Of a stretch of DNA of 64,000 nt, positions 1 through 64,000 are shown piece after piece. The position numbers were made by a program, and so were the translations under genes. The stretch comes from Trueperaceae bacterium (GTDB lineage: Bacteria > Deinococcota > Deinococci > Deinococcales > Trueperaceae), in the NCBI GenBank assembly GCA_965213705.1, contig OZ243913.1:3520001-3584000 (forward strand), given 5' to 3'. The number at the start of each line of letters is the position of its first letter. The first letter of the stretch is position 1. The notes beneath the pieces were generated by a model that saw only the letters and a program-made list of their open reading frames with translations, was not told the origin of the DNA and made no database searches.

Positions 1-1139
1 ATCGCTATAGGCTTGATGAGTTCGACACTCAGCTCCACATTGTCCCCGGGCATCACCATCTCCACGCTCTCAGGGAGAGTCACCACGCCCGTGACGTCGG
101 TCGTGCGAAAGTAAAACTGCGGCCGGTAGCCGGTGAAGAAGGCGCTGTGCCGGCCGCCTTCTTCTTTCTTCAAGATGTACACCGACCCGTCGAAAACGGT
201 ATGGGGAGTGATGGAACCGGGTTTGGCTAACACTTGACCTCGTTCGATGTCGTCGCGGCCCACGCCGCGCAACAGCACGCCTACGTTGTCGCCGGCCAGA
301 CCCGAGTCGAGCGTCTTGCGGTGCATCTCGACACCGGTCACGACCGTCTTTTTGGTGTCGCTTAGCCCGACGATGGAGATTTCTTCGCCGGTCTTGACCG
401 TGCCCCGTTCGACCCTGCCCGTCGCCACGGTGCCGCGGCCGGTGATGGTGAACACGTCTTCGACCGGCATCAAGAACGCCTTGTCGACGTCGCGTTCAGG
501 CGTGGGGATGTAGCTGTCCACCGCGTCGAGCAGGTCCCAGATTTTATCGACCCACTCGTTTTCGCCGCGTTGGGTATTGGGGTTGGCTTGCAGGGCTTCT
601 AGGGCTTTCAAAGCCGAGCCTTGTACCACCGGGATGTCGTCGCCGGGGAAGTCGTAGGAGGCGAGCAGTTCGCGCACTTCCATTTCGACGAGTTCGAGCA
701 GTTCTTCGTCGTCGACCATGTCGGTTTTGTTCATGAACACCACGATGTAAGGCACGCCCACTTGTCTAGCCAAGAGGATGTGTTCGCGCGTTTGCGGCAT
801 CGGGCCGTCGGCGGCGCTGACCACCAAAATAGCTCCGTCCATCTGCGCGGCACCGGTAATCATGTTCTTGACGTAGTCAGCGTGGCCCGGGCAGTCGACG
901 TGGGAGTAGTGGCGCGCTTTCGTTTGGTACTCCACGTGTGAGGTGTTGATGGTGATGCCCCGAGCTTTCTCTTCGGGCGCTTTGTCGATTTGGTCGTAGC
1001 TTTGCGTCGTCACTGTCGGGTCGGCCGCCGCCGCTGTAAAGGTGATGGCCGCTGTCAAAGTGGTCTTGCCGTGGTCCACGTGACCAATCGTGCCTACGTT
1101 TACGTGCGGTTTCGTGCGCTGGAATACGCTTTTTGCCAT
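1..1139 (-). CDS. tuf: Elongation factor Tu (3' end runs off the window)
   Basis: Minus strand from ATG at 1139 reads [33 protein letters not shown]...[27 protein letters not shown] upstream; preceded by a tRNA cluster. Confidence 0.99.
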
Positions 1140-1222
1140 TGTGGTGCTCCTTTGCTTTGGTTGAAATCCGCTTTTGCACAGCGGAGGACCAGCCCCTTTT
1201 AAGCCGGTCTGAAAGTTTTAGT

Positions 1223-1297
<75 letters not shown>

Positions 1298-1503
1298 CTA
1301 CCAGACCCCCACTTTGGAGCAAACGTCCCCGCTCGAGCCGCCGCTCCTAGTTTCCCACCTTGCAAATCTCCAGCCTTGCAAAACGGGAATACTGTTGCAG
1401 TCAGTTTTAGGGAAGCATCTTTACGTTAAAGACGATACCTCTAAAACCTTGAAACTTACAGCTAACACCCACGAGTGGATTACAGACGGTAGCTCTAAGT
1501 TTT

Positions 1504-1579
<76 letters not shown>

Positions 1580-1582
1580 GTG

Positions 1583-1628
1583 GGTCATTGGTATTATCAA
1601 TGATTTATCATTGATAATACCAATGACC
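1583..1628. repeat. Perfect 22-bp AT-rich inverted repeat in the tRNA spacer
   Basis: GGTCATTGGTATTATCAATGAT-TT-ATCATTGATAATACCAATGACC. Confidence 0.9.
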
Positions 1629-1631
1629 ATT

Positions 1632-1716
1632 TGGTGGGCCGGGATGGATTTGAACCATCGTAGGCGAAGCCAACGGATTTACAGTCCGTCCCCTTTAACC
1701 ACTCGGGCACCGACCC
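1632..1716 (-). tRNA. tRNA-Tyr(GTA)
   Basis: Reverse complement GGGTCGGTGCCCGAGTGGTTAAAGGGGACGGACTGTAAATCCGTTGGCTTCGCCTACGATGGTTCAAATCCATCCCGGCCCACCA; long variable arm. Confidence 0.97.
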
Positions 1717-1782
1717 GCACTGTAAGCTTAAATTTTAGAGTCAACATCTCTAAATGAATTAGAGATGATACCTCTAAAATTT

Positions 1783-1858
1783 TGGAGCCACCCATCGGAA
1801 TCGAACCGACAACCTTCCGATTACAAATCGGATGCTCTACCAGTTGAGCTAGGGTGGC
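1783..1858 (-). tRNA. tRNA-Thr(TGT)
   Basis: Reverse complement GCCACCCTAGCTCAACTGGTAGAGCATCCGATTTGTAATCGGAAGGTTGTCGGTTCGATTCCGATGGGTGGCTCCA. Confidence 0.97.
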
Positions 1859-2036
1859 GCGTCGCCCGAAGGTGTTCTCCAAGACGCTTTCGCGTCCGGC
1901 TAGACAGCCTAGCACGCCCTTCAAAAGCGTGTCAACAACTTTTCAACTCGTCGAAAAGCTACTAGAAAAGCTATCCAAAGAGGGGTCCGAACACCGCTCT
2001 CAGGGCGCAGTTTTCAAGATGGGGAAGCAACTAATC

Positions 2037-2732
2037 TCAGATAGTAGCTGCGGCGTCGCCCAGGCCCTCAAGCCGCCCCTCTTCTAAGCGGTAGCGGCGG
2101 TCGACGTCGCGTACCAAACCCTCGTCATGGGTAACCATCACTACTGCGCTACCCTCGTCGCGGGCTAATGCGACCAACAGTTCGAACACGGCTCCGGCAC
2201 TTTGCCGGTCGAGGCTACCGGTCGGTTCGTCGGCCAAAACGAGGGCGGGGTTGGCGTAAAGAGCGCGCGCCACGGCGACGCGTTGGCGCTCGCCGCCGGA
2301 CAGCTTGGCGGGCAAGAAGTCGCGCCGGGCTGCCAAACCGACCGCACGCAACAAAGACTCACCGCGCGCCCCGTCCACTTTTCCCGCCAACCGCCCCGAA
2401 AGGGTCACGTTTTCTATGACGCTCATGTCGTTGAGCAGGTAGTGGTTTTGGAACACGAGTCCGACGCGGCTCAGGCGCAACCGCGCCAAGGCGTGGTTGT
2501 CGGCTTTGTGAACGGCGACCTCTTGCCAGTAAATCTCACCCTCGGTCGTCTTGTCGAGTCCGGCCAGCAGGTGCAGCAGGGTCGACTTGCCCGAGCCCGA
2601 AGGCCCCAAGACAGCGACGACCTCACCTGCGGCAACCCGCAAATCGACACCCCGAAGCACCGTCACGGTTCCGGCGGGGCTCGAGAAGCTGCGGTGAACA
2701 TTTTTACACACGAGCGCGCTCACTGCCGCCAA
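2037..2732 (-). CDS. ABC transporter ATP-binding protein, LolD-like
   Basis: Walker A GPSGSGKST, signature LSGGERQRVAVARAL, Walker B LADEPTGSLD, VTHD. Confidence 0.9.
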   Translation of the reverse strand: MAAVSALVCKNVHRSFSSPAGTVTVLRGVDLRVAAGEVVAVLGPSGSGKSTLLHLLAGLDKTTEGEIYWQEVAVHKADNHALARLRLSRVGLVFQNHYLLNDMSVIENVTLSGRLAGKVDGARGESLLRAVGLAARRDFLPAKLSGGERQRVAVARALYANPALVLADEPTGSLDRQSAGAVFELLVALARDEGSAVVMVTHDEGLVRDVDRRYRLEEGRLEGLGDAAATI

Positions 2733-2837
2733 CTATACCGGCTGTGCTAGGCTGTGGGCGAAAATGGACTCAGGAACACAGCCCCACCAACACAGTCTCG
2801 GCAACACAGTCTCGGCAACCAAGACAGGCAGGAACAC

Positions 2838-3533
2838 ATGGCAGATGTGAAAACTTTTTTGACGGGGGTCCCTCTTTTCAAAGACGCCCCCGAACGCGCC
2901 CTCGAGATAGCGGCGTCGGTCATGCAGTTGCGCAAGTTCGATACCGGCAGCGTCATCTTTCAAGAGGGTGACGTCGGCGAAGCGCTCTACGTGCTCGTGG
3001 GCGGCCTCGTCAAACTTTCCAAGGTGGACTTGGGCGGTTACGAGAAAACCCTCGCCATTCTTCAGCCGCCCGAGTTTTTTGGCGAGATGGCGCTGTTGGG
3101 TGCCAAAACGCGGAACGCGACGGCGGAGGCCTTGGGCAGCGTCGAGGCTTACTTGCTGTTCGGCGACGACTTCAACAAGCTCCTCCAGACGTACCCGACC
3201 GTCAGCTTGAACCTCACCACGACGCTGGCCCAACGCCTGCGCGGCATGGACGACGAAGCGCAAATTCTGTCTTACAAGGACGCTCAAGGACGCGTTGCCT
3301 TCGTCTTGTTGCGGCTCTACCGCAGCGGCGTCATCGACCTGACCGAAAGCGGTCAGGCGCTCGTGCGCCTGACGCACCAAGACATCGCCAACCTGGCGGG
3401 CACGAGCCGCGAAACCGTGACCCGCGCCCTCAGGGTGCTCGAGAACGAACAAGTCATCGCCACCCGCCCCAAGGAAGTCGTTCTGACGGACGTTCAGGGA
3501 TTGGAAGAGATTTTGCACGGCATCAGGGAGTAG
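2838..3533 (+). CDS. Crp/Fnr family transcriptional regulator
   Basis: cNMP-binding domain (FFGEMALL...RNATA) plus HTH LTHQDIANLAGTSRETVTR; start placed at ATG 2838. Confidence 0.95.
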   Translation: MADVKTFLTGVPLFKDAPERALEIAASVMQLRKFDTGSVIFQEGDVGEALYVLVGGLVKLSKVDLGGYEKTLAILQPPEFFGEMALLGAKTRNATAEALGSVEAYLLFGDDFNKLLQTYPTVSLNLTTTLAQRLRGMDDEAQILSYKDAQGRVAFVLLRLYRSGVIDLTESGQALVRLTHQDIANLAGTSRETVTRALRVLENEQVIATRPKEVVLTDVQGLEEILHGIRE

Positions 3534-3700
3534 GCGCGGTGCGCTCGAGCCGCGCTTGACTCCGCTTTTCTTGGGTGGGTCGTTGCCCGAACCTTGGTTC
3601 GGTCCCTCACGCGTGCAGCTTCTGTGTTGAGCACAGGTTGTGAGCACAGTCTTGACGGCCGTATACACTGTTCGGCCTCGGCTCGGTGTAGCGTTAGCGC

Positions 3701-3874
3701 ATGATAGGACCGTTCGGGCTGTGGGAAATCGTCATCGTCGTCGCCGTGGTCGTGCTGCTGTTCGGCGCACGCAGCTTGCCCAAAATCGCCAAGGACGCGG
3801 GCAGGACGTTCAAAAAAGTGCGCAAGGAAGTGCGCGAGTTCAAAGACGACATCGACATCACCAAGCCGGATTAA
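3701..3874 (+). CDS. tatA: Twin-arginine translocase TatA/E subunit (57 aa, below the ORF-track cutoff)
   Basis: MIGPFGLWEIVIVVAVVVLLFGARSLPKIAKDAGRTFKKVRKEVREFKDDIDITKPD; TM, FG hinge and amphipathic helix. Confidence 0.9.
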   Translation: MIGPFGLWEIVIVVAVVVLLFGARSLPKIAKDAGRTFKKVRKEVREFKDDIDITKPD

Positions 3875-4047
3875 TGCCGCGTCAGGCTAGAAACCATAAA
3901 CTCAAAACAGTTCAGGGCGTTCGGAAGCCGCGCTTCGGAGTCTTTGAACTAAAGTTTTCAAGCAAGCCAGTTATCTCAAACCGAGCAAGGCGGACCGGCT
4001 GAGCCGAAGCGGTTAGACTGACAAGGTATGAAAAGCGGCTGTGACGG

Positions 4048-5193
4048 ATGACTATGGTTGTTGACAAGGTTGAGGCTGCCAAGCAGCGAGAAGCCGTCGG
4101 TTTGGCCCGTGAACTCGCTCAGGGGTTCAGGGCCGGAGCTGGGACCGCGGACGAGCAAGGAGCCTTGCCCGCTGCGGATGTCGCCGCGCTCGAGAGCGCG
4201 AACTACCCCGGTCTCGCCGTGCCCGAAGCGTATGGCGGCCGGGGCGCCTCGCTCGAGGCTTGTGTCGCGGCGCAACTCGAGCTGGCCCAGGGCAGCGCCT
4301 CCACCGCGCTCGTCGCCGCGATGACCCTGCACATCGTCGGGCACGAACGCGAGGTGCGAAGTTGGACGCCCGCAGCCCGCGACGCTATTTTCGCCGACGT
4401 GGCGCGCGGCGCGCTGCTCAACAGCGCGGCGAGCGAGCCGCGCCTCGGCAGCCCGTCGCGCGGCGGGCTGCCCGACACCTACGCTCAAAAGAGCGGGGAC
4501 ACACTCCTTGTCAATGGTCACAAAAATTGGGTGACCGGCGGCGAACACTTGACCCACCTTCTCGTGCGTTTGCGTCTGGCGGACGAGGCGGTGGTGGTGT
4601 GGCTGCCGAGCGACACCCCCGGCTTGCGCTGGGAAAAAACGTGGGGGGACGGCCTCAGCTTGCGGGCCAGCGACAGCCACGACCTTTATCTGGAGGACGT
4701 GCGGGTGCCTGCCGCCAACCTCGTCCAGCGAGGCAAGTCCCCGGGAAACGTCTGGTTTCCCATGTTGGTCGCGGCGACCTACCTCGGCACCGCTTGCGCC
4801 GCGCGGGACGACGTCGTTCGGTACGCGCTCTCCCGCGTGCCCACCGCCCTCGGCAAGCCTATCGCCACGCTGCCGGGCGTCCAGCGGCAAGTCGGCGACA
4901 TCGCCATTTCCTTGCAGGCGGCGCGAAGCTTTTTGCTGGCGGTCGCCGCCGAGTGGCGCGGGCTCGAGGACGAGCGCGAAGATTTTTTGGCGAAAGCCGC
5001 GAGCGTCAAGCACGTGGCGGTCGAAACGGCGCTGCAAACGACCGACAAGGCGCTACGGGTCGCGGGGGCGGCGGGAATCGACAAGGGGTTGAATTTGGAG
5101 CGTTACTTCCGCGACGTGCGTGGCGGGCTGATGCACCCACCCTCGAGCGACGCCGCCCTGGAGTTCGTGGGACGGCGGGCTCTGGGCCTGTAA
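4048..5193 (+). CDS. Acyl-CoA dehydrogenase family protein
   Basis: AASEP, NGHKNWVTG, LRASDSHDL, LERYFRDVR motifs. Confidence 0.92.
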   Translation: MTMVVDKVEAAKQREAVGLARELAQGFRAGAGTADEQGALPAADVAALESANYPGLAVPEAYGGRGASLEACVAAQLELAQGSASTALVAAMTLHIVGHEREVRSWTPAARDAIFADVARGALLNSAASEPRLGSPSRGGLPDTYAQKSGDTLLVNGHKNWVTGGEHLTHLLVRLRLADEAVVVWLPSDTPGLRWEKTWGDGLSLRASDSHDLYLEDVRVPAANLVQRGKSPGNVWFPMLVAATYLGTACAARDDVVRYALSRVPTALGKPIATLPGVQRQVGDIAISLQAARSFLLAVAAEWRGLEDEREDFLAKAASVKHVAVETALQTTDKALRVAGAAGIDKGLNLERYFRDVRGGLMHPPSSDAALEFVGRRALGL

Positions 5194-5462
5194 GCTGCAA
5201 GACTGTGGCAAAATTGTAGCTGCAAGGCTGTAGCGGCTGTTCGTACAAAACGACTCGCGCGAACCGGCGGCGAAGGACTCCGCCAGCGCCGCGCGCAAGT
5301 GTCAACTGAGCAACCCCGAGACCGGCGCGTGTTCCGCGACCGATTCGCACAAGGCTCGGCTTACGCACGAAGTGCCGTCAACAGACCCCCGTTGTCCACC
5401 TCGTCTCGACCACCAAGCTCTATTCGGCTTCCCGTCGCCGGTGTACGGGTATGCTGTAGGGG

Positions 5463-7463
5463 ATGGCAGCTCGAGACAGTCATTCCCAACGCCGCAGCAC
5501 TTACCTGCTCGTGTTGCCCCTTACCGTCATTGCCGTCGCCGTCACTTACCTGGTCGAACTCGGCCAAAGCAGTGTCGACCCGTTCAACCTAGTGGCGTTG
5601 CCCCTGCTGGCTTTGCTGTTCAGCCTGCTGGCGACCGCGCACCTGCTGAACTTGCTGAGCTTGCGCGCAGTCGAGGCCGGACTTTTCGCCACCGCCGCGC
5701 TCGCCTTTTTCGGAAAGCTCGGTCACACGCTTTTGTTTGCTTACTCGCCCTTCGAGCGGGCGCACGAGTTGAGCCAGGTTTTTATCTGGACGCCGTTCGT
5801 CTACGCGGTGGCTTTTCTGGTCGGCACGCCCAGGACGGGGTTGTACCGTGCCGGCGCGGTCTACTTTATGAGCGTCGGCATCGGCGTTTTTGCGGCGTTG
5901 CGGGGCGGCGCCCTGGGCGACTACCGGCTCGGTGAATACTACCTGGGCAACCTGGTGTTGCTCGCCCTTTTGTACCTCGTCGGCAGCCTGCGGGTGCGGT
6001 TGGGCGAGCTGCAGAGCAACTTGAGCGAAATGGCGCGCCTGGCGACCTCGGACTTTTTAACCGGGGTACCCAACCGGCGGCGCTTGGAAACGCAGTTGCA
6101 ACGCGAATTAGAACAGCACCGCCGCTACGGCGCGCCGGTCTCGGTGATTTTGTTCGACATCGACAACTTTAAAAGGTTCAACGACACCTACGGCCACGCG
6201 CTCGGCGACGGGGTGCTCAAAAAAGTGGCGAACTCGGTACAACACGAGTTGCGCTCGACCGACGCTTTCGGACGTTGGGGCGGCGAGGAGTTTTTGGTCG
6301 TCGCGGGCCACACCGACGCGCGCCACGCGACGCTGCTCGCCGAACGCTTGCGGCAGCGCGTCGAGGCGAGCGAGGTCGCGGGAGCCGGCCCGGTCACGGC
6401 CAGCTTCGGGGTGGCCGCGTGCCACGACGACCTCAGCTTAGAAACGCTCATCGAGCGGGCAGACGCGGCGCTCTACCGCGCTAAAACACTGGGCAAAAAC
6501 CGCGTCAGCCTCGACAGCCCGGACGGTTTACCGGCGGCGGTTGAGTTGCCGCAACTGGACTACCCGTTTGCCGAAGTGCTCAAAAAGCCCGACGCCGCGG
6601 TTGTGACGGCGGTAACGGCCTGGTTGGCGGGGTTCGGGCTCGGGCCTGTGCCCGCCGACTTGCGCGAACACGTGGCGCGCAGCTTCAGCTGCTTGGCTAC
6701 GACCCTGCACCCTTACGCGAGCAAAGACTGGCAGGTTTTGCTCGGCAAGTGGTACTGCTGGGCGTTTTTGCACGACGACCGCTGTGACGGCAGCGAGTTG
6801 GGACGGCAGCCGGAGCGGCTCGAAAGCTTGACCGACAGGCTGGCTGAGCTGTTCGCCGGAGCGCCGGTCCGGGCGGACGACGAACCCCTCGGCCGGGCGT
6901 TGACCGACCTGCGCGCCGAACTGCTGAGCGCGGCCGGCGACGTTTGGGTGGAGCAACTGAGTGAAGAGCTCGAGCGCTACTTTGCCGCCCTGGCTTGGGA
7001 AGCGCAGAACCGGGCCGACAACACCACGCCGAGCCTGAGCCGCTACTTAGAAATGCGGCCCGTCACGGTCGGTTTGCGGCTGGACGACCTGTTCAGCCGT
7101 GCCGACGGGCTGCACGTTCCAGAAGGCGTGCGCAACCTTGCAGGCGTGACCGCCCTGACCCGCTTAGCCAACGAAACCGTGTGTTGGGCCAACGACCTCG
7201 TGTCGCTCGACAAAGAGTTGCGGCAAGGTGACGTACACAACTTGGTTCACGTGTTGCAACACGCTCACGGCTTCGACTTGCAAAATGCGGTCCAGCAAGC
7301 GAGTTTGCAACACGACCAAACGCTGGCCCGCTACCTGTCGGCCGAACAGCACCTAAAAGAACGGCTCGACGGTTGGCGCGACTTAGACCTGTACTTGGAA
7401 TTGCTCAGGGCGCGCGTGCGCGGCATCTACGACTGGTCGTTGGTGTCGGGGCGGTACCGCTAG
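5463..7463 (+). CDS. Membrane-anchored GGDEF diguanylate cyclase fused to a class I terpene synthase
   Basis: About 6 hydrophobic segments in aa 12-175; DFLTGVPNRR, FDIDNFKRFNDTYGHALGD, RSTDAFGRWGGEEF, ADAALYRAK; then LPQLDYPF, FLHDDRCD, YLEMRPVTVG, WANDLVSLDKE, GDVHNLV, WSLVSGRY. Confidence 0.92.
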   Translation: MAARDSHSQRRSTYLLVLPLTVIAVAVTYLVELGQSSVDPFNLVALPLLALLFSLLATAHLLNLLSLRAVEAGLFATAALAFFGKLGHTLLFAYSPFERAHELSQVFIWTPFVYAVAFLVGTPRTGLYRAGAVYFMSVGIGVFAALRGGALGDYRLGEYYLGNLVLLALLYLVGSLRVRLGELQSNLSEMARLATSDFLTGVPNRRRLETQLQRELEQHRRYGAPVSVILFDIDNFKRFNDTYGHALGDGVLKKVANSVQHELRSTDAFGRWGGEEFLVVAGHTDARHATLLAERLRQRVEASEVAGAGPVTASFGVAACHDDLSLETLIERADAALYRAKTLGKNRVSLDSPDGLPAAVELPQLDYPFAEVLKKPDAAVVTAVTAWLAGFGLGPVPADLREHVARSFSCLATTLHPYASKDWQVLLGKWYCWAFLHDDRCDGSELGRQPERLESLTDRLAELFAGAPVRADDEPLGRALTDLRAELLSAAGDVWVEQLSEELERYFAALAWEAQNRADNTTPSLSRYLEMRPVTVGLRLDDLFSRADGLHVPEGVRNLAGVTALTRLANETVCWANDLVSLDKELRQGDVHNLVHVLQHAHGFDLQNAVQQASLQHDQTLARYLSAEQHLKERLDGWRDLDLYLELLRARVRGIYDWSLVSGRYR

Positions 7464-7728
7464 TTAAAACGCCTACAGGGGTTAACGAGCCGTGGGCAAC
7501 GTCTGGCGCGCCAAGAAACTACCATCCGGTTTTAAGCCGGCTCGAGCGCTCGAAACACGCGTCCGAATGCAGAAAGCCCAAGACGACTTGTTAAACTGGA
7601 CTCATGCCAAGACCTGTCCTGAGCGTGCCCTTCTTGTGCCGGACCCTTGCTCGTCCCGCTTCGCTAGAGTCTGTGATTGACAGTATAAGTAACGAGTCTA
7701 TGGTCAACGAGTCTGCAAAGCGGACGCC

Positions 7729-9267
7729 TTGGCAGACGCCGTGACGGACGCCAACCGCCCCGGCGCGGGTATCCTGGTGATTTTCGGTGCCGGGGGCGAC
7801 CTCGCCTGGCGCAAACTGCTGCCCGCCCTGTTCGACTTGTTCGTCGAAGAGTTTTTGCCCGCGAAGTTCGCCGTCGTCGGTTTGGACCGCAAACAGCTGG
7901 ACGACGAGGAATTTCGGGCGCGGGCCAAAGACGGCGTCGAGACGTTTGCACGCTTTAAAGGTGACGTGGCTGAAAAGTGGCCGGCGTTTGCGGACTCGCT
8001 CTACTACCTCGCCGGCGAGGTCGACACGCCCGACACCTACGTCGCGCTGGCCGCCAAACTTGCAGCGCAAGACAACGCTTGGGACGTAAGTAGCAACCAC
8101 ATTTTTTACTTGGCGACGCCGCCTTTTCTCATCGAGCCGATTTCGGCGGGACTCGCGGCGGCGCACTTGCTGGACGCGAGAGACAGCACCCGCATCGTTG
8201 TGGAAAAGCCGTTCGGGCACGACCTCGCCTCGGCTGTGGCCCTGAACGCCCAACTTTCCAAACTCTGTCCGGAATCGCAAATCTACCGCATCGACCACTA
8301 TTTGGGCAAAGAAACCGTGCAGAACATCCTGGCGTTCAGGTTCGCCAACGCGCTGTTCGAACCCGTTTGGGACCGCCGCTACATCGACCACGTGCAGGTC
8401 ACGGTGGCCGAAACGGTCGGGGTCGAGCACCGGGGCGGCTACTACGAGTCGGCCGGGGCCTTGCGCGACATGGTGCAAAACCACCTTATGCAACTGCTTT
8501 GCTTAGTGGCGATGGAGCCGCCGGTCTCGTTCGGCGCGGAGGAGGTGCGCAGCCGCAAGGTGGACGTGCTGCGCGCGGTACGCCCCATCCTGCCTGACAA
8601 CGTGTTCGACGTGGCCGCGCGCGGGCAATACGGGCCGGGTTGGGTGATGGGCGAGAAGGTGCAGGCTTACCGTGCGGAGCCGGGCGTCGCGCCGCGCTCG
8701 AGCACCGAAACGTTCGCCGCCCTCAAACTTTACGTCGACAACTGGCGCTGGCGCGGGGTGCCCTTTTACCTGCGCAGCGGCAAGCACTTGCCCGAGCGCG
8801 TCTCCGAAGTCGTCATCCGCTTCAAACCCGTGCCGCACCAGGCGTTTCCCAACGGCGTGAGCAACCCCATCGAGCCCAACGACATCGTTATTTACATCCA
8901 GCCGGACGAGGGCATTTCCATCGACGTGCAGGCCAAAAAGCCGGGGCTGAACATGCGCCTGGGTGAAGTCGACATGCACTTCGCTTACGAAGAAGCGTTC
9001 CGCGAACCCTCGCCCGAAGCTTACGAAACGCTGCTGCTCGACGTGTTTCGGGGTGACGCGACGCTGTTTATGCGCAGCGACCAGGTCGAGCTGGCCTGGG
9101 CCATCGTGATGCCGGTCCTGAACGTGTGGGCGCAGGCCGAAGACATCAGCTTCTACGACTCGGGCACCTGGGGACCGGACGAGGCGACCGAACTCATCGC
9201 TCGCGATGGCCGCAGTTGGCTCCGCCCGCAACGCCTCAGCACCAAAATCAAAGACAAAAGAGCGTGA
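7729..9267 (+). CDS. zwf: Glucose-6-phosphate 1-dehydrogenase
   Basis: GAGGDLAWRKLLPAL, VEKPFGHDL, RIDHYLGKETVQN, WRGVPFYLRSGK. Confidence 0.98.
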   Translation: MADAVTDANRPGAGILVIFGAGGDLAWRKLLPALFDLFVEEFLPAKFAVVGLDRKQLDDEEFRARAKDGVETFARFKGDVAEKWPAFADSLYYLAGEVDTPDTYVALAAKLAAQDNAWDVSSNHIFYLATPPFLIEPISAGLAAAHLLDARDSTRIVVEKPFGHDLASAVALNAQLSKLCPESQIYRIDHYLGKETVQNILAFRFANALFEPVWDRRYIDHVQVTVAETVGVEHRGGYYESAGALRDMVQNHLMQLLCLVAMEPPVSFGAEEVRSRKVDVLRAVRPILPDNVFDVAARGQYGPGWVMGEKVQAYRAEPGVAPRSSTETFAALKLYVDNWRWRGVPFYLRSGKHLPERVSEVVIRFKPVPHQAFPNGVSNPIEPNDIVIYIQPDEGISIDVQAKKPGLNMRLGEVDMHFAYEEAFREPSPEAYETLLLDVFRGDATLFMRSDQVELAWAIVMPVLNVWAQAEDISFYDSGTWGPDEATELIARDGRSWLRPQRLSTKIKDKRA

Positions 9268-9360
9268 GCAGTACCAAGTCCCGAGTTGAAAGTGAATTCA
9301 CTCAGGACTTTTCACTCGGTACTCGGTACTTTTGACTCAGCACTTTTGACTCGGTACTTC
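9268..9360. repeat. Degenerate 7-nt tandem repeats in opposed orientation (STRR-like hairpin)
   Basis: ...ccgagttgaaagtga... followed by actcggt/actcggt/acttttg/actcagc/acttttg/actcggt. Confidence 0.6.
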
Positions 9361-9449
9361 CCTTGTCACTTCTCCCGCCGACGAACCTCAGCAAGAGATA
9401 ACAACTGCACTTCACGTTCGGCGTTCACATGCTAGTCTCATGAAAGCCC

Positions 9450-10481
9450 ATGAGACGCTACGCCCTGCCCGTTACCCTGTTCGTCGTTTTGACGGTCGTC
9501 GTGAGCGGCTGGTTGGTCACCCGCCGGGCGGGGGTGCAGGGGGTCGAAACGGCGCGCGCGCAAGACGGCCTGCGCGGCGAGGTTAGAAGCGTGCGTGTCG
9601 AAACGTTTCCCGTGATGAGCCGTTCCGGCGAGTGGACGGAAGCCGCCGGCAGTTTGGAGAGCGAAACCCTCTACACGCCGCAGGGTAACCTTTTAGAGGT
9701 AAGTCGCTACCGCCCGGACGGCGGGCTCGAGTACCGCCTCGTCCACCGTTATGAAAACGGCCGACTCACCGAAGAGACGAGTTTCGGCGACGGCGACCGA
9801 CCTCTTTACAGCTGGTTTTACGTCTACGACGGCGAGGGCCGCTTGACGAGCCTGAGCGGTTACGACGACCGGGGCGTGCTCGAGGTCAAGACGCTTTACG
9901 GCTACGACGCCGAGGGCCGTTTGGCAACCGAAACGTCCTACAGCGCCGACGAGACCCTAAGCTACGAGGCCCGGCAGAGTTACGCGCAGGGTTACACGCG
10001 CTCGACCGTTTACTTTGCCCAGGGCGAAGCCGAGTCTCGGCTCGAGGAAGTGTTCGACACCGCCGCTCACCGACTGGCCGAGGCCAGCTATAGCCCCACG
10101 CGAACCCTACAGTACCGGGTCGAATACAGTTACACCCCCCAAGGCGACCTGCTGACAGAAAGCGCCTACAGCGCGGACGAGACCCTGGAATATCGTCTTG
10201 AAAACCGTTACGACGAGGCCGGTCTGCTGCTCGAGACCACAGAATACGACGCCGACCTTGAACCCTTTTACCGTTACAGCTACGCCTACAACGACAAAGG
10301 TGACCTTACAAAGCGCGAAAGCCGCGGCGTGGACGGCGGCGGCTCGACGCTAGCTTACACCTACACTTATGACAAACACGATAATTGGACGGTTCGGCGC
10401 ACCTCAAAACTCATCACCCATTCCGACAAAGAAAGCCTAGAGCCGAGCGAGGTCGCGCGCCGAACCGTCAGCTACTACTGA
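9450..10481 (+). CDS. Membrane-anchored YD-repeat protein
   Basis: N-terminal TM; repeated Y-x-Y-D-x-x-G-R-L units; GLRGEVRSV start and YDKHDNW...RRTVSYY end. Confidence 0.8.
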   Translation: MRRYALPVTLFVVLTVVVSGWLVTRRAGVQGVETARAQDGLRGEVRSVRVETFPVMSRSGEWTEAAGSLESETLYTPQGNLLEVSRYRPDGGLEYRLVHRYENGRLTEETSFGDGDRPLYSWFYVYDGEGRLTSLSGYDDRGVLEVKTLYGYDAEGRLATETSYSADETLSYEARQSYAQGYTRSTVYFAQGEAESRLEEVFDTAAHRLAEASYSPTRTLQYRVEYSYTPQGDLLTESAYSADETLEYRLENRYDEAGLLLETTEYDADLEPFYRYSYAYNDKGDLTKRESRGVDGGGSTLAYTYTYDKHDNWTVRRTSKLITHSDKESLEPSEVARRTVSYY

Positions 10482-10538
10482 CGGCTATTTCCACTTTTAG
10501 AAATTTGAACCTCTACTTTTATTCTGGAAACCAAAAAA

Positions 10539-10760
10539 CTAGTACCTGTCGCGCAGCGCTTCGGCGTTGTCGGCCAGTGTCGAAAACAGTGCCCACACGG
10601 CGACTCCCCCAACGAGGTAGTAAAGCATGTGGCTGAGGTTCAGCCACCACGGCGTCGAGGTTTCGGCAGCAACAAAAAAGGTCGGGACAGAGGCGAGCGC
10701 GAGGGCAAGCCCCCCGACGAGCGCCGACCACGCAACAACCCTGAGGATAAAAATTTTCAT
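10539..10760 (-). CDS. Small membrane protein (2 TM)
   Basis: MKIFILRVVAWSALVGG...; TAAAGT -10 box 6 nt upstream of ATG. Confidence 0.6.
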   Translation of the reverse strand: MKIFILRVVAWSALVGGLALALASVPTFFVAAETSTPWWLNLSHMLYYLVGGVAVWALFSTLADNAEALRDRY

Positions 10761-10791
10761 GGACACACTTTAGCCGATTCGGCCCCTTTTG

Positions 10792-11088
10792 TCACTCCCC
10801 CGCGTCGACCGTCCGCGGCACCTTGAAAAAGCCGTCTTCCGACTCTACAGCGAGCTTCATGGCCGTTTCGTGGCTCAAGGACGGCTTCACCTCGTCCTCC
10901 CGAAAAACGTTTTGTAAGTTCACAGGCCGCGCGAGTTCTTCCACGCCGTCGGTAGGAAGCGAGCGCAACGTCTCGAACGCCTCCAAAATACGGTTGAGGT
11001 CGTCTTTGAATTCCTGGGTCTCGTCCTCGCTCAGGTCGATGCGGGCGAGGGTTTTGAGGTGCGCCATGTCGGCGTCGGTGATGCTCAT
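10792..11088 (-). CDS. gatC: Asp/Glu-tRNA amidotransferase subunit C
   Basis: HLKTLARIDL...NVFREDEV...GFFKVPRTV. Confidence 0.95.
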   Translation of the reverse strand: MSITDADMAHLKTLARIDLSEDETQEFKDDLNRILEAFETLRSLPTDGVEELARPVNLQNVFREDEVKPSLSHETAMKLAVESEDGFFKVPRTVDAGE

Positions 11089-11239
11089 GGGTCGAGTCTA
11101 GCAGTTGGGGGCAAAGAGCGCCGAGTAGAAAGTACCGAGTTGAAAGTAAAAAGTGAAAAGGAGAAAGAAGGCGCGACTCGAGCGAATATGCACCTTTTGA
11201 GAAGCCTCGGCAAACACGACTGGCAACGTTGGACGTGGG

Positions 11240-11725
11240 TCACTCGAGCCACTTGTACATCACGAGTGCGTCGGCAAAGCCCAAGCTCGAGTGGTTGAAC
11301 GCCCCGGGCAACGTCCCGACGGTTTCAAAACCCAGTTCGTGCCACAGCTTAACCGCCGGGTTCGTGCTCACGACGAGGTTGAACTGCATCGCCTTGAAAC
11401 CGAGCCTCACGGCCTCGACTTGCGAGTGCAAACAGAGAGAGCGCCCGACGCCGCGGCCTCGAGCCACCTTACTCACCATGTAGCCCGCGTTGCAGACGTG
11501 GCTTCCCAAATCCGGTTGGTTCGCCTTGAGGTAGTAAGTACCGACAACTTCGCCGTCCAAAACACCGACGTAAGTGGCGAGCGGCGCGTCCAGCCAAACC
11601 TGTTTCGCCCCGTCGCGGTTCGTGTCCGGCGCGTAGGCGTAGGTGTCGCCCGCCGCGACGACCTCCCGAAAGATGGGCCAAATCTCGGTGAAGTCGGCGT
11701 CGGTGGCGGGTCGGACGGTGAGCAC
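11240..11725 (-). CDS. GNAT family N-acetyltransferase
   Basis: NAGYMV...ARGRGVGR; AMQFNLVVSTN; leaderless TACACT-N5-GTG. Confidence 0.92.
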   Translation of the reverse strand: MLTVRPATDADFTEIWPIFREVVAAGDTYAYAPDTNRDGAKQVWLDAPLATYVGVLDGEVVGTYYLKANQPDLGSHVCNAGYMVSKVARGRGVGRSLCLHSQVEAVRLGFKAMQFNLVVSTNPAVKLWHELGFETVGTLPGAFNHSSLGFADALVMYKWLE

Positions 11726-11785
11726 AAGCTAGTGTAACCGAGTCTCCTGCTGGCCTATACTGAGGTTTCAAGCAGGAGGTTTGCC

Positions 11786-13237
11786 GTGGCTATCGAAACC
11801 CTACTCCCTGAATTGGCCCGTATCTATCCGGCGACGCGGCTCTTGACGAGCGAAGCGCAGCTCAGCACCTTCGAGTCCGACGGCTTGACGGCGTTCAAGG
11901 CCAGGGCCGGAGCCGTCGTTCTGGTCGACAGCCAAGAAGAGGTCGTCGAGACCGTGCGGCTGTGCTACAAACACGACGTACCTTTTGTCGCGCGGGGCAG
12001 CGGCACGAGTTTGTCGGGCGGCTCGCTGCCGATTGAGGGCGGCGTGGTCATCGCGCTCAACCGGCTCAACCGGGTGCTCAGTTTCGACCCCGACGCCCGG
12101 ACGATGGTGGTCGAACCCGGCGTCATCAACGCGGCGGTGTCGCGCCTGGCCGCGCCGCACGGGCTGTACTACGCGCCCGACCCCTCGTCGGGGCCGGTCT
12201 GCACCATCGGCGGCAACGTCGCTTTCAATTCCGGCGGGGCGCACTGTTTGAAGTACGGCATGACGAGCAACCACGTCCTCGGACTGAAAATCGTGCTGCC
12301 CGACGGTGTGGTGGTCACACTCGGCGGTGATAGTTTGGAGGGTGTCGGCCCCGACCTGACAGGACTGTTCGTGGGCTCGGAGGGGTTGCTTGGGGTGGCG
12401 CTCGAGATAACCCTGCGACTCCTGCCCAAGGTCGAAACCTACCAAACCGTCTTAGTTGCTTACGACAGCCTCGCCGCGGCGGGCGACGCGGTGGCGAGCG
12501 TCGTCGCGGCGGGCCTGTTGCCGGGGGCAATGGAGATTATGGACCGGCTGGCGATGGACGCCGCCGAGGCCGCTGTCCACGCAGGCTACCCGAAGGACGC
12601 GCAGGGTTTGTTGATCGTGGAACTCGAGGGTCCACGCGAAGAAGTCGAGGCCGAGTTTCCCGAACTCATAAAGGTTATCGAGGCGTCGGGCGCGTTCGAG
12701 GTGCGCGTCGCTCAAAACGACGCCGAGCGCATGAAAATCTGGAAAGGTCGCAAGGGTGCCTTTTCGGCGGTGGGCCGCCTCAGTCCCGAGTACATCGTCC
12801 AAGACGGCGTGGTGCCACGCACGAAGCTCGGGGAGGCCCTGACGGAAATCGACCGGCTGAGCGCCGAGTACAACATCCGCGTGGCGAACGTGTTTCACGC
12901 CGGCGACGGCAACCTCCACCCGCTCATCTTGTTCGACGGCAAAAACGAGGGCGAGTTGGAGCGCGCCGAAGACCTCGCCGGGGAAATTCTGCGTCTGTGC
13001 ATCCGCATGGGCGGCTCGATTACCGGCGAGCACGGCGTCGGCGTGGAGAAGCTGGCTTACTTGGGCGAGATGTACGGCGCGACCGACATGGCCGTGATGA
13101 CGCGCGTCCGCCAGGCGGTCGATACGAAAGAACTCGCCAACCGCGGCAAGATGCTCCCCGCCGCCGAAGCGCCCGCGCTGACGACTTTTCACGGCCCGCA
13201 CCCGCTGGAAAAGCAAGGCGTGATTTTCCGTGATTAG
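11786..13237 (+). CDS. glcD: Glycolate oxidase FAD-binding subunit
   Basis: [51 protein letters not shown]. Confidence 0.93.
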
Positions 13238-13243
13238 TACTTT

Positions 13244-13355
13244 GCCCCCCTTAACAAGGGGGGTGGCCCTGCGGGCCGGGGGGATTCGCTTCTGTGACTG
13301 CTTCCCGAGTCCGTTCCAGAAGCAAATCCCCCCAACCCCCCTTGTTAAGGGGGGC
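13244..13355. repeat. REP/REPIN-like palindromic element
   Basis: GCCCCCCTTAACAAGGGGGGT (13244) and its exact reverse complement ending at 13355; inner GGGGGGATT/AATCCCCCC pair. Confidence 0.8.
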
Positions 13356-13363
13356 TTTTGGGC

Positions 13364-14470
13364 ATGAACCTTATGACTCAGTTCGGCGAACACGTCGCGC
13401 GCATCCAGGACGCGGTGCGCTCGAGCGCCATCCGCCCGGTCGGCGGCGGCAGCAAACCCGCTCTGTCGAGAGGCGGCAACCTCGAGCTGAAAAACGTTTC
13501 AGGCGTGCTCGAGTACGACCCGCTCGAGTACACTTTTACCGCGCTGGCCGGTACGACGTTAAAAGAGGTCGGGGCGCTGCTGGCGGCGGAAAACCAGTAC
13601 CTCCCCTTCGACCCGCCGCTGGCCGACAAGGGCGCGACGCTCGGCGGGACGGTCGCCGCGGGACTGTCCGGGCCGGGGCGATGGCGCTACGGCGGCGTGC
13701 GCGACTTTCTGCTCGGCGTGCGCTTTGTGGCGGGTACGGGCGGGCTTGTGACGGGTGGCGGCAAGGTGGTCAAAAATGCCGCGGGGTTCGACTTTCCCAA
13801 ACTCATGGTCGGCGCGTTGGGGCAGTTCGGCGTGATGGTCGAACTCACCTTCAAGGTTTTTCCGCGGCCCGAAGCTTACGCGACGCTTAAAGCAGACATG
13901 GGTGGTTTGGACGCCGCCGTCATTGCGATGCAGCGGTTGGCTGTCGCGGGATTCGAGTTGACCTGTTTGGACTTGGAGCCGCCTTCCGTGTTGATTCTGC
14001 GTGTCGGCGGCACGGCGGCGGCGCTGCCGAAAAGGCTCGAGCGCCTGCAAACTTTTGTAGGTCGCGCGGGCGAGGTTTCTACCAACGAGGCAGACGAAGC
14101 TTTTTGGCGGGAGGCTCGAGCTTTTTCCTGGCTGAGTGCTGAGCACAGCCTCGTCAAAATTCCCCTCAACCCGAGCAAGTTGGGTGAACTCGAGGGTGCA
14201 TTCGAACGACTCGAGACCCCCTTACCCCGCCGCTACAGCGTCGGCGGCAACGTGTTGTGGCTCGGTTGGCCGGACGAGTCGGGGGAGCAGGGGCTCGAGG
14301 CCCTTTTGAACGGCCTCGAGCTTTCGGCCCTGGCCCTCACGGGGAGTTGGCGAACGCCACTGCTCGGGCGGCAGGTGGGGCAAGCGTTCGGGGCGCGGGT
14401 CTCGAGCGTCCTCGACCCCGACGGGAAGTTCAGCCTTTCCAGCGTCGCAGGTTTGGCTGAACGAACCTGA
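13364..14470 (+). CDS. glcE: Glycolate oxidase FAD-binding subunit GlcE
   Basis: LPFDPP, ATLGG..AAGLSGP, GGKVVKNAAGFD; downstream of glcD. Confidence 0.9.
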   Translation: MNLMTQFGEHVARIQDAVRSSAIRPVGGGSKPALSRGGNLELKNVSGVLEYDPLEYTFTALAGTTLKEVGALLAAENQYLPFDPPLADKGATLGGTVAAGLSGPGRWRYGGVRDFLLGVRFVAGTGGLVTGGGKVVKNAAGFDFPKLMVGALGQFGVMVELTFKVFPRPEAYATLKADMGGLDAAVIAMQRLAVAGFELTCLDLEPPSVLILRVGGTAAALPKRLERLQTFVGRAGEVSTNEADEAFWREARAFSWLSAEHSLVKIPLNPSKLGELEGAFERLETPLPRRYSVGGNVLWLGWPDESGEQGLEALLNGLELSALALTGSWRTPLLGRQVGQAFGARVSSVLDPDGKFSLSSVAGLAERT

Positions 14471-14533
14471 CCTATGGGCTAGCTGTGTAAAAAACACGTA
14501 AATTTCCTGTATACTGTTTGCGAAGGAGGCGTT

Positions 14534-14809
14534 ATGCCTAAGAACGAAACAGTGCGTTTGACTTTAGACGTTTCCGAAGACCTCAACAACGTCATCGAGT
14601 CTTTGGCGAAGGCGGCCGGCACAAACAAGAGTGAAATCCTGCGGCGCAGCATCAACTTGATGGACTTCGCTTACCGCGAGTCGTCCGAGGGTAAAAAGGT
14701 GGGGTCGGTCAGCCTGGACAAGCCGCTCGACACCGAAGTGGTCGGCTTAGGGTTTCCGCGGGCGCAACCCGCACAGACTTACCCGTCGGCAAGCGCGCCG
14801 ACCGATTAG
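14534..14809 (+). CDS. Ribbon-helix-helix (CopG-like) DNA-binding protein
   Basis: VRLTLDVSEDLNNVIESLAKAAGTNKSEILRRSINL; SD AAGGAGG; TATACT upstream. Confidence 0.8.
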   Translation: MPKNETVRLTLDVSEDLNNVIESLAKAAGTNKSEILRRSINLMDFAYRESSEGKKVGSVSLDKPLDTEVVGLGFPRAQPAQTYPSASAPTD

Positions 14810-14827
14810 ACCTCAGTTTTTACAACG

Positions 14828-15133
14828 ATGAGCCAGCAGTTCGACGTCGACCGGGAGAACCCGAACCAGCGCTTGGAAGTCACCACCGAGTTCGAGGACG
14901 AACGTTCGGCGCGGCTGGCCAGTATAAAACGTCAGCAAACCTTCGACCTGTGGATAAAGGGCAGTTTGTTCGGCCTGCTGACCTTCGGCGCGGTGTACAG
15001 TTTGTGGGTGCTCAACAGCGGCGCCACAACCCTCGACGCCAAAGACGCCGCCCGGACCATCATCGGGACGGTCGTGGGCGCATTCGCGGGTTACTTCGCG
15101 GGCAAGGCTCCTGGAGTTTCATCTAGGCTTTGA
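14828..15133 (+). CDS. Small 2-TM hypothetical protein
   Basis: Charged N-terminus then LWIKGSLFGLLTFGAVYSLWVL and ARTIIGTVVGAFAGYFAG. Confidence 0.65.
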   Translation: MSQQFDVDRENPNQRLEVTTEFEDERSARLASIKRQQTFDLWIKGSLFGLLTFGAVYSLWVLNSGATTLDAKDAARTIIGTVVGAFAGYFAGKAPGVSSRL

Positions 15134-15148
15134 CTGGAGTGTGACACG

Positions 15149-16405
15149 GTGCAGCACGACATCCCCGTCGACAAACTAGGCCCCTTGGGCCAGCCGATGG
15201 CCGACGCCGTCGAGAGTTGCGTCCACTGCGGCTTTTGTCTGCCGACCTGTCCCACCTACGTGGTGCTCGGCGAGGAGATGAACAGCCCGCGCGGGCGGAT
15301 TTTGCTGATGAAGCAGGTTTTAGAGGGGGAGTTGAGCGTGGCGCAAGCCGTCCCCTACACCGACCCCTGTTTAGGCTGCGTGGCCTGCGTGACCGCCTGC
15401 CCGTCGGGCGTCGAGTACGGCAGTCTCATCACCGGCTTTCGGATGCAGACCGAGGGGGAACGCGAGCGCTCACCGCTCGACCGGGCGCTGCGGCGTTTTG
15501 TGGTCGAGACGTTGCCCTACCCCAAACGCTTTCGCGCCGCGGCCACCTTGGGCCAAGCGGCTAAACCGTTCAAAAAGCTCGTGCCGGGCCGCCTCGGGGA
15601 CATGTTGGACTTGCTGCCGAACGGCGTGCCGAAGGCTCAACCCCTACCCGAGGTTTATCCCGCCGAGGGGCAGCGGCGGGCGCGGGTCGCGCTCCTGGCG
15701 GGCTGCGCGCAGCAGGTACTCGAGCCGGACATCAATTGGGCGACGCTGCGCGTGTTGGCGAAAAACGGGGTCGAAACGGTCATCCCTAAAACCCAGTCCT
15801 GCTGCGGCGCGCTCGCGGCGCACACCGGCGTGGCTTGGCAAGCGAAAAAGTTTGCCAAAAACAACTTGCAAGCTTTCCCGGACGACGTGGACGCGATTAT
15901 CACCAACGCCGCCGGTTGTGGCTCAGGGATGCACGAGTACGCGCTGTGGCTGCGGGGCGAACCCGAGGAAGAGGCGGCAAAAAGTTTCGGCAAGCGCGTC
16001 CAGGACGTGAGCGTGTTTCTGGACGCGCTGGGTTTGCGCGAAACACCGCGACTGAGCGCGCCGCTCAAACTCGCCTACCACGACGCCTGCCACCTCGCGC
16101 ACGCGCAGGGCGTGGTGTTGCCGCCGCGGTCTCTGTTGAAACAGGTCGAGGGGCTGCAGCTGCTCGAGCCCCCGGAGGCCGAACTTTGCTGCGGCTCGGC
16201 GGGAACTTACAACTTAGAACACCCGGACATCGCCTGGGAACTCGGGGAGCGCAAAGCCAAGGCCCTGCTCGCCACGGGCGCGGAAGCTGTGGCGACCGGC
16301 AACATCGGCTGTTTGACGCAGCTCGGTACGCACCTGCAAGCCCTGGGGCGACCCCTGCCCGTCTACCACACCGTCCAGGTGCTCGACCGGGCCTACAGAC
16401 GTTGA
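15149..16405 (+). CDS. glcF: Glycolate oxidase iron-sulfur subunit
   Basis: [29 protein letters not shown], two CCG domains, YHDACHLAH. Confidence 0.95.
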
Positions 16406-16738
16406 CAACTGAGCCACGTTTAGCGCCGCCTTTGCGGGTTGTGTCTCGAGCCAACCCGTAATCACCCCCCCATTCTAAAAAAAGCGTTGGGGGTAACATC
16501 AGCTAACCGAGAACGTTGCTGTCCGGGCCTCGTGCCGAGGCCGGCTTTCGGGGGGCAGACAACCGGCGCTGGCGTCAGGAGCGGTGGGTGGGGGCTTTTT
16601 CGCTCACAATTTCCGGCTCAGCCAGGTCAGCGCGGAACGTCTGACTGCGGTTAGCTGTGGCGATGAACTGCGGCGAACGAGGCGGCTTCGGCAACGGGGC
16701 GCAAGTCAAATACGAGAACAGCGTAAAAGGGAGGCAAC

Positions 16739-18007
16739 ATGGCTGGATTTTTTAGACAATCGGCTTTTAAGTGGACGGGTTTTCTTTTGGCAACGAGTCT
16801 TTTGACCCTGGGCGCAACCCTCGCCCAAACCCTGACCGTGGCGGCGCATTACAGTACGGAAGAGGCGGCCCCGCTCGAGCCCTGCTTCGCCGAGTACGAA
16901 GCGCAGAATCCGGGCGTGAACGTCGAATATCAACAAATCGCCTACGGCGACTATCTTCAGACCGTCCTCACCGCGCGCATCGGTGGGCAGTCGCCGGACA
17001 TCTACCACCTCTACAACATCTGGGCTCCGCAGCTCGTCGACAACGGCGTGCTCGCCACACCGCCCGCCGAGCTTGAGGGTTGGATCAGCGACACCTACGT
17101 CGCCTCGACGGTCGACACCGTGACGATAGGCGGCCAAGTGTGGGGCATTCCTACCGAGGTCAGCGACTACATGTTGGTCTACAACAAAAAATTGCTCGCC
17201 GACGCCGGTTTCAACGAACCCCCCGGCACCTGGGACGAACTCGTCAGCATGGCCGCCGCCATCACGGAGCGCAACGACCAGAACAACATCACCACCGCCG
17301 GCTACGCCTACGGCCCCAGCACCGCGACGGTTGTGCATCCCTTCTTGATCATGTTGGCGTCCAAAGGGGTCAACCTGTTCAAGGACGACTTCAGCGGCAC
17401 CAACCTCACCAGTGAAGCGGCGCTGGAGGTGTTGCAGCAGCAGCTCGAGCTGTACAACCAGGGCATTACCGACCGCAGCGTCGAGGTGTGGGACTTTCCC
17501 AGCGGCTCCGTCGCCATGATGTTTATGGCGTCGTGGTACGAAGCGGAACTTAAAGCAGGCTTCGGTGACGCGTTCGAAGACACCGTGGGTGTCGCGAACA
17601 TTCCGATGGGCGACGACTGGCGCTCGCTGCAGTACGCTTTCTTTTACGGCGTCGACGCCAACTCGCCTAACCAAGAAGCCGCTTGGCAGTTTTTGAAGTG
17701 GCTCAACACGGCGCAGGCGGCGGGTGAGACCTCGTGCATGGGCACGATGCTGCTGAGTCTCGGCGCGCTGACCGCCAACCAAACGGACATCGCCGCCGCA
17801 CCCGACCAGTTAGGCGACAGCTACACCGCGCCCTTCATCGAGGCGCTCGAGCGCGCCGTGCCCGAACCCAACGTGATTCAGGCCAGCGAAATCGAAAGAA
17901 TTCTTCAGGGCTACATCGAACGCGCCTGGAGCGGCGAACTCAGCCCCGAAGACGCGCTGGCGCAAGCCGACCAAGAAATCACCGGTATCCTGAACGAGTT
18001 TTATTGA
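16739..18007 (+). CDS. Carbohydrate ABC transporter substrate-binding protein
   Basis: Signal peptide; YNKKLL..AG..PPGTWDEL; followed by two permeases. Confidence 0.9.
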   Translation: MAGFFRQSAFKWTGFLLATSLLTLGATLAQTLTVAAHYSTEEAAPLEPCFAEYEAQNPGVNVEYQQIAYGDYLQTVLTARIGGQSPDIYHLYNIWAPQLVDNGVLATPPAELEGWISDTYVASTVDTVTIGGQVWGIPTEVSDYMLVYNKKLLADAGFNEPPGTWDELVSMAAAITERNDQNNITTAGYAYGPSTATVVHPFLIMLASKGVNLFKDDFSGTNLTSEAALEVLQQQLELYNQGITDRSVEVWDFPSGSVAMMFMASWYEAELKAGFGDAFEDTVGVANIPMGDDWRSLQYAFFYGVDANSPNQEAAWQFLKWLNTAQAAGETSCMGTMLLSLGALTANQTDIAAAPDQLGDSYTAPFIEALERAVPEPNVIQASEIERILQGYIERAWSGELSPEDALAQADQEITGILNEFY

Positions 18008-18024
18008 TGGTCAACCCGGTAAGG

Positions 18025-18056
18025 GCGGTAGGGAGTGACGCGTCACTCCCTACCGC
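18025..18056. repeat. Perfect 32-bp palindrome between SBP and permease (GTAG-type REP-like)
   Basis: GCGGTAGGGAGTGACG|CGTCACTCCCTACCGC. Confidence 0.8.
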
Positions 18057-18072
18057 GACAGCGAGGTAAAGG

Positions 18073-18996
18073 ATGGCAACCGAAACGCTTCGGCGCACCT
18101 CTGCACCGACCAAACGCAAGCGCCGCCTGCAACAAAAAGACTGGGCACCTTACGCTTTTTTAGCTCCGCTTATTTTTTTCTTCGTCGTCTTTTTCGCCCT
18201 GCCCGTCGGTTTCGCCCTGTACCTCACCTTTACCCGCTGGAACCCGCTCTCGACGCCGAAGTTCGTCGGGCTCAAAAACTACACCTACCTGCTCACCCAA
18301 GACCCGACCTTTTACCTCACGCTTAAAAACACCTTTGTGTTCGCCTTCGGCACGGTCGCCATTGGAGTGCCTTTGGCGCTGGTGGTGGCGTTCGTGTTCA
18401 CGCTCAGCAAGGGCAAGACTTTCTGGCGCTCGGTCTACTGGCTGCCGATGGTTACAAACGTGGTGGCGGTCGCTTATATCTGGCAGTACATCTTGGACGG
18501 CACCTACGGCCTGGTCAATCGCCTGTTGGCTTTTGTCGGCATTGGCGGGCCACAGTGGTTGACCGACCCCGGCAGCGCCATGACGGCCGTCATCATCGTG
18601 GCGATTTGGACCGGGTTGGGCCAAAACATGCTGCTCTTTTCGGCGGGTCTGGAAGGCATCGACGAGAGTTACTACGAAGCCGCGCGCATCGACGGGGCGA
18701 ACACCGCGCAGATTTTTTGGGGCGTCACCCTGCCGCTGCTGCGCCCGACGCTGCTGTTCGTCACCATCACCAGTTTTATCGCCGGGATGGGCTCGTTTAC
18801 CCTCATCCTCGTTTTAACCGGGGGCGGGCCGGTGCAAAGTACCAACGTGACGGCGCTCTACATGTACCAAATGGCGTTTCAGGACCTGCGGATGGGCCGG
18901 GCCTCGGCGCTGGCCTTTATCCTGTTCGTGCTTATCTTCATCGTCACGCTTCTGCAACTGCGCATTTTCCGGCGCGGCGGCGTCGAGGCTTACTAG
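18073..18996 (+). CDS. Carbohydrate ABC transporter permease (MalF-like)
   Basis: FVGLKNY, EAARIDGA EAA loop, 6 TM. Confidence 0.93.
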   Translation: MATETLRRTSAPTKRKRRLQQKDWAPYAFLAPLIFFFVVFFALPVGFALYLTFTRWNPLSTPKFVGLKNYTYLLTQDPTFYLTLKNTFVFAFGTVAIGVPLALVVAFVFTLSKGKTFWRSVYWLPMVTNVVAVAYIWQYILDGTYGLVNRLLAFVGIGGPQWLTDPGSAMTAVIIVAIWTGLGQNMLLFSAGLEGIDESYYEAARIDGANTAQIFWGVTLPLLRPTLLFVTITSFIAGMGSFTLILVLTGGGPVQSTNVTALYMYQMAFQDLRMGRASALAFILFVLIFIVTLLQLRIFRRGGVEAY

Positions 18997-19022
18997 GTGG
19001 CTGTCACGGGAGGGAGGCCGTC

Positions 19023-19916
19023 GTGGGTGTAACGAAACGCAGCAGGCTCTCGGTCGTTTTGAGTGTCGTGAAGTACGGGGTGCTCATCGCCGGGGCGGTC
19101 GTCATGATTTTGCCTTTTTTCGACATGTTTATCGGCGCGCTGCGCACGCCCGCCGAGCGCCTGGCCCGGCCGCCCGTGTACTGGCCGCACACCCCGCAGT
19201 GGAGCAACTACCGCCGCGCCCTGACCGAGTTGCCGATGTTGCGCTGGTACTTGAACAGCATCTTCGTCACCTGCGTTATCACCTTCATCCAGCTCCTGAC
19301 GAGTTCGATGGCGGGTTTCGCCCTCGCCAAGTACGAGTTCAGGGGCAAGAAATTCCTCTTCAACAGCGTCTTGGCGGCGCAGATGTTTCCCTTTTTCCTG
19401 TTTCTGATTCCGCTCTTTTTCCTGATGCGGTTTTGGCCGCTGGCGGGCGGCAATGGTTTGACCGGGCTGGGCGGGACGGGTTTTTTAGGCACCTACACGG
19501 CCCTCGTACTACCCTTTATGATTACCTGGTACGGCGTTTTTCTGATGCGGCAGTTTATGATGTCGATTCCCACCGCGCTGATGGAGTCGGCGCGCATCGA
19601 CGGGGCTTCGGAGTTGCGCATCTACACACACATCGTGTTGCCCTTAATCAAACCCGCGCTGGCAACGCTCGGCATCTTCGTTTTTATCTACCACTGGAAC
19701 GAGTTTATCTGGACCATGACGATTACCCGCACCGCGCCCGACCTGCAAACGCTGCCGGTCGGTATTTACCTGCTCAGGAGCGCGTTTCAGAACGTCCAGA
19801 ACGAGTCGTTGCAGCAGGCCGCCCTAGCTATCAGCGTCGTGCCGCTCATCGTGCTGTTTTTGTCGCTGCAGCGTTTTTACGTGAAAGGCTTGGCGACTTC
19901 GGGAATAAAGGGGTAG
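19023..19916 (+). CDS. Carbohydrate ABC transporter permease (MalG-like)
   Basis: GTG at 19023 after GGAGG; ESARIDGA; WNEFIW; QRFYVKGLATSGIKG. Confidence 0.92.
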   Translation: MGVTKRSRLSVVLSVVKYGVLIAGAVVMILPFFDMFIGALRTPAERLARPPVYWPHTPQWSNYRRALTELPMLRWYLNSIFVTCVITFIQLLTSSMAGFALAKYEFRGKKFLFNSVLAAQMFPFFLFLIPLFFLMRFWPLAGGNGLTGLGGTGFLGTYTALVLPFMITWYGVFLMRQFMMSIPTALMESARIDGASELRIYTHIVLPLIKPALATLGIFVFIYHWNEFIWTMTITRTAPDLQTLPVGIYLLRSAFQNVQNESLQQAALAISVVPLIVLFLSLQRFYVKGLATSGIKG

Positions 19917-20063
19917 TTGTCAGAGGGCTGGTGCGGAGGGCTCGAGTCCCGTCCACACCCGTTTCTCGAGCCGGTACGGGCAACCTTGTTGCGGTTCTCT
20001 TATAACAGCGAAGTCGGAACGTTAAATTTTGAGACGCAGGAATTCTGTAATTCGTAGGACTCG

Positions 20064-20096
20064 AGGGAGCCGAGCAGCGTTTCTCGGCTCCCTTTT
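20064..20096 (+). terminator. Intrinsic terminator between the convergent ABC operon and ilvE
   Basis: AGGGAGCCGAG-cagcgttt-CTCGGCTCCCT-TTT. Confidence 0.7.
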
Positions 20097-20102
20097 CCAC
20101 CC

Positions 20103-21098
20103 TCACCCAACGTAACTCAGCCAGTGCTCGAACTCCGGCACCTTGCCGGTTACGACGTTCAGGTAAGTCTCGCGCATGGCAAGCGCGTACGGCCCCGCGA
20201 CGCCGCTGCCGATGGGGCGGCGGTCGATAGAGGCAATCGGCGTGACCTCGGCGGCGGTGCCGACCATGAACACCTCGTCGGCGATGTAGAGTTCGTCGCG
20301 CGTCGCCATCGTCGGCTTGACATCGGTGCCCTGCCACTCGGCGATTTTGACAACGGTGTCGCGGGTGATGCCGCGCAGGTTGACCGAGTGGGCGATAGGG
20401 TACAGGGTGTCGCCTTTTAAGAAAAAGATGTTTTCGCCCGAGCCCTCGGCGACAAACCCTTCTTTGTCGAGGAGCAGCGCCTCGTCGAAGCCGTTGTCGC
20501 GCGCCTCGCTGTTGGCGAGGACCGAGTTGACGTAGTTGCCGCCCGCCTTGGCCTTGGTCGGCATGATGTCGCCCGAACTGCGCCGCCACGAACTCGTCAT
20601 GAGTTTGGCCCCCTGCCGCACCGCCTCCTCGCCCAGGTACACGCCCCAGGGCAGCGTCGCCACCATAAAGTGAACCCGGTTGCGTGCCGGACTCACGCCC
20701 AAGGACTCGGCCCCGTACCACAGGAGGGGCCGGATATAGCAAGACTTGCGCTCGTTTTTGCGCACGGTTTCCAGAATTGCCTCGTTGATGTCTTCTACCG
20801 AGAGCGACACGGGCATCCCGATAATTTTGGCCGAGTCGAGCAGGCGCTGGCTGTGTTCTTGTAAACGGAACACCGCCGCGCCCTGGTCCGTTTCGTAGGC
20901 GCGAACGCCCTCGAACACGCTCGTTCCGTAATGCAGTGCGTGAGTCAGGACCGACACGTTCGCTTCGGCTTGCGGCACCAAGTGACCGTCAAGGTAGATA
21001 AGCCCGGCTTCGACTGCCGAGGTGCTGGACGCCGCTTCACCGGACGCTGAAGGGTTAGACGCTGAAGGGCTGGACGGGTTTTCGGTTTGTGTCGCCAT
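20103..21098 (-). CDS. ilvE: Branched-chain amino acid aminotransferase
   Basis: HALHYGTSVFEG, KAGGNYVNS, AEGSGENIF, GTAAEVTP. Confidence 0.96.
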   Translation of the reverse strand: MATQTENPSSPSASNPSASGEAASSTSAVEAGLIYLDGHLVPQAEANVSVLTHALHYGTSVFEGVRAYETDQGAAVFRLQEHSQRLLDSAKIIGMPVSLSVEDINEAILETVRKNERKSCYIRPLLWYGAESLGVSPARNRVHFMVATLPWGVYLGEEAVRQGAKLMTSSWRRSSGDIMPTKAKAGGNYVNSVLANSEARDNGFDEALLLDKEGFVAEGSGENIFFLKGDTLYPIAHSVNLRGITRDTVVKIAEWQGTDVKPTMATRDELYIADEVFMVGTAAEVTPIASIDRRPIGSGVAGPYALAMRETYLNVVTGKVPEFEHWLSYVG

Positions 21099-21339
21099 AG
21101 TCGGCCTCCTGTTAAACTTAGTTTACCTGTTCGCCTAGTTTACGACCTCAGGGGGGTGAAGAGGCTACAAAGCAAAGGAGAGGTTGTGTAAGAAAAAGGC
21201 GGGTGACAAAGACAATACAAAAGGTAATACAAGCGGTAATAAACGGACTGACAGCCTCTCTTAAGGTTAACGGCGCGTGAAAACTCAGTGAATTTCACTC
21301 ACGAGTGCCTGTGATAAGCTACGGCGTTTGGAGAAACCC

Positions 21340-21933
21340 ATGAAACGACTTTTACTAATCTCGCTTTTTCTATTAAGTTTCGCTTTCGCACAACAAAATG
21401 CGACGGTAAGTGGCATCATTAAAACCGCAGAGGAGATGCCTGAGGGAACGCGCGTGGCAATCCACGTCGTTGATCGTGACAACGTCTGGCAGCGGGAAGT
21501 GGCGAGCGTGGCTCCGGCGGGCGGCACGTTCAGCATCACGACCACACCGGTACCCGAGGACGAACTGCAACCCTTTCGCAACGGCGCAGTTCTTTTGTCG
21601 GGATTGCAAAATGAGTATACTGTCACCCCAGACGACGCCAACTACATACAAGGACGCATCAACATGTATGTGGACACCAACACCAATGATGTGTTCGACC
21701 GCATCGCCGACGGATTTTACATGGGTTTAGCCAGTCTCGAGAATCCTGAAGGTGTCGGCTTTTTTTCTCTTATATATGTCGACAAAGACGTTACGTTGTC
21801 GGGTGCTGGTCGAGAACTCGACCTCAAAGCCGGTTGGAATATTTTCACCTTCCGTCTTCCTGAGGGCGGCGAGGAAACCTACGCGGTCTCACAGTCCATC
21901 GACGACGTTGTACTCGATGTGTTTTTACCCTAA
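21340..21933 (+). CDS. Exported hypothetical protein
   Basis: Signal peptide MKRLLLISLFLLSFAFA; LDLKAGWN motif. Confidence 0.75.
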   Translation: MKRLLLISLFLLSFAFAQQNATVSGIIKTAEEMPEGTRVAIHVVDRDNVWQREVASVAPAGGTFSITTTPVPEDELQPFRNGAVLLSGLQNEYTVTPDDANYIQGRINMYVDTNTNDVFDRIADGFYMGLASLENPEGVGFFSLIYVDKDVTLSGAGRELDLKAGWNIFTFRLPEGGEETYAVSQSIDDVVLDVFLP

Positions 21934-21990
21934 TTCCTCAAACGTTTATCCAAGTCGTGAATTGGGTACCGAACGAGGGATCGTGATGTT

Positions 21991-22464
21991 ATGAAAACCG
22001 TAAGTGGTTCTTTGAGCGCGAGCGGCCTCCGTTTCGGCCTCGTGGTGAGCCGTTTCAACGACCTTGTCACGCAGCGGTTGCTGCGGGGTGCTTTGGATAC
22101 CCTCGAGCGCCACGGCGCGGACCCTGAAACGAGTGAGGTCGTGTGGGTGCCGGGGGCGGTCGAGTTGTCCCTGGTTGCCAAAACGCTCGCCGCCTCCGGA
22201 CGTTTCGACGCGGTCATCACGCTCGGCTGCGTGATTCGCGGGGCGACGAGCCACTACGATTACGTCTGCAGCATGGTGGCGAGTGGGATAAACAGCGCGA
22301 GCCTGGAGACCGGCGTGCCGGTTATTTTTGGCGTGCTGACGACCGAAAACCTGGAGCAAGCCCTCGAGCGCGCAGGCAGCAAAGCAGGCAACAAAGGGTC
22401 GGAAGCGGCGGCCGCCGCCGTCGAAATGGCAAACCTGACGAAGATGTTGAACGAACCTCTGTAA
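21991..22464 (+). CDS. ribH: 6,7-dimethyl-8-ribityllumazine synthase
   Basis: [36 protein letters not shown]. Confidence 0.98.
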
Positions 22465-22605
22465 AAAATCTGCGGTTTGGCCCGCCGAGGGCGGGTAAGC
22501 TTGCAAAGCTGACGTCTGTTTTTGGGCTGACATACACGTGCTAAATTCTGCTGCGCTGTGCGTTCCGCTAGGGCGGGCGGCAGCGGGGGCGGTTCGGGAG
22601 TATTT

Positions 22606-24288
22606 ATGCGAGTTGCAAGTGTTTTGTGCCTTCTTTTTTTGATGACCGGCTGTAGCGGCGCGCGGACCGTCGGCACCGAGAACACGCCGCCGACGGTCCG
22701 TGTTCTCGAGCCCGCCGACGGCAGTGTGGCGACAGTGGGCGAACGGGTCGCCGTCGTGGCTCAAGCCGACGACGCGGGCGGCGGCGTCGCGAGCGTCGCG
22801 TTTTACGTGAACCGGACAGAAGTCGGTGTCAGGGAGAGCGCGCCCTACGAGTATACGTTTCAAGCCGGGGCGAGCGGTCCCCACACCCTCAGCGTTCGGG
22901 CCTACGACGACAAAGGCGCAAGCGCCGAAGAGTCGGTTACCGTTTTTGTCGAGGACGTTCGCACCCCGTCACCCCCACCCCCGCCCCCGCCGTCGCCCCC
23001 GCCCGGCACGTTTACGGTGACGGCCGCGGTGACGGGAAACGGAACCGTCTCGAGCGCGCCCGCCGGAATAGAGTGTCCCGGCAGGTGCGCCTACAGCTTT
23101 GTCGCGGGAACGGCGGTCGAACTCAGGGCTGAACCCGCTGCGGGCAGCGACTTTTCAGGCTGGGCGGGCGACTGCTCGGGGACGAGCTGTACCGTGAACA
23201 AAGTGGCGAGCGTTACGGCCGCATTTCAGCGCAAAGCCGCCGCCGCTTTTACAATCGTCGCCCTGCCCGACACCCAAAACTACGTTTGTTATGGTGACGA
23301 CGGCGACGGCTGCGGCAAACAGTCCACACGGTTTTCGCAGCTGTTCGAAGCGCAAACCCAGTGGATTGCCGACCAAGTCGAGACTGCCAACATCGCTTTT
23401 GTTACCCACGAAGGCGACATGGTCGACAACGCCCTGCGAGAGGCTGAATGGTTGGACGGCGACCGGGCGATGGACAAGCTGGACGGCAAGGTACCCTATT
23501 CGGTCGCCACCGGCGACCACGACTACGGCCCCGAGGAGTACCGTGACGGCGACACGACGTTTTACCGCCGCTACTTCGGCGCTGAGCGCTATCAGGACTA
23601 CGCCTGGTACGGCGGCGCGTCGCCCAGCGGTCTCAGCCACTACCAGCTGTTTACGGCGGGCGGGCGCGAGTTTTTGCACGTCGCTTTGGAGTGGGAAGCG
23701 CCCACAAGCGCCAAAACCTGGGCCAAGACGGTGTTAGCAACTCACCCCACCACACCCACCATCATCACCACCCACGCTTACCTGCGCGACGGCGACGCGT
23801 CGGGCCGTTCGACGTTTACCCAAGCTTGCTTTCAACCCGGCAACCCGGCCGGAACCAAAAAATGCCCCGGTGGCAAAGAAGGCACCAAGGATTCGGACGC
23901 CTCGAGCGGTCAGGACATCTTTGACGACCTCGTTTATCCGTACCCGCAAGTATTCATGGTCTTGAACGGCCACTTCCACTACAACGGTCGGCGCGAGTCG
24001 TCTTGCACGGGTGGGTATCTCGAGTGCGACAACGGCGAGTACCGGCAGGTGTCGCTCAACAGCGCCGGGACCCAAGTTTACGAAATGCTCGCCAACTACC
24101 AGGACTACGACCGCGGCGGCGACGGCTGGTTGCGGCTCATTCGTTTTGTACCCGGTGGCGGCGAGAACGGCCTCGACCGCATTGAGGTCAAAACCTACTC
24201 GCCGGTGTTGGACAGCTACCAGAGCGGCGACGCGAGCGACTTTTTCTACGACCTCAGCTTTGCAGAGCGGTTCAGGCTCGAGCCCTGA
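22606..24288 (+). CDS. Lipoprotein: Ig-like domain, Pro linker, InlB-B-like repeat and calcineurin-like metallophosphoesterase
   Basis: Lipobox MTGC; NTPPTV..APYEY Ig fold; GNGTVSSAPAGIEC..FSGWAGDC; LPDTQ, HEGDMVD, GDHD, TTHAYL, NGHFH. Confidence 0.85.
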   Translation: MRVASVLCLLFLMTGCSGARTVGTENTPPTVRVLEPADGSVATVGERVAVVAQADDAGGGVASVAFYVNRTEVGVRESAPYEYTFQAGASGPHTLSVRAYDDKGASAEESVTVFVEDVRTPSPPPPPPPSPPPGTFTVTAAVTGNGTVSSAPAGIECPGRCAYSFVAGTAVELRAEPAAGSDFSGWAGDCSGTSCTVNKVASVTAAFQRKAAAAFTIVALPDTQNYVCYGDDGDGCGKQSTRFSQLFEAQTQWIADQVETANIAFVTHEGDMVDNALREAEWLDGDRAMDKLDGKVPYSVATGDHDYGPEEYRDGDTTFYRRYFGAERYQDYAWYGGASPSGLSHYQLFTAGGREFLHVALEWEAPTSAKTWAKTVLATHPTTPTIITTHAYLRDGDASGRSTFTQACFQPGNPAGTKKCPGGKEGTKDSDASSGQDIFDDLVYPYPQVFMVLNGHFHYNGRRESSCTGGYLECDNGEYRQVSLNSAGTQVYEMLANYQDYDRGGDGWLRLIRFVPGGGENGLDRIEVKTYSPVLDSYQSGDASDFFYDLSFAERFRLEP

Positions 24289-24455
24289 GCTTTTTAAAAA
24301 ACGGTTTTTCGTTCGGCTCGGCTCACTTTTTGTAAAAATGCAGCGTGACGAAGTGCACGTCCTCGCTTTGTCATCCGTGCCAACGTGAGAGGTGCCCGAG
24401 CAGGGCTAAGATAGCGAGCGTCGACCAGACCCTGGACTCGAGGAAGGGACCGACC

Positions 24456-25676
24456 TTGCCCGGTTGGAAAAAAACGCTCTACGTGATGGTCACCGCGCAA
24501 CTGCTCTCGGCGGTCGGCTTTTCGATGATTTTCCCGTTTTTGCCGAAGTATGTAGAGAGTTTGGGCTCGAGCTTCGGGCTGAGCCTCGTCTTTTTGGCCG
24601 GGGCGGTGTTTAGCGCGCAGGCCATCACGATGGCTATTGCCTCGCCGATTTGGGGCGCGCTCGCCGACCGCTGGGGCAAAAAGATGATGGTTCAACGGGC
24701 CATGTTCGGCGGCTCGGTGATTATCTTGTTGATGGCCTTTTCGACCTCGGCGGAGATGTTGGTGGGGTTACGGGCGGTTCAGGGCCTGATTACGGGCACC
24801 GTCGCCGCGGCGAACGCGCTCGTCGCCGCCACCGCGCCGCGCGAACGGGCGGGTTACGCAATGGGCGCGCTGCAGGTCGGCTTGTGGAGCGGCGTAGCGG
24901 TGGGGCCGCTGCTGGGCGGGTTTTTGGCGGACGCGTTCGGTTACCGGATGGCCTTTTATTTTACCGCCGCGCTGCTCTTCGCGGGCGGCCTGCTCGTGCA
25001 GTGGGGCGTGGACGAGAGCGGGGCGCGCGAACGGCCCGGCGCCGAGCAACCGGGCATGGTCGCCGAGTGGCGGCACGTGCTCGCGACGCCGGGCGTCGGG
25101 CTCGTCTTCTTTTTTCGGTTTATGGCTTGGTTGGGGCGGAACGTGCTCGTGCCCTACCTGCCGCTCTTTATCGCCACGCTGCTCGTCAGTGAAGCTCGCG
25201 TGAACACCCTGACCGGCCTCACCATCGCCGTCGCTTCGGGGGCGGGTACGCTGAGCGCGCTTTTGCTCGGCCCCCTAGGCGACCGCGTGGGACACAAACG
25301 TGTGCTGCTCGTTTGCGGCGTCGCCGCGACGCTCTTTTACATCCCGCAATTCTGGGTGACACACATCTGGCAACTGCTCACTCTCCAGGCCCTGACCGGC
25401 GCGGCGGCGGGCGGCATTATGCCGGTGCTGAGCGCGCTTTTAAACCACTTCACTGAACCCGGCGAAGAGGGCGCGGCTTTCGGCTTCGATAACTCGGTCG
25501 TGTCCCTGTCGCGCGCCCTCGCGCCGATGCTCGGCGCGGTCATCGTGCTGTGGGGCGGCTACCGGACGCTTTTTTTGGTGGCGTCGGTCTTGTTCGGCGT
25601 GACCGTACTCCTCGCCTACTGGAAACTGCCCGAGCCGCAGGTTGCGCTCACCGCCGAGCCTGCACTGGGGGATTAG
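24456..25676 (+). CDS. MFS transporter (MdtG/DHA1-like); start uncertain
   Basis: PIWGALADRWGKK motif A; about 12 TM. Confidence 0.88.
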   Translation: MPGWKKTLYVMVTAQLLSAVGFSMIFPFLPKYVESLGSSFGLSLVFLAGAVFSAQAITMAIASPIWGALADRWGKKMMVQRAMFGGSVIILLMAFSTSAEMLVGLRAVQGLITGTVAAANALVAATAPRERAGYAMGALQVGLWSGVAVGPLLGGFLADAFGYRMAFYFTAALLFAGGLLVQWGVDESGARERPGAEQPGMVAEWRHVLATPGVGLVFFFRFMAWLGRNVLVPYLPLFIATLLVSEARVNTLTGLTIAVASGAGTLSALLLGPLGDRVGHKRVLLVCGVAATLFYIPQFWVTHIWQLLTLQALTGAAAGGIMPVLSALLNHFTEPGEEGAAFGFDNSVVSLSRALAPMLGAVIVLWGGYRTLFLVASVLFGVTVLLAYWKLPEPQVALTAEPALGD

Positions 25677-25685
25677 CACCGGGGG

Positions 25686-26129
25686 CTAGGGCGCGTTCAT
25701 CTCACGCCGGCGCATCGGCATGGCGTTGATTTGGTCGAAGAGGTCTTGGGCGCCCACCACCGCCTCGGCGCGCCGCTTCACCGTGCCGTCTTTGCCGATG
25801 AGGATGAGGGTGAAGGCGTTCGGGTCGATGTCAAACCGGTCGCGCAGACCGGTGACTTCTTCTTGCGTCAGGCTCTCCTCGCCCACGTGGCTCGAGCCCG
25901 CACCGAACAGGTGAAAAACGAGGAGGTCGCGGTCATTCAAACCGGCTCTTGCCCCCTCCAAGGCTGCTACTTGTTCCTGGTAACGCGCGTCTTCGGCGGA
26001 GGGCGCGAACAGCAGGATGAGCCGGTTTTGCCACTGATACTGCGCCAGGTCAAACGGGGCCAAGTTGGATGATTGCGCCATGATAGCTCCTAGAAAAATA
26101 AGACTGAGAAGAAGGGTTGCTTTGCTCAC
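25686..26129 (-). CDS. DUF4174 family protein
   Basis: YQWQNRLILLFAPS, LIGKDGTVK, QINAMPMRRREM. Confidence 0.85.
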   Translation of the reverse strand: MSKATLLLSLIFLGAIMAQSSNLAPFDLAQYQWQNRLILLFAPSAEDARYQEQVAALEGARAGLNDRDLLVFHLFGAGSSHVGEESLTQEEVTGLRDRFDIDPNAFTLILIGKDGTVKRRAEAVVGAQDLFDQINAMPMRRREMNAP

Positions 26130-26269
26130 GACTCACTGTAGGAGTGGAGGCTCGGAGAAACAGCAGCGCACCCCGTAAACTTTTGCTCGAGGCCCGTCCA
26201 GCCGCAACTTTCCCGCCGGAACCGTTTTGGCTACGGTCTTTTTCGAGGAGCCGACGTAGGCTTGACGAC

Positions 26270-26893
26270 ATGGAAATTTCCGCAGACACCCTTAGTTCGT
26301 CGCAAATTTACAAGCTCATGACCGGCAGCGTCGTCCCGCGCCCGATTGCCTGGGTTTCGACGCTGTCTCAGGACGGCAGCGCGAACCTCGCACCGTTTTC
26401 GTACTTCAACGCGGTCAGCGCCGACCCGCCGGTCGTCATGTTCAGCGCCGGGCTGCACACGGCCGACCGCCCTAAAGACACGCTCCGCAACGTGCAGGAA
26501 ACGGGCGAGTTCGTCGTCAACATCGTCACCGAAGAGGTGGTCGAGGCGATGAACGCCACGGCCGTCGCCGCGCCCTACGGCGTGGACGAGTTCGAGTTTG
26601 CGAACGTTACCCCTGCGCCCTCGAGCCGGGTCAGCGCGCCACGGGTGCTCGAGAGCCCCGTCAACTTCGAGTGCAAGGTTTTGGACATCTACCGCGTCGG
26701 CGGCGAGGCGGCTACCAACAGCGTCGTGTTCGGCCGAATCGTCCACGTCCACGTCAACGACGAACTGTTGGAGGACTACAAAGTCGACCCCGTCAAACTG
26801 CGGCCCGTCGGGCGTTTGGCGGGCACCACCTACAGCCGCGTGCGCGACCTGTTCGACCTGACGCGGCCGGTGTTTGAGGAGACGCCTTCGTAG
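26270..26893 (+). CDS. Flavin reductase family protein
   Basis: VVPRPIAWVST, NLAPFSYFN, KDTLRNV..TGEFVVN, GRLAG. Confidence 0.92.
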   Translation: MEISADTLSSSQIYKLMTGSVVPRPIAWVSTLSQDGSANLAPFSYFNAVSADPPVVMFSAGLHTADRPKDTLRNVQETGEFVVNIVTEEVVEAMNATAVAAPYGVDEFEFANVTPAPSSRVSAPRVLESPVNFECKVLDIYRVGGEAATNSVVFGRIVHVHVNDELLEDYKVDPVKLRPVGRLAGTTYSRVRDLFDLTRPVFEETPS

Positions 26894-26907
26894 CTGCTAA
26901 ACTGAGG

Positions 26908-27483
26908 TTGGAGACCCCTATGATTGAAGAACTCGAGCAACGCTCCGAGACTCGGCGGCACAAGTTCAGCGTCGCGGACTACTTCACCTTGTCCGAACTC
27001 GGGCTCTTGGGCGAGGCGACCGAGCTTCTCGAGGGAGACATCTACGAAATGACCGCGCATTCACCCCGTCACCGAGCTTTTGTCGACATCGTCGCAGATA
27101 ACTTTAAGACAACTTTCAGAGGACGAGCGACCGTCTTTGCACAAAGCACCCTCGCTTTTGAGGGTTGGAGCCCCGAACCCGATGTAATGCTCCTCAAACA
27201 CGACCCCAAACGCTACCGCGACCGGCAGCCCACGACCGACGAAACCCTGCTCATCGTCGAGGTGTCCGACACGACGCTTGCCAAGGACAAGGGCATCAAG
27301 CTTAGGAGTTACGCTCGGCAGGGCGTTCGGGACTACTGGATTGTCAACCTCGTCGAAAACCTCACCGAGGTCTACCGCAAACCGCTGGGCGAAGAATACG
27401 GCGAGAAGAGGACCTACGGCTTCGGCGACCCCGTCGCGCCGCTGGCCTTTCCAGACGACGAACGGGTGTGGCTCGAGGATTAA
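26908..27483 (+). CDS. Uma2 family (PD-(D/E)xK) endonuclease
   Basis: ELLEG, PEPD, LIVEVSDTTL..DK..K...YA, YWIVNL. Confidence 0.92.
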   Translation: METPMIEELEQRSETRRHKFSVADYFTLSELGLLGEATELLEGDIYEMTAHSPRHRAFVDIVADNFKTTFRGRATVFAQSTLAFEGWSPEPDVMLLKHDPKRYRDRQPTTDETLLIVEVSDTTLAKDKGIKLRSYARQGVRDYWIVNLVENLTEVYRKPLGEEYGEKRTYGFGDPVAPLAFPDDERVWLED

Positions 27484-27587
27484 GGCTCGAGCCCAACTAC
27501 CCCTGCACCGAATCGTCACGTCGGAACGGGGCGGTTCCACCTTTAGGCGGACGCGCGCCCGCGCGCGCGGCCCTACAGTAGAATCTA

Positions 27588-28313
27588 ATGTATGGCAATC
27601 TTAAAAAGAATTCACAGACAGGCGCGGGGCTCGAGACGGCACCTGCTCCAAACGGCGAGGACGACGTTGTGACCCCATCCGAAACGATTCGCCTGCTTCT
27701 CGTCGACGACCACGTGGTGGTGCGGCAAGGTCTCAACATGGTGTTGTCGTTGGAGCCCGACCTGGAAGTCGTGGGCGAGGCGGGCAACGGCCGTGAGGCT
27801 CTGGAGCAGGTCGCCAAGCTGACACCCCAAGTCGTGCTGATGGACCTGCTCATGCCCGTCATGGACGGGGTCAGCGCCATACGCGCCATCAAAAAAGACC
27901 ATCCCGACACCGAAGTGGTGGCCCTGACGAGCGTCCTTGAAGACCGGCTCGTCGTCGACGCGGTCGAGGCGGGCGCGGCCGGGTACCTTCTCAAAGAGAG
28001 CGGACCCGGCGAACTCGTCGAGGCGATTCGTGCGGCGGCCAAGGGCGAGGTGCGGCTGCACCCCAAGGCGCAAAAACGCCTCGTCAAAGAGGTGCGCACG
28101 CCGGAAATGCGCGAGTCTTTAACCGAGCGCGAGACCGAGACATTGCGCCTCGTCGCCAAGGGCCACGCCAACAAGGACGTCGCCGAAATCATGGGCGTGT
28201 CCGAAGTGACGGTGAAGACGCACGTCTCGAGCATCCTGTCCAAACTCAACCTGAGCAGCCGGACCCAGGCGGCGCTGTTCGCCCTGAAAGAGGGGATAGT
28301 AGGGCTCGACTAG
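27588..28313 (+). CDS. NarL/LuxR family response regulator (start may be GTG 27669)
   Basis: LLVDDH, LMDLLMP, LTERE...TVKTHVSSILSKL. Confidence 0.93.
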   Translation: MYGNLKKNSQTGAGLETAPAPNGEDDVVTPSETIRLLLVDDHVVVRQGLNMVLSLEPDLEVVGEAGNGREALEQVAKLTPQVVLMDLLMPVMDGVSAIRAIKKDHPDTEVVALTSVLEDRLVVDAVEAGAAGYLLKESGPGELVEAIRAAAKGEVRLHPKAQKRLVKEVRTPEMRESLTERETETLRLVAKGHANKDVAEIMGVSEVTVKTHVSSILSKLNLSSRTQAALFALKEGIVGLD

Positions 28314-28314
28314 G

Positions 28315-29847
28315 ATGAGTGACACCCCCTTTTTAAAGCGGCTCAGCACACGCTTCGGCCTGCTGATTCTCGTCATCGTGATGGTGCTCGCCGGAGCGAC
28401 GGCGATTTTGCTGAACCGCGGCTTCAACCAGCTCAACGTCAACACCGTCGAACAGCTCAGGCAGTTCAACGTCGAGCCGACGGCTCCCTTGAGCGACATC
28501 ATCCGCAGTACGGTCGTAAACCTCATCGCGGTATTTTTGCTCACCCTCGTCGGGGCAACCCTGTTCAGCCGCAGCCTCGTCACCGAACCCATCACCTCGC
28601 TCGTCAAAGCGACGCAAGAAGTTGCGGCGGGCAACCTGGGTGTGACCCTGCCGGTCACGTCGCGTAGCGAGTTGGGGGTGTTGGCGAGTTCGTTCAACAC
28701 CATGTCGACGAGCTTGGCCGAGCGTACCCAGGAACTTTTGGAGGTCAACCGGGCCCTGCGTGAGAGCGAAGTTCGGTTGGAAGCGCGCGTGGCCGAGCGC
28801 ACCAGCGAACTTTTGGCGCTCTTAGAACTGTCCAACAGCATCGCGCTGACCCTGGACGACCTGCCGCTCATCGAAGAGATTTTGGCCGAACTCCACGACA
28901 TCACCCCGTACCGGGCGGCGGCGGTGTTCGAGCGCCTGGGCGACAGCACCTTTCAGCAAGTCGTAAGCGCGGGAAACTTCTCGCGGGTGGACGAAATCAG
29001 GCTGCTCGAGGCCGTAACGAGCAAAAACAGCTTGAGTTTGCGAGTTGACGGCGCGGCCCAACTCGTTTTTCCGCTCATGGTCCGCGACAAGGCGGTGGGG
29101 GCGCTGCTGTTGGAACTCGGCAGCGACGCGCCGCTGGACGAGCGCAAACTACGTCTCATCACGGCGTTCGCCAACCAAGCGGGCGTCGCGCTGGAAAACA
29201 TCAGCTTGTACCGGCAAGTCCAAGAGACGGCCGCGTTCGAGGAGCGGCAACACCTGGCGCGCGAGCTTCACGACTCGGTGTCGCAGGCGCTTTACAGCAT
29301 CGTGTTGGGCACCTACGCGGCGCAAAAACAGCTCGAGACCGAGCCCAAAAAAGCCGCGCAGGCCCTTGGGTACGTGCAAAACCTGGCCGAGGCGGGTCTC
29401 GCCGAGATGCGCGCCCTCATTTTTGAGCTGCGCCCCGAAGTGTTGGAGCAAGAAGGGCTTGCCGCCGCGTTGCGCAAACAAGCCGAAGCCCTGGAGGTGC
29501 GCCACGGTCTCAGCACCGAGTTCGAAACGCGTGGGGACGTGACCCCCTTTACGCTGCCTTTCGCCACCAAACAAGCCTTTTACCGCATCGCTCAAGAAGC
29601 CCTGCACAACGTCGTCAAACACGCAGCGGCAACCCACGTCGCCATGTATTTGACCCACACCGACACCTGCATCGAGCTGAAAATTACCGACAACGGCGCA
29701 GGTTTCGAGACCGACCGCGAGTTTCCGGGGCACTTGGGCCTCAAGTCCATGCGCGAACGCAGCTTGTCGCTGGGCGGCACTTTCAAGGTGGAAAGTGTCC
29801 CCGACCAGGGCACGACCCTGACCATCGAGGTGCCCAAACGTGCCTGA
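28315..29847 (+). CDS. Sensor histidine kinase (2 TM, HAMP, GAF-like, HisKA_3, HATPase)
   Basis: ERQHLARELHDSVSQ, EALHNVVKHA, DNGAGF, GLKSMRER. Confidence 0.93.
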   Translation: MSDTPFLKRLSTRFGLLILVIVMVLAGATAILLNRGFNQLNVNTVEQLRQFNVEPTAPLSDIIRSTVVNLIAVFLLTLVGATLFSRSLVTEPITSLVKATQEVAAGNLGVTLPVTSRSELGVLASSFNTMSTSLAERTQELLEVNRALRESEVRLEARVAERTSELLALLELSNSIALTLDDLPLIEEILAELHDITPYRAAAVFERLGDSTFQQVVSAGNFSRVDEIRLLEAVTSKNSLSLRVDGAAQLVFPLMVRDKAVGALLLELGSDAPLDERKLRLITAFANQAGVALENISLYRQVQETAAFEERQHLARELHDSVSQALYSIVLGTYAAQKQLETEPKKAAQALGYVQNLAEAGLAEMRALIFELRPEVLEQEGLAAALRKQAEALEVRHGLSTEFETRGDVTPFTLPFATKQAFYRIAQEALHNVVKHAAATHVAMYLTHTDTCIELKITDNGAGFETDREFPGHLGLKSMRERSLSLGGTFKVESVPDQGTTLTIEVPKRA

Positions 29848-29871
29848 GGCAGCTAGGGTTGGGGGCGGGGG

Positions 29872-30477
29872 ATGAAGAGTCCTCGAGCCAGAACCGTCGC
29901 TTACTTGTTGCTGGGAGCGGGGGTGTTTCTGTTCCTCGTCAACACGGGCGTTTTCGGGGCGCTGCCCGCGTTCTTGTGGCTGACCCTGCTTTTGGGGGTC
30001 GGTGCGGCGTTCTGGCTGGGCTCGTTCGGGGCGCTGTCCTTGTGGCAGCGCGTGGCGGGTTTTACCGGCATCGGCGTGTTCGCCGTCGTCACTTCGGGGA
30101 GCTTTGCGGGCGTCGCCGCGCTCGGCTTTCCGGCGCTGGGTTTCGGCCTCGTGTACTTGCTCGATTCCAGGCGCTGGTGGGCGCTGCTCCCGGCCGGCTT
30201 GGTCGGCAGCGTCGCCCTGCTCGCCGGTTTGGACGCGCTGTTTCCCCGTTGGGACACGACACCCATCCTCTTTTTGGGCTTCGCCGCGACCTTCAGCCTG
30301 CTTTACCTGCTGTCGCCACGGCGCGGCGGCAAGCGCTGGGCGCTGTTCCCGGCCATAGGCTTTATCGTGTTGACGGTCCTCAGCAACGACCCGAGCGGCG
30401 GCACACCGGGCTGGTTCGTTCCGCTGCTGTTCGTCGGCGGCGGTTGGTGGCTGCTGTGGTGGTGGCGCAAGCGCTGA
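29872..30477 (+). CDS. Integral membrane protein with WAL(L/F)PA repeats
   Basis: Highly hydrophobic; RRWWALLPAG and KRWALFPAIG. Confidence 0.75.
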   Translation: MKSPRARTVAYLLLGAGVFLFLVNTGVFGALPAFLWLTLLLGVGAAFWLGSFGALSLWQRVAGFTGIGVFAVVTSGSFAGVAALGFPALGFGLVYLLDSRRWWALLPAGLVGSVALLAGLDALFPRWDTTPILFLGFAATFSLLYLLSPRRGGKRWALFPAIGFIVLTVLSNDPSGGTPGWFVPLLFVGGGWWLLWWWRKR

Positions 30478-30567
30478 ACTTTGAATATGGGAATGAACTG
30501 TCAGTCGGGAGACAGGGGTTGAAAACTACTTCTGCTTACAAACTCTTCGGTTTGAGTTACCAAAGTC

Positions 30568-31356
30568 TCAGCGGGCGCGCGCGACCTCTAGGACAGCGCG
30601 GGTTTCCGCAACGGTCAGGGTTCCTTGCCAGACGAAGCCGTTGTGCTCAACGGTCACTGCGGCGCGGAGCCCGTCGGTCATCTGCTCAGACTTTTCGACC
30701 TGCCACTGTTGAGTTGTAAGCTGGCGAGCGAGGTCGCCGAAGATGTTTTGGGGAGCCAAGCCGGTGTCAAAGCGCGCGGTCACGACGAAGCCGTCACCGC
30801 CACCACTCATACCGCTGCCGCCCAAATTCACGCCCTGCGGCAGGATGAGGTTTGGCAGCGGTAAACCCATGTCCTGGTCGTTACGGCAAAAGTCGTAAAG
30901 TCTGACGATGACCAAACTGGTGCGGCTCGACAAGCGACTCGGCTCGAGCGAAGCGCTTTGCGTTCCGTCGGGGCTACAGTATTCGTTTAGAACCCTGTCC
31001 CTATTTTGACCAGCTACTGCAAAGACGGTCGGCCCGTAGGTGTCATAGCCGCGCCAACCGTTCGCGCTCAGGGTCTCCCCCACCCGGCGGGTGCTGTCGT
31101 CAAACCAGTTGGGGCCGTCCACATCAACCTCGAGCACAATTTCTGCCTGCTCCGAGCCGATGGTGACGCTGCCCTGCAAGCGAGCGTCGTCCGGTAAAGG
31201 TAATGTCACGTCGGGCGGTAGAACGTTGGGGTAAAAGGTGACCGCGTCGCCCTCGCCGATAAGAAGTTCGGCAAGGCGGAGTGGGTCGGTCGGTACGGCA
31301 TCCTGAGCCACCGCGACAGGCAGACAGAGTAAGGCTGCAAACAAAAGTCGGCGCAT
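30568..31356 (-). CDS. Exported hypothetical protein
   Basis: SD GAGGGAG; signal peptide MRRLLFAALLCLPVAVA. Confidence 0.7.
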   Translation of the reverse strand: MRRLLFAALLCLPVAVAQDAVPTDPLRLAELLIGEGDAVTFYPNVLPPDVTLPLPDDARLQGSVTIGSEQAEIVLEVDVDGPNWFDDSTRRVGETLSANGWRGYDTYGPTVFAVAGQNRDRVLNEYCSPDGTQSASLEPSRLSSRTSLVIVRLYDFCRNDQDMGLPLPNLILPQGVNLGGSGMSGGGDGFVVTARFDTGLAPQNIFGDLARQLTTQQWQVEKSEQMTDGLRAAVTVEHNGFVWQGTLTVAETRAVLEVARAR

Positions 31357-31442
31357 CTTAATTCTCCCTCTTTTACTCAGTATATTTGACAGAGTACAAA
31401 ACGCTCTGCGAGCCCTGGGTAAAGGCCTGACTCGAGCCACGC

Positions 31443-31472
31443 TTGCCTAACGAGCGTTCGTTAGGTTATAAT
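31443..31472 (+). promoter_or_regulatory. Sigma70 promoter overlapped by a PaaR-type operator
   Basis: TTGCCT-N18-TATAAT; palindrome CCTAACGA-gcgt-TCGTTAGG (31446-31465) contains CTAACGAGCGTTCG, matching the Thermus PaaR motif CNAACGNNCGTTNG. Confidence 0.75.
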
Positions 31473-31482
31473 GTAAACAGTT

Positions 31483-32078
31483 ATGAATCAAGTTTTAGAC
31501 CGACGCCGACAAATCCTCGCCACCGCGGGCGACCTGTTTCGCGAGCACGGCTACCACGCCACCTCGATTCGGGACATCGCCAAAAGCCTCGACATGCGCG
31601 GCAGCAGCTTGTACGCGCACGTCGACTCTAAAGAACAGATGTTGCTCGAGATTGTCACCGAGGCGGCTGATGCGTTCTTGCAAGGAGCGGAGCAAGTCGA
31701 CAAAAAAGACCCTGCGGCGAGGCTCCGCGCGCTCATCCGCGCTCACTTAGCGGTCGTCGTCGACGAACTGCCCAACGCGACCGTGTTTTTTCACGAATGG
31801 CGCTTTTTGTCGGATTCTTCGAAAGCCGCCATCATCGAGCGGCGCGACGCTTACGAGCGCTACTTTCGTGACACGGTTCGCCAAGGGGTCGAACAAGGTG
31901 TTTTCGAGGTCGACGACGTAAAAACGGCGACGCTGTTCGTCTTGAGCGCGCTCAACTGGAGCTACCAGTGGTTCAGTGCGGCGGGCACACTGAGTTTGGA
32001 CGAGTTGAGCGAAAAGTACACGGAACTCGTTTTCAATTCTCTCAACTACAACGCCCTCAAAGTCAAGGAGGTTCAACG

Positions 32079-32082
<4 letters not shown>
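31483..32082 (+). CDS. paaR: TetR family regulator of the paa genes
   Basis: TetR HTH ([26 protein letters not shown]); first gene of the paa operon. Confidence 0.85.
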
Positions 32083-33047
<965 letters not shown>

Positions 33048-33130
33048 ACCCCCCTGCCCGAAGGGCAGCCCCCCTGAAAGGGGGGTGGGGTTTTTGGTGG
33101 CCCGTCCCCCATGCCCCCCTGTCAGGGGGA
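33048..33130. repeat. REP-like element related to 13244-13355
   Basis: Reverse complement CCCCCCTTTCAGGGGGGCTGCCCTTCGGGCAGGGGGG resembles CCCCCCTTAACAAGGGGGGTGGCCCTGCGGGCCGGGGGG. Confidence 0.7.
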
Positions 33131-33134
33131 CCGG

Positions 33135-33704
33135 ATGAGCGCAGCGCCGTCCGGGGGGGTCGACACCCAGTGGCCCCGCTGGGAAGTTTTCAAGCAAGAC
33201 GCCCTTAAAAAACCCCATCAGGCCGTAGGCTCCGTCCACGCGGCCGACGCCGAACACGCGCTGCTCACGGCGCGCAACGTGTTCGCGCGCCGCCCAAACG
33301 CGGTGAGTTTGTGGGTGGTCCCGGCGAGTTCGGTATTTTCGGTGACGGCTGAGGAGTTGGCGGGCTCGAGCCCACGACCCACACCCTCCGAACCTCAAAC
33401 TTACCTCGTCTTTCGCAAAAGCGGCCACCGCCGCAGTATGACCTTTGTCGACCACGTGGGCGAGGTCGAGGCGACCAGTCCGGGGGAAGCGCTCGAGCGA
33501 GCCCTCACGACCTTTGAAGCCGACGACGCCGTAACCTGGTGGCTCGTTCCAAAAAACGTCGTTACCCGCAGCGACGAGGCGGACGTCGAAAGTTGGTTCG
33601 CGCCTGCCAAGACGAAAACCTACAAACAGCAGTCGGCCTACGGGCTCGTCGGCACCCACCCCGGCGCAGCCAAGCGCGGGACCGACGAGGAAGCGCATGA
33701 CTGA
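33135..33704 (+). CDS. paaB: Phenylacetyl-CoA epoxidase subunit B (extended, apparently two-domain)
   Basis: [36 protein letters not shown]; second unit YLVFRK..HVGEVEA..EAL..WWLVP; KTYK. Confidence 0.85.
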
Positions 33705-34473
33705 CCTGACCACAGCCGGCCTGACTTCAACACGCCAAGCGCTCGTTCACAAGCTCACCGCGCTCGCCGACGACGAACTCGTCCTGGCCCACCGCAACAG
33801 CGAGTGGACCGGGCACGCGCCGATTTTGGAAGAGGACATCGCCCTCGCCAACTTGGCCCAGGACGAACTCGGGCACGCCCTGCTCTGGTACGAGTTGCGC
33901 CGGGAGCTGGACGGCAGCAGCCCCGACGAACTGGTCTACTTTCGTCCGGCCGACGCTTACCGCAACGTTCAAATGCTCGAGCTGCCCAAAGGGGACTGGG
34001 GCTTTACGATGCTGCGGCAGTACCTGTTCGACGCCTACGAGTACGTCAATTTGGCGCGGCTCGCCGCGAGTGCTTACGCGCCGCTCGCCGAAACCGTCGC
34101 CAAAATCCGCAAAGAAGAGATGTTCCACCTCCGCCACAGCCACGCCTGGACAGAACGGCTGGGCCTCGGCACGCCAGAGTCCAACCGGCGGATGCAGGGC
34201 GCGCTCGAGACCCTGTGGCCTGCCGCGCAACAACTTTTTTCACCCTTGCCGGACGAACACTTTCTGGTTCAAGACAACATCGTTCCCGCTTTGGCGGAGG
34301 TCGAGGCGGCCTGGCTCGCACACGTCACGCCTCACCTGACGAACTCGGGCTTGAACATCCCTACAAGCTACGCGCCACAAGCCACAAGCCGCGCCGCGCA
34401 CACCGAACACCTCAGCGCTCTGTTAGAAGACCTGCAAGAGGTCGCCCGGCTCGAGCCGCAAGGAACCTGGTAA
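33697..34473 (+). CDS. paaC: Phenylacetyl-CoA epoxidase subunit C
   Basis: [35 protein letters not shown]. Confidence 0.95.
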
Positions 34474-34961
34474 TGCACACACCCACCACACAAACCGTTT
34501 GGCAAGCCCTGACCGAGGTCAAAGACCCTGAAATCCCGGTCGTCTCGGTCGTGGAGATGGGCATTGTGCGGGACGTCGCGGTGTCCGGCGAAAACGTCAC
34601 CGTCACCATGACGCCTACTTTTTCCGGCTGTCCGGCGCTGCAGGTGATGAAAGACGACATCACTGCGAAGCTGGTCGAGCTGGGCGTCGAACAGGTCGAA
34701 GTAAAAACCGTCCTGTCGCCGCCCTGGAGCACCGACTGGATAACCGACGAGGCCAAAGCCAAGCTGCGCGACTACGGCATTACCCCGCCCGCCCCTGCGG
34801 GTGACGACGGCCTCATACAGCTCGAGCTGTCCCCGTCACAGTGCCCGCGCTGCGGTTCGTTCGACACCACGACGCGCAACACCTTCGGCCCGACGCTGTG
34901 CAAGTCGATTCACACCTGCAACAGCTGCTTGGAACCGTTCGAGGCGTTCAAGTCTTTGTAG
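34473..34961 (+). CDS. paaD: Phenylacetyl-CoA epoxidase subunit D
   Basis: DPEIPVVS, TPTFSGCPA, PPWSTDW, CPRCGS, FGPTLCKS..C..CLEPF; TAATG overlap with paaC. Confidence 0.95.
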   Translation: MHTPTTQTVWQALTEVKDPEIPVVSVVEMGIVRDVAVSGENVTVTMTPTFSGCPALQVMKDDITAKLVELGVEQVEVKTVLSPPWSTDWITDEAKAKLRDYGITPPAPAGDDGLIQLELSPSQCPRCGSFDTTTRNTFGPTLCKSIHTCNSCLEPFEAFKSL

Positions 34962-34970
34962 GAAGGGTTT

Positions 34971-35648
34971 TCAAAGGGCTGCAGTGAACTTGCAGTCTGG
35001 GTAGTTGGGACAGGCTAGAAAAGACTTACCGGCGTTCACACCTTTTTTTGCCGTTTTGACGACGAGTTCCGCAGTGCAGTTCGGACACATCTTTTCAGAA
35101 GTTTTCACGGCTTGGGTTTGGTTCGAGGGTTGAGCGACAGGTTCAACATCGAGCGGGAAAATCGACCTGAACTGCTCACGAAGTTCGCTCAAGCTGTAGG
35201 CTTGCTTGACCGGAAAGCGGAGCAGGGGGACGCCGGCGGTACGCAGGGCTTCTTCTAAAAAATCGTCTCGTTTTCGACGCCCTGGCGCTTTATGACTCGA
35301 GTCGTCGAGTTCGACGGCGCACAAGACCCTGAAGGTGCTCGGCTCGCACAGGATGAAATCGAGGTGCTTGCGGCTGATGCGGTTGAACGCCGCCTGCCTT
35401 TCGCTGCCGGTGAGCCCTTTTTTGACCTTGATGACGTCGTATAAACTGACTTTGGCAAAAATGCGGTAGCTGTCGCTGACTTGCTCGAGCACGCCCAGGA
35501 ACGAGCGCTCTGCCGGTGAGCACAAAGGTGTTTTCTCATAGGGAAAGTCGGCATTGGGGTTTTGCGGCGACTGTTTAGCCGTTCTCGAAAGCAACAGAAC
35601 AACAAAAATGACTACGGCTGCAACAACCGCTATGATGGTAAAGTCCAT
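34971..35648 (-). CDS. DUF2726 domain protein with C-terminal topoisomerase-type zinc ribbon
   Basis: N-terminal TM; AERSF, KHLDFILC, AVELDDSSH, RD..; CPNC...FLACPNYPDCK. Confidence 0.88.
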   Translation of the reverse strand: MDFTIIAVVAAVVIFVVLLLSRTAKQSPQNPNADFPYEKTPLCSPAERSFLGVLEQVSDSYRIFAKVSLYDVIKVKKGLTGSERQAAFNRISRKHLDFILCEPSTFRVLCAVELDDSSHKAPGRRKRDDFLEEALRTAGVPLLRFPVKQAYSLSELREQFRSIFPLDVEPVAQPSNQTQAVKTSEKMCPNCTAELVVKTAKKGVNAGKSFLACPNYPDCKFTAAL

Positions 35649-35741
35649 AGTCAATCCTAATTCTGCTCAAAGTCTTTCCGGTTTGGAAAATGTCACACTT
35701 TGGGCTCGGAACGGTAAAAGCCTACAACCTCAGCTAGAGAG

Positions 35742-36917
35742 CTACAACCAGCGCATCGTAAACAGCCGCGCCAGCGCGCGCTCGAGCGGGCTGTGGAGCG
35801 CAGCCTTAACGAGGGCGTTTTTGAGCGGGGCCAGCCGCGTCCTGCGACCCAGGCGCATGTTGACTTCGGCCCGCAACGCCGCTGCTCGTGCCGCCTTTAA
35901 GCGCGCGCGGCTGTAAGCGGCGAACACTTCGTGCCGGTCGTGGTCTTCTCGCAAAACACGCTCGAGGGCTTTAGCCGCTGCGACCGCGTCCAACCAACCC
36001 AGGTTCATTCCCTGTCCACCAATGGGGCTCACCACGTGCGCTGCGTCACCGGCGAGTAAAACGCGCCCCTGCGCCATTTGCTGTGCCCGGTAGTGCTGCA
36101 CCCCAAAGGCGCTGAGCATCGTGTTGGTTGTGGCGGGCAACGTGTGGCCCAGTCGGTCCTGAATCAGACTCGAGAGCGTTTCGGGTGAGGCGTTTTTGAG
36201 GTAAGCGGCGGTTTTGGCGACCCAGCGGCGTTGTCCGCCCGGCACGGGAAAAGACTCGACCAGGCCGCCATCGGTGAGGTAAATGCCCACGTCCGCGCCG
36301 AGCGCTGTGGTGTCCGCGAAGTCGCCCATGAGGTAGGTATCCGGGTAGGGTCGGCCGACGAACGGGATATTCGACAAGCCGCGCACCACGCTGTCCTTGC
36401 CGTCGCAGCCGACGACGAACGCCGCGCTGATATGTTTTGAAGAGGTCTCGGTTCGGTAAGCGACCTCGAGGCCCGCGTCCGTCTCCTGCAGCCCCGTCAC
36501 GCTCGCCTCGCGCAGCAACGACCCCGGCGCGAGTTCGCACAGACGGCGCTCGAGCACCGCTTCCGTTTCAAACTGCGGCAGGGCCAGCACGAAAGGGTAC
36601 GGCCCCGGACAGGTTTGAAAACTGAGGCTGCCCAGAGGGCGCGTGCCCCCGAAAGCGTGGCCGCGCCGCACCTGCACGCCGCGCGCGAGCAACGCCTCGG
36701 CTACCCCGACACGCGCCAAGGCTTCCAGGGCGGGTGGGTGGACGCCGAGGGCGCGTGAGTGCTGCACAGGCTCACGGCGGCGCTCGAGCACTTTGAAAGT
36801 TACCCCTGCTTGTGCGAACAGGCAGCCCAAAAACAGCCCAACCGGCCCGCCGCCCACGACGACGACTTTGGTGTTTTCCAGGGTGTTTTCAGGGGTGTTT
36901 TCCGTTCGCGCGGTCAC
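35742..36917 (-). CDS. FAD-dependent monooxygenase (FAD_binding_3)
   Basis: VVGGGPVGL, GCDGKDSVVR, LAGDAAHVVSPIGGQGMNLG; GTG start overlaps the upstream TGA. Confidence 0.92.
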   Translation of the reverse strand: MTARTENTPENTLENTKVVVVGGGPVGLFLGCLFAQAGVTFKVLERRREPVQHSRALGVHPPALEALARVGVAEALLARGVQVRRGHAFGGTRPLGSLSFQTCPGPYPFVLALPQFETEAVLERRLCELAPGSLLREASVTGLQETDAGLEVAYRTETSSKHISAAFVVGCDGKDSVVRGLSNIPFVGRPYPDTYLMGDFADTTALGADVGIYLTDGGLVESFPVPGGQRRWVAKTAAYLKNASPETLSSLIQDRLGHTLPATTNTMLSAFGVQHYRAQQMAQGRVLLAGDAAHVVSPIGGQGMNLGWLDAVAAAKALERVLREDHDRHEVFAAYSRARLKAARAAALRAEVNMRLGRRTRLAPLKNALVKAALHSPLERALARLFTMRWL

Positions 36918-37600
36918 GGCCGGTAAACGAGAAGGTTGCGGTAGGGAAACGCCGCCTCGACCTCCCAGCCAGGTGGGGCCAAATCCAAAAGTTCCTTCGG
37001 CGTGAAGCTGCGCCGAATCGACCGCAGACCGTCCTCGACGATAAACGAGTCCCGAAAAAAGGGCCGCGTCGCGTTGAAGCCCAGGTAGGCCAGCGCGCTG
37101 CGGCGGATGTCGTTGTGGAGCGCGAGTTTTGTCGCCAAGTGTTCGGAGTCCCGACACAAGCCTTGCAAATGGGCGTCGGTCAGGTGGTGCAACAGGTGAT
37201 TGGAGACGACCACGTCGAACTGTCTACCCGCCGCGACTATTTCCGAAGAAAAGGCTTTCTCGAAAACGACGTTCGGCGGCGAGGGTTGGGCGTGCGCGTA
37301 GGCGAACGCGCGTTCGTCGGGGTCGATGCCGGTGACGTGCAGCTCGAGGCCGTCCCGCTGCGCCCAGCCTGCCAGCCTGCGCGCTAAGTCGCCGCCGCCA
37401 CAGCCGATGTCGAGCAGGGTCGCGGCCGAGCCGGTGAGCCGGGGGCGCAAGTAGAGCGTGTAAACTGAACGCCACGCGGCGAAAATCCGGTTGACGGCCC
37501 CGAATTGCCGGTAAGTGGCATGAAGCCGTTCCAGGCTGCAAGCGGGGTCGTCCATGCGCTCGCGCAAATGGATGGCGCGTTTTGCCAAATCAAGGGTCAC
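36914..37600 (-). CDS. Class I SAM-dependent methyltransferase
   Basis: ERMDDP, LLDIGCGGGD, SNHLLHHL, DGLRSIRRSF. Confidence 0.92.
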   Translation of the reverse strand: MTLDLAKRAIHLRERMDDPACSLERLHATYRQFGAVNRIFAAWRSVYTLYLRPRLTGSAATLLDIGCGGGDLARRLAGWAQRDGLELHVTGIDPDERAFAYAHAQPSPPNVVFEKAFSSEIVAAGRQFDVVVSNHLLHHLTDAHLQGLCRDSEHLATKLALHNDIRRSALAYLGFNATRPFFRDSFIVEDGLRSIRRSFTPKELLDLAPPGWEVEAAFPYRNLLVYRP

Positions 37601-37630
37601 CGCTACAGCACCACCCCTAAACCGTCGCTC

Positions 37631-38719
37631 TCAAACTACTGAGAACAAACCGCTCTCCACAGTGAGGCCGGGGCCAAAGGCGGTCGCGTACACGCGCTCA
37701 CCTGCCGCCGCCGCCGCCAACACCTCTTTCAAGACGAAAAAAATCGTCGCGCTGCTCATGTTGCCGTAGTTTTTGAGCACGCGCCGCGACGCGTCCAAAC
37801 GGTCGGGTGTCAGCTCCAGAGCGCTCTCTACCTTGTCGAGGATGGCGCGCCCACCGGGGTGAATCGCCCAGTGCGCCACGTCCCTTAGACCGAGGTTTAC
37901 CTCGCCCAAAAAGGGTTCGACCACGCCCTTCATGTTGGTCTCCAGAATCTGCGGCACGTAAGTAGAAAGGACCATGTTGAACCCCTCGTCGCCGATGGTC
38001 CAGGCCATGTCCTGTTCGCCCGTCGGGGTCAGGGTGCTGGCGAGGTGCTCGAGCTGCAACGCCCTACCCGCCGGAGGTTTGCAGCTGACCAGCGCCGCCG
38101 CGCCGCCGTCGGCAAACACCGAGGTCGCGATGATGCTGTCCACGTCCGTGGGGGGACGCAAGTGCAGGGTGCACAGTTCGACCGAGACGACGAGCACGAC
38201 GGCGTTTTCGTCGGCCTCACAAAAAGCTCGCGCCATTCGCAGCGCCGGAAAAGCTGCGTAACAGCCCATAAACCCGACGTGATAGCGCTCCGTCGCGTCG
38301 CTGAGGCCCAAGTCGCGGACGATGCGGTAGTCCGGCCCCGGCGCAAAAAAGCCGGTGCAAGACACGGTTATCACGTGGGTCACCGCGCCCGGCTCTAAAC
38401 TCGGACAGTTCGCCAACGCGCGCCGCGCCGCGCACACGAACAACCGGGTCGCCTCTTCGGTATAGAGGTCGTTGCGCGTTTTCGTGCTCAAGCGTTTGAA
38501 GGTGCCGTCGGCTTCGAAAAAGACGTTGTCCGGCCCACCCTGGCTGAAGTCCCGAATGACGCTGTGCCGCTTGTCGATGCCCGACTGCCGGTATACCCGG
38601 GCGGTCAGGCGCTCGAGCTTGCGGTCACTGAGCCCCGCCGCCATGAGCGCGCCCACCCGCTCCTGAGTGTGAGAAAGGTCCGGCACGACGGTTTCTAAAT
38701 GGTGGACGTAGACGCTCAT
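37631..38719 (-). CDS. Type III polyketide synthase
   Basis: VSCTGF, GFMGCYAA (Cys), WAIHPGG (His), YGNMSS (Asn), AFGPGLTVE. Confidence 0.96.
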   Translation of the reverse strand: MSVYVHHLETVVPDLSHTQERVGALMAAGLSDRKLERLTARVYRQSGIDKRHSVIRDFSQGGPDNVFFEADGTFKRLSTKTRNDLYTEEATRLFVCAARRALANCPSLEPGAVTHVITVSCTGFFAPGPDYRIVRDLGLSDATERYHVGFMGCYAAFPALRMARAFCEADENAVVLVVSVELCTLHLRPPTDVDSIIATSVFADGGAAALVSCKPPAGRALQLEHLASTLTPTGEQDMAWTIGDEGFNMVLSTYVPQILETNMKGVVEPFLGEVNLGLRDVAHWAIHPGGRAILDKVESALELTPDRLDASRRVLKNYGNMSSATIFFVLKEVLAAAAAGERVYATAFGPGLTVESGLFSVV

Positions 38720-38800
38720 ACCGCATGATAAGGCCGTCCGGCGGCGTTGAGTGTAGGCGGCAAGTCCTTAACGTTCGGAAGTAGGCGGCCCGCCCGAGAC

Positions 38801-39820
38801 TCAGAAAAACCCCGTCACCCCGAAGCGCAGCCCGTACACCGTGGCAAACTCGGTACGGCTAAAAGTCGGCCCCACCCTCACCTCATAGTCGCTCTCGCTA
38901 TAGGTGTAAAGCAGGCTGCTTATAGTTTGCAGGGCGCTCGAGCCCCCCAAAAAACCGTCCACCAACCCGAAGCTGGCGTTCAGGTCCAGGTTACCCGCGC
39001 CGCCCACCGGTGAGCTAAGCTGTCCTAAGAGTTGCGGGTAGGGCTTCGCTGTGTTGAGAAGCGTCTCTTCAAAGTCCAACTCCGTCCCTGTCGCTGTGTC
39101 AAGCGGGTCAGCCGCGTAAGCCGCTTCAAGCGTCCACAACAGGTCACCCCAAAAGCCGCTCGCGCCCAACGCGCCGCGCCCGTCCCAGGGATTTGCCAGG
39201 AGCCAAGCCTCCCCGTAGACGACGATGTCACCAACCAGGCCGCTGCCGCCCAAGCCCGCCGCGAAGCCGTCTAAGTAAAGAAGATGCGCTTCCAAGTCGA
39301 AACTGGCAAACTCGCGCCGGACGCTCAGCACGCCGCCTAACTGGTCGTCCTGAGTGCGGTAGAGAAGGGCGGGGCGGACGCGCCAGTCCTCGAGATAAAC
39401 ATTAGCTCTCACGCCCAGCAAGCCCAGAGGTTGGCCCAGTCGGTTTACCGGCTCGACGCGAAACGGGACACTCAAGCGGGCGGTCTCGAGCGGCAAGCGC
39501 TCCAGACCCGCACTGAAATCCACCTTGGCCAAACGGTAAAGCCCAAAAGCTTCGGTCAGGCCGGGTTCACCAAAAGTGCTCTCTATCCCGCCGCTCGTGA
39601 CACGCACCGCCGGGTCGAGGACGAGGCGAAAGTCGAGGGGGTCGAGACTATAAGTGGCCTCGAGATGCCCCCGCAAGCTAAGTCCGATACCTTCGTTCAG
39701 TACTTGATTCGTAGAAGCGAAAGAGAGGTCGCCAGCCGCTTCGATTTCACCTCGGTAGCTCAGTTGGGCGAAGGCGAGTGTAGCAGCGAGGAAGGACAGT
39801 AGGAGAAGTAAGACTTTCAT
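38801..39820 (-). CDS. Exported protein, probable outer-membrane beta-barrel
   Basis: Signal peptide; alternating beta-strand pattern; C-terminal YGLRFGVTGFF ending in Phe. Confidence 0.7.
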   Translation of the reverse strand: MKVLLLLLSFLAATLAFAQLSYRGEIEAAGDLSFASTNQVLNEGIGLSLRGHLEATYSLDPLDFRLVLDPAVRVTSGGIESTFGEPGLTEAFGLYRLAKVDFSAGLERLPLETARLSVPFRVEPVNRLGQPLGLLGVRANVYLEDWRVRPALLYRTQDDQLGGVLSVRREFASFDLEAHLLYLDGFAAGLGGSGLVGDIVVYGEAWLLANPWDGRGALGASGFWGDLLWTLEAAYAADPLDTATGTELDFEETLLNTAKPYPQLLGQLSSPVGGAGNLDLNASFGLVDGFLGGSSALQTISSLLYTYSESDYEVRVGPTFSRTEFATVYGLRFGVTGFF

Positions 39821-39881
39821 TAGAATTTCCTTGAACTAGCAGTTGTCAGTAGGGTTCGGAGCTACTGACCGCTGACTACGT

Positions 39882-40580
39882 TCAAGCAAGCACCGCTTCA
39901 GGCTGGCCCACGCCGACGACGCGCCCGTCCTCCATCTCGACGGTACGTCTCACATGCTCTAAGAGCCTCGGGTCGTGGGTCGAGAACACGAAGGTTACAC
40001 CTTTGTCTTCGTTCAAGCGCTTCATCATCTCGACGAGGTCGCCGCCGGATTTGCTGTCCAGGTTAGCAGTCGGCTCGTCGGCCAGGATGATGTCGGGCTC
40101 GGCGGCAAAGGCGCGTGCGACCGCGACGCGCTGCTGCTGTCCGCCCGAGAGCTGGTTGGGGCGGCGGTCTCGGAACTCCTCCATGCCGAGCGCCTTGAGT
40201 GATGCCAGCGCCCTCGCCTCGCGCTCTTTTTTGCCTACGCCTTGCAGCTCGAGCACGAACGCCGCGTTTTCCAAAGCCGTCAGTACCGGAATAAGGTTGT
40301 AAGCCTGGAACACGTAACCGAGTCGCTCGAGCCGCACCGCAGCCCCCTCTTGTTTGCTGAGCTGGTCGATGCGTCGACCATTGAGATGGACCTCGCCCGA
40401 GGTCGGCTTGTCGAGCCCGCCCATAAGGTGCAGCAGCGTGCTCTTGCCCGAGCCCGAAGGCCCGGCGATGGCGGTGAACTCGCCCTTGTCAATGGTGAGG
40501 TCGACGCCCCTGAGCGCGTCGGTTTTGACGTCGCCGATTTGGTAGGTCTTCTTTAAGTTTTTGACTTCGAACAATGACAT
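39882..40580 (-). CDS. ABC transporter ATP-binding protein (LolD/MacB-like)
   Basis: GPSGSGKST, LSGGQQQRVAVAR, LADEPTANLD. Confidence 0.93.
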   Translation of the reverse strand: MSLFEVKNLKKTYQIGDVKTDALRGVDLTIDKGEFTAIAGPSGSGKSTLLHLMGGLDKPTSGEVHLNGRRIDQLSKQEGAAVRLERLGYVFQAYNLIPVLTALENAAFVLELQGVGKKEREARALASLKALGMEEFRDRRPNQLSGGQQQRVAVARAFAAEPDIILADEPTANLDSKSGGDLVEMMKRLNEDKGVTFVFSTHDPRLLEHVRRTVEMEDGRVVGVGQPEAVLA

Positions 40581-40615
40581 TTCTACTTTCCTTTCCGGGG
40601 TGCGTTCTAAAAGCT

Positions 40616-41845
40616 TTAGGCGGTGTAGCGCATCGCCTCGGCGGGTTCGATGTTGGCCGCCATCCGCGCGGGGCCGAGTGCAGCGAAGAAGGCGGTCAGG
40701 ACGGCGAAGCCCACCGCGAGCAGAACCTGCCAGGGCTCAATCGTCAGGTACATGACCGTGGGCAAGCCGACCTCAGCCATCATTTCTTGGGCGTAGCCCG
40801 GCATGGCAAAGCCGTTCGACCCTAGGGCCACCAGCCCTAAGCCGATAGCTAGACCAATCGCTGCGCCCGATAAGCACAGCATCAAACTCTCTAAAGTCAC
40901 CATGCCCATGATTTGCCGTCCTTTAGCCCCTAGGCTGATGATGACGCCGAACTCACGAATGCGCTCCAAAGTGCTCAAGTAAACTGTGTTTAGAACCAGC
41001 AGACCTGCCAGCACGAAGAAAATGAGCGACATGATAGCCATCATGGGCGCGAGGAACTGAACCATCGTCGCCAGACTGGGGTCGATGTCCCGCCAGCCTT
41101 CGACCGCTACGTTCTTGGGTAGGGCGCTTTTGAGGGCGGCGACTTCGCCTGCCGTCTCTGCGTCTTGGTCCAGGGTGTTGACGTTGGGGAAATGAAGCTC
41201 GAGCCGACTCACCGCGTCGGGCGCGGCCAGTTCTTGCGCCGCTAGTAGCGAGAGGTAGACCGCGCTGATTTCGCGGTTGGGGTCTTCGAAGTCGAGTAAG
41301 CCTTCAACCGTATAAGCGGCTGCGCCGTAGCCTTCAGTGCCGGGGGCGTAGACGTACACGTCGTCGCCTAAACCCACCTCGAGCGCGTGAGCGAGCGACT
41401 GACCGAGCATGATGCCCGAGATGTTGTCGCCTTCCACAAACGTTCCTTCCGCGAGGTAGTCGTTGACAAAATCTTCCCGCAGCAGGTCGGGCCAATCCTG
41501 ACCCTGCACCGCCAAACCCCTCGAGCGGTCCTCGCCCGCCACCAAACCGGGAACTTGCAACGAGCCCACCGTCACCGCGTCCGGGAGGGTCTGCGCGACG
41601 GTTTCTCGGACCTCGGCAGCGTTCTCGAGCAGCCCAGCCCCAAAACTCCGCGCGTCCCGGTAGCCTTCGGTGTGAATCTGCACGTTGCCTACTTGGTCGG
41701 TCAAGTCCCCGTACATACCGTTCGTGAGCGCGCCGCCGAAGCTGTACATCACGATGGCAAAGAGCACGACAATCGCCACGGCCAGGATGGAGATGAGGCT
41801 GCGCCGCCCCTGCCGCCACAGGTTGCGCCAGGCTAGGGCTATCAT
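40616..41845 (-). CDS. ABC transporter permease (LolC/E, FtsX-like)
   Basis: LAWRNLWRQGRRS, ERIREFGV. Confidence 0.9.
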   Translation of the reverse strand: MIALAWRNLWRQGRRSLISILAVAIVVLFAIVMYSFGGALTNGMYGDLTDQVGNVQIHTEGYRDARSFGAGLLENAAEVRETVAQTLPDAVTVGSLQVPGLVAGEDRSRGLAVQGQDWPDLLREDFVNDYLAEGTFVEGDNISGIMLGQSLAHALEVGLGDDVYVYAPGTEGYGAAAYTVEGLLDFEDPNREISAVYLSLLAAQELAAPDAVSRLELHFPNVNTLDQDAETAGEVAALKSALPKNVAVEGWRDIDPSLATMVQFLAPMMAIMSLIFFVLAGLLVLNTVYLSTLERIREFGVIISLGAKGRQIMGMVTLESLMLCLSGAAIGLAIGLGLVALGSNGFAMPGYAQEMMAEVGLPTVMYLTIEPWQVLLAVGFAVLTAFFAALGPARMAANIEPAEAMRYTA

Positions 41846-42582
41846 TCGCAGGCCCCCTCACGCTCTAAGGCGTTCTGCGTAAAGCACGCTTCAGGAATGT
41901 CCACACCGAAGTTGGCGTCTTGCCAGGTGACGACGGTTCTGCGACCCGGCTCGAGCAAGTCCGTCACCTCGAAACGTTGCGGAATGTAAAGGCCGTCCAC
42001 CTCGGCGTAGTCGGACAGGATGTTCTCTTTCACCGCGTTGCCGCGTTGGTCGTAGTAGGTGATGTTGGTCGGCGCGTAAGAGGGCTTCTCGGCGGTCAGC
42101 TCGACCTTACCGTAAGGCGTCGGCGCGTTCGCGTTGGGGATGAGTTCTAAGGTAACGTTCTCGTCCGTTTCCTCTAAAACGCTCGCCTGGTAGTTTTCCT
42201 GAAGGTCGTCTCCGGCTAGGTCGTTATAGGAAATGTCAGAACCTAAAAACGAATCACTTTGACCGCTCGGCGGCAACCTCAGCACGCGTTTCAGGCGCGG
42301 GTTGTAGATGAAAATGTTGTCACCGTCGTTCAAGAAGGCTTGCCCGGCGTCTCGAGGGGGCGCAATCACTCTCGTCAAGCCCTGTTCTTCGCCTTCGCTG
42401 TAGATGCGCATGGTGTAAACGTCTTCCTCGCCGGGGCGGATGACCTGCATGTTTAAGGTCGCCACCTGCGACTCGCCGCGCAGGTTGTTCAGAATAGTGT
42501 CTAAAATGCTCGCCGCGTCCTCTTGGGCACTGGCGAAGCCCAAGCTAAGCAAAATGGTTAGGGCAATGATAAGGCTTTTCAT
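41842..42582 (-). CDS. Outer membrane lipoprotein-sorting protein (LolA-like)
   Basis: Signal peptide; PPRDAGQAFL, YNPRLKRV, SFLGSDISYNDL. Confidence 0.88.
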   Translation of the reverse strand: MKSLIIALTILLSLGFASAQEDAASILDTILNNLRGESQVATLNMQVIRPGEEDVYTMRIYSEGEEQGLTRVIAPPRDAGQAFLNDGDNIFIYNPRLKRVLRLPPSGQSDSFLGSDISYNDLAGDDLQENYQASVLEETDENVTLELIPNANAPTPYGKVELTAEKPSYAPTNITYYDQRGNAVKENILSDYAEVDGLYIPQRFEVTDLLEPGRRTVVTWQDANFGVDIPEACFTQNALEREGACE

Positions 42583-42600
42583 GGGAATTCCTTTCCGAAA

Positions 42601-43827
42601 TTAGTTTGCCCGCATCGCCTCGGCGGGGTTGAGGTTTCTCACACGCCTGCCGGGCACGACGATGGCGAGAACTGCTGCAATGAAGATGGTGATGGCCGCC
42701 CAAGCTAAGTAGGTCAGGCTCGAGGCCAGCACAAACTCGTCGCTCAGCGCCAGGCCGGACAGGTAAGCGCCGTAAAAGGTATTGATAAAGGGTCCTAAGA
42801 GGTTTGTGGCCGACATGAGCGCGTTGAGGCCGAACCCGAGCACCGCGCCGGCGGCGAAGCCGATAAAGGTGGTGTAGACGGCCTCGAGCGTGACCATCCG
42901 CGCAATCTGACCCTGACTGAGGCCGAGCGAGGTGATGACGCCGAACTCGCGCGTGCGCTCTATCACGCTGACAATCACGGTGCTCATCACGGTGACGGCA
43001 GCAAACAGCGCAATCATCAGGACAATCGGAATCATCGACGCACGTTTGTCCTCGATGCCCGCCATGAGGCCGCCCAAGAGTTCGCTGATGGGGTAAGCCG
43101 CCACGCCTTGCGGCAAGGCTGAGGCCGCGTTGAGCGCTTCGGCCACCCCTTCCTCGTCGCCCTGCCGCACGTCGAGCGCGACGCCCGTGGCGGTATCTAC
43201 ACCCGTAAGCGTTCTAGCATCCGTCAAGTGAACCAGCACCACGCCCTCGTCCACGGGGTTGATGTTGCTGTCGATGATGCCGACGACTTGCAGCCCCGCA
43301 CCCTGCGACCCGCCTACGGACTGCACGTCGAGCGCTAGGCGTTCGCCCACGCGCACGTCCAAGTCTTCAGCAAGAACTTTACCCAGCACGAGTTCGCCCT
43401 CGTTCTCGACCATGCGGCCCTCGCCGATGTCGCCGCCGATGTCACTGACTTGCCCTTCTAAGGTCGGGTCGATGCCGCGTACCTGTGCGCCCAAAGTGCG
43501 GTAAGGGGAACGCAGGAGAGCTTGGAACTCGAGCCTCGGCGCAAACCCCCGCACGCCCTCGACCCCTGTGAGCGCGTCTTCAAAATCCAGGGTCGGCAGG
43601 CTGTTTTCCGGGTCGGGGTCGGTCCGGTAGGACTCGGTCTGCACCATCACGGGGGCGCTCAAGTAACGGGCTTGTCCGCCCAACAGCACGTTGACAAAGC
43701 CGTCATAAAAACCCCAGAAGAAAATGATGGCAATGGTCGCGTAGGCCACCACAGCGAGTAAAAGCTGCGTGCGGCGCTTGTGCCGCCAGAGGTTACGCCA
43801 GGCGAGGCGGGAAATGGAGGTGGTCAT
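42601..43827 (-). CDS. ABC transporter permease (LolC/E, FtsX-like)
   Basis: RLAWRNLWRHKRRT, ERTREFGV; SD AAGGAG. Confidence 0.9.
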   Translation of the reverse strand: MTTSISRLAWRNLWRHKRRTQLLLAVVAYATIAIIFFWGFYDGFVNVLLGGQARYLSAPVMVQTESYRTDPDPENSLPTLDFEDALTGVEGVRGFAPRLEFQALLRSPYRTLGAQVRGIDPTLEGQVSDIGGDIGEGRMVENEGELVLGKVLAEDLDVRVGERLALDVQSVGGSQGAGLQVVGIIDSNINPVDEGVVLVHLTDARTLTGVDTATGVALDVRQGDEEGVAEALNAASALPQGVAAYPISELLGGLMAGIEDKRASMIPIVLMIALFAAVTVMSTVIVSVIERTREFGVITSLGLSQGQIARMVTLEAVYTTFIGFAAGAVLGFGLNALMSATNLLGPFINTFYGAYLSGLALSDEFVLASSLTYLAWAAITIFIAAVLAIVVPGRRVRNLNPAEAMRAN

Positions 43828-43924
43828 GGGGTGCTCCTTTCGGGTGGGAAGCAAGGCGTGAGAAGTAGGAAGTAAGGAGAGAGACTTCTTGATTCTCGCT
43901 TTTTACCTCTTATTTTTGCCTTTC

Positions 43925-44401
43925 TCATGCCGGTGTCGACTCCCGTGACGCTTTTAGCGCCTCCCAGCGCTCGAACACCCCGGGGAACTCGCGTTCGGCG
44001 AAGGCGTAAAAGTCACGCATTTCTTCCAAGCCGAGCCGCGCCTCGGGGTCTTCGGAGCCGAGCAGTTTGAGGCCCTGCTCCGCCAGTTCCCGGAACACAC
44101 GGAGTTGTTCGACGCCGCGGCGGGTCATCTCTAGCCAAGCGCCGTGTTTGTTGCGGAAGTAGTCGCGCCGTTCGCCCGGTCTCGAAACGCGCTCGACGAA
44201 GCCGAGCCCTATGAGGTAGCGCGTCGCGGTGCTGATGGAGCCGCGGCTGGCTTGCAAAGTTTTGGCTAAGTCGTCGGCGGACTGTTCGGCCGGTTCGGCG
44301 ACGAGGAGCGCGCCCAGCACGCGGCCCGACATGCGGGTCATGCCACCCTGCTCGAGTCTCAAGCCGACCTCTTCGATATAGCTTTCCTTCGCGTTACTCA
44401 A
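43925..44401 (-). CDS. GbsR/MarR family transcriptional regulator (start uncertain)
   Basis: GMTRMSGRVLGALL, LQASRGSISTATRYL, PGERRDYF. Confidence 0.88.
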   Translation of the reverse strand: MSNAKESYIEEVGLRLEQGGMTRMSGRVLGALLVAEPAEQSADDLAKTLQASRGSISTATRYLIGLGFVERVSRPGERRDYFRNKHGAWLEMTRRGVEQLRVFRELAEQGLKLLGSEDPEARLGLEEMRDFYAFAEREFPGVFERWEALKASRESTPA

Positions 44402-44722
44402 AGTACACTTCCTGTGTATCAAAGGTTTTGAACGTTTAGAATTTACTGAAACCTATAGTAGCACAGTTTGCTACACTCACAAAAGTTCAGTACAGGTTCT
44501 GGGGTTGCCACGCGCCCGTTCGGCCTCGAGCGGGTTGGGCCTGACCGGGGTGAGCGCGTCCGTACAGGTGCGGGACGAGCCTCTACCGGTAACCGGGCGA
44601 AGCGGTACCTCGGCCCGGTTTGTCCCTTGCCCGCGGCCTCTTCAAACTCGCACTATTCGGGACCTGAAGGGCGGCCGGACTTCGCGGGGCAAGGCGCGCG
44701 AAAACTCGGCACGCGCCGAACC

Positions 44723-44752
44723 AAAAAGAGGCCGCCTTAACAAGGCGGCCTC
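44723..44752 (-). terminator. rplS intrinsic terminator
   Basis: Minus strand GAGGCCGCCTT-gtt-AAGGCGGCCTC-TTTTT. Confidence 0.85.
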
Positions 44753-44784
44753 CTAAAAAGTGTGAAGGGCTGTAACCCCTTGGG

Positions 44785-45237
44785 TTAGCTCGGCTCGACA
44801 GGCACACCCGACTTGGCTTTGCCTTTGGGTTTGTCGCCGCGAGCGGCGCGCGCCGTGGCGCGGTCCTCTTCCTGGCGGCTCACGTCGGTCTTGAGGCGGG
44901 CGGCCTTGCCGCGCAACTCGCGCAGGTAGTAGAGCTTGGCGCGGCGCGTGCGGCCCCGGCGGACGATGGCTATTTGGTCGATGAGCGGCGAGTGTAGCGG
45001 AAACACGCGCTCGACGCCTTCGCCAAAACTCACTTTGCGAACCGTAAAGCTCGAGCGTGCGCCCTTGCCGTTTTGGCGCGCGATGACCACGCCCTCGAAA
45101 GCCTGGATGCGGGTGCGGGTCCCCTCGACAACCTTGTAGTCCACCCGCACGGTGTCACCCGTGTCGAACTCGGGAAGGTCGTCTTTCATAAAGGGTTGTT
45201 CTATCGAGCGCAAAATCGCGCCTTTGTTGTAGTTCAT
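44785..45237 (-). CDS. rplS: 50S ribosomal protein L19
   Basis: [42 protein letters not shown]. Confidence 0.99.
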
Positions 45238-45448
45238 AAATACTCCTGCATTTCTCGAGCGGGTTCAAGCCCGTTTGGACGGCTCGGGGGCACAACCTTG
45301 CGATTGTAGCGCATACGCGGTCGTTGTGCAAGCGTTGGTGAGGTTGCCCAAACGTTGGCGACATTGTGCAAGCGTTGACGAAAGCGCGCGAAGGTCTTCG
45401 GCGGAAAGCGCGGTCGGTGTAAGGTGAGACCGGTGTAGAGTGAGACCG

Positions 45449-46132
45449 GTGTACGACTTCGCTTTCGCGTTTTGGTCTTTTTTGAACACTGACACGGCCG
45501 AGTTACCGGGGGGCAAAGCTCTCAGCCACGCCGAGGTGCCGTACCTCTTGAGCAACGCCGCCTGGTACCCGCGCCCGGGCGAGCTGAAAAGCGTGGCCGA
45601 ATGGTACGCGGCCCGAGACCTGCCGCCCGCGCTCGTCGCGCCCGCCCTGCGGGCGGCCAAGCTCGAGAACGCCCTTCGGGACGGCCCGTTCGAGCTGGAA
45701 CGAGCTTTTGTGTTTCGAGAAGCCGCCGCCCGAGAAGCTGTCCGAGAAGACGAGGGCCAGTCTGAGCGAGTTCGGGACGTGGTGGAACAGGTGAGTTGGG
45801 CGCAGACGCGCTACGCGGGCGAACTTCTGGCAAGTTTTTACGAACAGCCCGGGCTCGCCGTTGCCGTTGCCAAAAGCCTGACCGAGGCCATGCGGCACAG
45901 TGCCGACGTGCAGACTTTTCTCGCTTACCGCGACGAGCCGGTGGGGACGGCGGTTGCTTTCGAAAGAGAAAACCTTTTGAGTGCGATGTTGCTGCTCGAG
46001 AGCGGCGGCCTGGAGGCCCGCCTGGTTCGGGACGCCGAGGCGAGAGGCCTGACGGCCTTCGTGCTCGAGACCTTGCCCGAAGGCGTGACATTTCGCTCCG
46101 AGCGAAGCTTGGAACGCTGGTCGGTTCGCTGA
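45449..46132 (+). CDS. Hypothetical protein (possibly a degenerate GNAT-like fold)
   Basis: 228-codon ORF from GTG (MYDFAFAFW) preceded by a TAGAGT -10 box; the ORF track starts at 45440. Confidence 0.6.
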   Translation: MYDFAFAFWSFLNTDTAELPGGKALSHAEVPYLLSNAAWYPRPGELKSVAEWYAARDLPPALVAPALRAAKLENALRDGPFELERAFVFREAAAREAVREDEGQSERVRDVVEQVSWAQTRYAGELLASFYEQPGLAVAVAKSLTEAMRHSADVQTFLAYRDEPVGTAVAFERENLLSAMLLLESGGLEARLVRDAEARGLTAFVLETLPEGVTFRSERSLERWSVR

Positions 46133-46211
46133 GCGGCGAGTAAGGTTTGCCACAAACACCTTCCCCGAGAGTCGAAAGCGGCGGCTGTGCGTCTTTTAAG
46201 TTGGCAAAGCC

Positions 46212-46242
46212 AAAAAGAGGAACCGTGAGGGCGGTTCCTCTT
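46212..46242 (-). terminator. Intrinsic terminator after the protease gene
   Basis: Plus strand AAGAGGAACCG-tgaggg-CGGTTCCTCTT preceded by an A-tract. Confidence 0.75.
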
Positions 46243-46291
46243 AACACTACCCGTTTCGAGGTTTTAACTTGGAGTTCTCAGCTTGAAGTTT

Positions 46292-47800
46292 TTAACGGCA
46301 ACCGCTCGAGGCGTTGACGCGTACCGGAACGGCGTCCGCGCCCATCGTGGCGTTGTTTGAAGTGTTGCCGTCGCTCGTCGTCAGGATGATGCCGACGTAG
46401 TAAGTGCCACTCGGCGTGCAGGTCGGAATGCGCGGCAGCACGGCGTTGACGCGTACTGAGGACTTGGGCGAGAAAACCCAGTCGAAAAAGTGCGAGCTGA
46501 TGGCGGTGTCGTAGCTGCTGATGTAGTCGTTGCTCGAGAGGTACACCGTCGCGTTGAAGCGGCCGCTGCGCGAGGCTTTCGAGTAGTTGTGAACCAGGTA
46601 GTTCAGGGTGCTCAAAGAAGTGCCCGCCGTCACGGTACCGGGCGCGGCGTTGGCGTCCAGGGTGTGAGCGTCGAAGCCGCTGGGCGTGTTGCTGTTTACC
46701 CAAGAACCGATGTCGCCGAACTTGCCGCTTGTCAGCCGGGTATGGTCGGTCCTGTCGACGCGGTTGCTGGTCGAGGCGACGGCGCGCACGACCCCGTCTT
46801 TGACGGCCCCGCTGCCGCTCTGGCCCCCGAACGAGGCGCGGTTGAACTTAGCCCGGTAGCTGTTCGGGCAGCTGTCGAAGTCGCCCGTGGCGTCGTACAT
46901 GTAGTTACCGCTGTAGCCGAGTTCGGCCGGATAACCGGGGTTTTTCCAGGTCCGGGCTTTGAAGTAGTCGCAGCCTGCGTAACCGTAGCTCTGCCAACCC
47001 GTAATCGCGCCGACGGGGCGGCTCAGGCGCACCAGCCCGACGTCGTGGTTGAGGTCGGCGTTGGTCGTCCAGGCCGTCCACGAATACAAGCTCGAGGACG
47101 CCACGCCGCCCCAGGGTTGGCTGCCGTTCTTGAAACCGGGCACGACGGTCACTTTTTCCGCCCAGGTGCCAAAATTTGGGTCGCTGGCTGCGTTGATGCA
47201 GTGCCCCGCGGTCAGCACCCAGCGCGGGTCTATCAGCGTGCCCGAGCACTGAAAGCCCCGAAGAACCCCGCTCGTGTCACGAAAGTTCATGAACAGCTTG
47301 ACGTGTTTGCGGTAGGGGTCGGCCGCGGGGTTGGAAATGTACGTGAGGCTGCCGAAGTTTTGAGGTGCGAAGTCGCCGGAGCCCACGGGAACTTCCAGCT
47401 TCGGCGCGGCTTCGCCGCCAGCGGTCTCACCGGTCAAGAGAGGGTTGAGGGATTCGGGGGCCGCGTCCTTGCTCAGCTCGCGGCCGGTCTCGGCGTCGTA
47501 GCTGACCAGTTTACCGGCGGGCGTGGCGGCCTGGGGGCTCAGTCCGCCCTCAGCCCCTTTTGGAAAGGGCATGGGTTGGTACCGGCTCGGGTCGAGGGTC
47601 GGTGCGGCCAAGTTGTCCAGCAGGGCCACGTCTTTTTGGGGCGCCGTGTCAAATTCAGGGGCTACCGTCTCGTCGAGCGCGGTGCTCAGCGCCTCGTTGG
47701 CACCGAGTTTGGGCTGAACTTCGGGCTCGGCGCCGGGCTGACCACAGGCCGCCAAAACGAGCAGCAGGACGAAAACCAAACACACCAGGGACTTTCTCAT
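46292..47800 (-). CDS. Lipoprotein trypsin-like (S1/V8-type) serine protease with C-terminal CARDB/Ig-like domain
   Basis: Lipobox LAAC; CSGTLI..VLTAGHC; NHDVG; GYP; GGQSGS; SD AAGGAGG. Confidence 0.88.
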   Translation of the reverse strand: MRKSLVCLVFVLLLVLAACGQPGAEPEVQPKLGANEALSTALDETVAPEFDTAPQKDVALLDNLAAPTLDPSRYQPMPFPKGAEGGLSPQAATPAGKLVSYDAETGRELSKDAAPESLNPLLTGETAGGEAAPKLEVPVGSGDFAPQNFGSLTYISNPAADPYRKHVKLFMNFRDTSGVLRGFQCSGTLIDPRWVLTAGHCINAASDPNFGTWAEKVTVVPGFKNGSQPWGGVASSSLYSWTAWTTNADLNHDVGLVRLSRPVGAITGWQSYGYAGCDYFKARTWKNPGYPAELGYSGNYMYDATGDFDSCPNSYRAKFNRASFGGQSGSGAVKDGVVRAVASTSNRVDRTDHTRLTSGKFGDIGSWVNSNTPSGFDAHTLDANAAPGTVTAGTSLSTLNYLVHNYSKASRSGRFNATVYLSSNDYISSYDTAISSHFFDWVFSPKSSVRVNAVLPRIPTCTPSGTYYVGIILTTSDGNTSNNATMGADAVPVRVNASSGCR

Positions 47801-47967
47801 TTTATCTCCTCCTTAGACGCAGGCTTGCCTGCGTCTGCGCCTTGGGACCTCTTTGTGCCCTAAGGCCCCCGCAGTGTGCGGCGACACCCCTGACCGCGCC
47901 CTGACCGCTTGCCCACCCAGCCTTGTCGGGCGGGCGACCACCGGGCACGGTGCGGTATACTCACCGC

Positions 47968-48888
47968 ATGGCACTTCAAACGGGTTTAGAGATTCTGCAA
48001 GCGGCGCGCGACGGCAAGTACGGCGTCGGGGCCTTCAACACCAACAACATGGAAATCACCCAGGCCATTTTGGAGGCCGCCGAAGAAACCGGCAGCCCGG
48101 TCATCCTGGCGATTTCCGAAGGCGCTATCAAGTACGGCGGTCGTCCGCTCATAGACATGGTCGTCCACGAAGCGGGTGTGGCGAGGGTTCCCGTCGCGGT
48201 TCACTTAGACCACGGCTCGTCGTTCGAAACGTGCTTGCGTTGTATTCGCTGGGGCTTTACCTCGGTGATGATAGACAAGTCCCACGAAGACGAAAAAACC
48301 AACACCCAAGAGACGAAAAAAGTCGTCGAGGCGGCGCACGCGGTCGGCGTGACGGTCGAGGCGGAAATCGGCCGCTTGGGCGGAGTCGAGGAGCACGTGG
48401 TCGTCGCTGAAGAAGACGCGATTCTCACCAAAGCGGACGAGGCCGAACGCTTTATGAAAAACACGGGCGCGGACTATCTCGCCGTCGCCATCGGCACGTC
48501 GCACGGCGCGAACAAGGGCTCGGGGCGGCCCTACATCCACCACGAGCGCATTCAGGAAATCGCCGCACTTATTCCCAACCCGCTCGTCATGCACGGCGCG
48601 TCGGGCGTGCCGCAGGACGTCGTGAAACGCCTCAACGACGCGGGCGGCCAGCTTGCAGACGCGGTCGGCATTCACGAAGACGACGTGCGCAAGGCCGTGA
48701 CCGAGGGCATCGCCAAAATCAACACCGACACCGACCTGCGCTTGGCGTTCACCGCGAGCCTCCGCGAAATTCTCAAAGACAAACCCCGAGAGTTCGACCC
48801 GCGCAAGATTTTAGGACCGGCGCGGGACGAGATGAAACGCGTCATCAAAGAGCGCATGGACGTGTTCGGCTCGGCGGGCAAAGCGTAA
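47968..48888 (+). CDS. fba: Class II fructose-1,6-bisphosphate aldolase
   Basis: GAFNTNN, HLDHG, VEAEIG, IGTSHG, VMHGAS, KINTDTD; leaderless TATACT-N6-ATG. Confidence 0.97.
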   Translation: MALQTGLEILQAARDGKYGVGAFNTNNMEITQAILEAAEETGSPVILAISEGAIKYGGRPLIDMVVHEAGVARVPVAVHLDHGSSFETCLRCIRWGFTSVMIDKSHEDEKTNTQETKKVVEAAHAVGVTVEAEIGRLGGVEEHVVVAEEDAILTKADEAERFMKNTGADYLAVAIGTSHGANKGSGRPYIHHERIQEIAALIPNPLVMHGASGVPQDVVKRLNDAGGQLADAVGIHEDDVRKAVTEGIAKINTDTDLRLAFTASLREILKDKPREFDPRKILGPARDEMKRVIKERMDVFGSAGKA

Positions 48889-49244
48889 CAGAAGAATTTT
48901 TGGGCGTTTGTAGGGTCGTCTTGTAGGGTCGTCGGTTGTCCCCGGGGTCGCTTTTTAGTAGGCCCGCATAGGTCCAATAATTTGCGACGTGCACCGGCTT
49001 GACGGTTGCTCAGTTGGTACTTTCGCAAGAAGTCTGATAACTTTTTCAGCGTCTTTTTAACCTCTTTTTTCAGCGTCGTTTGTCTCCGTAAACCGCCACA
49101 AAGCAACCCGCGGACCCTCGAGCTTTCATAAAACTTTAACACTGTGTTCTCACTAACATCTCACTAACAAAACCGATTCATCCTTAGACCCAGGAGGAAA
49201 AGGCGTTCAGGGTGAGTTCAGACTTGCTTTGCCAAACTTTAACC

Positions 49245-49469
49245 ATGACCACTTCAACCACTTTTACAAGCAACGTCGACGTGAGCAAACTCAGCTTGAG
49301 CGGTGTCGAGCAGCTGACCGAGCGGTGCGAACGCCTCATCTACAGCCACAAAGCCGCTCTCGAGGACTACGAGCTTTACATCAGGTGTCAAACCGAACTT
49401 GCCAGGCGTGACACGAACCCCCAAAAACCGGGTTTTGCCAACGGGACGGCGCAGTTTATCAACAGCTAG
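49245..49469 (+). CDS. Small hypothetical protein
   Basis: 74-aa ORF with helical character (YELYIRCQTELARR) in an intergenic gap. Confidence 0.5.
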   Translation: MTTSTTFTSNVDVSKLSLSGVEQLTERCERLIYSHKAALEDYELYIRCQTELARRDTNPQKPGFANGTAQFINS

Positions 49470-49502
49470 ATTTGTTAACAGTTGGGCTTGTTAACAGCTA
49501 GG

Positions 49503-51068
49503 TCAGGACGCTCGCCGGTCTTTTTCAGGCCTACGATTCGGCGTGACGTAGACGGTTTTTTGCTGGGCGTAGTGAACCGCGCCCGGCGCTCCCCCCTTGG
49601 CCTTCCAGACATGTTTGCGCAACGTGTAGTCGACCGGCACGTTTTCGGACGCGCCGGCTTTGGAGTAGGCCGCGGCGAGCTGAGCGGCGAACAGCACCGT
49701 GTCGAACGGCACTTCGCTGTTTTCGGCTTGAACGACGACGTGCGAGCCCGTGTAGCCCTGGACGTGCAACCACACGTCGCGGCTGCGCGCGATGCGGAAC
49801 GTGACGATGTCGTTTTCTTTTGCGTTGCGCCCGACGACGACTTTGTAACCGTGGGGGCCGTCATAGCGGATGCCCGGCGCCAGCCGCGTCTGCGTTTTAG
49901 TTTTCGGCGCGTGGTGCTCGAGCAGTTCTGCAAGTTTTTTGTCACCGGCGGTGGGCAAGCAGGCGAGTAGGTCCTCTAAATCCGCCACCTCTGCCGCCAA
50001 CGCCTCTTCACGCGCTTCCGCTTGCTGGACACGGTCTTCACGTTTGCGCGCTCGCTCGTACAGCGCTTGGGCGTTGTCGACCGCGCTCAGTTTGGGGTCG
50101 AGTTGCAAGGTCAGTTCGCCGTCCGCAAAGTCCGGCAGCGTCACCCGGTCGGCGTTGGCGGGAACCTGGTACTGGTACGCCATGAGCACGTCGCCCTGAG
50201 CGCGCAGGGTGCCGGCGTCACGCGCCGCGGCGCGCGCCTTGTCGACGTCTGACAAGCGGTTTTGCACCAAGGCCAGCTCTTTTTCCAGGGCCGCACGGAG
50301 CCTCGTTTCGTTCGCGGCGCGCGCCTCTCGCGCGCGCAACTCGCCCAAGTCGGGCAGCTCTAAAGCCTCTCTCATAACCTCGGACGGATTGCCGGTCAAA
50401 CGCTTCAGGGCGGGCAGAACCCGGTTTACGTCCTCGGGCTCGAGCTTTTTGTCCGGGCTCACGCCGCTCGTCACGGCCAGGGCTTTCGTCAGGTCGGGGC
50501 CGACGCCGTCGACCAAACCGCGGAGTTTTTTCAAGGGTTTGCCCGTCAACACCTCGCGCAGTTCGTCCCCGCTCGCCTTTCGAGGGTCGAGCTTGTCGTA
50601 GGGCGGCGGGGGTTCGTAAGTGAGACCTGCGCGCACCTGCCGGAAGCGGTTGACGTCGCTGGCGATTTCACGCGCCGCGCCCAGGATTTTGCCGTGTTCG
50701 TCCGTCAAAATCAGGTTGCAGTTGCGCCCGGTAAGTTCGGCAATTAAAACCGCGGGCGGCACCGGCACGAAACCCGCTCCCGCCCCGAAGTGGAGTTTGA
50801 CCACCCGGTCGAGTTTAAGCTGTTCGACGTCTATCAGGTCACCGACGGCTCTGGCTACCAGCAGGTCTTGAAACCCCGAATGCGTGCCCCCCGGAGACGG
50901 CATCTCGCTCAAAAAAGCGACGCGCGGGTTGGGCGGGCGATTAAACAGCCACAGCGCGCCCCGGGCGAGCGGCAAAACAAACGTGTAAGCGTCGGGGAAG
51001 CGCCAGGAGAGCCGTTTGGTGGGCGTCTCGAGCTTGGCAACTTCTTCGGCGATGAGTAGGCCTTCCAT
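49503..51068 (-). CDS. rqcH: Rqc2/RqcH (NFACT, FbpA family) ribosome quality-control factor
   Basis: DR motif (QLKLDRVV), ELTGRNCNLIL, YEPPP, VGRNAKEND, WLHVQGYTGSHVV; leaderless TACACT-N6-ATG. Confidence 0.92.
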   Translation of the reverse strand: MEGLLIAEEVAKLETPTKRLSWRFPDAYTFVLPLARGALWLFNRPPNPRVAFLSEMPSPGGTHSGFQDLLVARAVGDLIDVEQLKLDRVVKLHFGAGAGFVPVPPAVLIAELTGRNCNLILTDEHGKILGAAREIASDVNRFRQVRAGLTYEPPPPYDKLDPRKASGDELREVLTGKPLKKLRGLVDGVGPDLTKALAVTSGVSPDKKLEPEDVNRVLPALKRLTGNPSEVMREALELPDLGELRAREARAANETRLRAALEKELALVQNRLSDVDKARAAARDAGTLRAQGDVLMAYQYQVPANADRVTLPDFADGELTLQLDPKLSAVDNAQALYERARKREDRVQQAEAREEALAAEVADLEDLLACLPTAGDKKLAELLEHHAPKTKTQTRLAPGIRYDGPHGYKVVVGRNAKENDIVTFRIARSRDVWLHVQGYTGSHVVVQAENSEVPFDTVLFAAQLAAAYSKAGASENVPVDYTLRKHVWKAKGGAPGAVHYAQQKTVYVTPNRRPEKDRRAS

Positions 51069-51310
51069 GCAGGCAGTGTAACCGTTCTCAAACAAGCGGA
51101 AAGGTCGTGGGAGGCTCGAGCAGCGGGCGCTGCTGTAGCGAACCTCGGCACCTCAAAAAAACGCCACAGGAACTCTATTCGCCCAGAGCAAGCCGATTAG
51201 AGAACAGGGACTTTATAGATGAGTTTCTATAAGCAACCTTTTAGCCTTCAAATCAGGTGAAATAAAAAATAGTAGGCTATAATCTTTCTTGCCCCCTAAG
51301 GAGGCTCAGG

Positions 51311-51544
51311 ATGGCATTCGGCATCAAGTTCGACAGCCAGGGTAGAATTACCATCCCCAAGGAATTGAGGGCGGGTTTTAGTAAAGGGGAAACCTTTGTG
51401 GCTCGCTTAGAAGACGGGGCGCTCGTCCTCGAGCCCAAGACCGCTTTGCTCAGAAAAATGCAGGAACGTTACAAGGGTGATACCAGTTTGGTCGAGGAGT
51501 TGCGGCTGTTGCGCCGCCAAGAGAGTGCGCGGGACGAACCGTGA
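51311..51544 (+). CDS. vapB: AbrB/MazE/SpoVT family antitoxin
   Basis: DSQGRITIPKELR; overlaps the toxin start (GTGA). Confidence 0.85.
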   Translation: MAFGIKFDSQGRITIPKELRAGFSKGETFVARLEDGALVLEPKTALLRKMQERYKGDTSLVEELRLLRRQESARDEP

Positions 51545-51912
51545 ACGTGCTTGACGCCAGCGCCTTGCTCGCGGTGCTGCGTCAGGAGGTGCAACCGGGG
51601 ACGGTCGAGTTGGAGGGCGGTGTTTTGAGTTCGGTCAACCTAGCCGAAATCATTACAGTGCTGGTGAGAAATAGGAAACCGGTTGACACCCTCGTGGCTG
51701 AACTCGAGCTGTTGGGTGTCGTCGTCAAGCCGTTTACGTCGCAGGAAGCGGAGCGAGCCGGTCGGCTTTACGCGTTGACCCAACCTTACGGCCTCTCTTT
51801 AGGCGACCGGGCGTGCCTGGCGGTCGCCGACCTGTTGGGCGCTACGGCGGTCACGGCTGAATCCGCTTGGGCGAAGGTTGAGCATGGCGTCAAGGTCAAG
51901 GTTATCCGCTGA
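51541..51912 (+). CDS. vapC: VapC PIN-domain toxin
   Basis: VLDASALLA, SSVNLAE, GLSLGDRACLA. Confidence 0.9.
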   Translation: MNVLDASALLAVLRQEVQPGTVELEGGVLSSVNLAEIITVLVRNRKPVDTLVAELELLGVVVKPFTSQEAERAGRLYALTQPYGLSLGDRACLAVADLLGATAVTAESAWAKVEHGVKVKVIR

Positions 51913-52083
51913 AGCCTGATGCGTCACACGTCCGACAAAACGTTCCACTCGAGCACGCGCACGAAGCTGACGTAAACTTTGCCTAGCATCATCGGAAGGT
52001 GAAAGTCGCCACAGGCTGACCTTGGCGGAGGGCGACGGCGCGGTGGGGCTCGAGGCGAACATCGACCATAACCGAATGCTAAC

Positions 52084-52112
52084 AAAAAGAGGCGACCCGG
52101 AGGCCGCCTCTT
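52084..52112 (-). terminator. groEL intrinsic terminator
   Basis: Minus strand AAGAGGCG...CGCCTCTT-TTT. Confidence 0.75.
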
Positions 52113-52151
52113 GATTTAGCGTTGGTGCGTTCGGGCTTTCTCGAACTTCGT

Positions 52152-53885
<1,734 letters not shown>

Positions 53886-53943
53886 TCAGTTCTTGGTTGC
53901 TGGTTAAGGTCTAAGAACTGAAAGCTGACAACGAATGACTTTT

Positions 53944-54246
53944 TTAGCCTACGACCGCGTGGATGTCGCGCTCGCTCAAAATCATCAGGTCTTTGCCGTC
54001 CAGGGTGAGTTCGGTGCCGCCGTACTTGGCGAACATGACCGTGTCGCCCTCTTTAACTTCCAACGCGACGCGCTCGCCGTTGTCGAGCATTTTGCCCGTG
54101 CCGACCGCGATGACCTTGCCGCGCTGGCTTTTCTCTTTTGCAGTGTCGGGTAAGACGATGCCGCTGCTCGTTTTTTGGGGCTCGTCGATGACTTCGACGA
54201 CGACTTTGTCACCGAGCGGTTTGAGCGTCATAGTGCTTGCTGCCAT
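53944..54246 (-). CDS. groS: Co-chaperonin GroES
   Basis: [26 protein letters not shown]. Confidence 0.99.
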
Positions 54247-54282
54247 AGTTTACCTCCGTGGGATGTTTTGATGTTTGGGTTT

Positions 54283-54309
54283 TTAGCACTCTTTATGTCC
54301 GAGTGCTAA
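54283..54309. promoter_or_regulatory. CIRCE (HrcA operator)
   Basis: TTAGCACTC-tttatgtcc-GAGTGCTAA, perfect consensus. Confidence 0.95.
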
Positions 54310-54318
54310 CCGCCGACC

Positions 54319-54348
54319 AGTCTAGCTCAGTCGAACCTCAGGTGTCAA
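54319..54348 (-). promoter_or_regulatory. groESL sigma70 promoter
   Basis: Minus strand TTGACA-N18-TAGACT. Confidence 0.75.
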
Positions 54349-54352
54349 GTAC

Positions 54353-54373
54353 CTTGAGTCTAAAACACTCATG
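54353..54373. promoter_or_regulatory. HAIR (HspR operator)
   Basis: CTTGAGT-ctaaaac-ACTCATG vs consensus CTTGAGT-N7-ACTCAAG (1 mismatch). Confidence 0.75.
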
Positions 54374-54409
54374 TTTTGTTGGTCTTACCTCAACCCGTGT
54401 CGGCGTCCG

Positions 54410-54886
54410 CTAACCGCGCCTGAGCCCGAGAACGAGACCGGGCACGAACGCCGCGGCGAAGGTGAGGTTGTAGGTGAGAACGTTGACGAGGCCCTGCCAC
54501 AAACGTTCCAACGAACCGCTGTCGAGGAGCGGGTCGACCCGATTTTGGACCTCCAACCAGTCAATGGTCACAAAACCGTAGTAGGCGAGTACCTGCAGCG
54601 CGACAAACAACAAGCCCAAAACAACGGCGGCAAGCTTGCCGACTTTCTTGAGTGCGTACCCGGCCGCAAACCCCGCCAGCGCGCCGAAACTGAGCTGCTG
54701 CAAGTAAGGCGCAGCGCTTTCCAGACTCGGGGCTGTCAGAGATGGGGTTGCTGGAGACGGGGTTTTCGGCGTCGACGTTGTCAAAGTCGACGTTATCAAA
54801 GTCGGTGTTGTCAAGGCCAGCATTGAGGTTGACGCTGTCAGGGTTTGAAGTGCCAGGGTTTGAAGTGTCAGGGTCGGCACAGCCAC
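54410..54886 (-). CDS. FUN14 family membrane protein with repetitive Thr/Ser/Pro N-terminus
   Basis: QLSFGALAGFAAGYALKKVGK..G..FVALQVLAYYGFVTIDW; TAGACT-N6-GTG start. Confidence 0.85.
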   Translation of the reverse strand: MAVPTLTLQTLALQTLTASTSMLALTTPTLITSTLTTSTPKTPSPATPSLTAPSLESAAPYLQQLSFGALAGFAAGYALKKVGKLAAVVLGLLFVALQVLAYYGFVTIDWLEVQNRVDPLLDSGSLERLWQGLVNVLTYNLTFAAAFVPGLVLGLRRG

Positions 54887-55129
54887 CGCGGGAGTCTAAC
54901 ACACCGGGGCCTGAGCACAGGATTTGAAGTACAGAGTTTGAAGTGCGGAGTTTAACCGCAGGGTGCGACGCAACTCAAACCAGCTTTGGAACACCAATTA
55001 GAACACCAAGGTGTCGTTCCGGCTGAGCCGGTTCCCGTCGCAGCGAGTGCGGTATCATGCTTTTTAGAGACGGTTGCTACGGGCTGGTTTTGAGAAACGG
55101 CCCGGCTGCCGAGTCAAGAGGAGACGAAC

Positions 55130-56311
55130 GTGACGGATACCCCCCAAACAGACACGGCGCTGGGGCGTGACCGCCGACTCGCCGATGTTTTACGCGGCGC
55201 GCGGCAGGCCAAGGGCTGGGAACTCAGTGACGTCGCTACGCGCACCCATGTTCGCAAAGAGTACCTGGCCGCTTTGGAAGAAGCGCGTTACGATAGTTTG
55301 CCCGAAGACATCTACGCCAAAAACTTCGTTCGGCTTTACGCGCAAGCGGTCGGCGTGCCGACGGCAAAAGCGCTCGAGCTGTACACCGTAGAGCGGCGCG
55401 GGGCCAGCGTACCCACGCTGCCCAACAGCTCGAGCGGCGAAGGCAAACTCGAAGCCGAAACCGACCGGGCCGAAGCGGCGCCGCGCCCGGCAACGTCCCG
55501 TCCGGCAGCCAAGCGCCGCGACCGGCCCGGTCTGGCCGTCGGCGCTTGGCTGCCCACGCTTCTCCTCGTTGTCGCCGTGGTGGGGTTGGCGTTGTGGGGG
55601 TTCAACAACCTGCTGTTTCGACCCACCCGGCAAGCGCCGCCGGTTGCCGACACCGCCGAAACCACCACCGAAACCACCGACGCCGACGCCCCGGCGGCGG
55701 ACACGATGGGCGACCTCGGGGCCGCCGGCGCCGACGCGGGTACCGAGTCGCCGGCCACCGGGTCGCCGGAAGGCGTTCCCCTGGTCGACGAGTCGTTGTC
55801 GCTCTTTACCCTGACGACCGACCCGCCCGGCGCGGAAGTGACGCTGGACGGCTTTCCGCTGCCCGGCACGACGCCTATCAGCGGACAACCCTTGACGCCC
55901 GGCGTCGGGCGCACGCTGCGCGTCACCTTGCCCGGCTATGAGACCTACGAAGCACCTATCGACGTGTCGAACGACCTGCGCTTGAGCGTCACCCTGACGC
56001 CGGTCGGCGCGGCGGAGAGCGAGACCGAAGCCGACGCGGGGGCCGTAGCGGGTGCGGAGACGGCCGTCCCGGGTCAGCTCACGGTCAACGTCGACGACAC
56101 GACCTGGTTGGAGGCCTACGCGAGCACCCAGCGCGGCGTCGGTGAGCGGCTCGTCTACACCACCGTCCAACCCGGCGCGACTTTTACTTTCGACTTACCC
56201 GTGTACCTGCATACCGGCAACGCCGCGGGCGTGCTCGTGACCAGGGACGGGCAGGACCTGGGACCGATGGGCTCAAGCGGCGAGGTCGTCAGCCGCGCCT
56301 ACCTCCCGTGA
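55130..56311 (+). CDS. RodZ-like protein (HTH_25, TM, PEGA, DUF4115)
   Basis: LRGARQAKG..LAALEEARYDSLPEDIYAKNFVRLYA; TM; TDPPGAEVTLDG..GTTP; TGNAAGV. Confidence 0.85.
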   Translation: MTDTPQTDTALGRDRRLADVLRGARQAKGWELSDVATRTHVRKEYLAALEEARYDSLPEDIYAKNFVRLYAQAVGVPTAKALELYTVERRGASVPTLPNSSSGEGKLEAETDRAEAAPRPATSRPAAKRRDRPGLAVGAWLPTLLLVVAVVGLALWGFNNLLFRPTRQAPPVADTAETTTETTDADAPAADTMGDLGAAGADAGTESPATGSPEGVPLVDESLSLFTLTTDPPGAEVTLDGFPLPGTTPISGQPLTPGVGRTLRVTLPGYETYEAPIDVSNDLRLSVTLTPVGAAESETEADAGAVAGAETAVPGQLTVNVDDTTWLEAYASTQRGVGERLVYTTVQPGATFTFDLPVYLHTGNAAGVLVTRDGQDLGPMGSSGEVVSRAYLP

Positions 56312-56335
56312 CGAGTTGTGCGGACAAGATCTCGG

Positions 56336-56400
56336 CCCACACTGTTTTGTACACCGTCTTACCCACTGTCTTGCACACCGTTTTACACGCCGTCTTGGCT
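56336..56400. repeat. Degenerate 12-nt tandem repeat
   Basis: cacactgttttg / tacaccgtctta / cccactgtcttg / cacaccgtttta / cacgccgtcttg. Confidence 0.6.
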
Positions 56401-56436
56401 CCACCGACGTGTACACAATTGTCGGGAAGTGCCTGA

Positions 56437-57594
56437 GTGGTCTGGTCGCTCGCCCTGAGTTCGCTGCGGCTGCGCCCGCTGCGCACCTTTTTGACCGCGC
56501 TCGGCATCGCGGTTGCGGTCGGCTCGATGGTGATTTTTCTGTCGCTCGGCGAAGGGCTGCGCCAAGCTTTCACAGAGCAAATCGGCAGCATCGGGCCGGA
56601 CTTGCAGGTTAGTTACGGCCCCTTCGACACGACGAGTTCGCTGACCTCGGTGCCCGAACTGCCGCTCAGCTACGTGGACGAACTCTATGCTAGGGCCGAC
56701 GAGTTCGGCATTCTTAAGGTCGTGCCGCTGCTGTTTTACGTCCGGGCCGGGTTCAGCGCCAGAGGTTCGTTCGTGTTCGAGGGCTTGCCGCCCGGCGAAA
56801 ACGTCGGCGACATCTACTACGACTACAAGGTTTTGGAAGGCCGCGGGCTGAACGCGGCGGACGAAACCGCGGGCGTCGCCGTCATCGGCAAGCAAGTCGC
56901 CGTGCGCAGCAACCTCACCCTCGGCGAAACCCTGCGGCTCAACCCGCGCCACAGCTTCGAAATCGTCGGCGTCGCCGAGTCCGAGGGCGGGCTCGTCGAC
57001 AACGCGATTTTGGTGCCCCTCAAAGCTCTACAAGCAGCTATCGACATAGACGACCGCGTAACGTTTCTGGCCCTCGACCTCACCGAGCCGGGGGCGGCGG
57101 CGGCGACGGCCGAAAAGTTGGCGGCGGCGTTTCCCGACCTCGGCTTTCAAACGCGGGGCGACGTGTTGGGCGTGCTCGAGCAGGGCGTGCGCATCACCGA
57201 CGTGGTGCGCTTAGGCATCAGCGCGATTGCCTTGATTGTCGGCGCGATTGCCGTCGCCAACACCATGCTGATGAGCGTGTTCGAGCGTACCAGGGAGTTC
57301 GGCGTGGTGCGCGCGGTCGGGGCGAAACCGGGCTTTTTATTCCGGCTGGTGCTCACCGAAGCCGTGGTGCTGAGCCTGTTGGGCGCGGTCGCCGGGGTGG
57401 TGTTGGGACGGCTCGGCATGGTGGTCGTCAACGACATCGCGCGGGGGCTTATCGGCCTCGCGGTCGCCGCGCTGACCCCGCGGCTGGTGCTGTTTTCGGT
57501 CGCGGTCGCGTTTGCGATGGGTTTGGTGTCCGGGCTGTTGCCCGCTTTTCGGGCGGCGCGCATTCCGGTCGCTGTAGCGATGGCTAGAGAGTAG
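56437..57594 (+). CDS. ABC transporter permease (MacB/FtsX-like)
   Basis: RPLRTFLTALGIAVAV, NTMLMSVFERTREFGV, PAFRAAR. Confidence 0.92.
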   Translation: MVWSLALSSLRLRPLRTFLTALGIAVAVGSMVIFLSLGEGLRQAFTEQIGSIGPDLQVSYGPFDTTSSLTSVPELPLSYVDELYARADEFGILKVVPLLFYVRAGFSARGSFVFEGLPPGENVGDIYYDYKVLEGRGLNAADETAGVAVIGKQVAVRSNLTLGETLRLNPRHSFEIVGVAESEGGLVDNAILVPLKALQAAIDIDDRVTFLALDLTEPGAAAATAEKLAAAFPDLGFQTRGDVLGVLEQGVRITDVVRLGISAIALIVGAIAVANTMLMSVFERTREFGVVRAVGAKPGFLFRLVLTEAVVLSLLGAVAGVVLGRLGMVVVNDIARGLIGLAVAALTPRLVLFSVAVAFAMGLVSGLLPAFRAARIPVAVAMARE

Positions 57595-57760
57595 TGCGGC
57601 CCGGCTTGTTACGCCGCACGTGTTTTGGTTGCGGTTCTCGCTTTTTGCGACGGCCCAAAAACGGCTTCGGTACGGCGCTCGTGATGGCGCAGTCGCGGAG
57701 TTGCTGTTTTTGGCGCAAGGTTGAGTCATAAGCCGCGCCGACCTGCTTCGCGCCGAAAGT

Positions 57761-58408
57761 TTGAGCAAAACCTACCTGTCCCCGGCGGGCAAGGTGGTCG
57801 CGCTCGAGGCTTTTTCCTATACCTTTGCAGCAGGCCGGGTCGTCGCCGTCATGGGGCCGTCGGGCTCGGGCAAGTCGACGCTACTCAACTTGCTCGCCGG
57901 TCTGGACACGCCGAGCGGGGGGCGGGTGTGGCTCGGCGACGCCGACCTGACCGCGCTGCCCGAAAGAGCGCGGGCCGAGGTGCGCCTGCACAAAATCGGT
58001 TTCGTGTTTCAGTCGTTCAACCTCGTCACGGTTTTAAACGCGCAACAAAACGTCGCTTTTCCGCTGGGTTTGGCAGGCGTCGAAAAGCGGCAGAGGACGG
58101 CGCGGGCTGTAAAGTTGCTGACGCGCTTCGGGCTCGAGCACCGCACCGCTCACCTACCTTACAAACTTTCAGGCGGCGAGAAGCAGCGCGTCGCCCTGGC
58201 GCGGGCGCTCGCCAACAACCCGGACGTCGTCTTCGCCGACGAGCCCACCGGCAACCTGGACTCCAAAAGTGGCGCAAGCGTCCTCGCGGCGCTGCGCTCG
58301 GTTGCCGACGAAGGGCGTACCGTCATCATCGTCACCCACGACGCGGGCGTAGCGGACTTGGCGGACGAAACCATCCAACTTCGCGACGGCCGCCGGGTCG
58401 ACCCTTAG
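57761..58408 (+). CDS. ABC transporter ATP-binding protein (start uncertain)
   Basis: GPSGSGKST, LSGGEKQRVALAR, FADEPTGNLD. Confidence 0.92.
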   Translation: MSKTYLSPAGKVVALEAFSYTFAAGRVVAVMGPSGSGKSTLLNLLAGLDTPSGGRVWLGDADLTALPERARAEVRLHKIGFVFQSFNLVTVLNAQQNVAFPLGLAGVEKRQRTARAVKLLTRFGLEHRTAHLPYKLSGGEKQRVALARALANNPDVVFADEPTGNLDSKSGASVLAALRSVADEGRTVIIVTHDAGVADLADETIQLRDGRRVDP

Positions 58409-58668
58409 GTTCCGTCGCCCGTTTCGGCCCACCTGCCAGGCTTTTTACCGTGTCACACGCGAGAACCGAGGAGCGTGGCGAGGTACGGGGACCGACCTGG
58501 GTTTGCCACAAGCCAGGACGGGTTTCTCGGAGCACAAAACATCGACTCAACCCGACCCAACCCGACAAGGAAGAGTGCGGCTTAAAACTCACCTCCAACC
58601 CCAACACCGGCTGACTTGGAAATTAAAAAAGCCCGACAAGACGCGGCGCTGTAAGCTATGCTGGACGC

Positions 58669-59955
58669 ATGAACGTCGCCAATCGGTTCGTCCACGTCGT
58701 CCTCTGCTCGAGCCTGCTTTTGGCTCTTGCTCAGGTTCAGGTTGCTCAGGCCCAGTTCGCCCAACCCCAAACCGCCCCGCAAACTGTCTCGCCCGAAACC
58801 CGGAGTGCCGTGGACATTTTCGTGAGGGCCTTCAACATGGGTGACAAGGCGACGCTCGCGGCGCTTTACCCCAGGGCCACGGGCGACACACTGCCTTTTG
58901 CAAATGCCCTGGGCAACGTTCAAATCGACCCCGACTCGGTCAGCATCGCCGAAGCTGTGTCGGGCAGCGCGCTGGTGCGCTTCGACTACCTGAATGACGA
59001 GGGCGCACGCACGCCGGGCACGCTCACGGTCGAGCGGTTGCAGGACGGGCGGCCGGTCGTTTGGGAACTGGGACCCGAACTGGCGTCGCTGGCCGCCCCG
59101 GCGGCGGGCTGGTCCAGCTGGAGCCCTTTGCTGCGGCGAGCTTTGGTCATCCTCGGCATCCCCGTCTTTTTGAGCTTGCTGTTCTTCGTTGGCGCGTTTC
59201 TTTACGGCCTTGTCCAGGAAGTCGTCTCACCGTCGGACGCTCGCCCGGACCCCAAAATCCGCTACGTGAACAAGCGCGAGTTTGAACCGTCGGTCTTAAA
59301 CTGGCTGCTCTCAGTCGTCGCTATTTATAAGGTGATGTGGGTCAACGTCATCGACCGCCTGCTGGACGACGAGGACATCGAACAAACCTTCAACAAGCGC
59401 GAGGTGTTGCAAAACGACTGGGGCGTTTATAACCGTCAGGACCTGCTGTCCGCCCTTATGGACTTGTACCACGAGGGCCACCGCCCGTCCATCCGGCAGG
59501 TTCAGGCGGAGAACCCGGTGTACCCGCAGGCCGACCCGCTCGCCTGGGACCTGGTGCGCTACCTCATGCTCTGCGCGGTCGGCGCGTCCATCAAGTACAT
59601 CGAGCCGGAAGAAGCGCACATGCTGATGTTGCCGGCGGGTAGAGCCCTGCAAGCGAGTTACGACAGCTGGGCCGACATGGCCGACGGCTTCTTGACCGGG
59701 CGCGCCGTGTGGTTGGGCAGACAGGGCGGCGGCGAAAAAAGCGAGTCGGAAATCGTCATGGAGAAAACCGTCAAGCTTTTGAAAACGGACGCCAAAAGTC
59801 CTTGGCAACGCGTCCCCTGGACCTTCCCCCTGCCCGAAGCGAATACCGAGACCTTCTTTACGCGCGTCTCGGAGAGCTACCTCAGTTACTACGCCCACCG
59901 CGACGAGCAAGACGACCCGCTGCCGACCACGCCGGAGGAGCGCACGGTAAATTGA
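58669..59955 (+). CDS. Membrane protein with C-terminal DUF1266-like domain
   Basis: Signal peptide, TM, then L..DWGVYNR, AWDLVR, YDSWADMADGFLTGRAVW, SPW..VPW. Confidence 0.75.
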   Translation: MNVANRFVHVVLCSSLLLALAQVQVAQAQFAQPQTAPQTVSPETRSAVDIFVRAFNMGDKATLAALYPRATGDTLPFANALGNVQIDPDSVSIAEAVSGSALVRFDYLNDEGARTPGTLTVERLQDGRPVVWELGPELASLAAPAAGWSSWSPLLRRALVILGIPVFLSLLFFVGAFLYGLVQEVVSPSDARPDPKIRYVNKREFEPSVLNWLLSVVAIYKVMWVNVIDRLLDDEDIEQTFNKREVLQNDWGVYNRQDLLSALMDLYHEGHRPSIRQVQAENPVYPQADPLAWDLVRYLMLCAVGASIKYIEPEEAHMLMLPAGRALQASYDSWADMADGFLTGRAVWLGRQGGGEKSESEIVMEKTVKLLKTDAKSPWQRVPWTFPLPEANTETFFTRVSESYLSYYAHRDEQDDPLPTTPEERTVN

Positions 59956-60142
59956 CGCCGGCAGTTCGGTGAGTGGGTCAGGGCTTTGTTGCGCCTCGTT
60001 TAAAACCTCCCCAATCCGAAGGGCGACCTTTTGAAAAGAGGCAAGTTCAAAAGCGGTAGGGTCTTAACCTTAAGTCGAGGAGCCAAACCAACACCCTCCC
60101 AGCTCGAGAACCCGTCACGCTCCCGAAAGGCGCGGTAAACTT

Positions 60143-60841
60143 GTGTGTGACACCGACTCGCGCACCTGCACCCACGACCCCGTGAACGAGTATTTTTTCT
60201 ACGACGACGTAAGCCCGGCGCAGATGGACACCCTGTGGGCGGGCGGCTGGCGGCACTTCGGGAGTTACTTTTTCCGCTACTCGAGCACGCAGCAAGAGGG
60301 CCGCACCTTTGCCGTTCTCCCGCTCCGTATGCGGCTGAGCGCGTTCGCAGCCAGCCGCAGCCAAACGAAAACCCTGAAACGCAACGCCGACCTGGAGGTG
60401 CGCGTCGTTCCCGCCTACGTCGACGCGGAGGTCGAAGCCTTGTTCGAACACCACAAAACGCGCTTTACCCACAACGTGCCTGAGTCCATCTACAGCTTCG
60501 TGTCGCACGAGCCCGACGAAGTGCCGTGCAGGTGCGTGAGCCTGTGCCTCTTCAAAGACGGGCGGCTCGTCGGCATCAGCTATCTCGGCGTGGGAAAGAC
60601 CGCCAGCTCGAGCGTCTACCAGTGCTTTGACCCCGAGGAGACGAAACGCAGCCTCGGCAACCTGATGATTTTGCTGAGCGTCGAGCACTCGCACTCTCTC
60701 GGCAAGACGCTTTACTACCCCGGCTACGCCTACAAAGAGCCGTCCCACTACGACTACAAGAAGAATTTTGCGGGGCTCGAGGCCTACGACTGGAAAACGG
60801 GAACATGGCCCCCGCTGCCGCGCTCCGGCGGGCAAGGATGA
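60143..60841 (+). CDS. Arginyl-tRNA-protein transferase family (ATE_N/ATE_C; Bpt-like)
   Basis: GWRHFGSYFFR, PLRMRLSAF..SRSQ...KRNADL, SSVYQCFDP..KRSLG, YYPGY...YDYKKNF. Confidence 0.88.
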   Translation: MCDTDSRTCTHDPVNEYFFYDDVSPAQMDTLWAGGWRHFGSYFFRYSSTQQEGRTFAVLPLRMRLSAFAASRSQTKTLKRNADLEVRVVPAYVDAEVEALFEHHKTRFTHNVPESIYSFVSHEPDEVPCRCVSLCLFKDGRLVGISYLGVGKTASSSVYQCFDPEETKRSLGNLMILLSVEHSHSLGKTLYYPGYAYKEPSHYDYKKNFAGLEAYDWKTGTWPPLPRSGGQG

Positions 60842-60897
60842 CGAGGCTGGGTTCGGCAGTTGACGGTCGGCAGACTGCGCAGCCATTATCCTGAACC

Positions 60898-61485
60898 ATG
60901 AGACTCTTTTTAACCGCTTCTCTCCTGCTCTTCGGTCTTGTGACGGCCCAGACCTCTTATGAACTGAAAGTTTTCGTCAACGGCGAGCCGGTCAGCTGGA
61001 CACTTGCGGACGGAGACAAGAGTGGCGAGGCTCTATCCGACGGTTTCACCACCGACCGGGACGCGGTGACCGTGTTTTTCGACGGCGGCAAGCTGGACCT
61101 CAACCTCGCCGACTGGGGCGCTTTCGACTACGCCCACGTGCTCGGCGCGACCTTTACCCAAACCGCGGCGGACACCTATACTGTGAGCGCCACCGTCCGC
61201 CACGACGACATGGGCTGGGACGACTACGCCGACGCCTTCGAAGTCAGAGGCGAACGAGTTGAAAACGGCCTGCGCGAACTCTTGCACCCGCACGTCGAGG
61301 AACAACCCTTTACGCGCTCTCAGACGGGTGTGGAAGCGTCGGGAGAGGTGTGGCTCGAGGCGAAAACGAATGTTACAGGCTCGGGCGGGAGCAAAATTTA
61401 CGTCCACTTACCAGTTTTTGAGCAAACAACCTTTGCACAAGCAGACAGCGTCCAAATCACTTACGAACTGACAACGTTGCCTTAG
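60898..61485 (+). CDS. Exported conserved hypothetical protein
   Basis: Signal peptide; VSATVRHDDMGWDDYAD..RELLHPHVEEQPFTRS; TATCCT-N5-ATG. Confidence 0.75.
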   Translation: MRLFLTASLLLFGLVTAQTSYELKVFVNGEPVSWTLADGDKSGEALSDGFTTDRDAVTVFFDGGKLDLNLADWGAFDYAHVLGATFTQTAADTYTVSATVRHDDMGWDDYADAFEVRGERVENGLRELLHPHVEEQPFTRSQTGVEASGEVWLEAKTNVTGSGGSKIYVHLPVFEQTTFAQADSVQITYELTTLP

Positions 61486-61566
61486 GCGGTGTGACGAGGT
61501 ACAGGCGTCATCGCGAAAGGGGCCGGGTTCGCCTAAACTGGTCGAAATCCTCTTGGAGTCTCGCCC

Positions 61567-62862
61567 ATGAGCCCCAGCTCCCCGTCGTCCAACTTCCCCT
61601 CGAGCGCGTCCGAAGCCTCACAACTTTGCCCGGCTTGCCAGGCGGTCTTGACCCTCGTCCCGGACTATCGCGTGTGGTGCGACCGCTGTGACTGGAACTT
61701 GCAGACGTCCGCCGAAAAGGTGGCCCTTTCGTCCCCGTTTGACAAGCTCTACCACAAGCTGAGCCAACGCTACGGCGAAACCCTCTTCAAAACCCTGACG
61801 CACACCCCGAACTTGCGACGGCCGTTCACGGTCGCCCGCCTCGTCACCTTCTTGCTCGCCACGCTGGTTCACGTCTTGTCCATAGGTTTGGTAGCGGTGG
61901 GGGTTTGGCTGCTTGCCCGGCACGGCACCAACCTGTTCGCCCTGTTCGGCAGTTTGGTGAGTTTTTGCCTGGCCTGGTTTGCGCGACCTAGGCTGGGCAA
62001 AATGCCCGAGGACCACGCCGAGCCGAGCGCGTTCCCGACCCTCTACAAGGTAACGCGCGAGGTCAGCGAAGCGCTTTCAACCACCGACGTTGCGGTGATT
62101 GAGATAAGTCCTTACTTCAACGCCAGCTTTAGACAAGTGGGGCTGAGGCAGAAAAAGGTGTTGAGTTTGGGTGCGCCGCTCCTCGCCGTTCTCAGCAGTG
62201 ACGAAATCGTCGCCCTGATAGCTCACGAACTGGCACACGGCGTCAACGGCGACCCGTTGCGCGGTCTTTACGTCGGCACCGCCGTCAACACGCTGTCGAA
62301 CTGGCACGACCTTTTGCACCCGCATACCCTGATAGGGAGTCCTATCGAAATCTTCATTTTGCCGCCGCGGCTCGTTTTCTACGGCCTGGCGAAAGCGTGC
62401 GAGGCGGTTGCGAACCTGATGTTGACCTTTTCCTGGCAAGACTCTCAGCGCGCCGAGTACTTGGCGGACTATCTCGCCGCCGGCGTCAGTGGCAGTGAAG
62501 CTCAACTCGGCGTGCTCGGAAAGCTTGCCTTCGGAGCGACGTTCCAAACGACGGCGCAGCAGTTCGCCTTGGGCCGACAAGACGGCGGCGACCTTTTCAA
62601 GGTGTTCGCCGAGAACGCGGCCAAGCTGCCCGAACGCGAACGGGTGCGTTTGCAGCGGCTCGAGCGCTTGCCCAGTTCGCGCGTCGACACGACGCACCCG
62701 CCGACCGTGTACCGCATCGACTTTCAAACCGCCCGCCCTCAAACGGCAAAAGTTCGGCTGTCCCCCGAAGAGGCGGCGGCGCTGAGCCAAGAGCTGAGCC
62801 GCGCCTATCCCAAACTGCAGAAACGACTCATCGACGCTTTCCGGGCGAGTCTGTACCGCTAA
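61567..62862 (+). CDS. M48 family zinc metallopeptidase with N-terminal zinc ribbon
   Basis: CPAC..WCDRC; IAHELAH; QRAEYLAD; DTTHPP. Confidence 0.9.
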   Translation: MSPSSPSSNFPSSASEASQLCPACQAVLTLVPDYRVWCDRCDWNLQTSAEKVALSSPFDKLYHKLSQRYGETLFKTLTHTPNLRRPFTVARLVTFLLATLVHVLSIGLVAVGVWLLARHGTNLFALFGSLVSFCLAWFARPRLGKMPEDHAEPSAFPTLYKVTREVSEALSTTDVAVIEISPYFNASFRQVGLRQKKVLSLGAPLLAVLSSDEIVALIAHELAHGVNGDPLRGLYVGTAVNTLSNWHDLLHPHTLIGSPIEIFILPPRLVFYGLAKACEAVANLMLTFSWQDSQRAEYLADYLAAGVSGSEAQLGVLGKLAFGATFQTTAQQFALGRQDGGDLFKVFAENAAKLPERERVRLQRLERLPSSRVDTTHPPTVYRIDFQTARPQTAKVRLSPEEAAALSQELSRAYPKLQKRLIDAFRASLYR

Positions 62863-62914
62863 CGTCTCTCAGGATGCCACCGGGCACAACCTTAAAACTA
62901 TCCAGTAAAAGCGT

Positions 62915-63520
62915 TTAAGTAAGCAGCTCGGACAGCGTTTCCGGCAACCACGCCCGCCTTACCTCGGCAAAAGCTCGCGGCGCAACCATGTCGAACAGTC
63001 CGTAGGATTGACGGTTCAGGTACTCGTCGCCTTCGGGCTCGGTATACACCTCGAGGCGCTTGTCTTTGAGGTTAACTATCCAATACTCACGAATCCCGTG
63101 CCGCGCGTACAGGGCGAGCTTTAACGTGCGGTCTTTCAGCAAAGTGCTGTCAGAAACCTCGATGAGCAGGAAAACGTCTTCCGGATGGGGATGGTCCGGG
63201 TACACTTTTTCGGGGTCGGCGACCAACATGACGTCCGGCTCCGGCAAATCTTTGTCAGTCACAGCGGATGATAAACGTAGTGGGCTCTGCACGACGACCT
63301 GAGCGTGTTCACTGAAAGCGGCGCTCATACGTCTGTTCAAGTGCGCCACGGCCGCGGCGTGCGGCGGGTTGACGGTCATGACGACGAGACGACCTCCCAA
63401 AAGTTCGACGCGCTTGTCTCCCAACACGCCCGCCCGCTCGAGTTCGAGCAGGTCTCGGTAGGTGAACTCGAGCAAGTCCAGCGCCGGTTCCGTTTTGAGT
63501 TGCTTTAGAGCCATCGTCAC
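62915..63520 (-). CDS. Uma2 family endonuclease
   Basis: RVELLGG, PEPD, LLIEVSDSTLLKDRTLKLALYA, EYWIVNL. Confidence 0.92.
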   Translation of the reverse strand: MTMALKQLKTEPALDLLEFTYRDLLELERAGVLGDKRVELLGGRLVVMTVNPPHAAAVAHLNRRMSAAFSEHAQVVVQSPLRLSSAVTDKDLPEPDVMLVADPEKVYPDHPHPEDVFLLIEVSDSTLLKDRTLKLALYARHGIREYWIVNLKDKRLEVYTEPEGDEYLNRQSYGLFDMVAPRAFAEVRRAWLPETLSELLT

Positions 63521-63588
63521 ACTATGTTAGCGCACAAGCTTGAATCAACAGCGTAAAACGAGCGGCGCTTTCCATCTTCAGTCTCGAT

Positions 63589-64000
63589 TTACCGCGCCGT
63601 CCACCCCAAATCCATCGTCGCCACCGACCCGGTAATGCTCCAAGCCTCTGCCGACGCCAAGAACGCCGCGTAGTTGCCGACGTCTTCGGGCTCGAGCATT
63701 CTTTTAATCGCCACGTTCTCCAAGAAAACTCGCTGCTCGACCTCGTCCGGGCGGATGCCGCGGGTGCGCGCCTGGTCGGCAATTTGCTTTTCGACGAGCG
63801 GCGTGCGCACGTAGGCCGGGCAAATCGTGTTGCAGGTGAGGCCGTGCTCGCCGCCCTCGAGCGCCGTCACGCGCATCAGGCCGAGCAGCCCGTGCTTCGC
63901 CGTCACGTAAGCCGCCTTGAACGGGCTGGCCGTGAGGCTGTGGGCGCTGCCGATGTTGATGACGCGCCCCTGACCGGAGCGGATGAGATGCGCCCAGGCG
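63589..64000 (-). CDS. bdhA: 3-hydroxybutyrate dehydrogenase (SDR), 5' end off window
   Basis: [49 protein letters not shown]. Confidence 0.9.

Follow-up and report, generated by a model that had tools for sequence, protein, structure and literature searches.

A conserved in-frame fusion of a membrane diguanylate cyclase with a class I terpene cyclase in Deinococcales, and a related synthase clade that adjoins six-helix membrane sensors

The gene described here lies in a window of 64,000 nt, by which we mean the whole stretch of Trueperaceae DNA that was analysed, and encodes a three-part protein (Table 1). A preliminary description of this DNA had proposed an uninterrupted 666-aa ORF with about six transmembrane segments, a GGDEF domain and a terpene synthase domain, and each part was borne out. 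The ORF translates without a stop, and its N-terminal part has six hydrophobic segments with positive-inside loops, and six helices in the structure model; hydropathy and positive-inside counts place both termini of the membrane domain inside. Pfam recovered GGDEF at aa 194-347 and Terpene_syn_C_2 (PF19086) at aa 429-622, the latter at 146.2 bits against a cut-off of 23.7. The catalytic motifs read earlier from the sequence were found at 6279-6293 (GGEEF) and 6252-6263 (RSTD) in the diguanylate cyclase (DGC) half, and at 6774-6788 (DDRCD), 7056 (R532), from 7191 (NDLVSLDKE) and 7434-7457 (WSLVSGRY) in the cyclase half. The -10-like hexamer is also present ahead of the ATG. As background, TA-N3-T occurs 5-8 nt before 3% of all ATGs in the genome; a homologue (L112) has TAGCGT 8 nt ahead of its own ATG. 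The fusion transcript is likely to be leaderless, judging from these upstream letters. A model of the full protein reached pLDDT 82.9 and pTM 0.64, with pLDDT below 50 at aa 183-201.

Table 1. Features of the fusion gene in window coordinates
Feature	Position	Strand	Basis
Whole fusion gene, 666 aa (P0001)	5463..7463	+	Translated ORF, Pfam domains, 16 clusters
TATGCT, -10-like hexamer, 7 nt 5' of ATG	5450..5455	+	Sequence; predicted function
Six-helix membrane domain, aa 10-182, N-in topology	5490..6008	+	Hydropathy, positive-inside loops, model
Amphipathic helix, aa 183-197, runs into DxLT turn; likely signalling coiled coil	6009..6053	+	Sequence
GGDEF domain, aa 194-347: D232, N240, D249, RxxD 264-267, GGEEF 273-277	6042..6503	+	PF00990, 149 bits
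Short linker, 12-14 residues in 35/35 homologues, low sequence identity	6507..6548	+	Alignment
Class I terpene cyclase domain, aa 363-666: DDRCD, R532, NDLVSLDKE, WxxxxxRY	6549..7460	+	PF19086, 146 bits
D541, aligns with pocket-floor T182 of pentalenene synthase	7083..7085	+	Family alignment; D in 30/35
R651, mostly Trp in stand-alone relatives; marker of fusion-containing clade	7413..7415	+	35/35 fusions; clade support 99

One Logan contig, which may equal the source sample, spans 5200-7700 with 0 differences, and five further 666-aa members of the same cluster lie on other contigs with 98-100% identity per domain. A chimeric assembly or a frameshift at the junction, which had been named as a possible flaw, is contradicted by the same in-frame architecture in independent genomes. 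The fusion is real, intact-looking and conserved.

A search from the cyclase half found 16 clusters, every one of which has both Pfam domains. A profile search brought in 15 more; of these, 7 share at least 85% identity with rows found before. Conservation in other Deinococcota, suggested as a check, was seen in 20 of 299 genomes: these carry a PF19086 match over the cut-off, with GGEEF upstream in frame in 20/20. All 20 over-cutoff Deinococcota synthases are therefore fused, and the feared outcome of only unfused homologues in relatives did not materialize. The fusion is intact in 18 of the 20 carriers. Deinococcus holds 8 copies, of which 2 are broken, both in the cyclase half: one by a frameshift in D. 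saxicola that may be an assembly error, the other by an insertion with terminal repeats (genome G132). Among 128 Trueperaceae genomes, a PF19086 match occurs in 13; the fusion accounts for 12 of them, the other being a 45%-GC outlier. This lone stand-alone synthase (G080, L093) contrasts in GC with the 61-65% at three fused loci and sits on a very long branch, and because of both features it is probably contamination or foreign. Cultured carriers include Deinococcus rufus and D. metalli, the protein of the latter (WP_184109956.1) being annotated only as a diguanylate cyclase. In the window genome the fusion is the sole terpene cyclase, alongside 29 GGDEF matches and two polyprenyl synthases. 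A plasmid collection held no match to the fusion at 1e-30.

For residue-level comparison, 44 distinct fusion rows were reduced by 10 partial or near-identical ones and increased by 1 that the pattern had missed, giving 35. Cyclase identity among these falls as low as 31%. Invariant throughout are D232, N240, D249 and GGEEF in the DGC half and D438/D439/D442, N577/S581/E585 and R664/Y665 in the cyclase half, with R532 kept in 34/35. GGEEF is present in all 44 rows; D197 is invariant, as are L183 and A194 in the helix that precedes the DxLT turn. Over 11 non-independent pairs, dN/dS ranged from 0.10 to 0.37 in the cyclase, from 0.04 to 0.40 in GGDEF and from 0.12 to 0.70 in the membrane part. 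Purifying selection acts on all three parts. The distances of the two halves correlate (rho 0.80-0.87), indicating joint descent. In quick trees the fused membrane-GGDEF halves separated as a single branch from 40 unfused relatives (support 98), and a weakly supported branch (64) set the fused cyclases apart. One fusion event for all fused genes is the simplest reading. We had considered a linker of fixed length and discarded it, as the length varies within the range given in Table 1.

The signatures that define PF00990 are all present in the GGDEF domain (GG[DE]EF, the metal-binding Asp, the guanine-binding Asn and Asp, and the DxLT turn), and family knowledge suggests that this half would be active and dimer-forming. 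The preliminary description had drawn attention to RSTD as an RxxD inhibitory site. The site is present, and RxxD occurs in 44/44 fusion rows with R295 invariant, but it is not specific to the fusion: of the 22 canonical GGDEF domains of the window genome 20 share it, as do 60 of 74 unfused relatives, and 2 of 15 additional fusion clusters have lost the Asp. Being the default, and not kept in every fusion, RxxD was dropped as a sign of special c-di-GMP control.

Within the membrane domain E71, K85, W109 and P111 are invariant and E158 nearly so. K85 occurs in 50/50 and E158 in 49/50 fused rows (47 distinct), and each in just 1 of 40 unfused membrane DGC relatives; by the predicted topology both lie toward the outer face. 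Since the fusion has a single origin, this conservation counts as one event. Neither Pfam nor the PDB gave a match to the domain. MASE6 matched 1 of 28 membrane-domain rows, at E 0.002, and not the window's own domain; Atlas neighbours at 0.88-0.92 include MASE2, MASE6, MASE7 and MASE11 and serve as leads only. ImcA of Pseudomonas aeruginosa (8wcn) has, like the fusion, a six-helix membrane domain followed by GGDEF, and matches the fusion sequence at E 3.9e-27 over aa 112-348. According to the available text of PMC10904736 it dimerises through its membrane part; unlike the fusion it has no terpene cyclase, and it is regulated by the partner IsmP and by iron. The profile of the membrane domain itself gave no match to 8wcn at E up to 10, and so does not support homology to ImcA in that part.

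The cyclase half has its closest solved relative, in sequence and in fold, in the (+)-T-muurolol synthase of Roseiflexus castenholzii (9hqi, 9hqd, 9hr0; available text of PMC5082573), with a best sequence match of E 2.6e-40 and a match to 9hr0 of Z 36.6 and rmsd 2.0 over 300 residues, which places it in the all-helical class I fold. The motifs that define the family are DDxxD, the NSE triad, a sensor Arg some 46 residues ahead of that triad, and RY (PMC5082573, available text). All are present in the fusion, with a sensor-to-triad spacing of 45 (42-46 in the family), and together with the fold they uphold the claim of a complete class I terpene synthase. No named synthase could be assigned: among the best 25 of 32 NCBIfam rows, the models for T-muurolol, selinadiene, pentalenene and other synthases scored 78-132 bits against equivalog cut-offs of 400-1200. 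By family knowledge the cyclase half would be catalytically active, with FPP as the expected substrate, since the closest solved relatives are sesquiterpene synthases. The T-muurolol synthase shares the DDxCD motif, NSE triad, sensor Arg and RY with the fusion but is stand-alone and soluble, with 31% identity. At the positions of the fusion's D541 and R651 it has Cys and Trp, so the fusion's product probably differs from T-muurolol.

These two residues mark a clade. Arg occupies position 651 in all 35 fusions, as against 11 of 122 stand-alone relatives (Trp in 85), and D541 is present in 30/35 fusions. The R651 synthases, whether fused or stand-alone, group on a single branch with support 99, and the D541/R651 pair is older than the fusion. 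Neither an adaptation to the fusion nor an independent covariation (Fisher p 1e-5) survives as an account of the pair, which marks a single clade that includes stand-alone enzymes. Several unfused relatives carry the JGI label '5-epi-alpha-selinene synthase'. In pentalenene synthase the aligned residues are T182 and V301, the second of which we take to line the pocket, so that Asp and Arg replace Thr/Cys and Val/Trp. T182 lies in the pocket floor, and the available text of PMC10045451 reports T182D/E as insoluble and T182R as inactive. A compensating salt bridge between D541 and R651 may form; given the T182 variants, activity of a D541/R651 enzyme does not seem assured.

The gene neighbourhoods of unfused relatives carry much of the argument. 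A scan of metagenomes yielded 42 loci. A GGDEF/EAL gene adjoins the stand-alone R651 synthases in all 9 loci with visible neighbours (6 groups at 70% identity), and in 0 of 31 non-R651 loci, many of which are short; of the remaining two loci, one is an R651 fusion fragment and one is cut by a contig end. The GGDEF/EAL partners share a six-helix input domain, collected in an alignment that we call A7. This alignment was seeded from six of the metagenome partners, whose own matches hold by construction. A profile of A7 picked out a neighbour at 18 of the 42 loci; at 11 of these the synthase is non-R651, and the outputs, so far as their family can be named, are STAS or histidine kinase. The conserved portion of the partner is thus the six-helix input domain, joined to outputs that vary among GGDEF-EAL, histidine kinase and STAS. 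Named members come from Rubrobacter xylanophilus, R. indicoceani and Herpetosiphonaceae.

Among 103 Rubrobacteria genomes, 24 have the synthase, 24 the A7 sensor and 23 both. The sensor lies within about 2 kb at 27 of 28 synthase loci, in convergent or tandem order, and 27 of 30 sensor matches adjoin a synthase; a close relationship to the six seed loci is possible for some of the genomes, and the counts omit genome G329, one locus of which entered both alignment A3 and the control of 74 loci below. Synthase and sensor identities co-vary across 24 cassettes (rho 0.84, permutation p 0.001), which as kin are not independent, and paralogues group by cassette rather than by genome. In 61 Roseiflexaceae genomes the sensor lies within about 1 kb downstream of 16 of 27 strong synthase matches, and of 15 of the best 16, but just 16 of 60 A7 matches there adjoin a synthase; in that family A7 is not exclusive to synthases. 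The synthase of one Roseiflexaceae cassette, with a sensor-STAS gene directly after it (sensor E 2e-39), is a near-orthologue of T-muurolol synthase (E 4.9e-113), and the R. castenholzii enzyme converts FPP to T-muurolol in vitro (PMC5082573, available text).

As controls served 74 GGDEF-centred loci (808 kb), 18 fusion loci and 7 P450 loci, and the A7 profile matched none of them. It also matched 0 of 299 Deinococcota genomes, the same alignment having matched in Rubrobacteria; therefore the fusion and a separate sensor do not co-occur. Homology between A7 and the fusion's own membrane domain was considered but is not supported, the hhalign probability of 0.1-2.8% being non-significant. The fusion belongs to the clade of the cassette synthases, with no detectably A7-homologous domain in or beside its gene.

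Around the fusion itself, no neighbour is conserved across genera. In one genus (3 genomes) a cytochrome P450 gene stands head to head with it, which favours a real product, since such a neighbour is expected for a product-forming synthase; P450 linkage was not found outside that genus, and in the window genome the best P450 match is about 440 kb away. In four Deinococcus loci a PAS-GGDEF-EAL gene lies directly upstream and supports a c-di-GMP context under any reading. It lacks a membrane domain, and so was discarded as an orthologue of the A7 partners.

We favour, at a probability of roughly 45%, a reading absent from the preliminary description, in which synthase and receptor share one chain and the sesquiterpene product tunes c-di-GMP. 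At the inner face of the membrane the cyclase would form a sesquiterpene from FPP; the product would enter the membrane and bind the six-helix domain; and the ligand signal would travel along the helix that precedes DxLT, reach the GGDEF dimer and change its c-di-GMP output. Signalling along that path is what family knowledge leads one to expect of such a membrane domain, and gene context suggests the terpene product as its ligand. A constant input domain with changing outputs and gene orders points to a synthase-receptor pattern, and an unfused synthase that travels with its cognate membrane sensor makes a flow from terpene to sensor to c-di-GMP more likely. The one-chain form is suggested by Deinococcales lacking the separate sensor, with the synthase carrying a six-helix domain and a DGC of its own. 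The fusion may thus be the Deinococcales version of the two-gene cassette, formed once when a synthase was joined to a membrane DGC whose six-helix domain would have taken over the receptor role. This carry-over is offered as an analogy, because the A7 and fusion membrane domains have no detectable homology. Against the one-chain reading, the two charged residues K85 and E158 make no obvious hydrocarbon site, and the gene is patchy, with its cyclase half broken in 2 of the 8 Deinococcus copies.

Unlikely, yet the best placed of the alternatives, is that the cyclase serves as a direct allosteric input, close to the prenyl-diphosphate sensor that the preliminary description had raised. Prenyl diphosphate and Mg2+ would close the domain, and closure would be relayed through the linker or by contact to the GGDEF dimer, with the terpene a by-product or not made at all; in the same way, an unfused cassette synthase would itself bind the sensor protein. 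The narrow range of linker lengths, the retention of all diphosphate-binding residues and the charges that D541 and R651 would place in the pocket floor would all suit a sensor, and fusion in one lineage with adjacency in others also fits physical contact. The charged pair, however, predates the fusion and is present in stand-alone relatives, the T-muurolol synthase lineage is active in vitro and has the same type of cassette, and the P450 adjoins the fusion in one genus. Moreover, the conserved portion of the partner is the membrane domain and not the cytoplasmic output.

Somewhat less probable again is a flow in the reverse direction, in which the dimer state responds to a membrane signal, or to c-di-GMP bound at RxxD, and in turn switches terpene production. 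The preliminary description had raised c-di-GMP control of terpene output; the DGC-cyclase fusion that it presupposes is real, but nothing singles out this control. The uniform presence of RxxD with an invariant R295, the upstream PAS-GGDEF-EAL gene of the Deinococcus loci and the c-di-GMP enzymes beside unfused R651 synthases are what such control would lead one to expect. Weighing the other way, RxxD is the default in the genome and among unfused relatives and can be lost from fusions, and the sensors beside related synthases can have kinase or STAS outputs, neither of which makes c-di-GMP.

We think it just as doubtful that the two enzymes are independent, the fusion only securing joint expression and a membrane location for the synthase. 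Such a view draws on the low inter-domain confidence of the model, the poorly conserved linker sequence and the want of neighbours common across genera, but it leaves unexplained why one sensor family is kept beside unfused relatives in three gene arrangements, and why K85 and E158 are specific to the fusion. An assembly chimera or a read-through of two genes can be dismissed, given the unbroken contig and the in-frame architecture of 16/16 clusters, of 15 more and of cultured D. rufus and D. metalli.

The logic that we propose has known parallels in bacterial signalling. RpfF, a fatty-acid signal synthase, is encoded beside its PAS-GGDEF-EAL receptor RpfR, and in the CqsA/CqsS pair the receptor is a six-helix membrane kinase. 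In both, as here, the synthase gene adjoins the receptor gene, and the output is c-di-GMP or a phosphorelay; they differ in synthase family and signal chemistry, and consist of separate proteins. The fusion protein gave no Pfam match, and no NCBIfam match among the best 25 of 32 rows, to any of these families. Nostoc clusters reportedly described by Agger et al. in 2008 combine a sesquiterpene synthase, a P450 and a hybrid two-component protein. They are said to resemble the genes described here in placing a synthase beside a P450 and a signalling protein, and to lack both a fusion and a c-di-GMP enzyme.

The earlier statement that no GGDEF-terpene synthase fusion has been characterised agrees with the literature searched: among the papers listed on terpene synthases with GGDEF, Deinococcus or Rubrobacter, no description of a fusion came up, although supplementary tables of mined synthases could list the proteins. 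PMC6069586, considered as a prior description, is unrelated as far as its available text goes, and PMC6849719 does not mention Rubrobacter. What is newly seen is a D541/R651 synthase clade whose unfused relatives adjoin one six-helix sensor family with varying output.

Little is settled about the purpose of volatile sesquiterpenes in bacteria, or about whether their makers perceive them, and the literature searched gave nothing on this for the genes described here. A wider picture, which we put forward tentatively and a little short of the odds given to the one-chain reading, is one of bacterial terpene signalling, in which a sesquiterpene synthase clade would work with cognate six-helix receptors. 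In Rubrobacteria and Chloroflexota, with similar reserve, these receptors would feed c-di-GMP turnover, histidine kinases or STAS proteins, and in Deinococcales one self-sensing polypeptide would report the accumulation of its own volatile. Candidates that can be tested are at hand in a single protein of cultured strains and in two-gene cassettes, one of them in a lineage with a known product, T-muurolol. Whatever the direction of coupling, the fusion joins an enzyme of specialised metabolism to an intact-looking DGC, and its terpene cyclase comes from a clade whose pocket floor is predicted to be charged, both undescribed in the literature searched. If terpene signalling is the true explanation, both the class of signal and the family of receptors would be new, a synthase would be known fused to its receptor, and terpene biosensors would be a possible yield.

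We considered the surroundings of the fusion gene in the window together with gene arrangements around related terpene synthases (Table). The downstream glucose-6-phosphate dehydrogenase gene has its own promoter-like site (7677-7704), and the order of the acyl-CoA-dehydrogenase-like, glucose-6-phosphate dehydrogenase and RHS-repeat genes is kept only in a genome of the same genus. The head-to-head pairing of a P450 gene with the fusion gene, separated by 64 bp at locus L112, is confined to one genus.

Genes adjoining and loci of terpene synthases and fusions (coordinates in listed order for L228)
Feature	Locus	Position	Strand
Crp-family regulator	window	2754-3533	
acyl-CoA-dehydrogenase-like gene	window	4048-5193	
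glucose-6-phosphate dehydrogenase	window	7729-9267	
RHS-repeat protein	window	9450-10481	
464-aa cytochrome P450, head to head with fusion gene	L112	3586-4980	
same	L113	7374-8768	
same	L117	7420-8784	
terpene synthase relative and kinase neighbour	L148	5961-7832	
same	L156	5968-7923	
same	L158	4191-5627	
methyltransferase	L228	3415-4263	-
T-muurolol-synthase near-orthologue	L228	2401-3411	-
six-helix sensor-STAS	L228	1292-2626	-

At two loci (L137:3109-5020 and L221:4180-6077), a synthase of the clade carrying Arg651 (R651) has a small GGDEF gene directly upstream on the same strand, and a GGDEF-EAL gene with the A7 six-helix sensor domain on its opposite side. This gene order resembles a pre-fusion arrangement. 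The small GGDEF gene at L137 encodes membrane helices; its membrane part did not match that of the fusion.

A protein of 510 aa (P0090, a single member) combines EF-hand domains with a class I terpene synthase in one chain; it is a second signalling-type fusion, and its synthase is placed outside the R651 clade in the tree. Another protein, P0056 (1617 aa), carries four tandem terpene cyclase domains.

Some copies are broken or altered. The cyclase half is disrupted by a frameshift, possibly an assembly error, in the D. saxicola fusion (L004:7749-7767) and by an insertion element in the G132 fusion (end of L105 and start of L102). In one fusion (L085), His replaces the pyrophosphate-sensor Arg. 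Some synthase-sensor cassettes (L134, L135, L179, L180) have frameshifted sensor or synthase genes, which may reflect either decay or assembly error. Within the Trueperaceae, just one terpene synthase stands alone (L093, G080:C53); it lies in a stretch of 45% GC that is likely contamination or foreign DNA.

At L148, L156 and L158, synthase relatives have kinase neighbours that lack the A7 domain: PAS-domain histidine kinases, or a Ser/Thr kinase. In a Roseiflexaceae genome, the region L229:5193-8543 holds a second terpene synthase and, in divergent orientation to it, two genes for membrane-STAS proteins, of which one carries MASE11; this is a possible further synthase-sensor pairing. At L228 in the same genome, the methyltransferase, synthase and sensor-STAS genes share one strand, and the signal there could be a methylated terpene or precursor.
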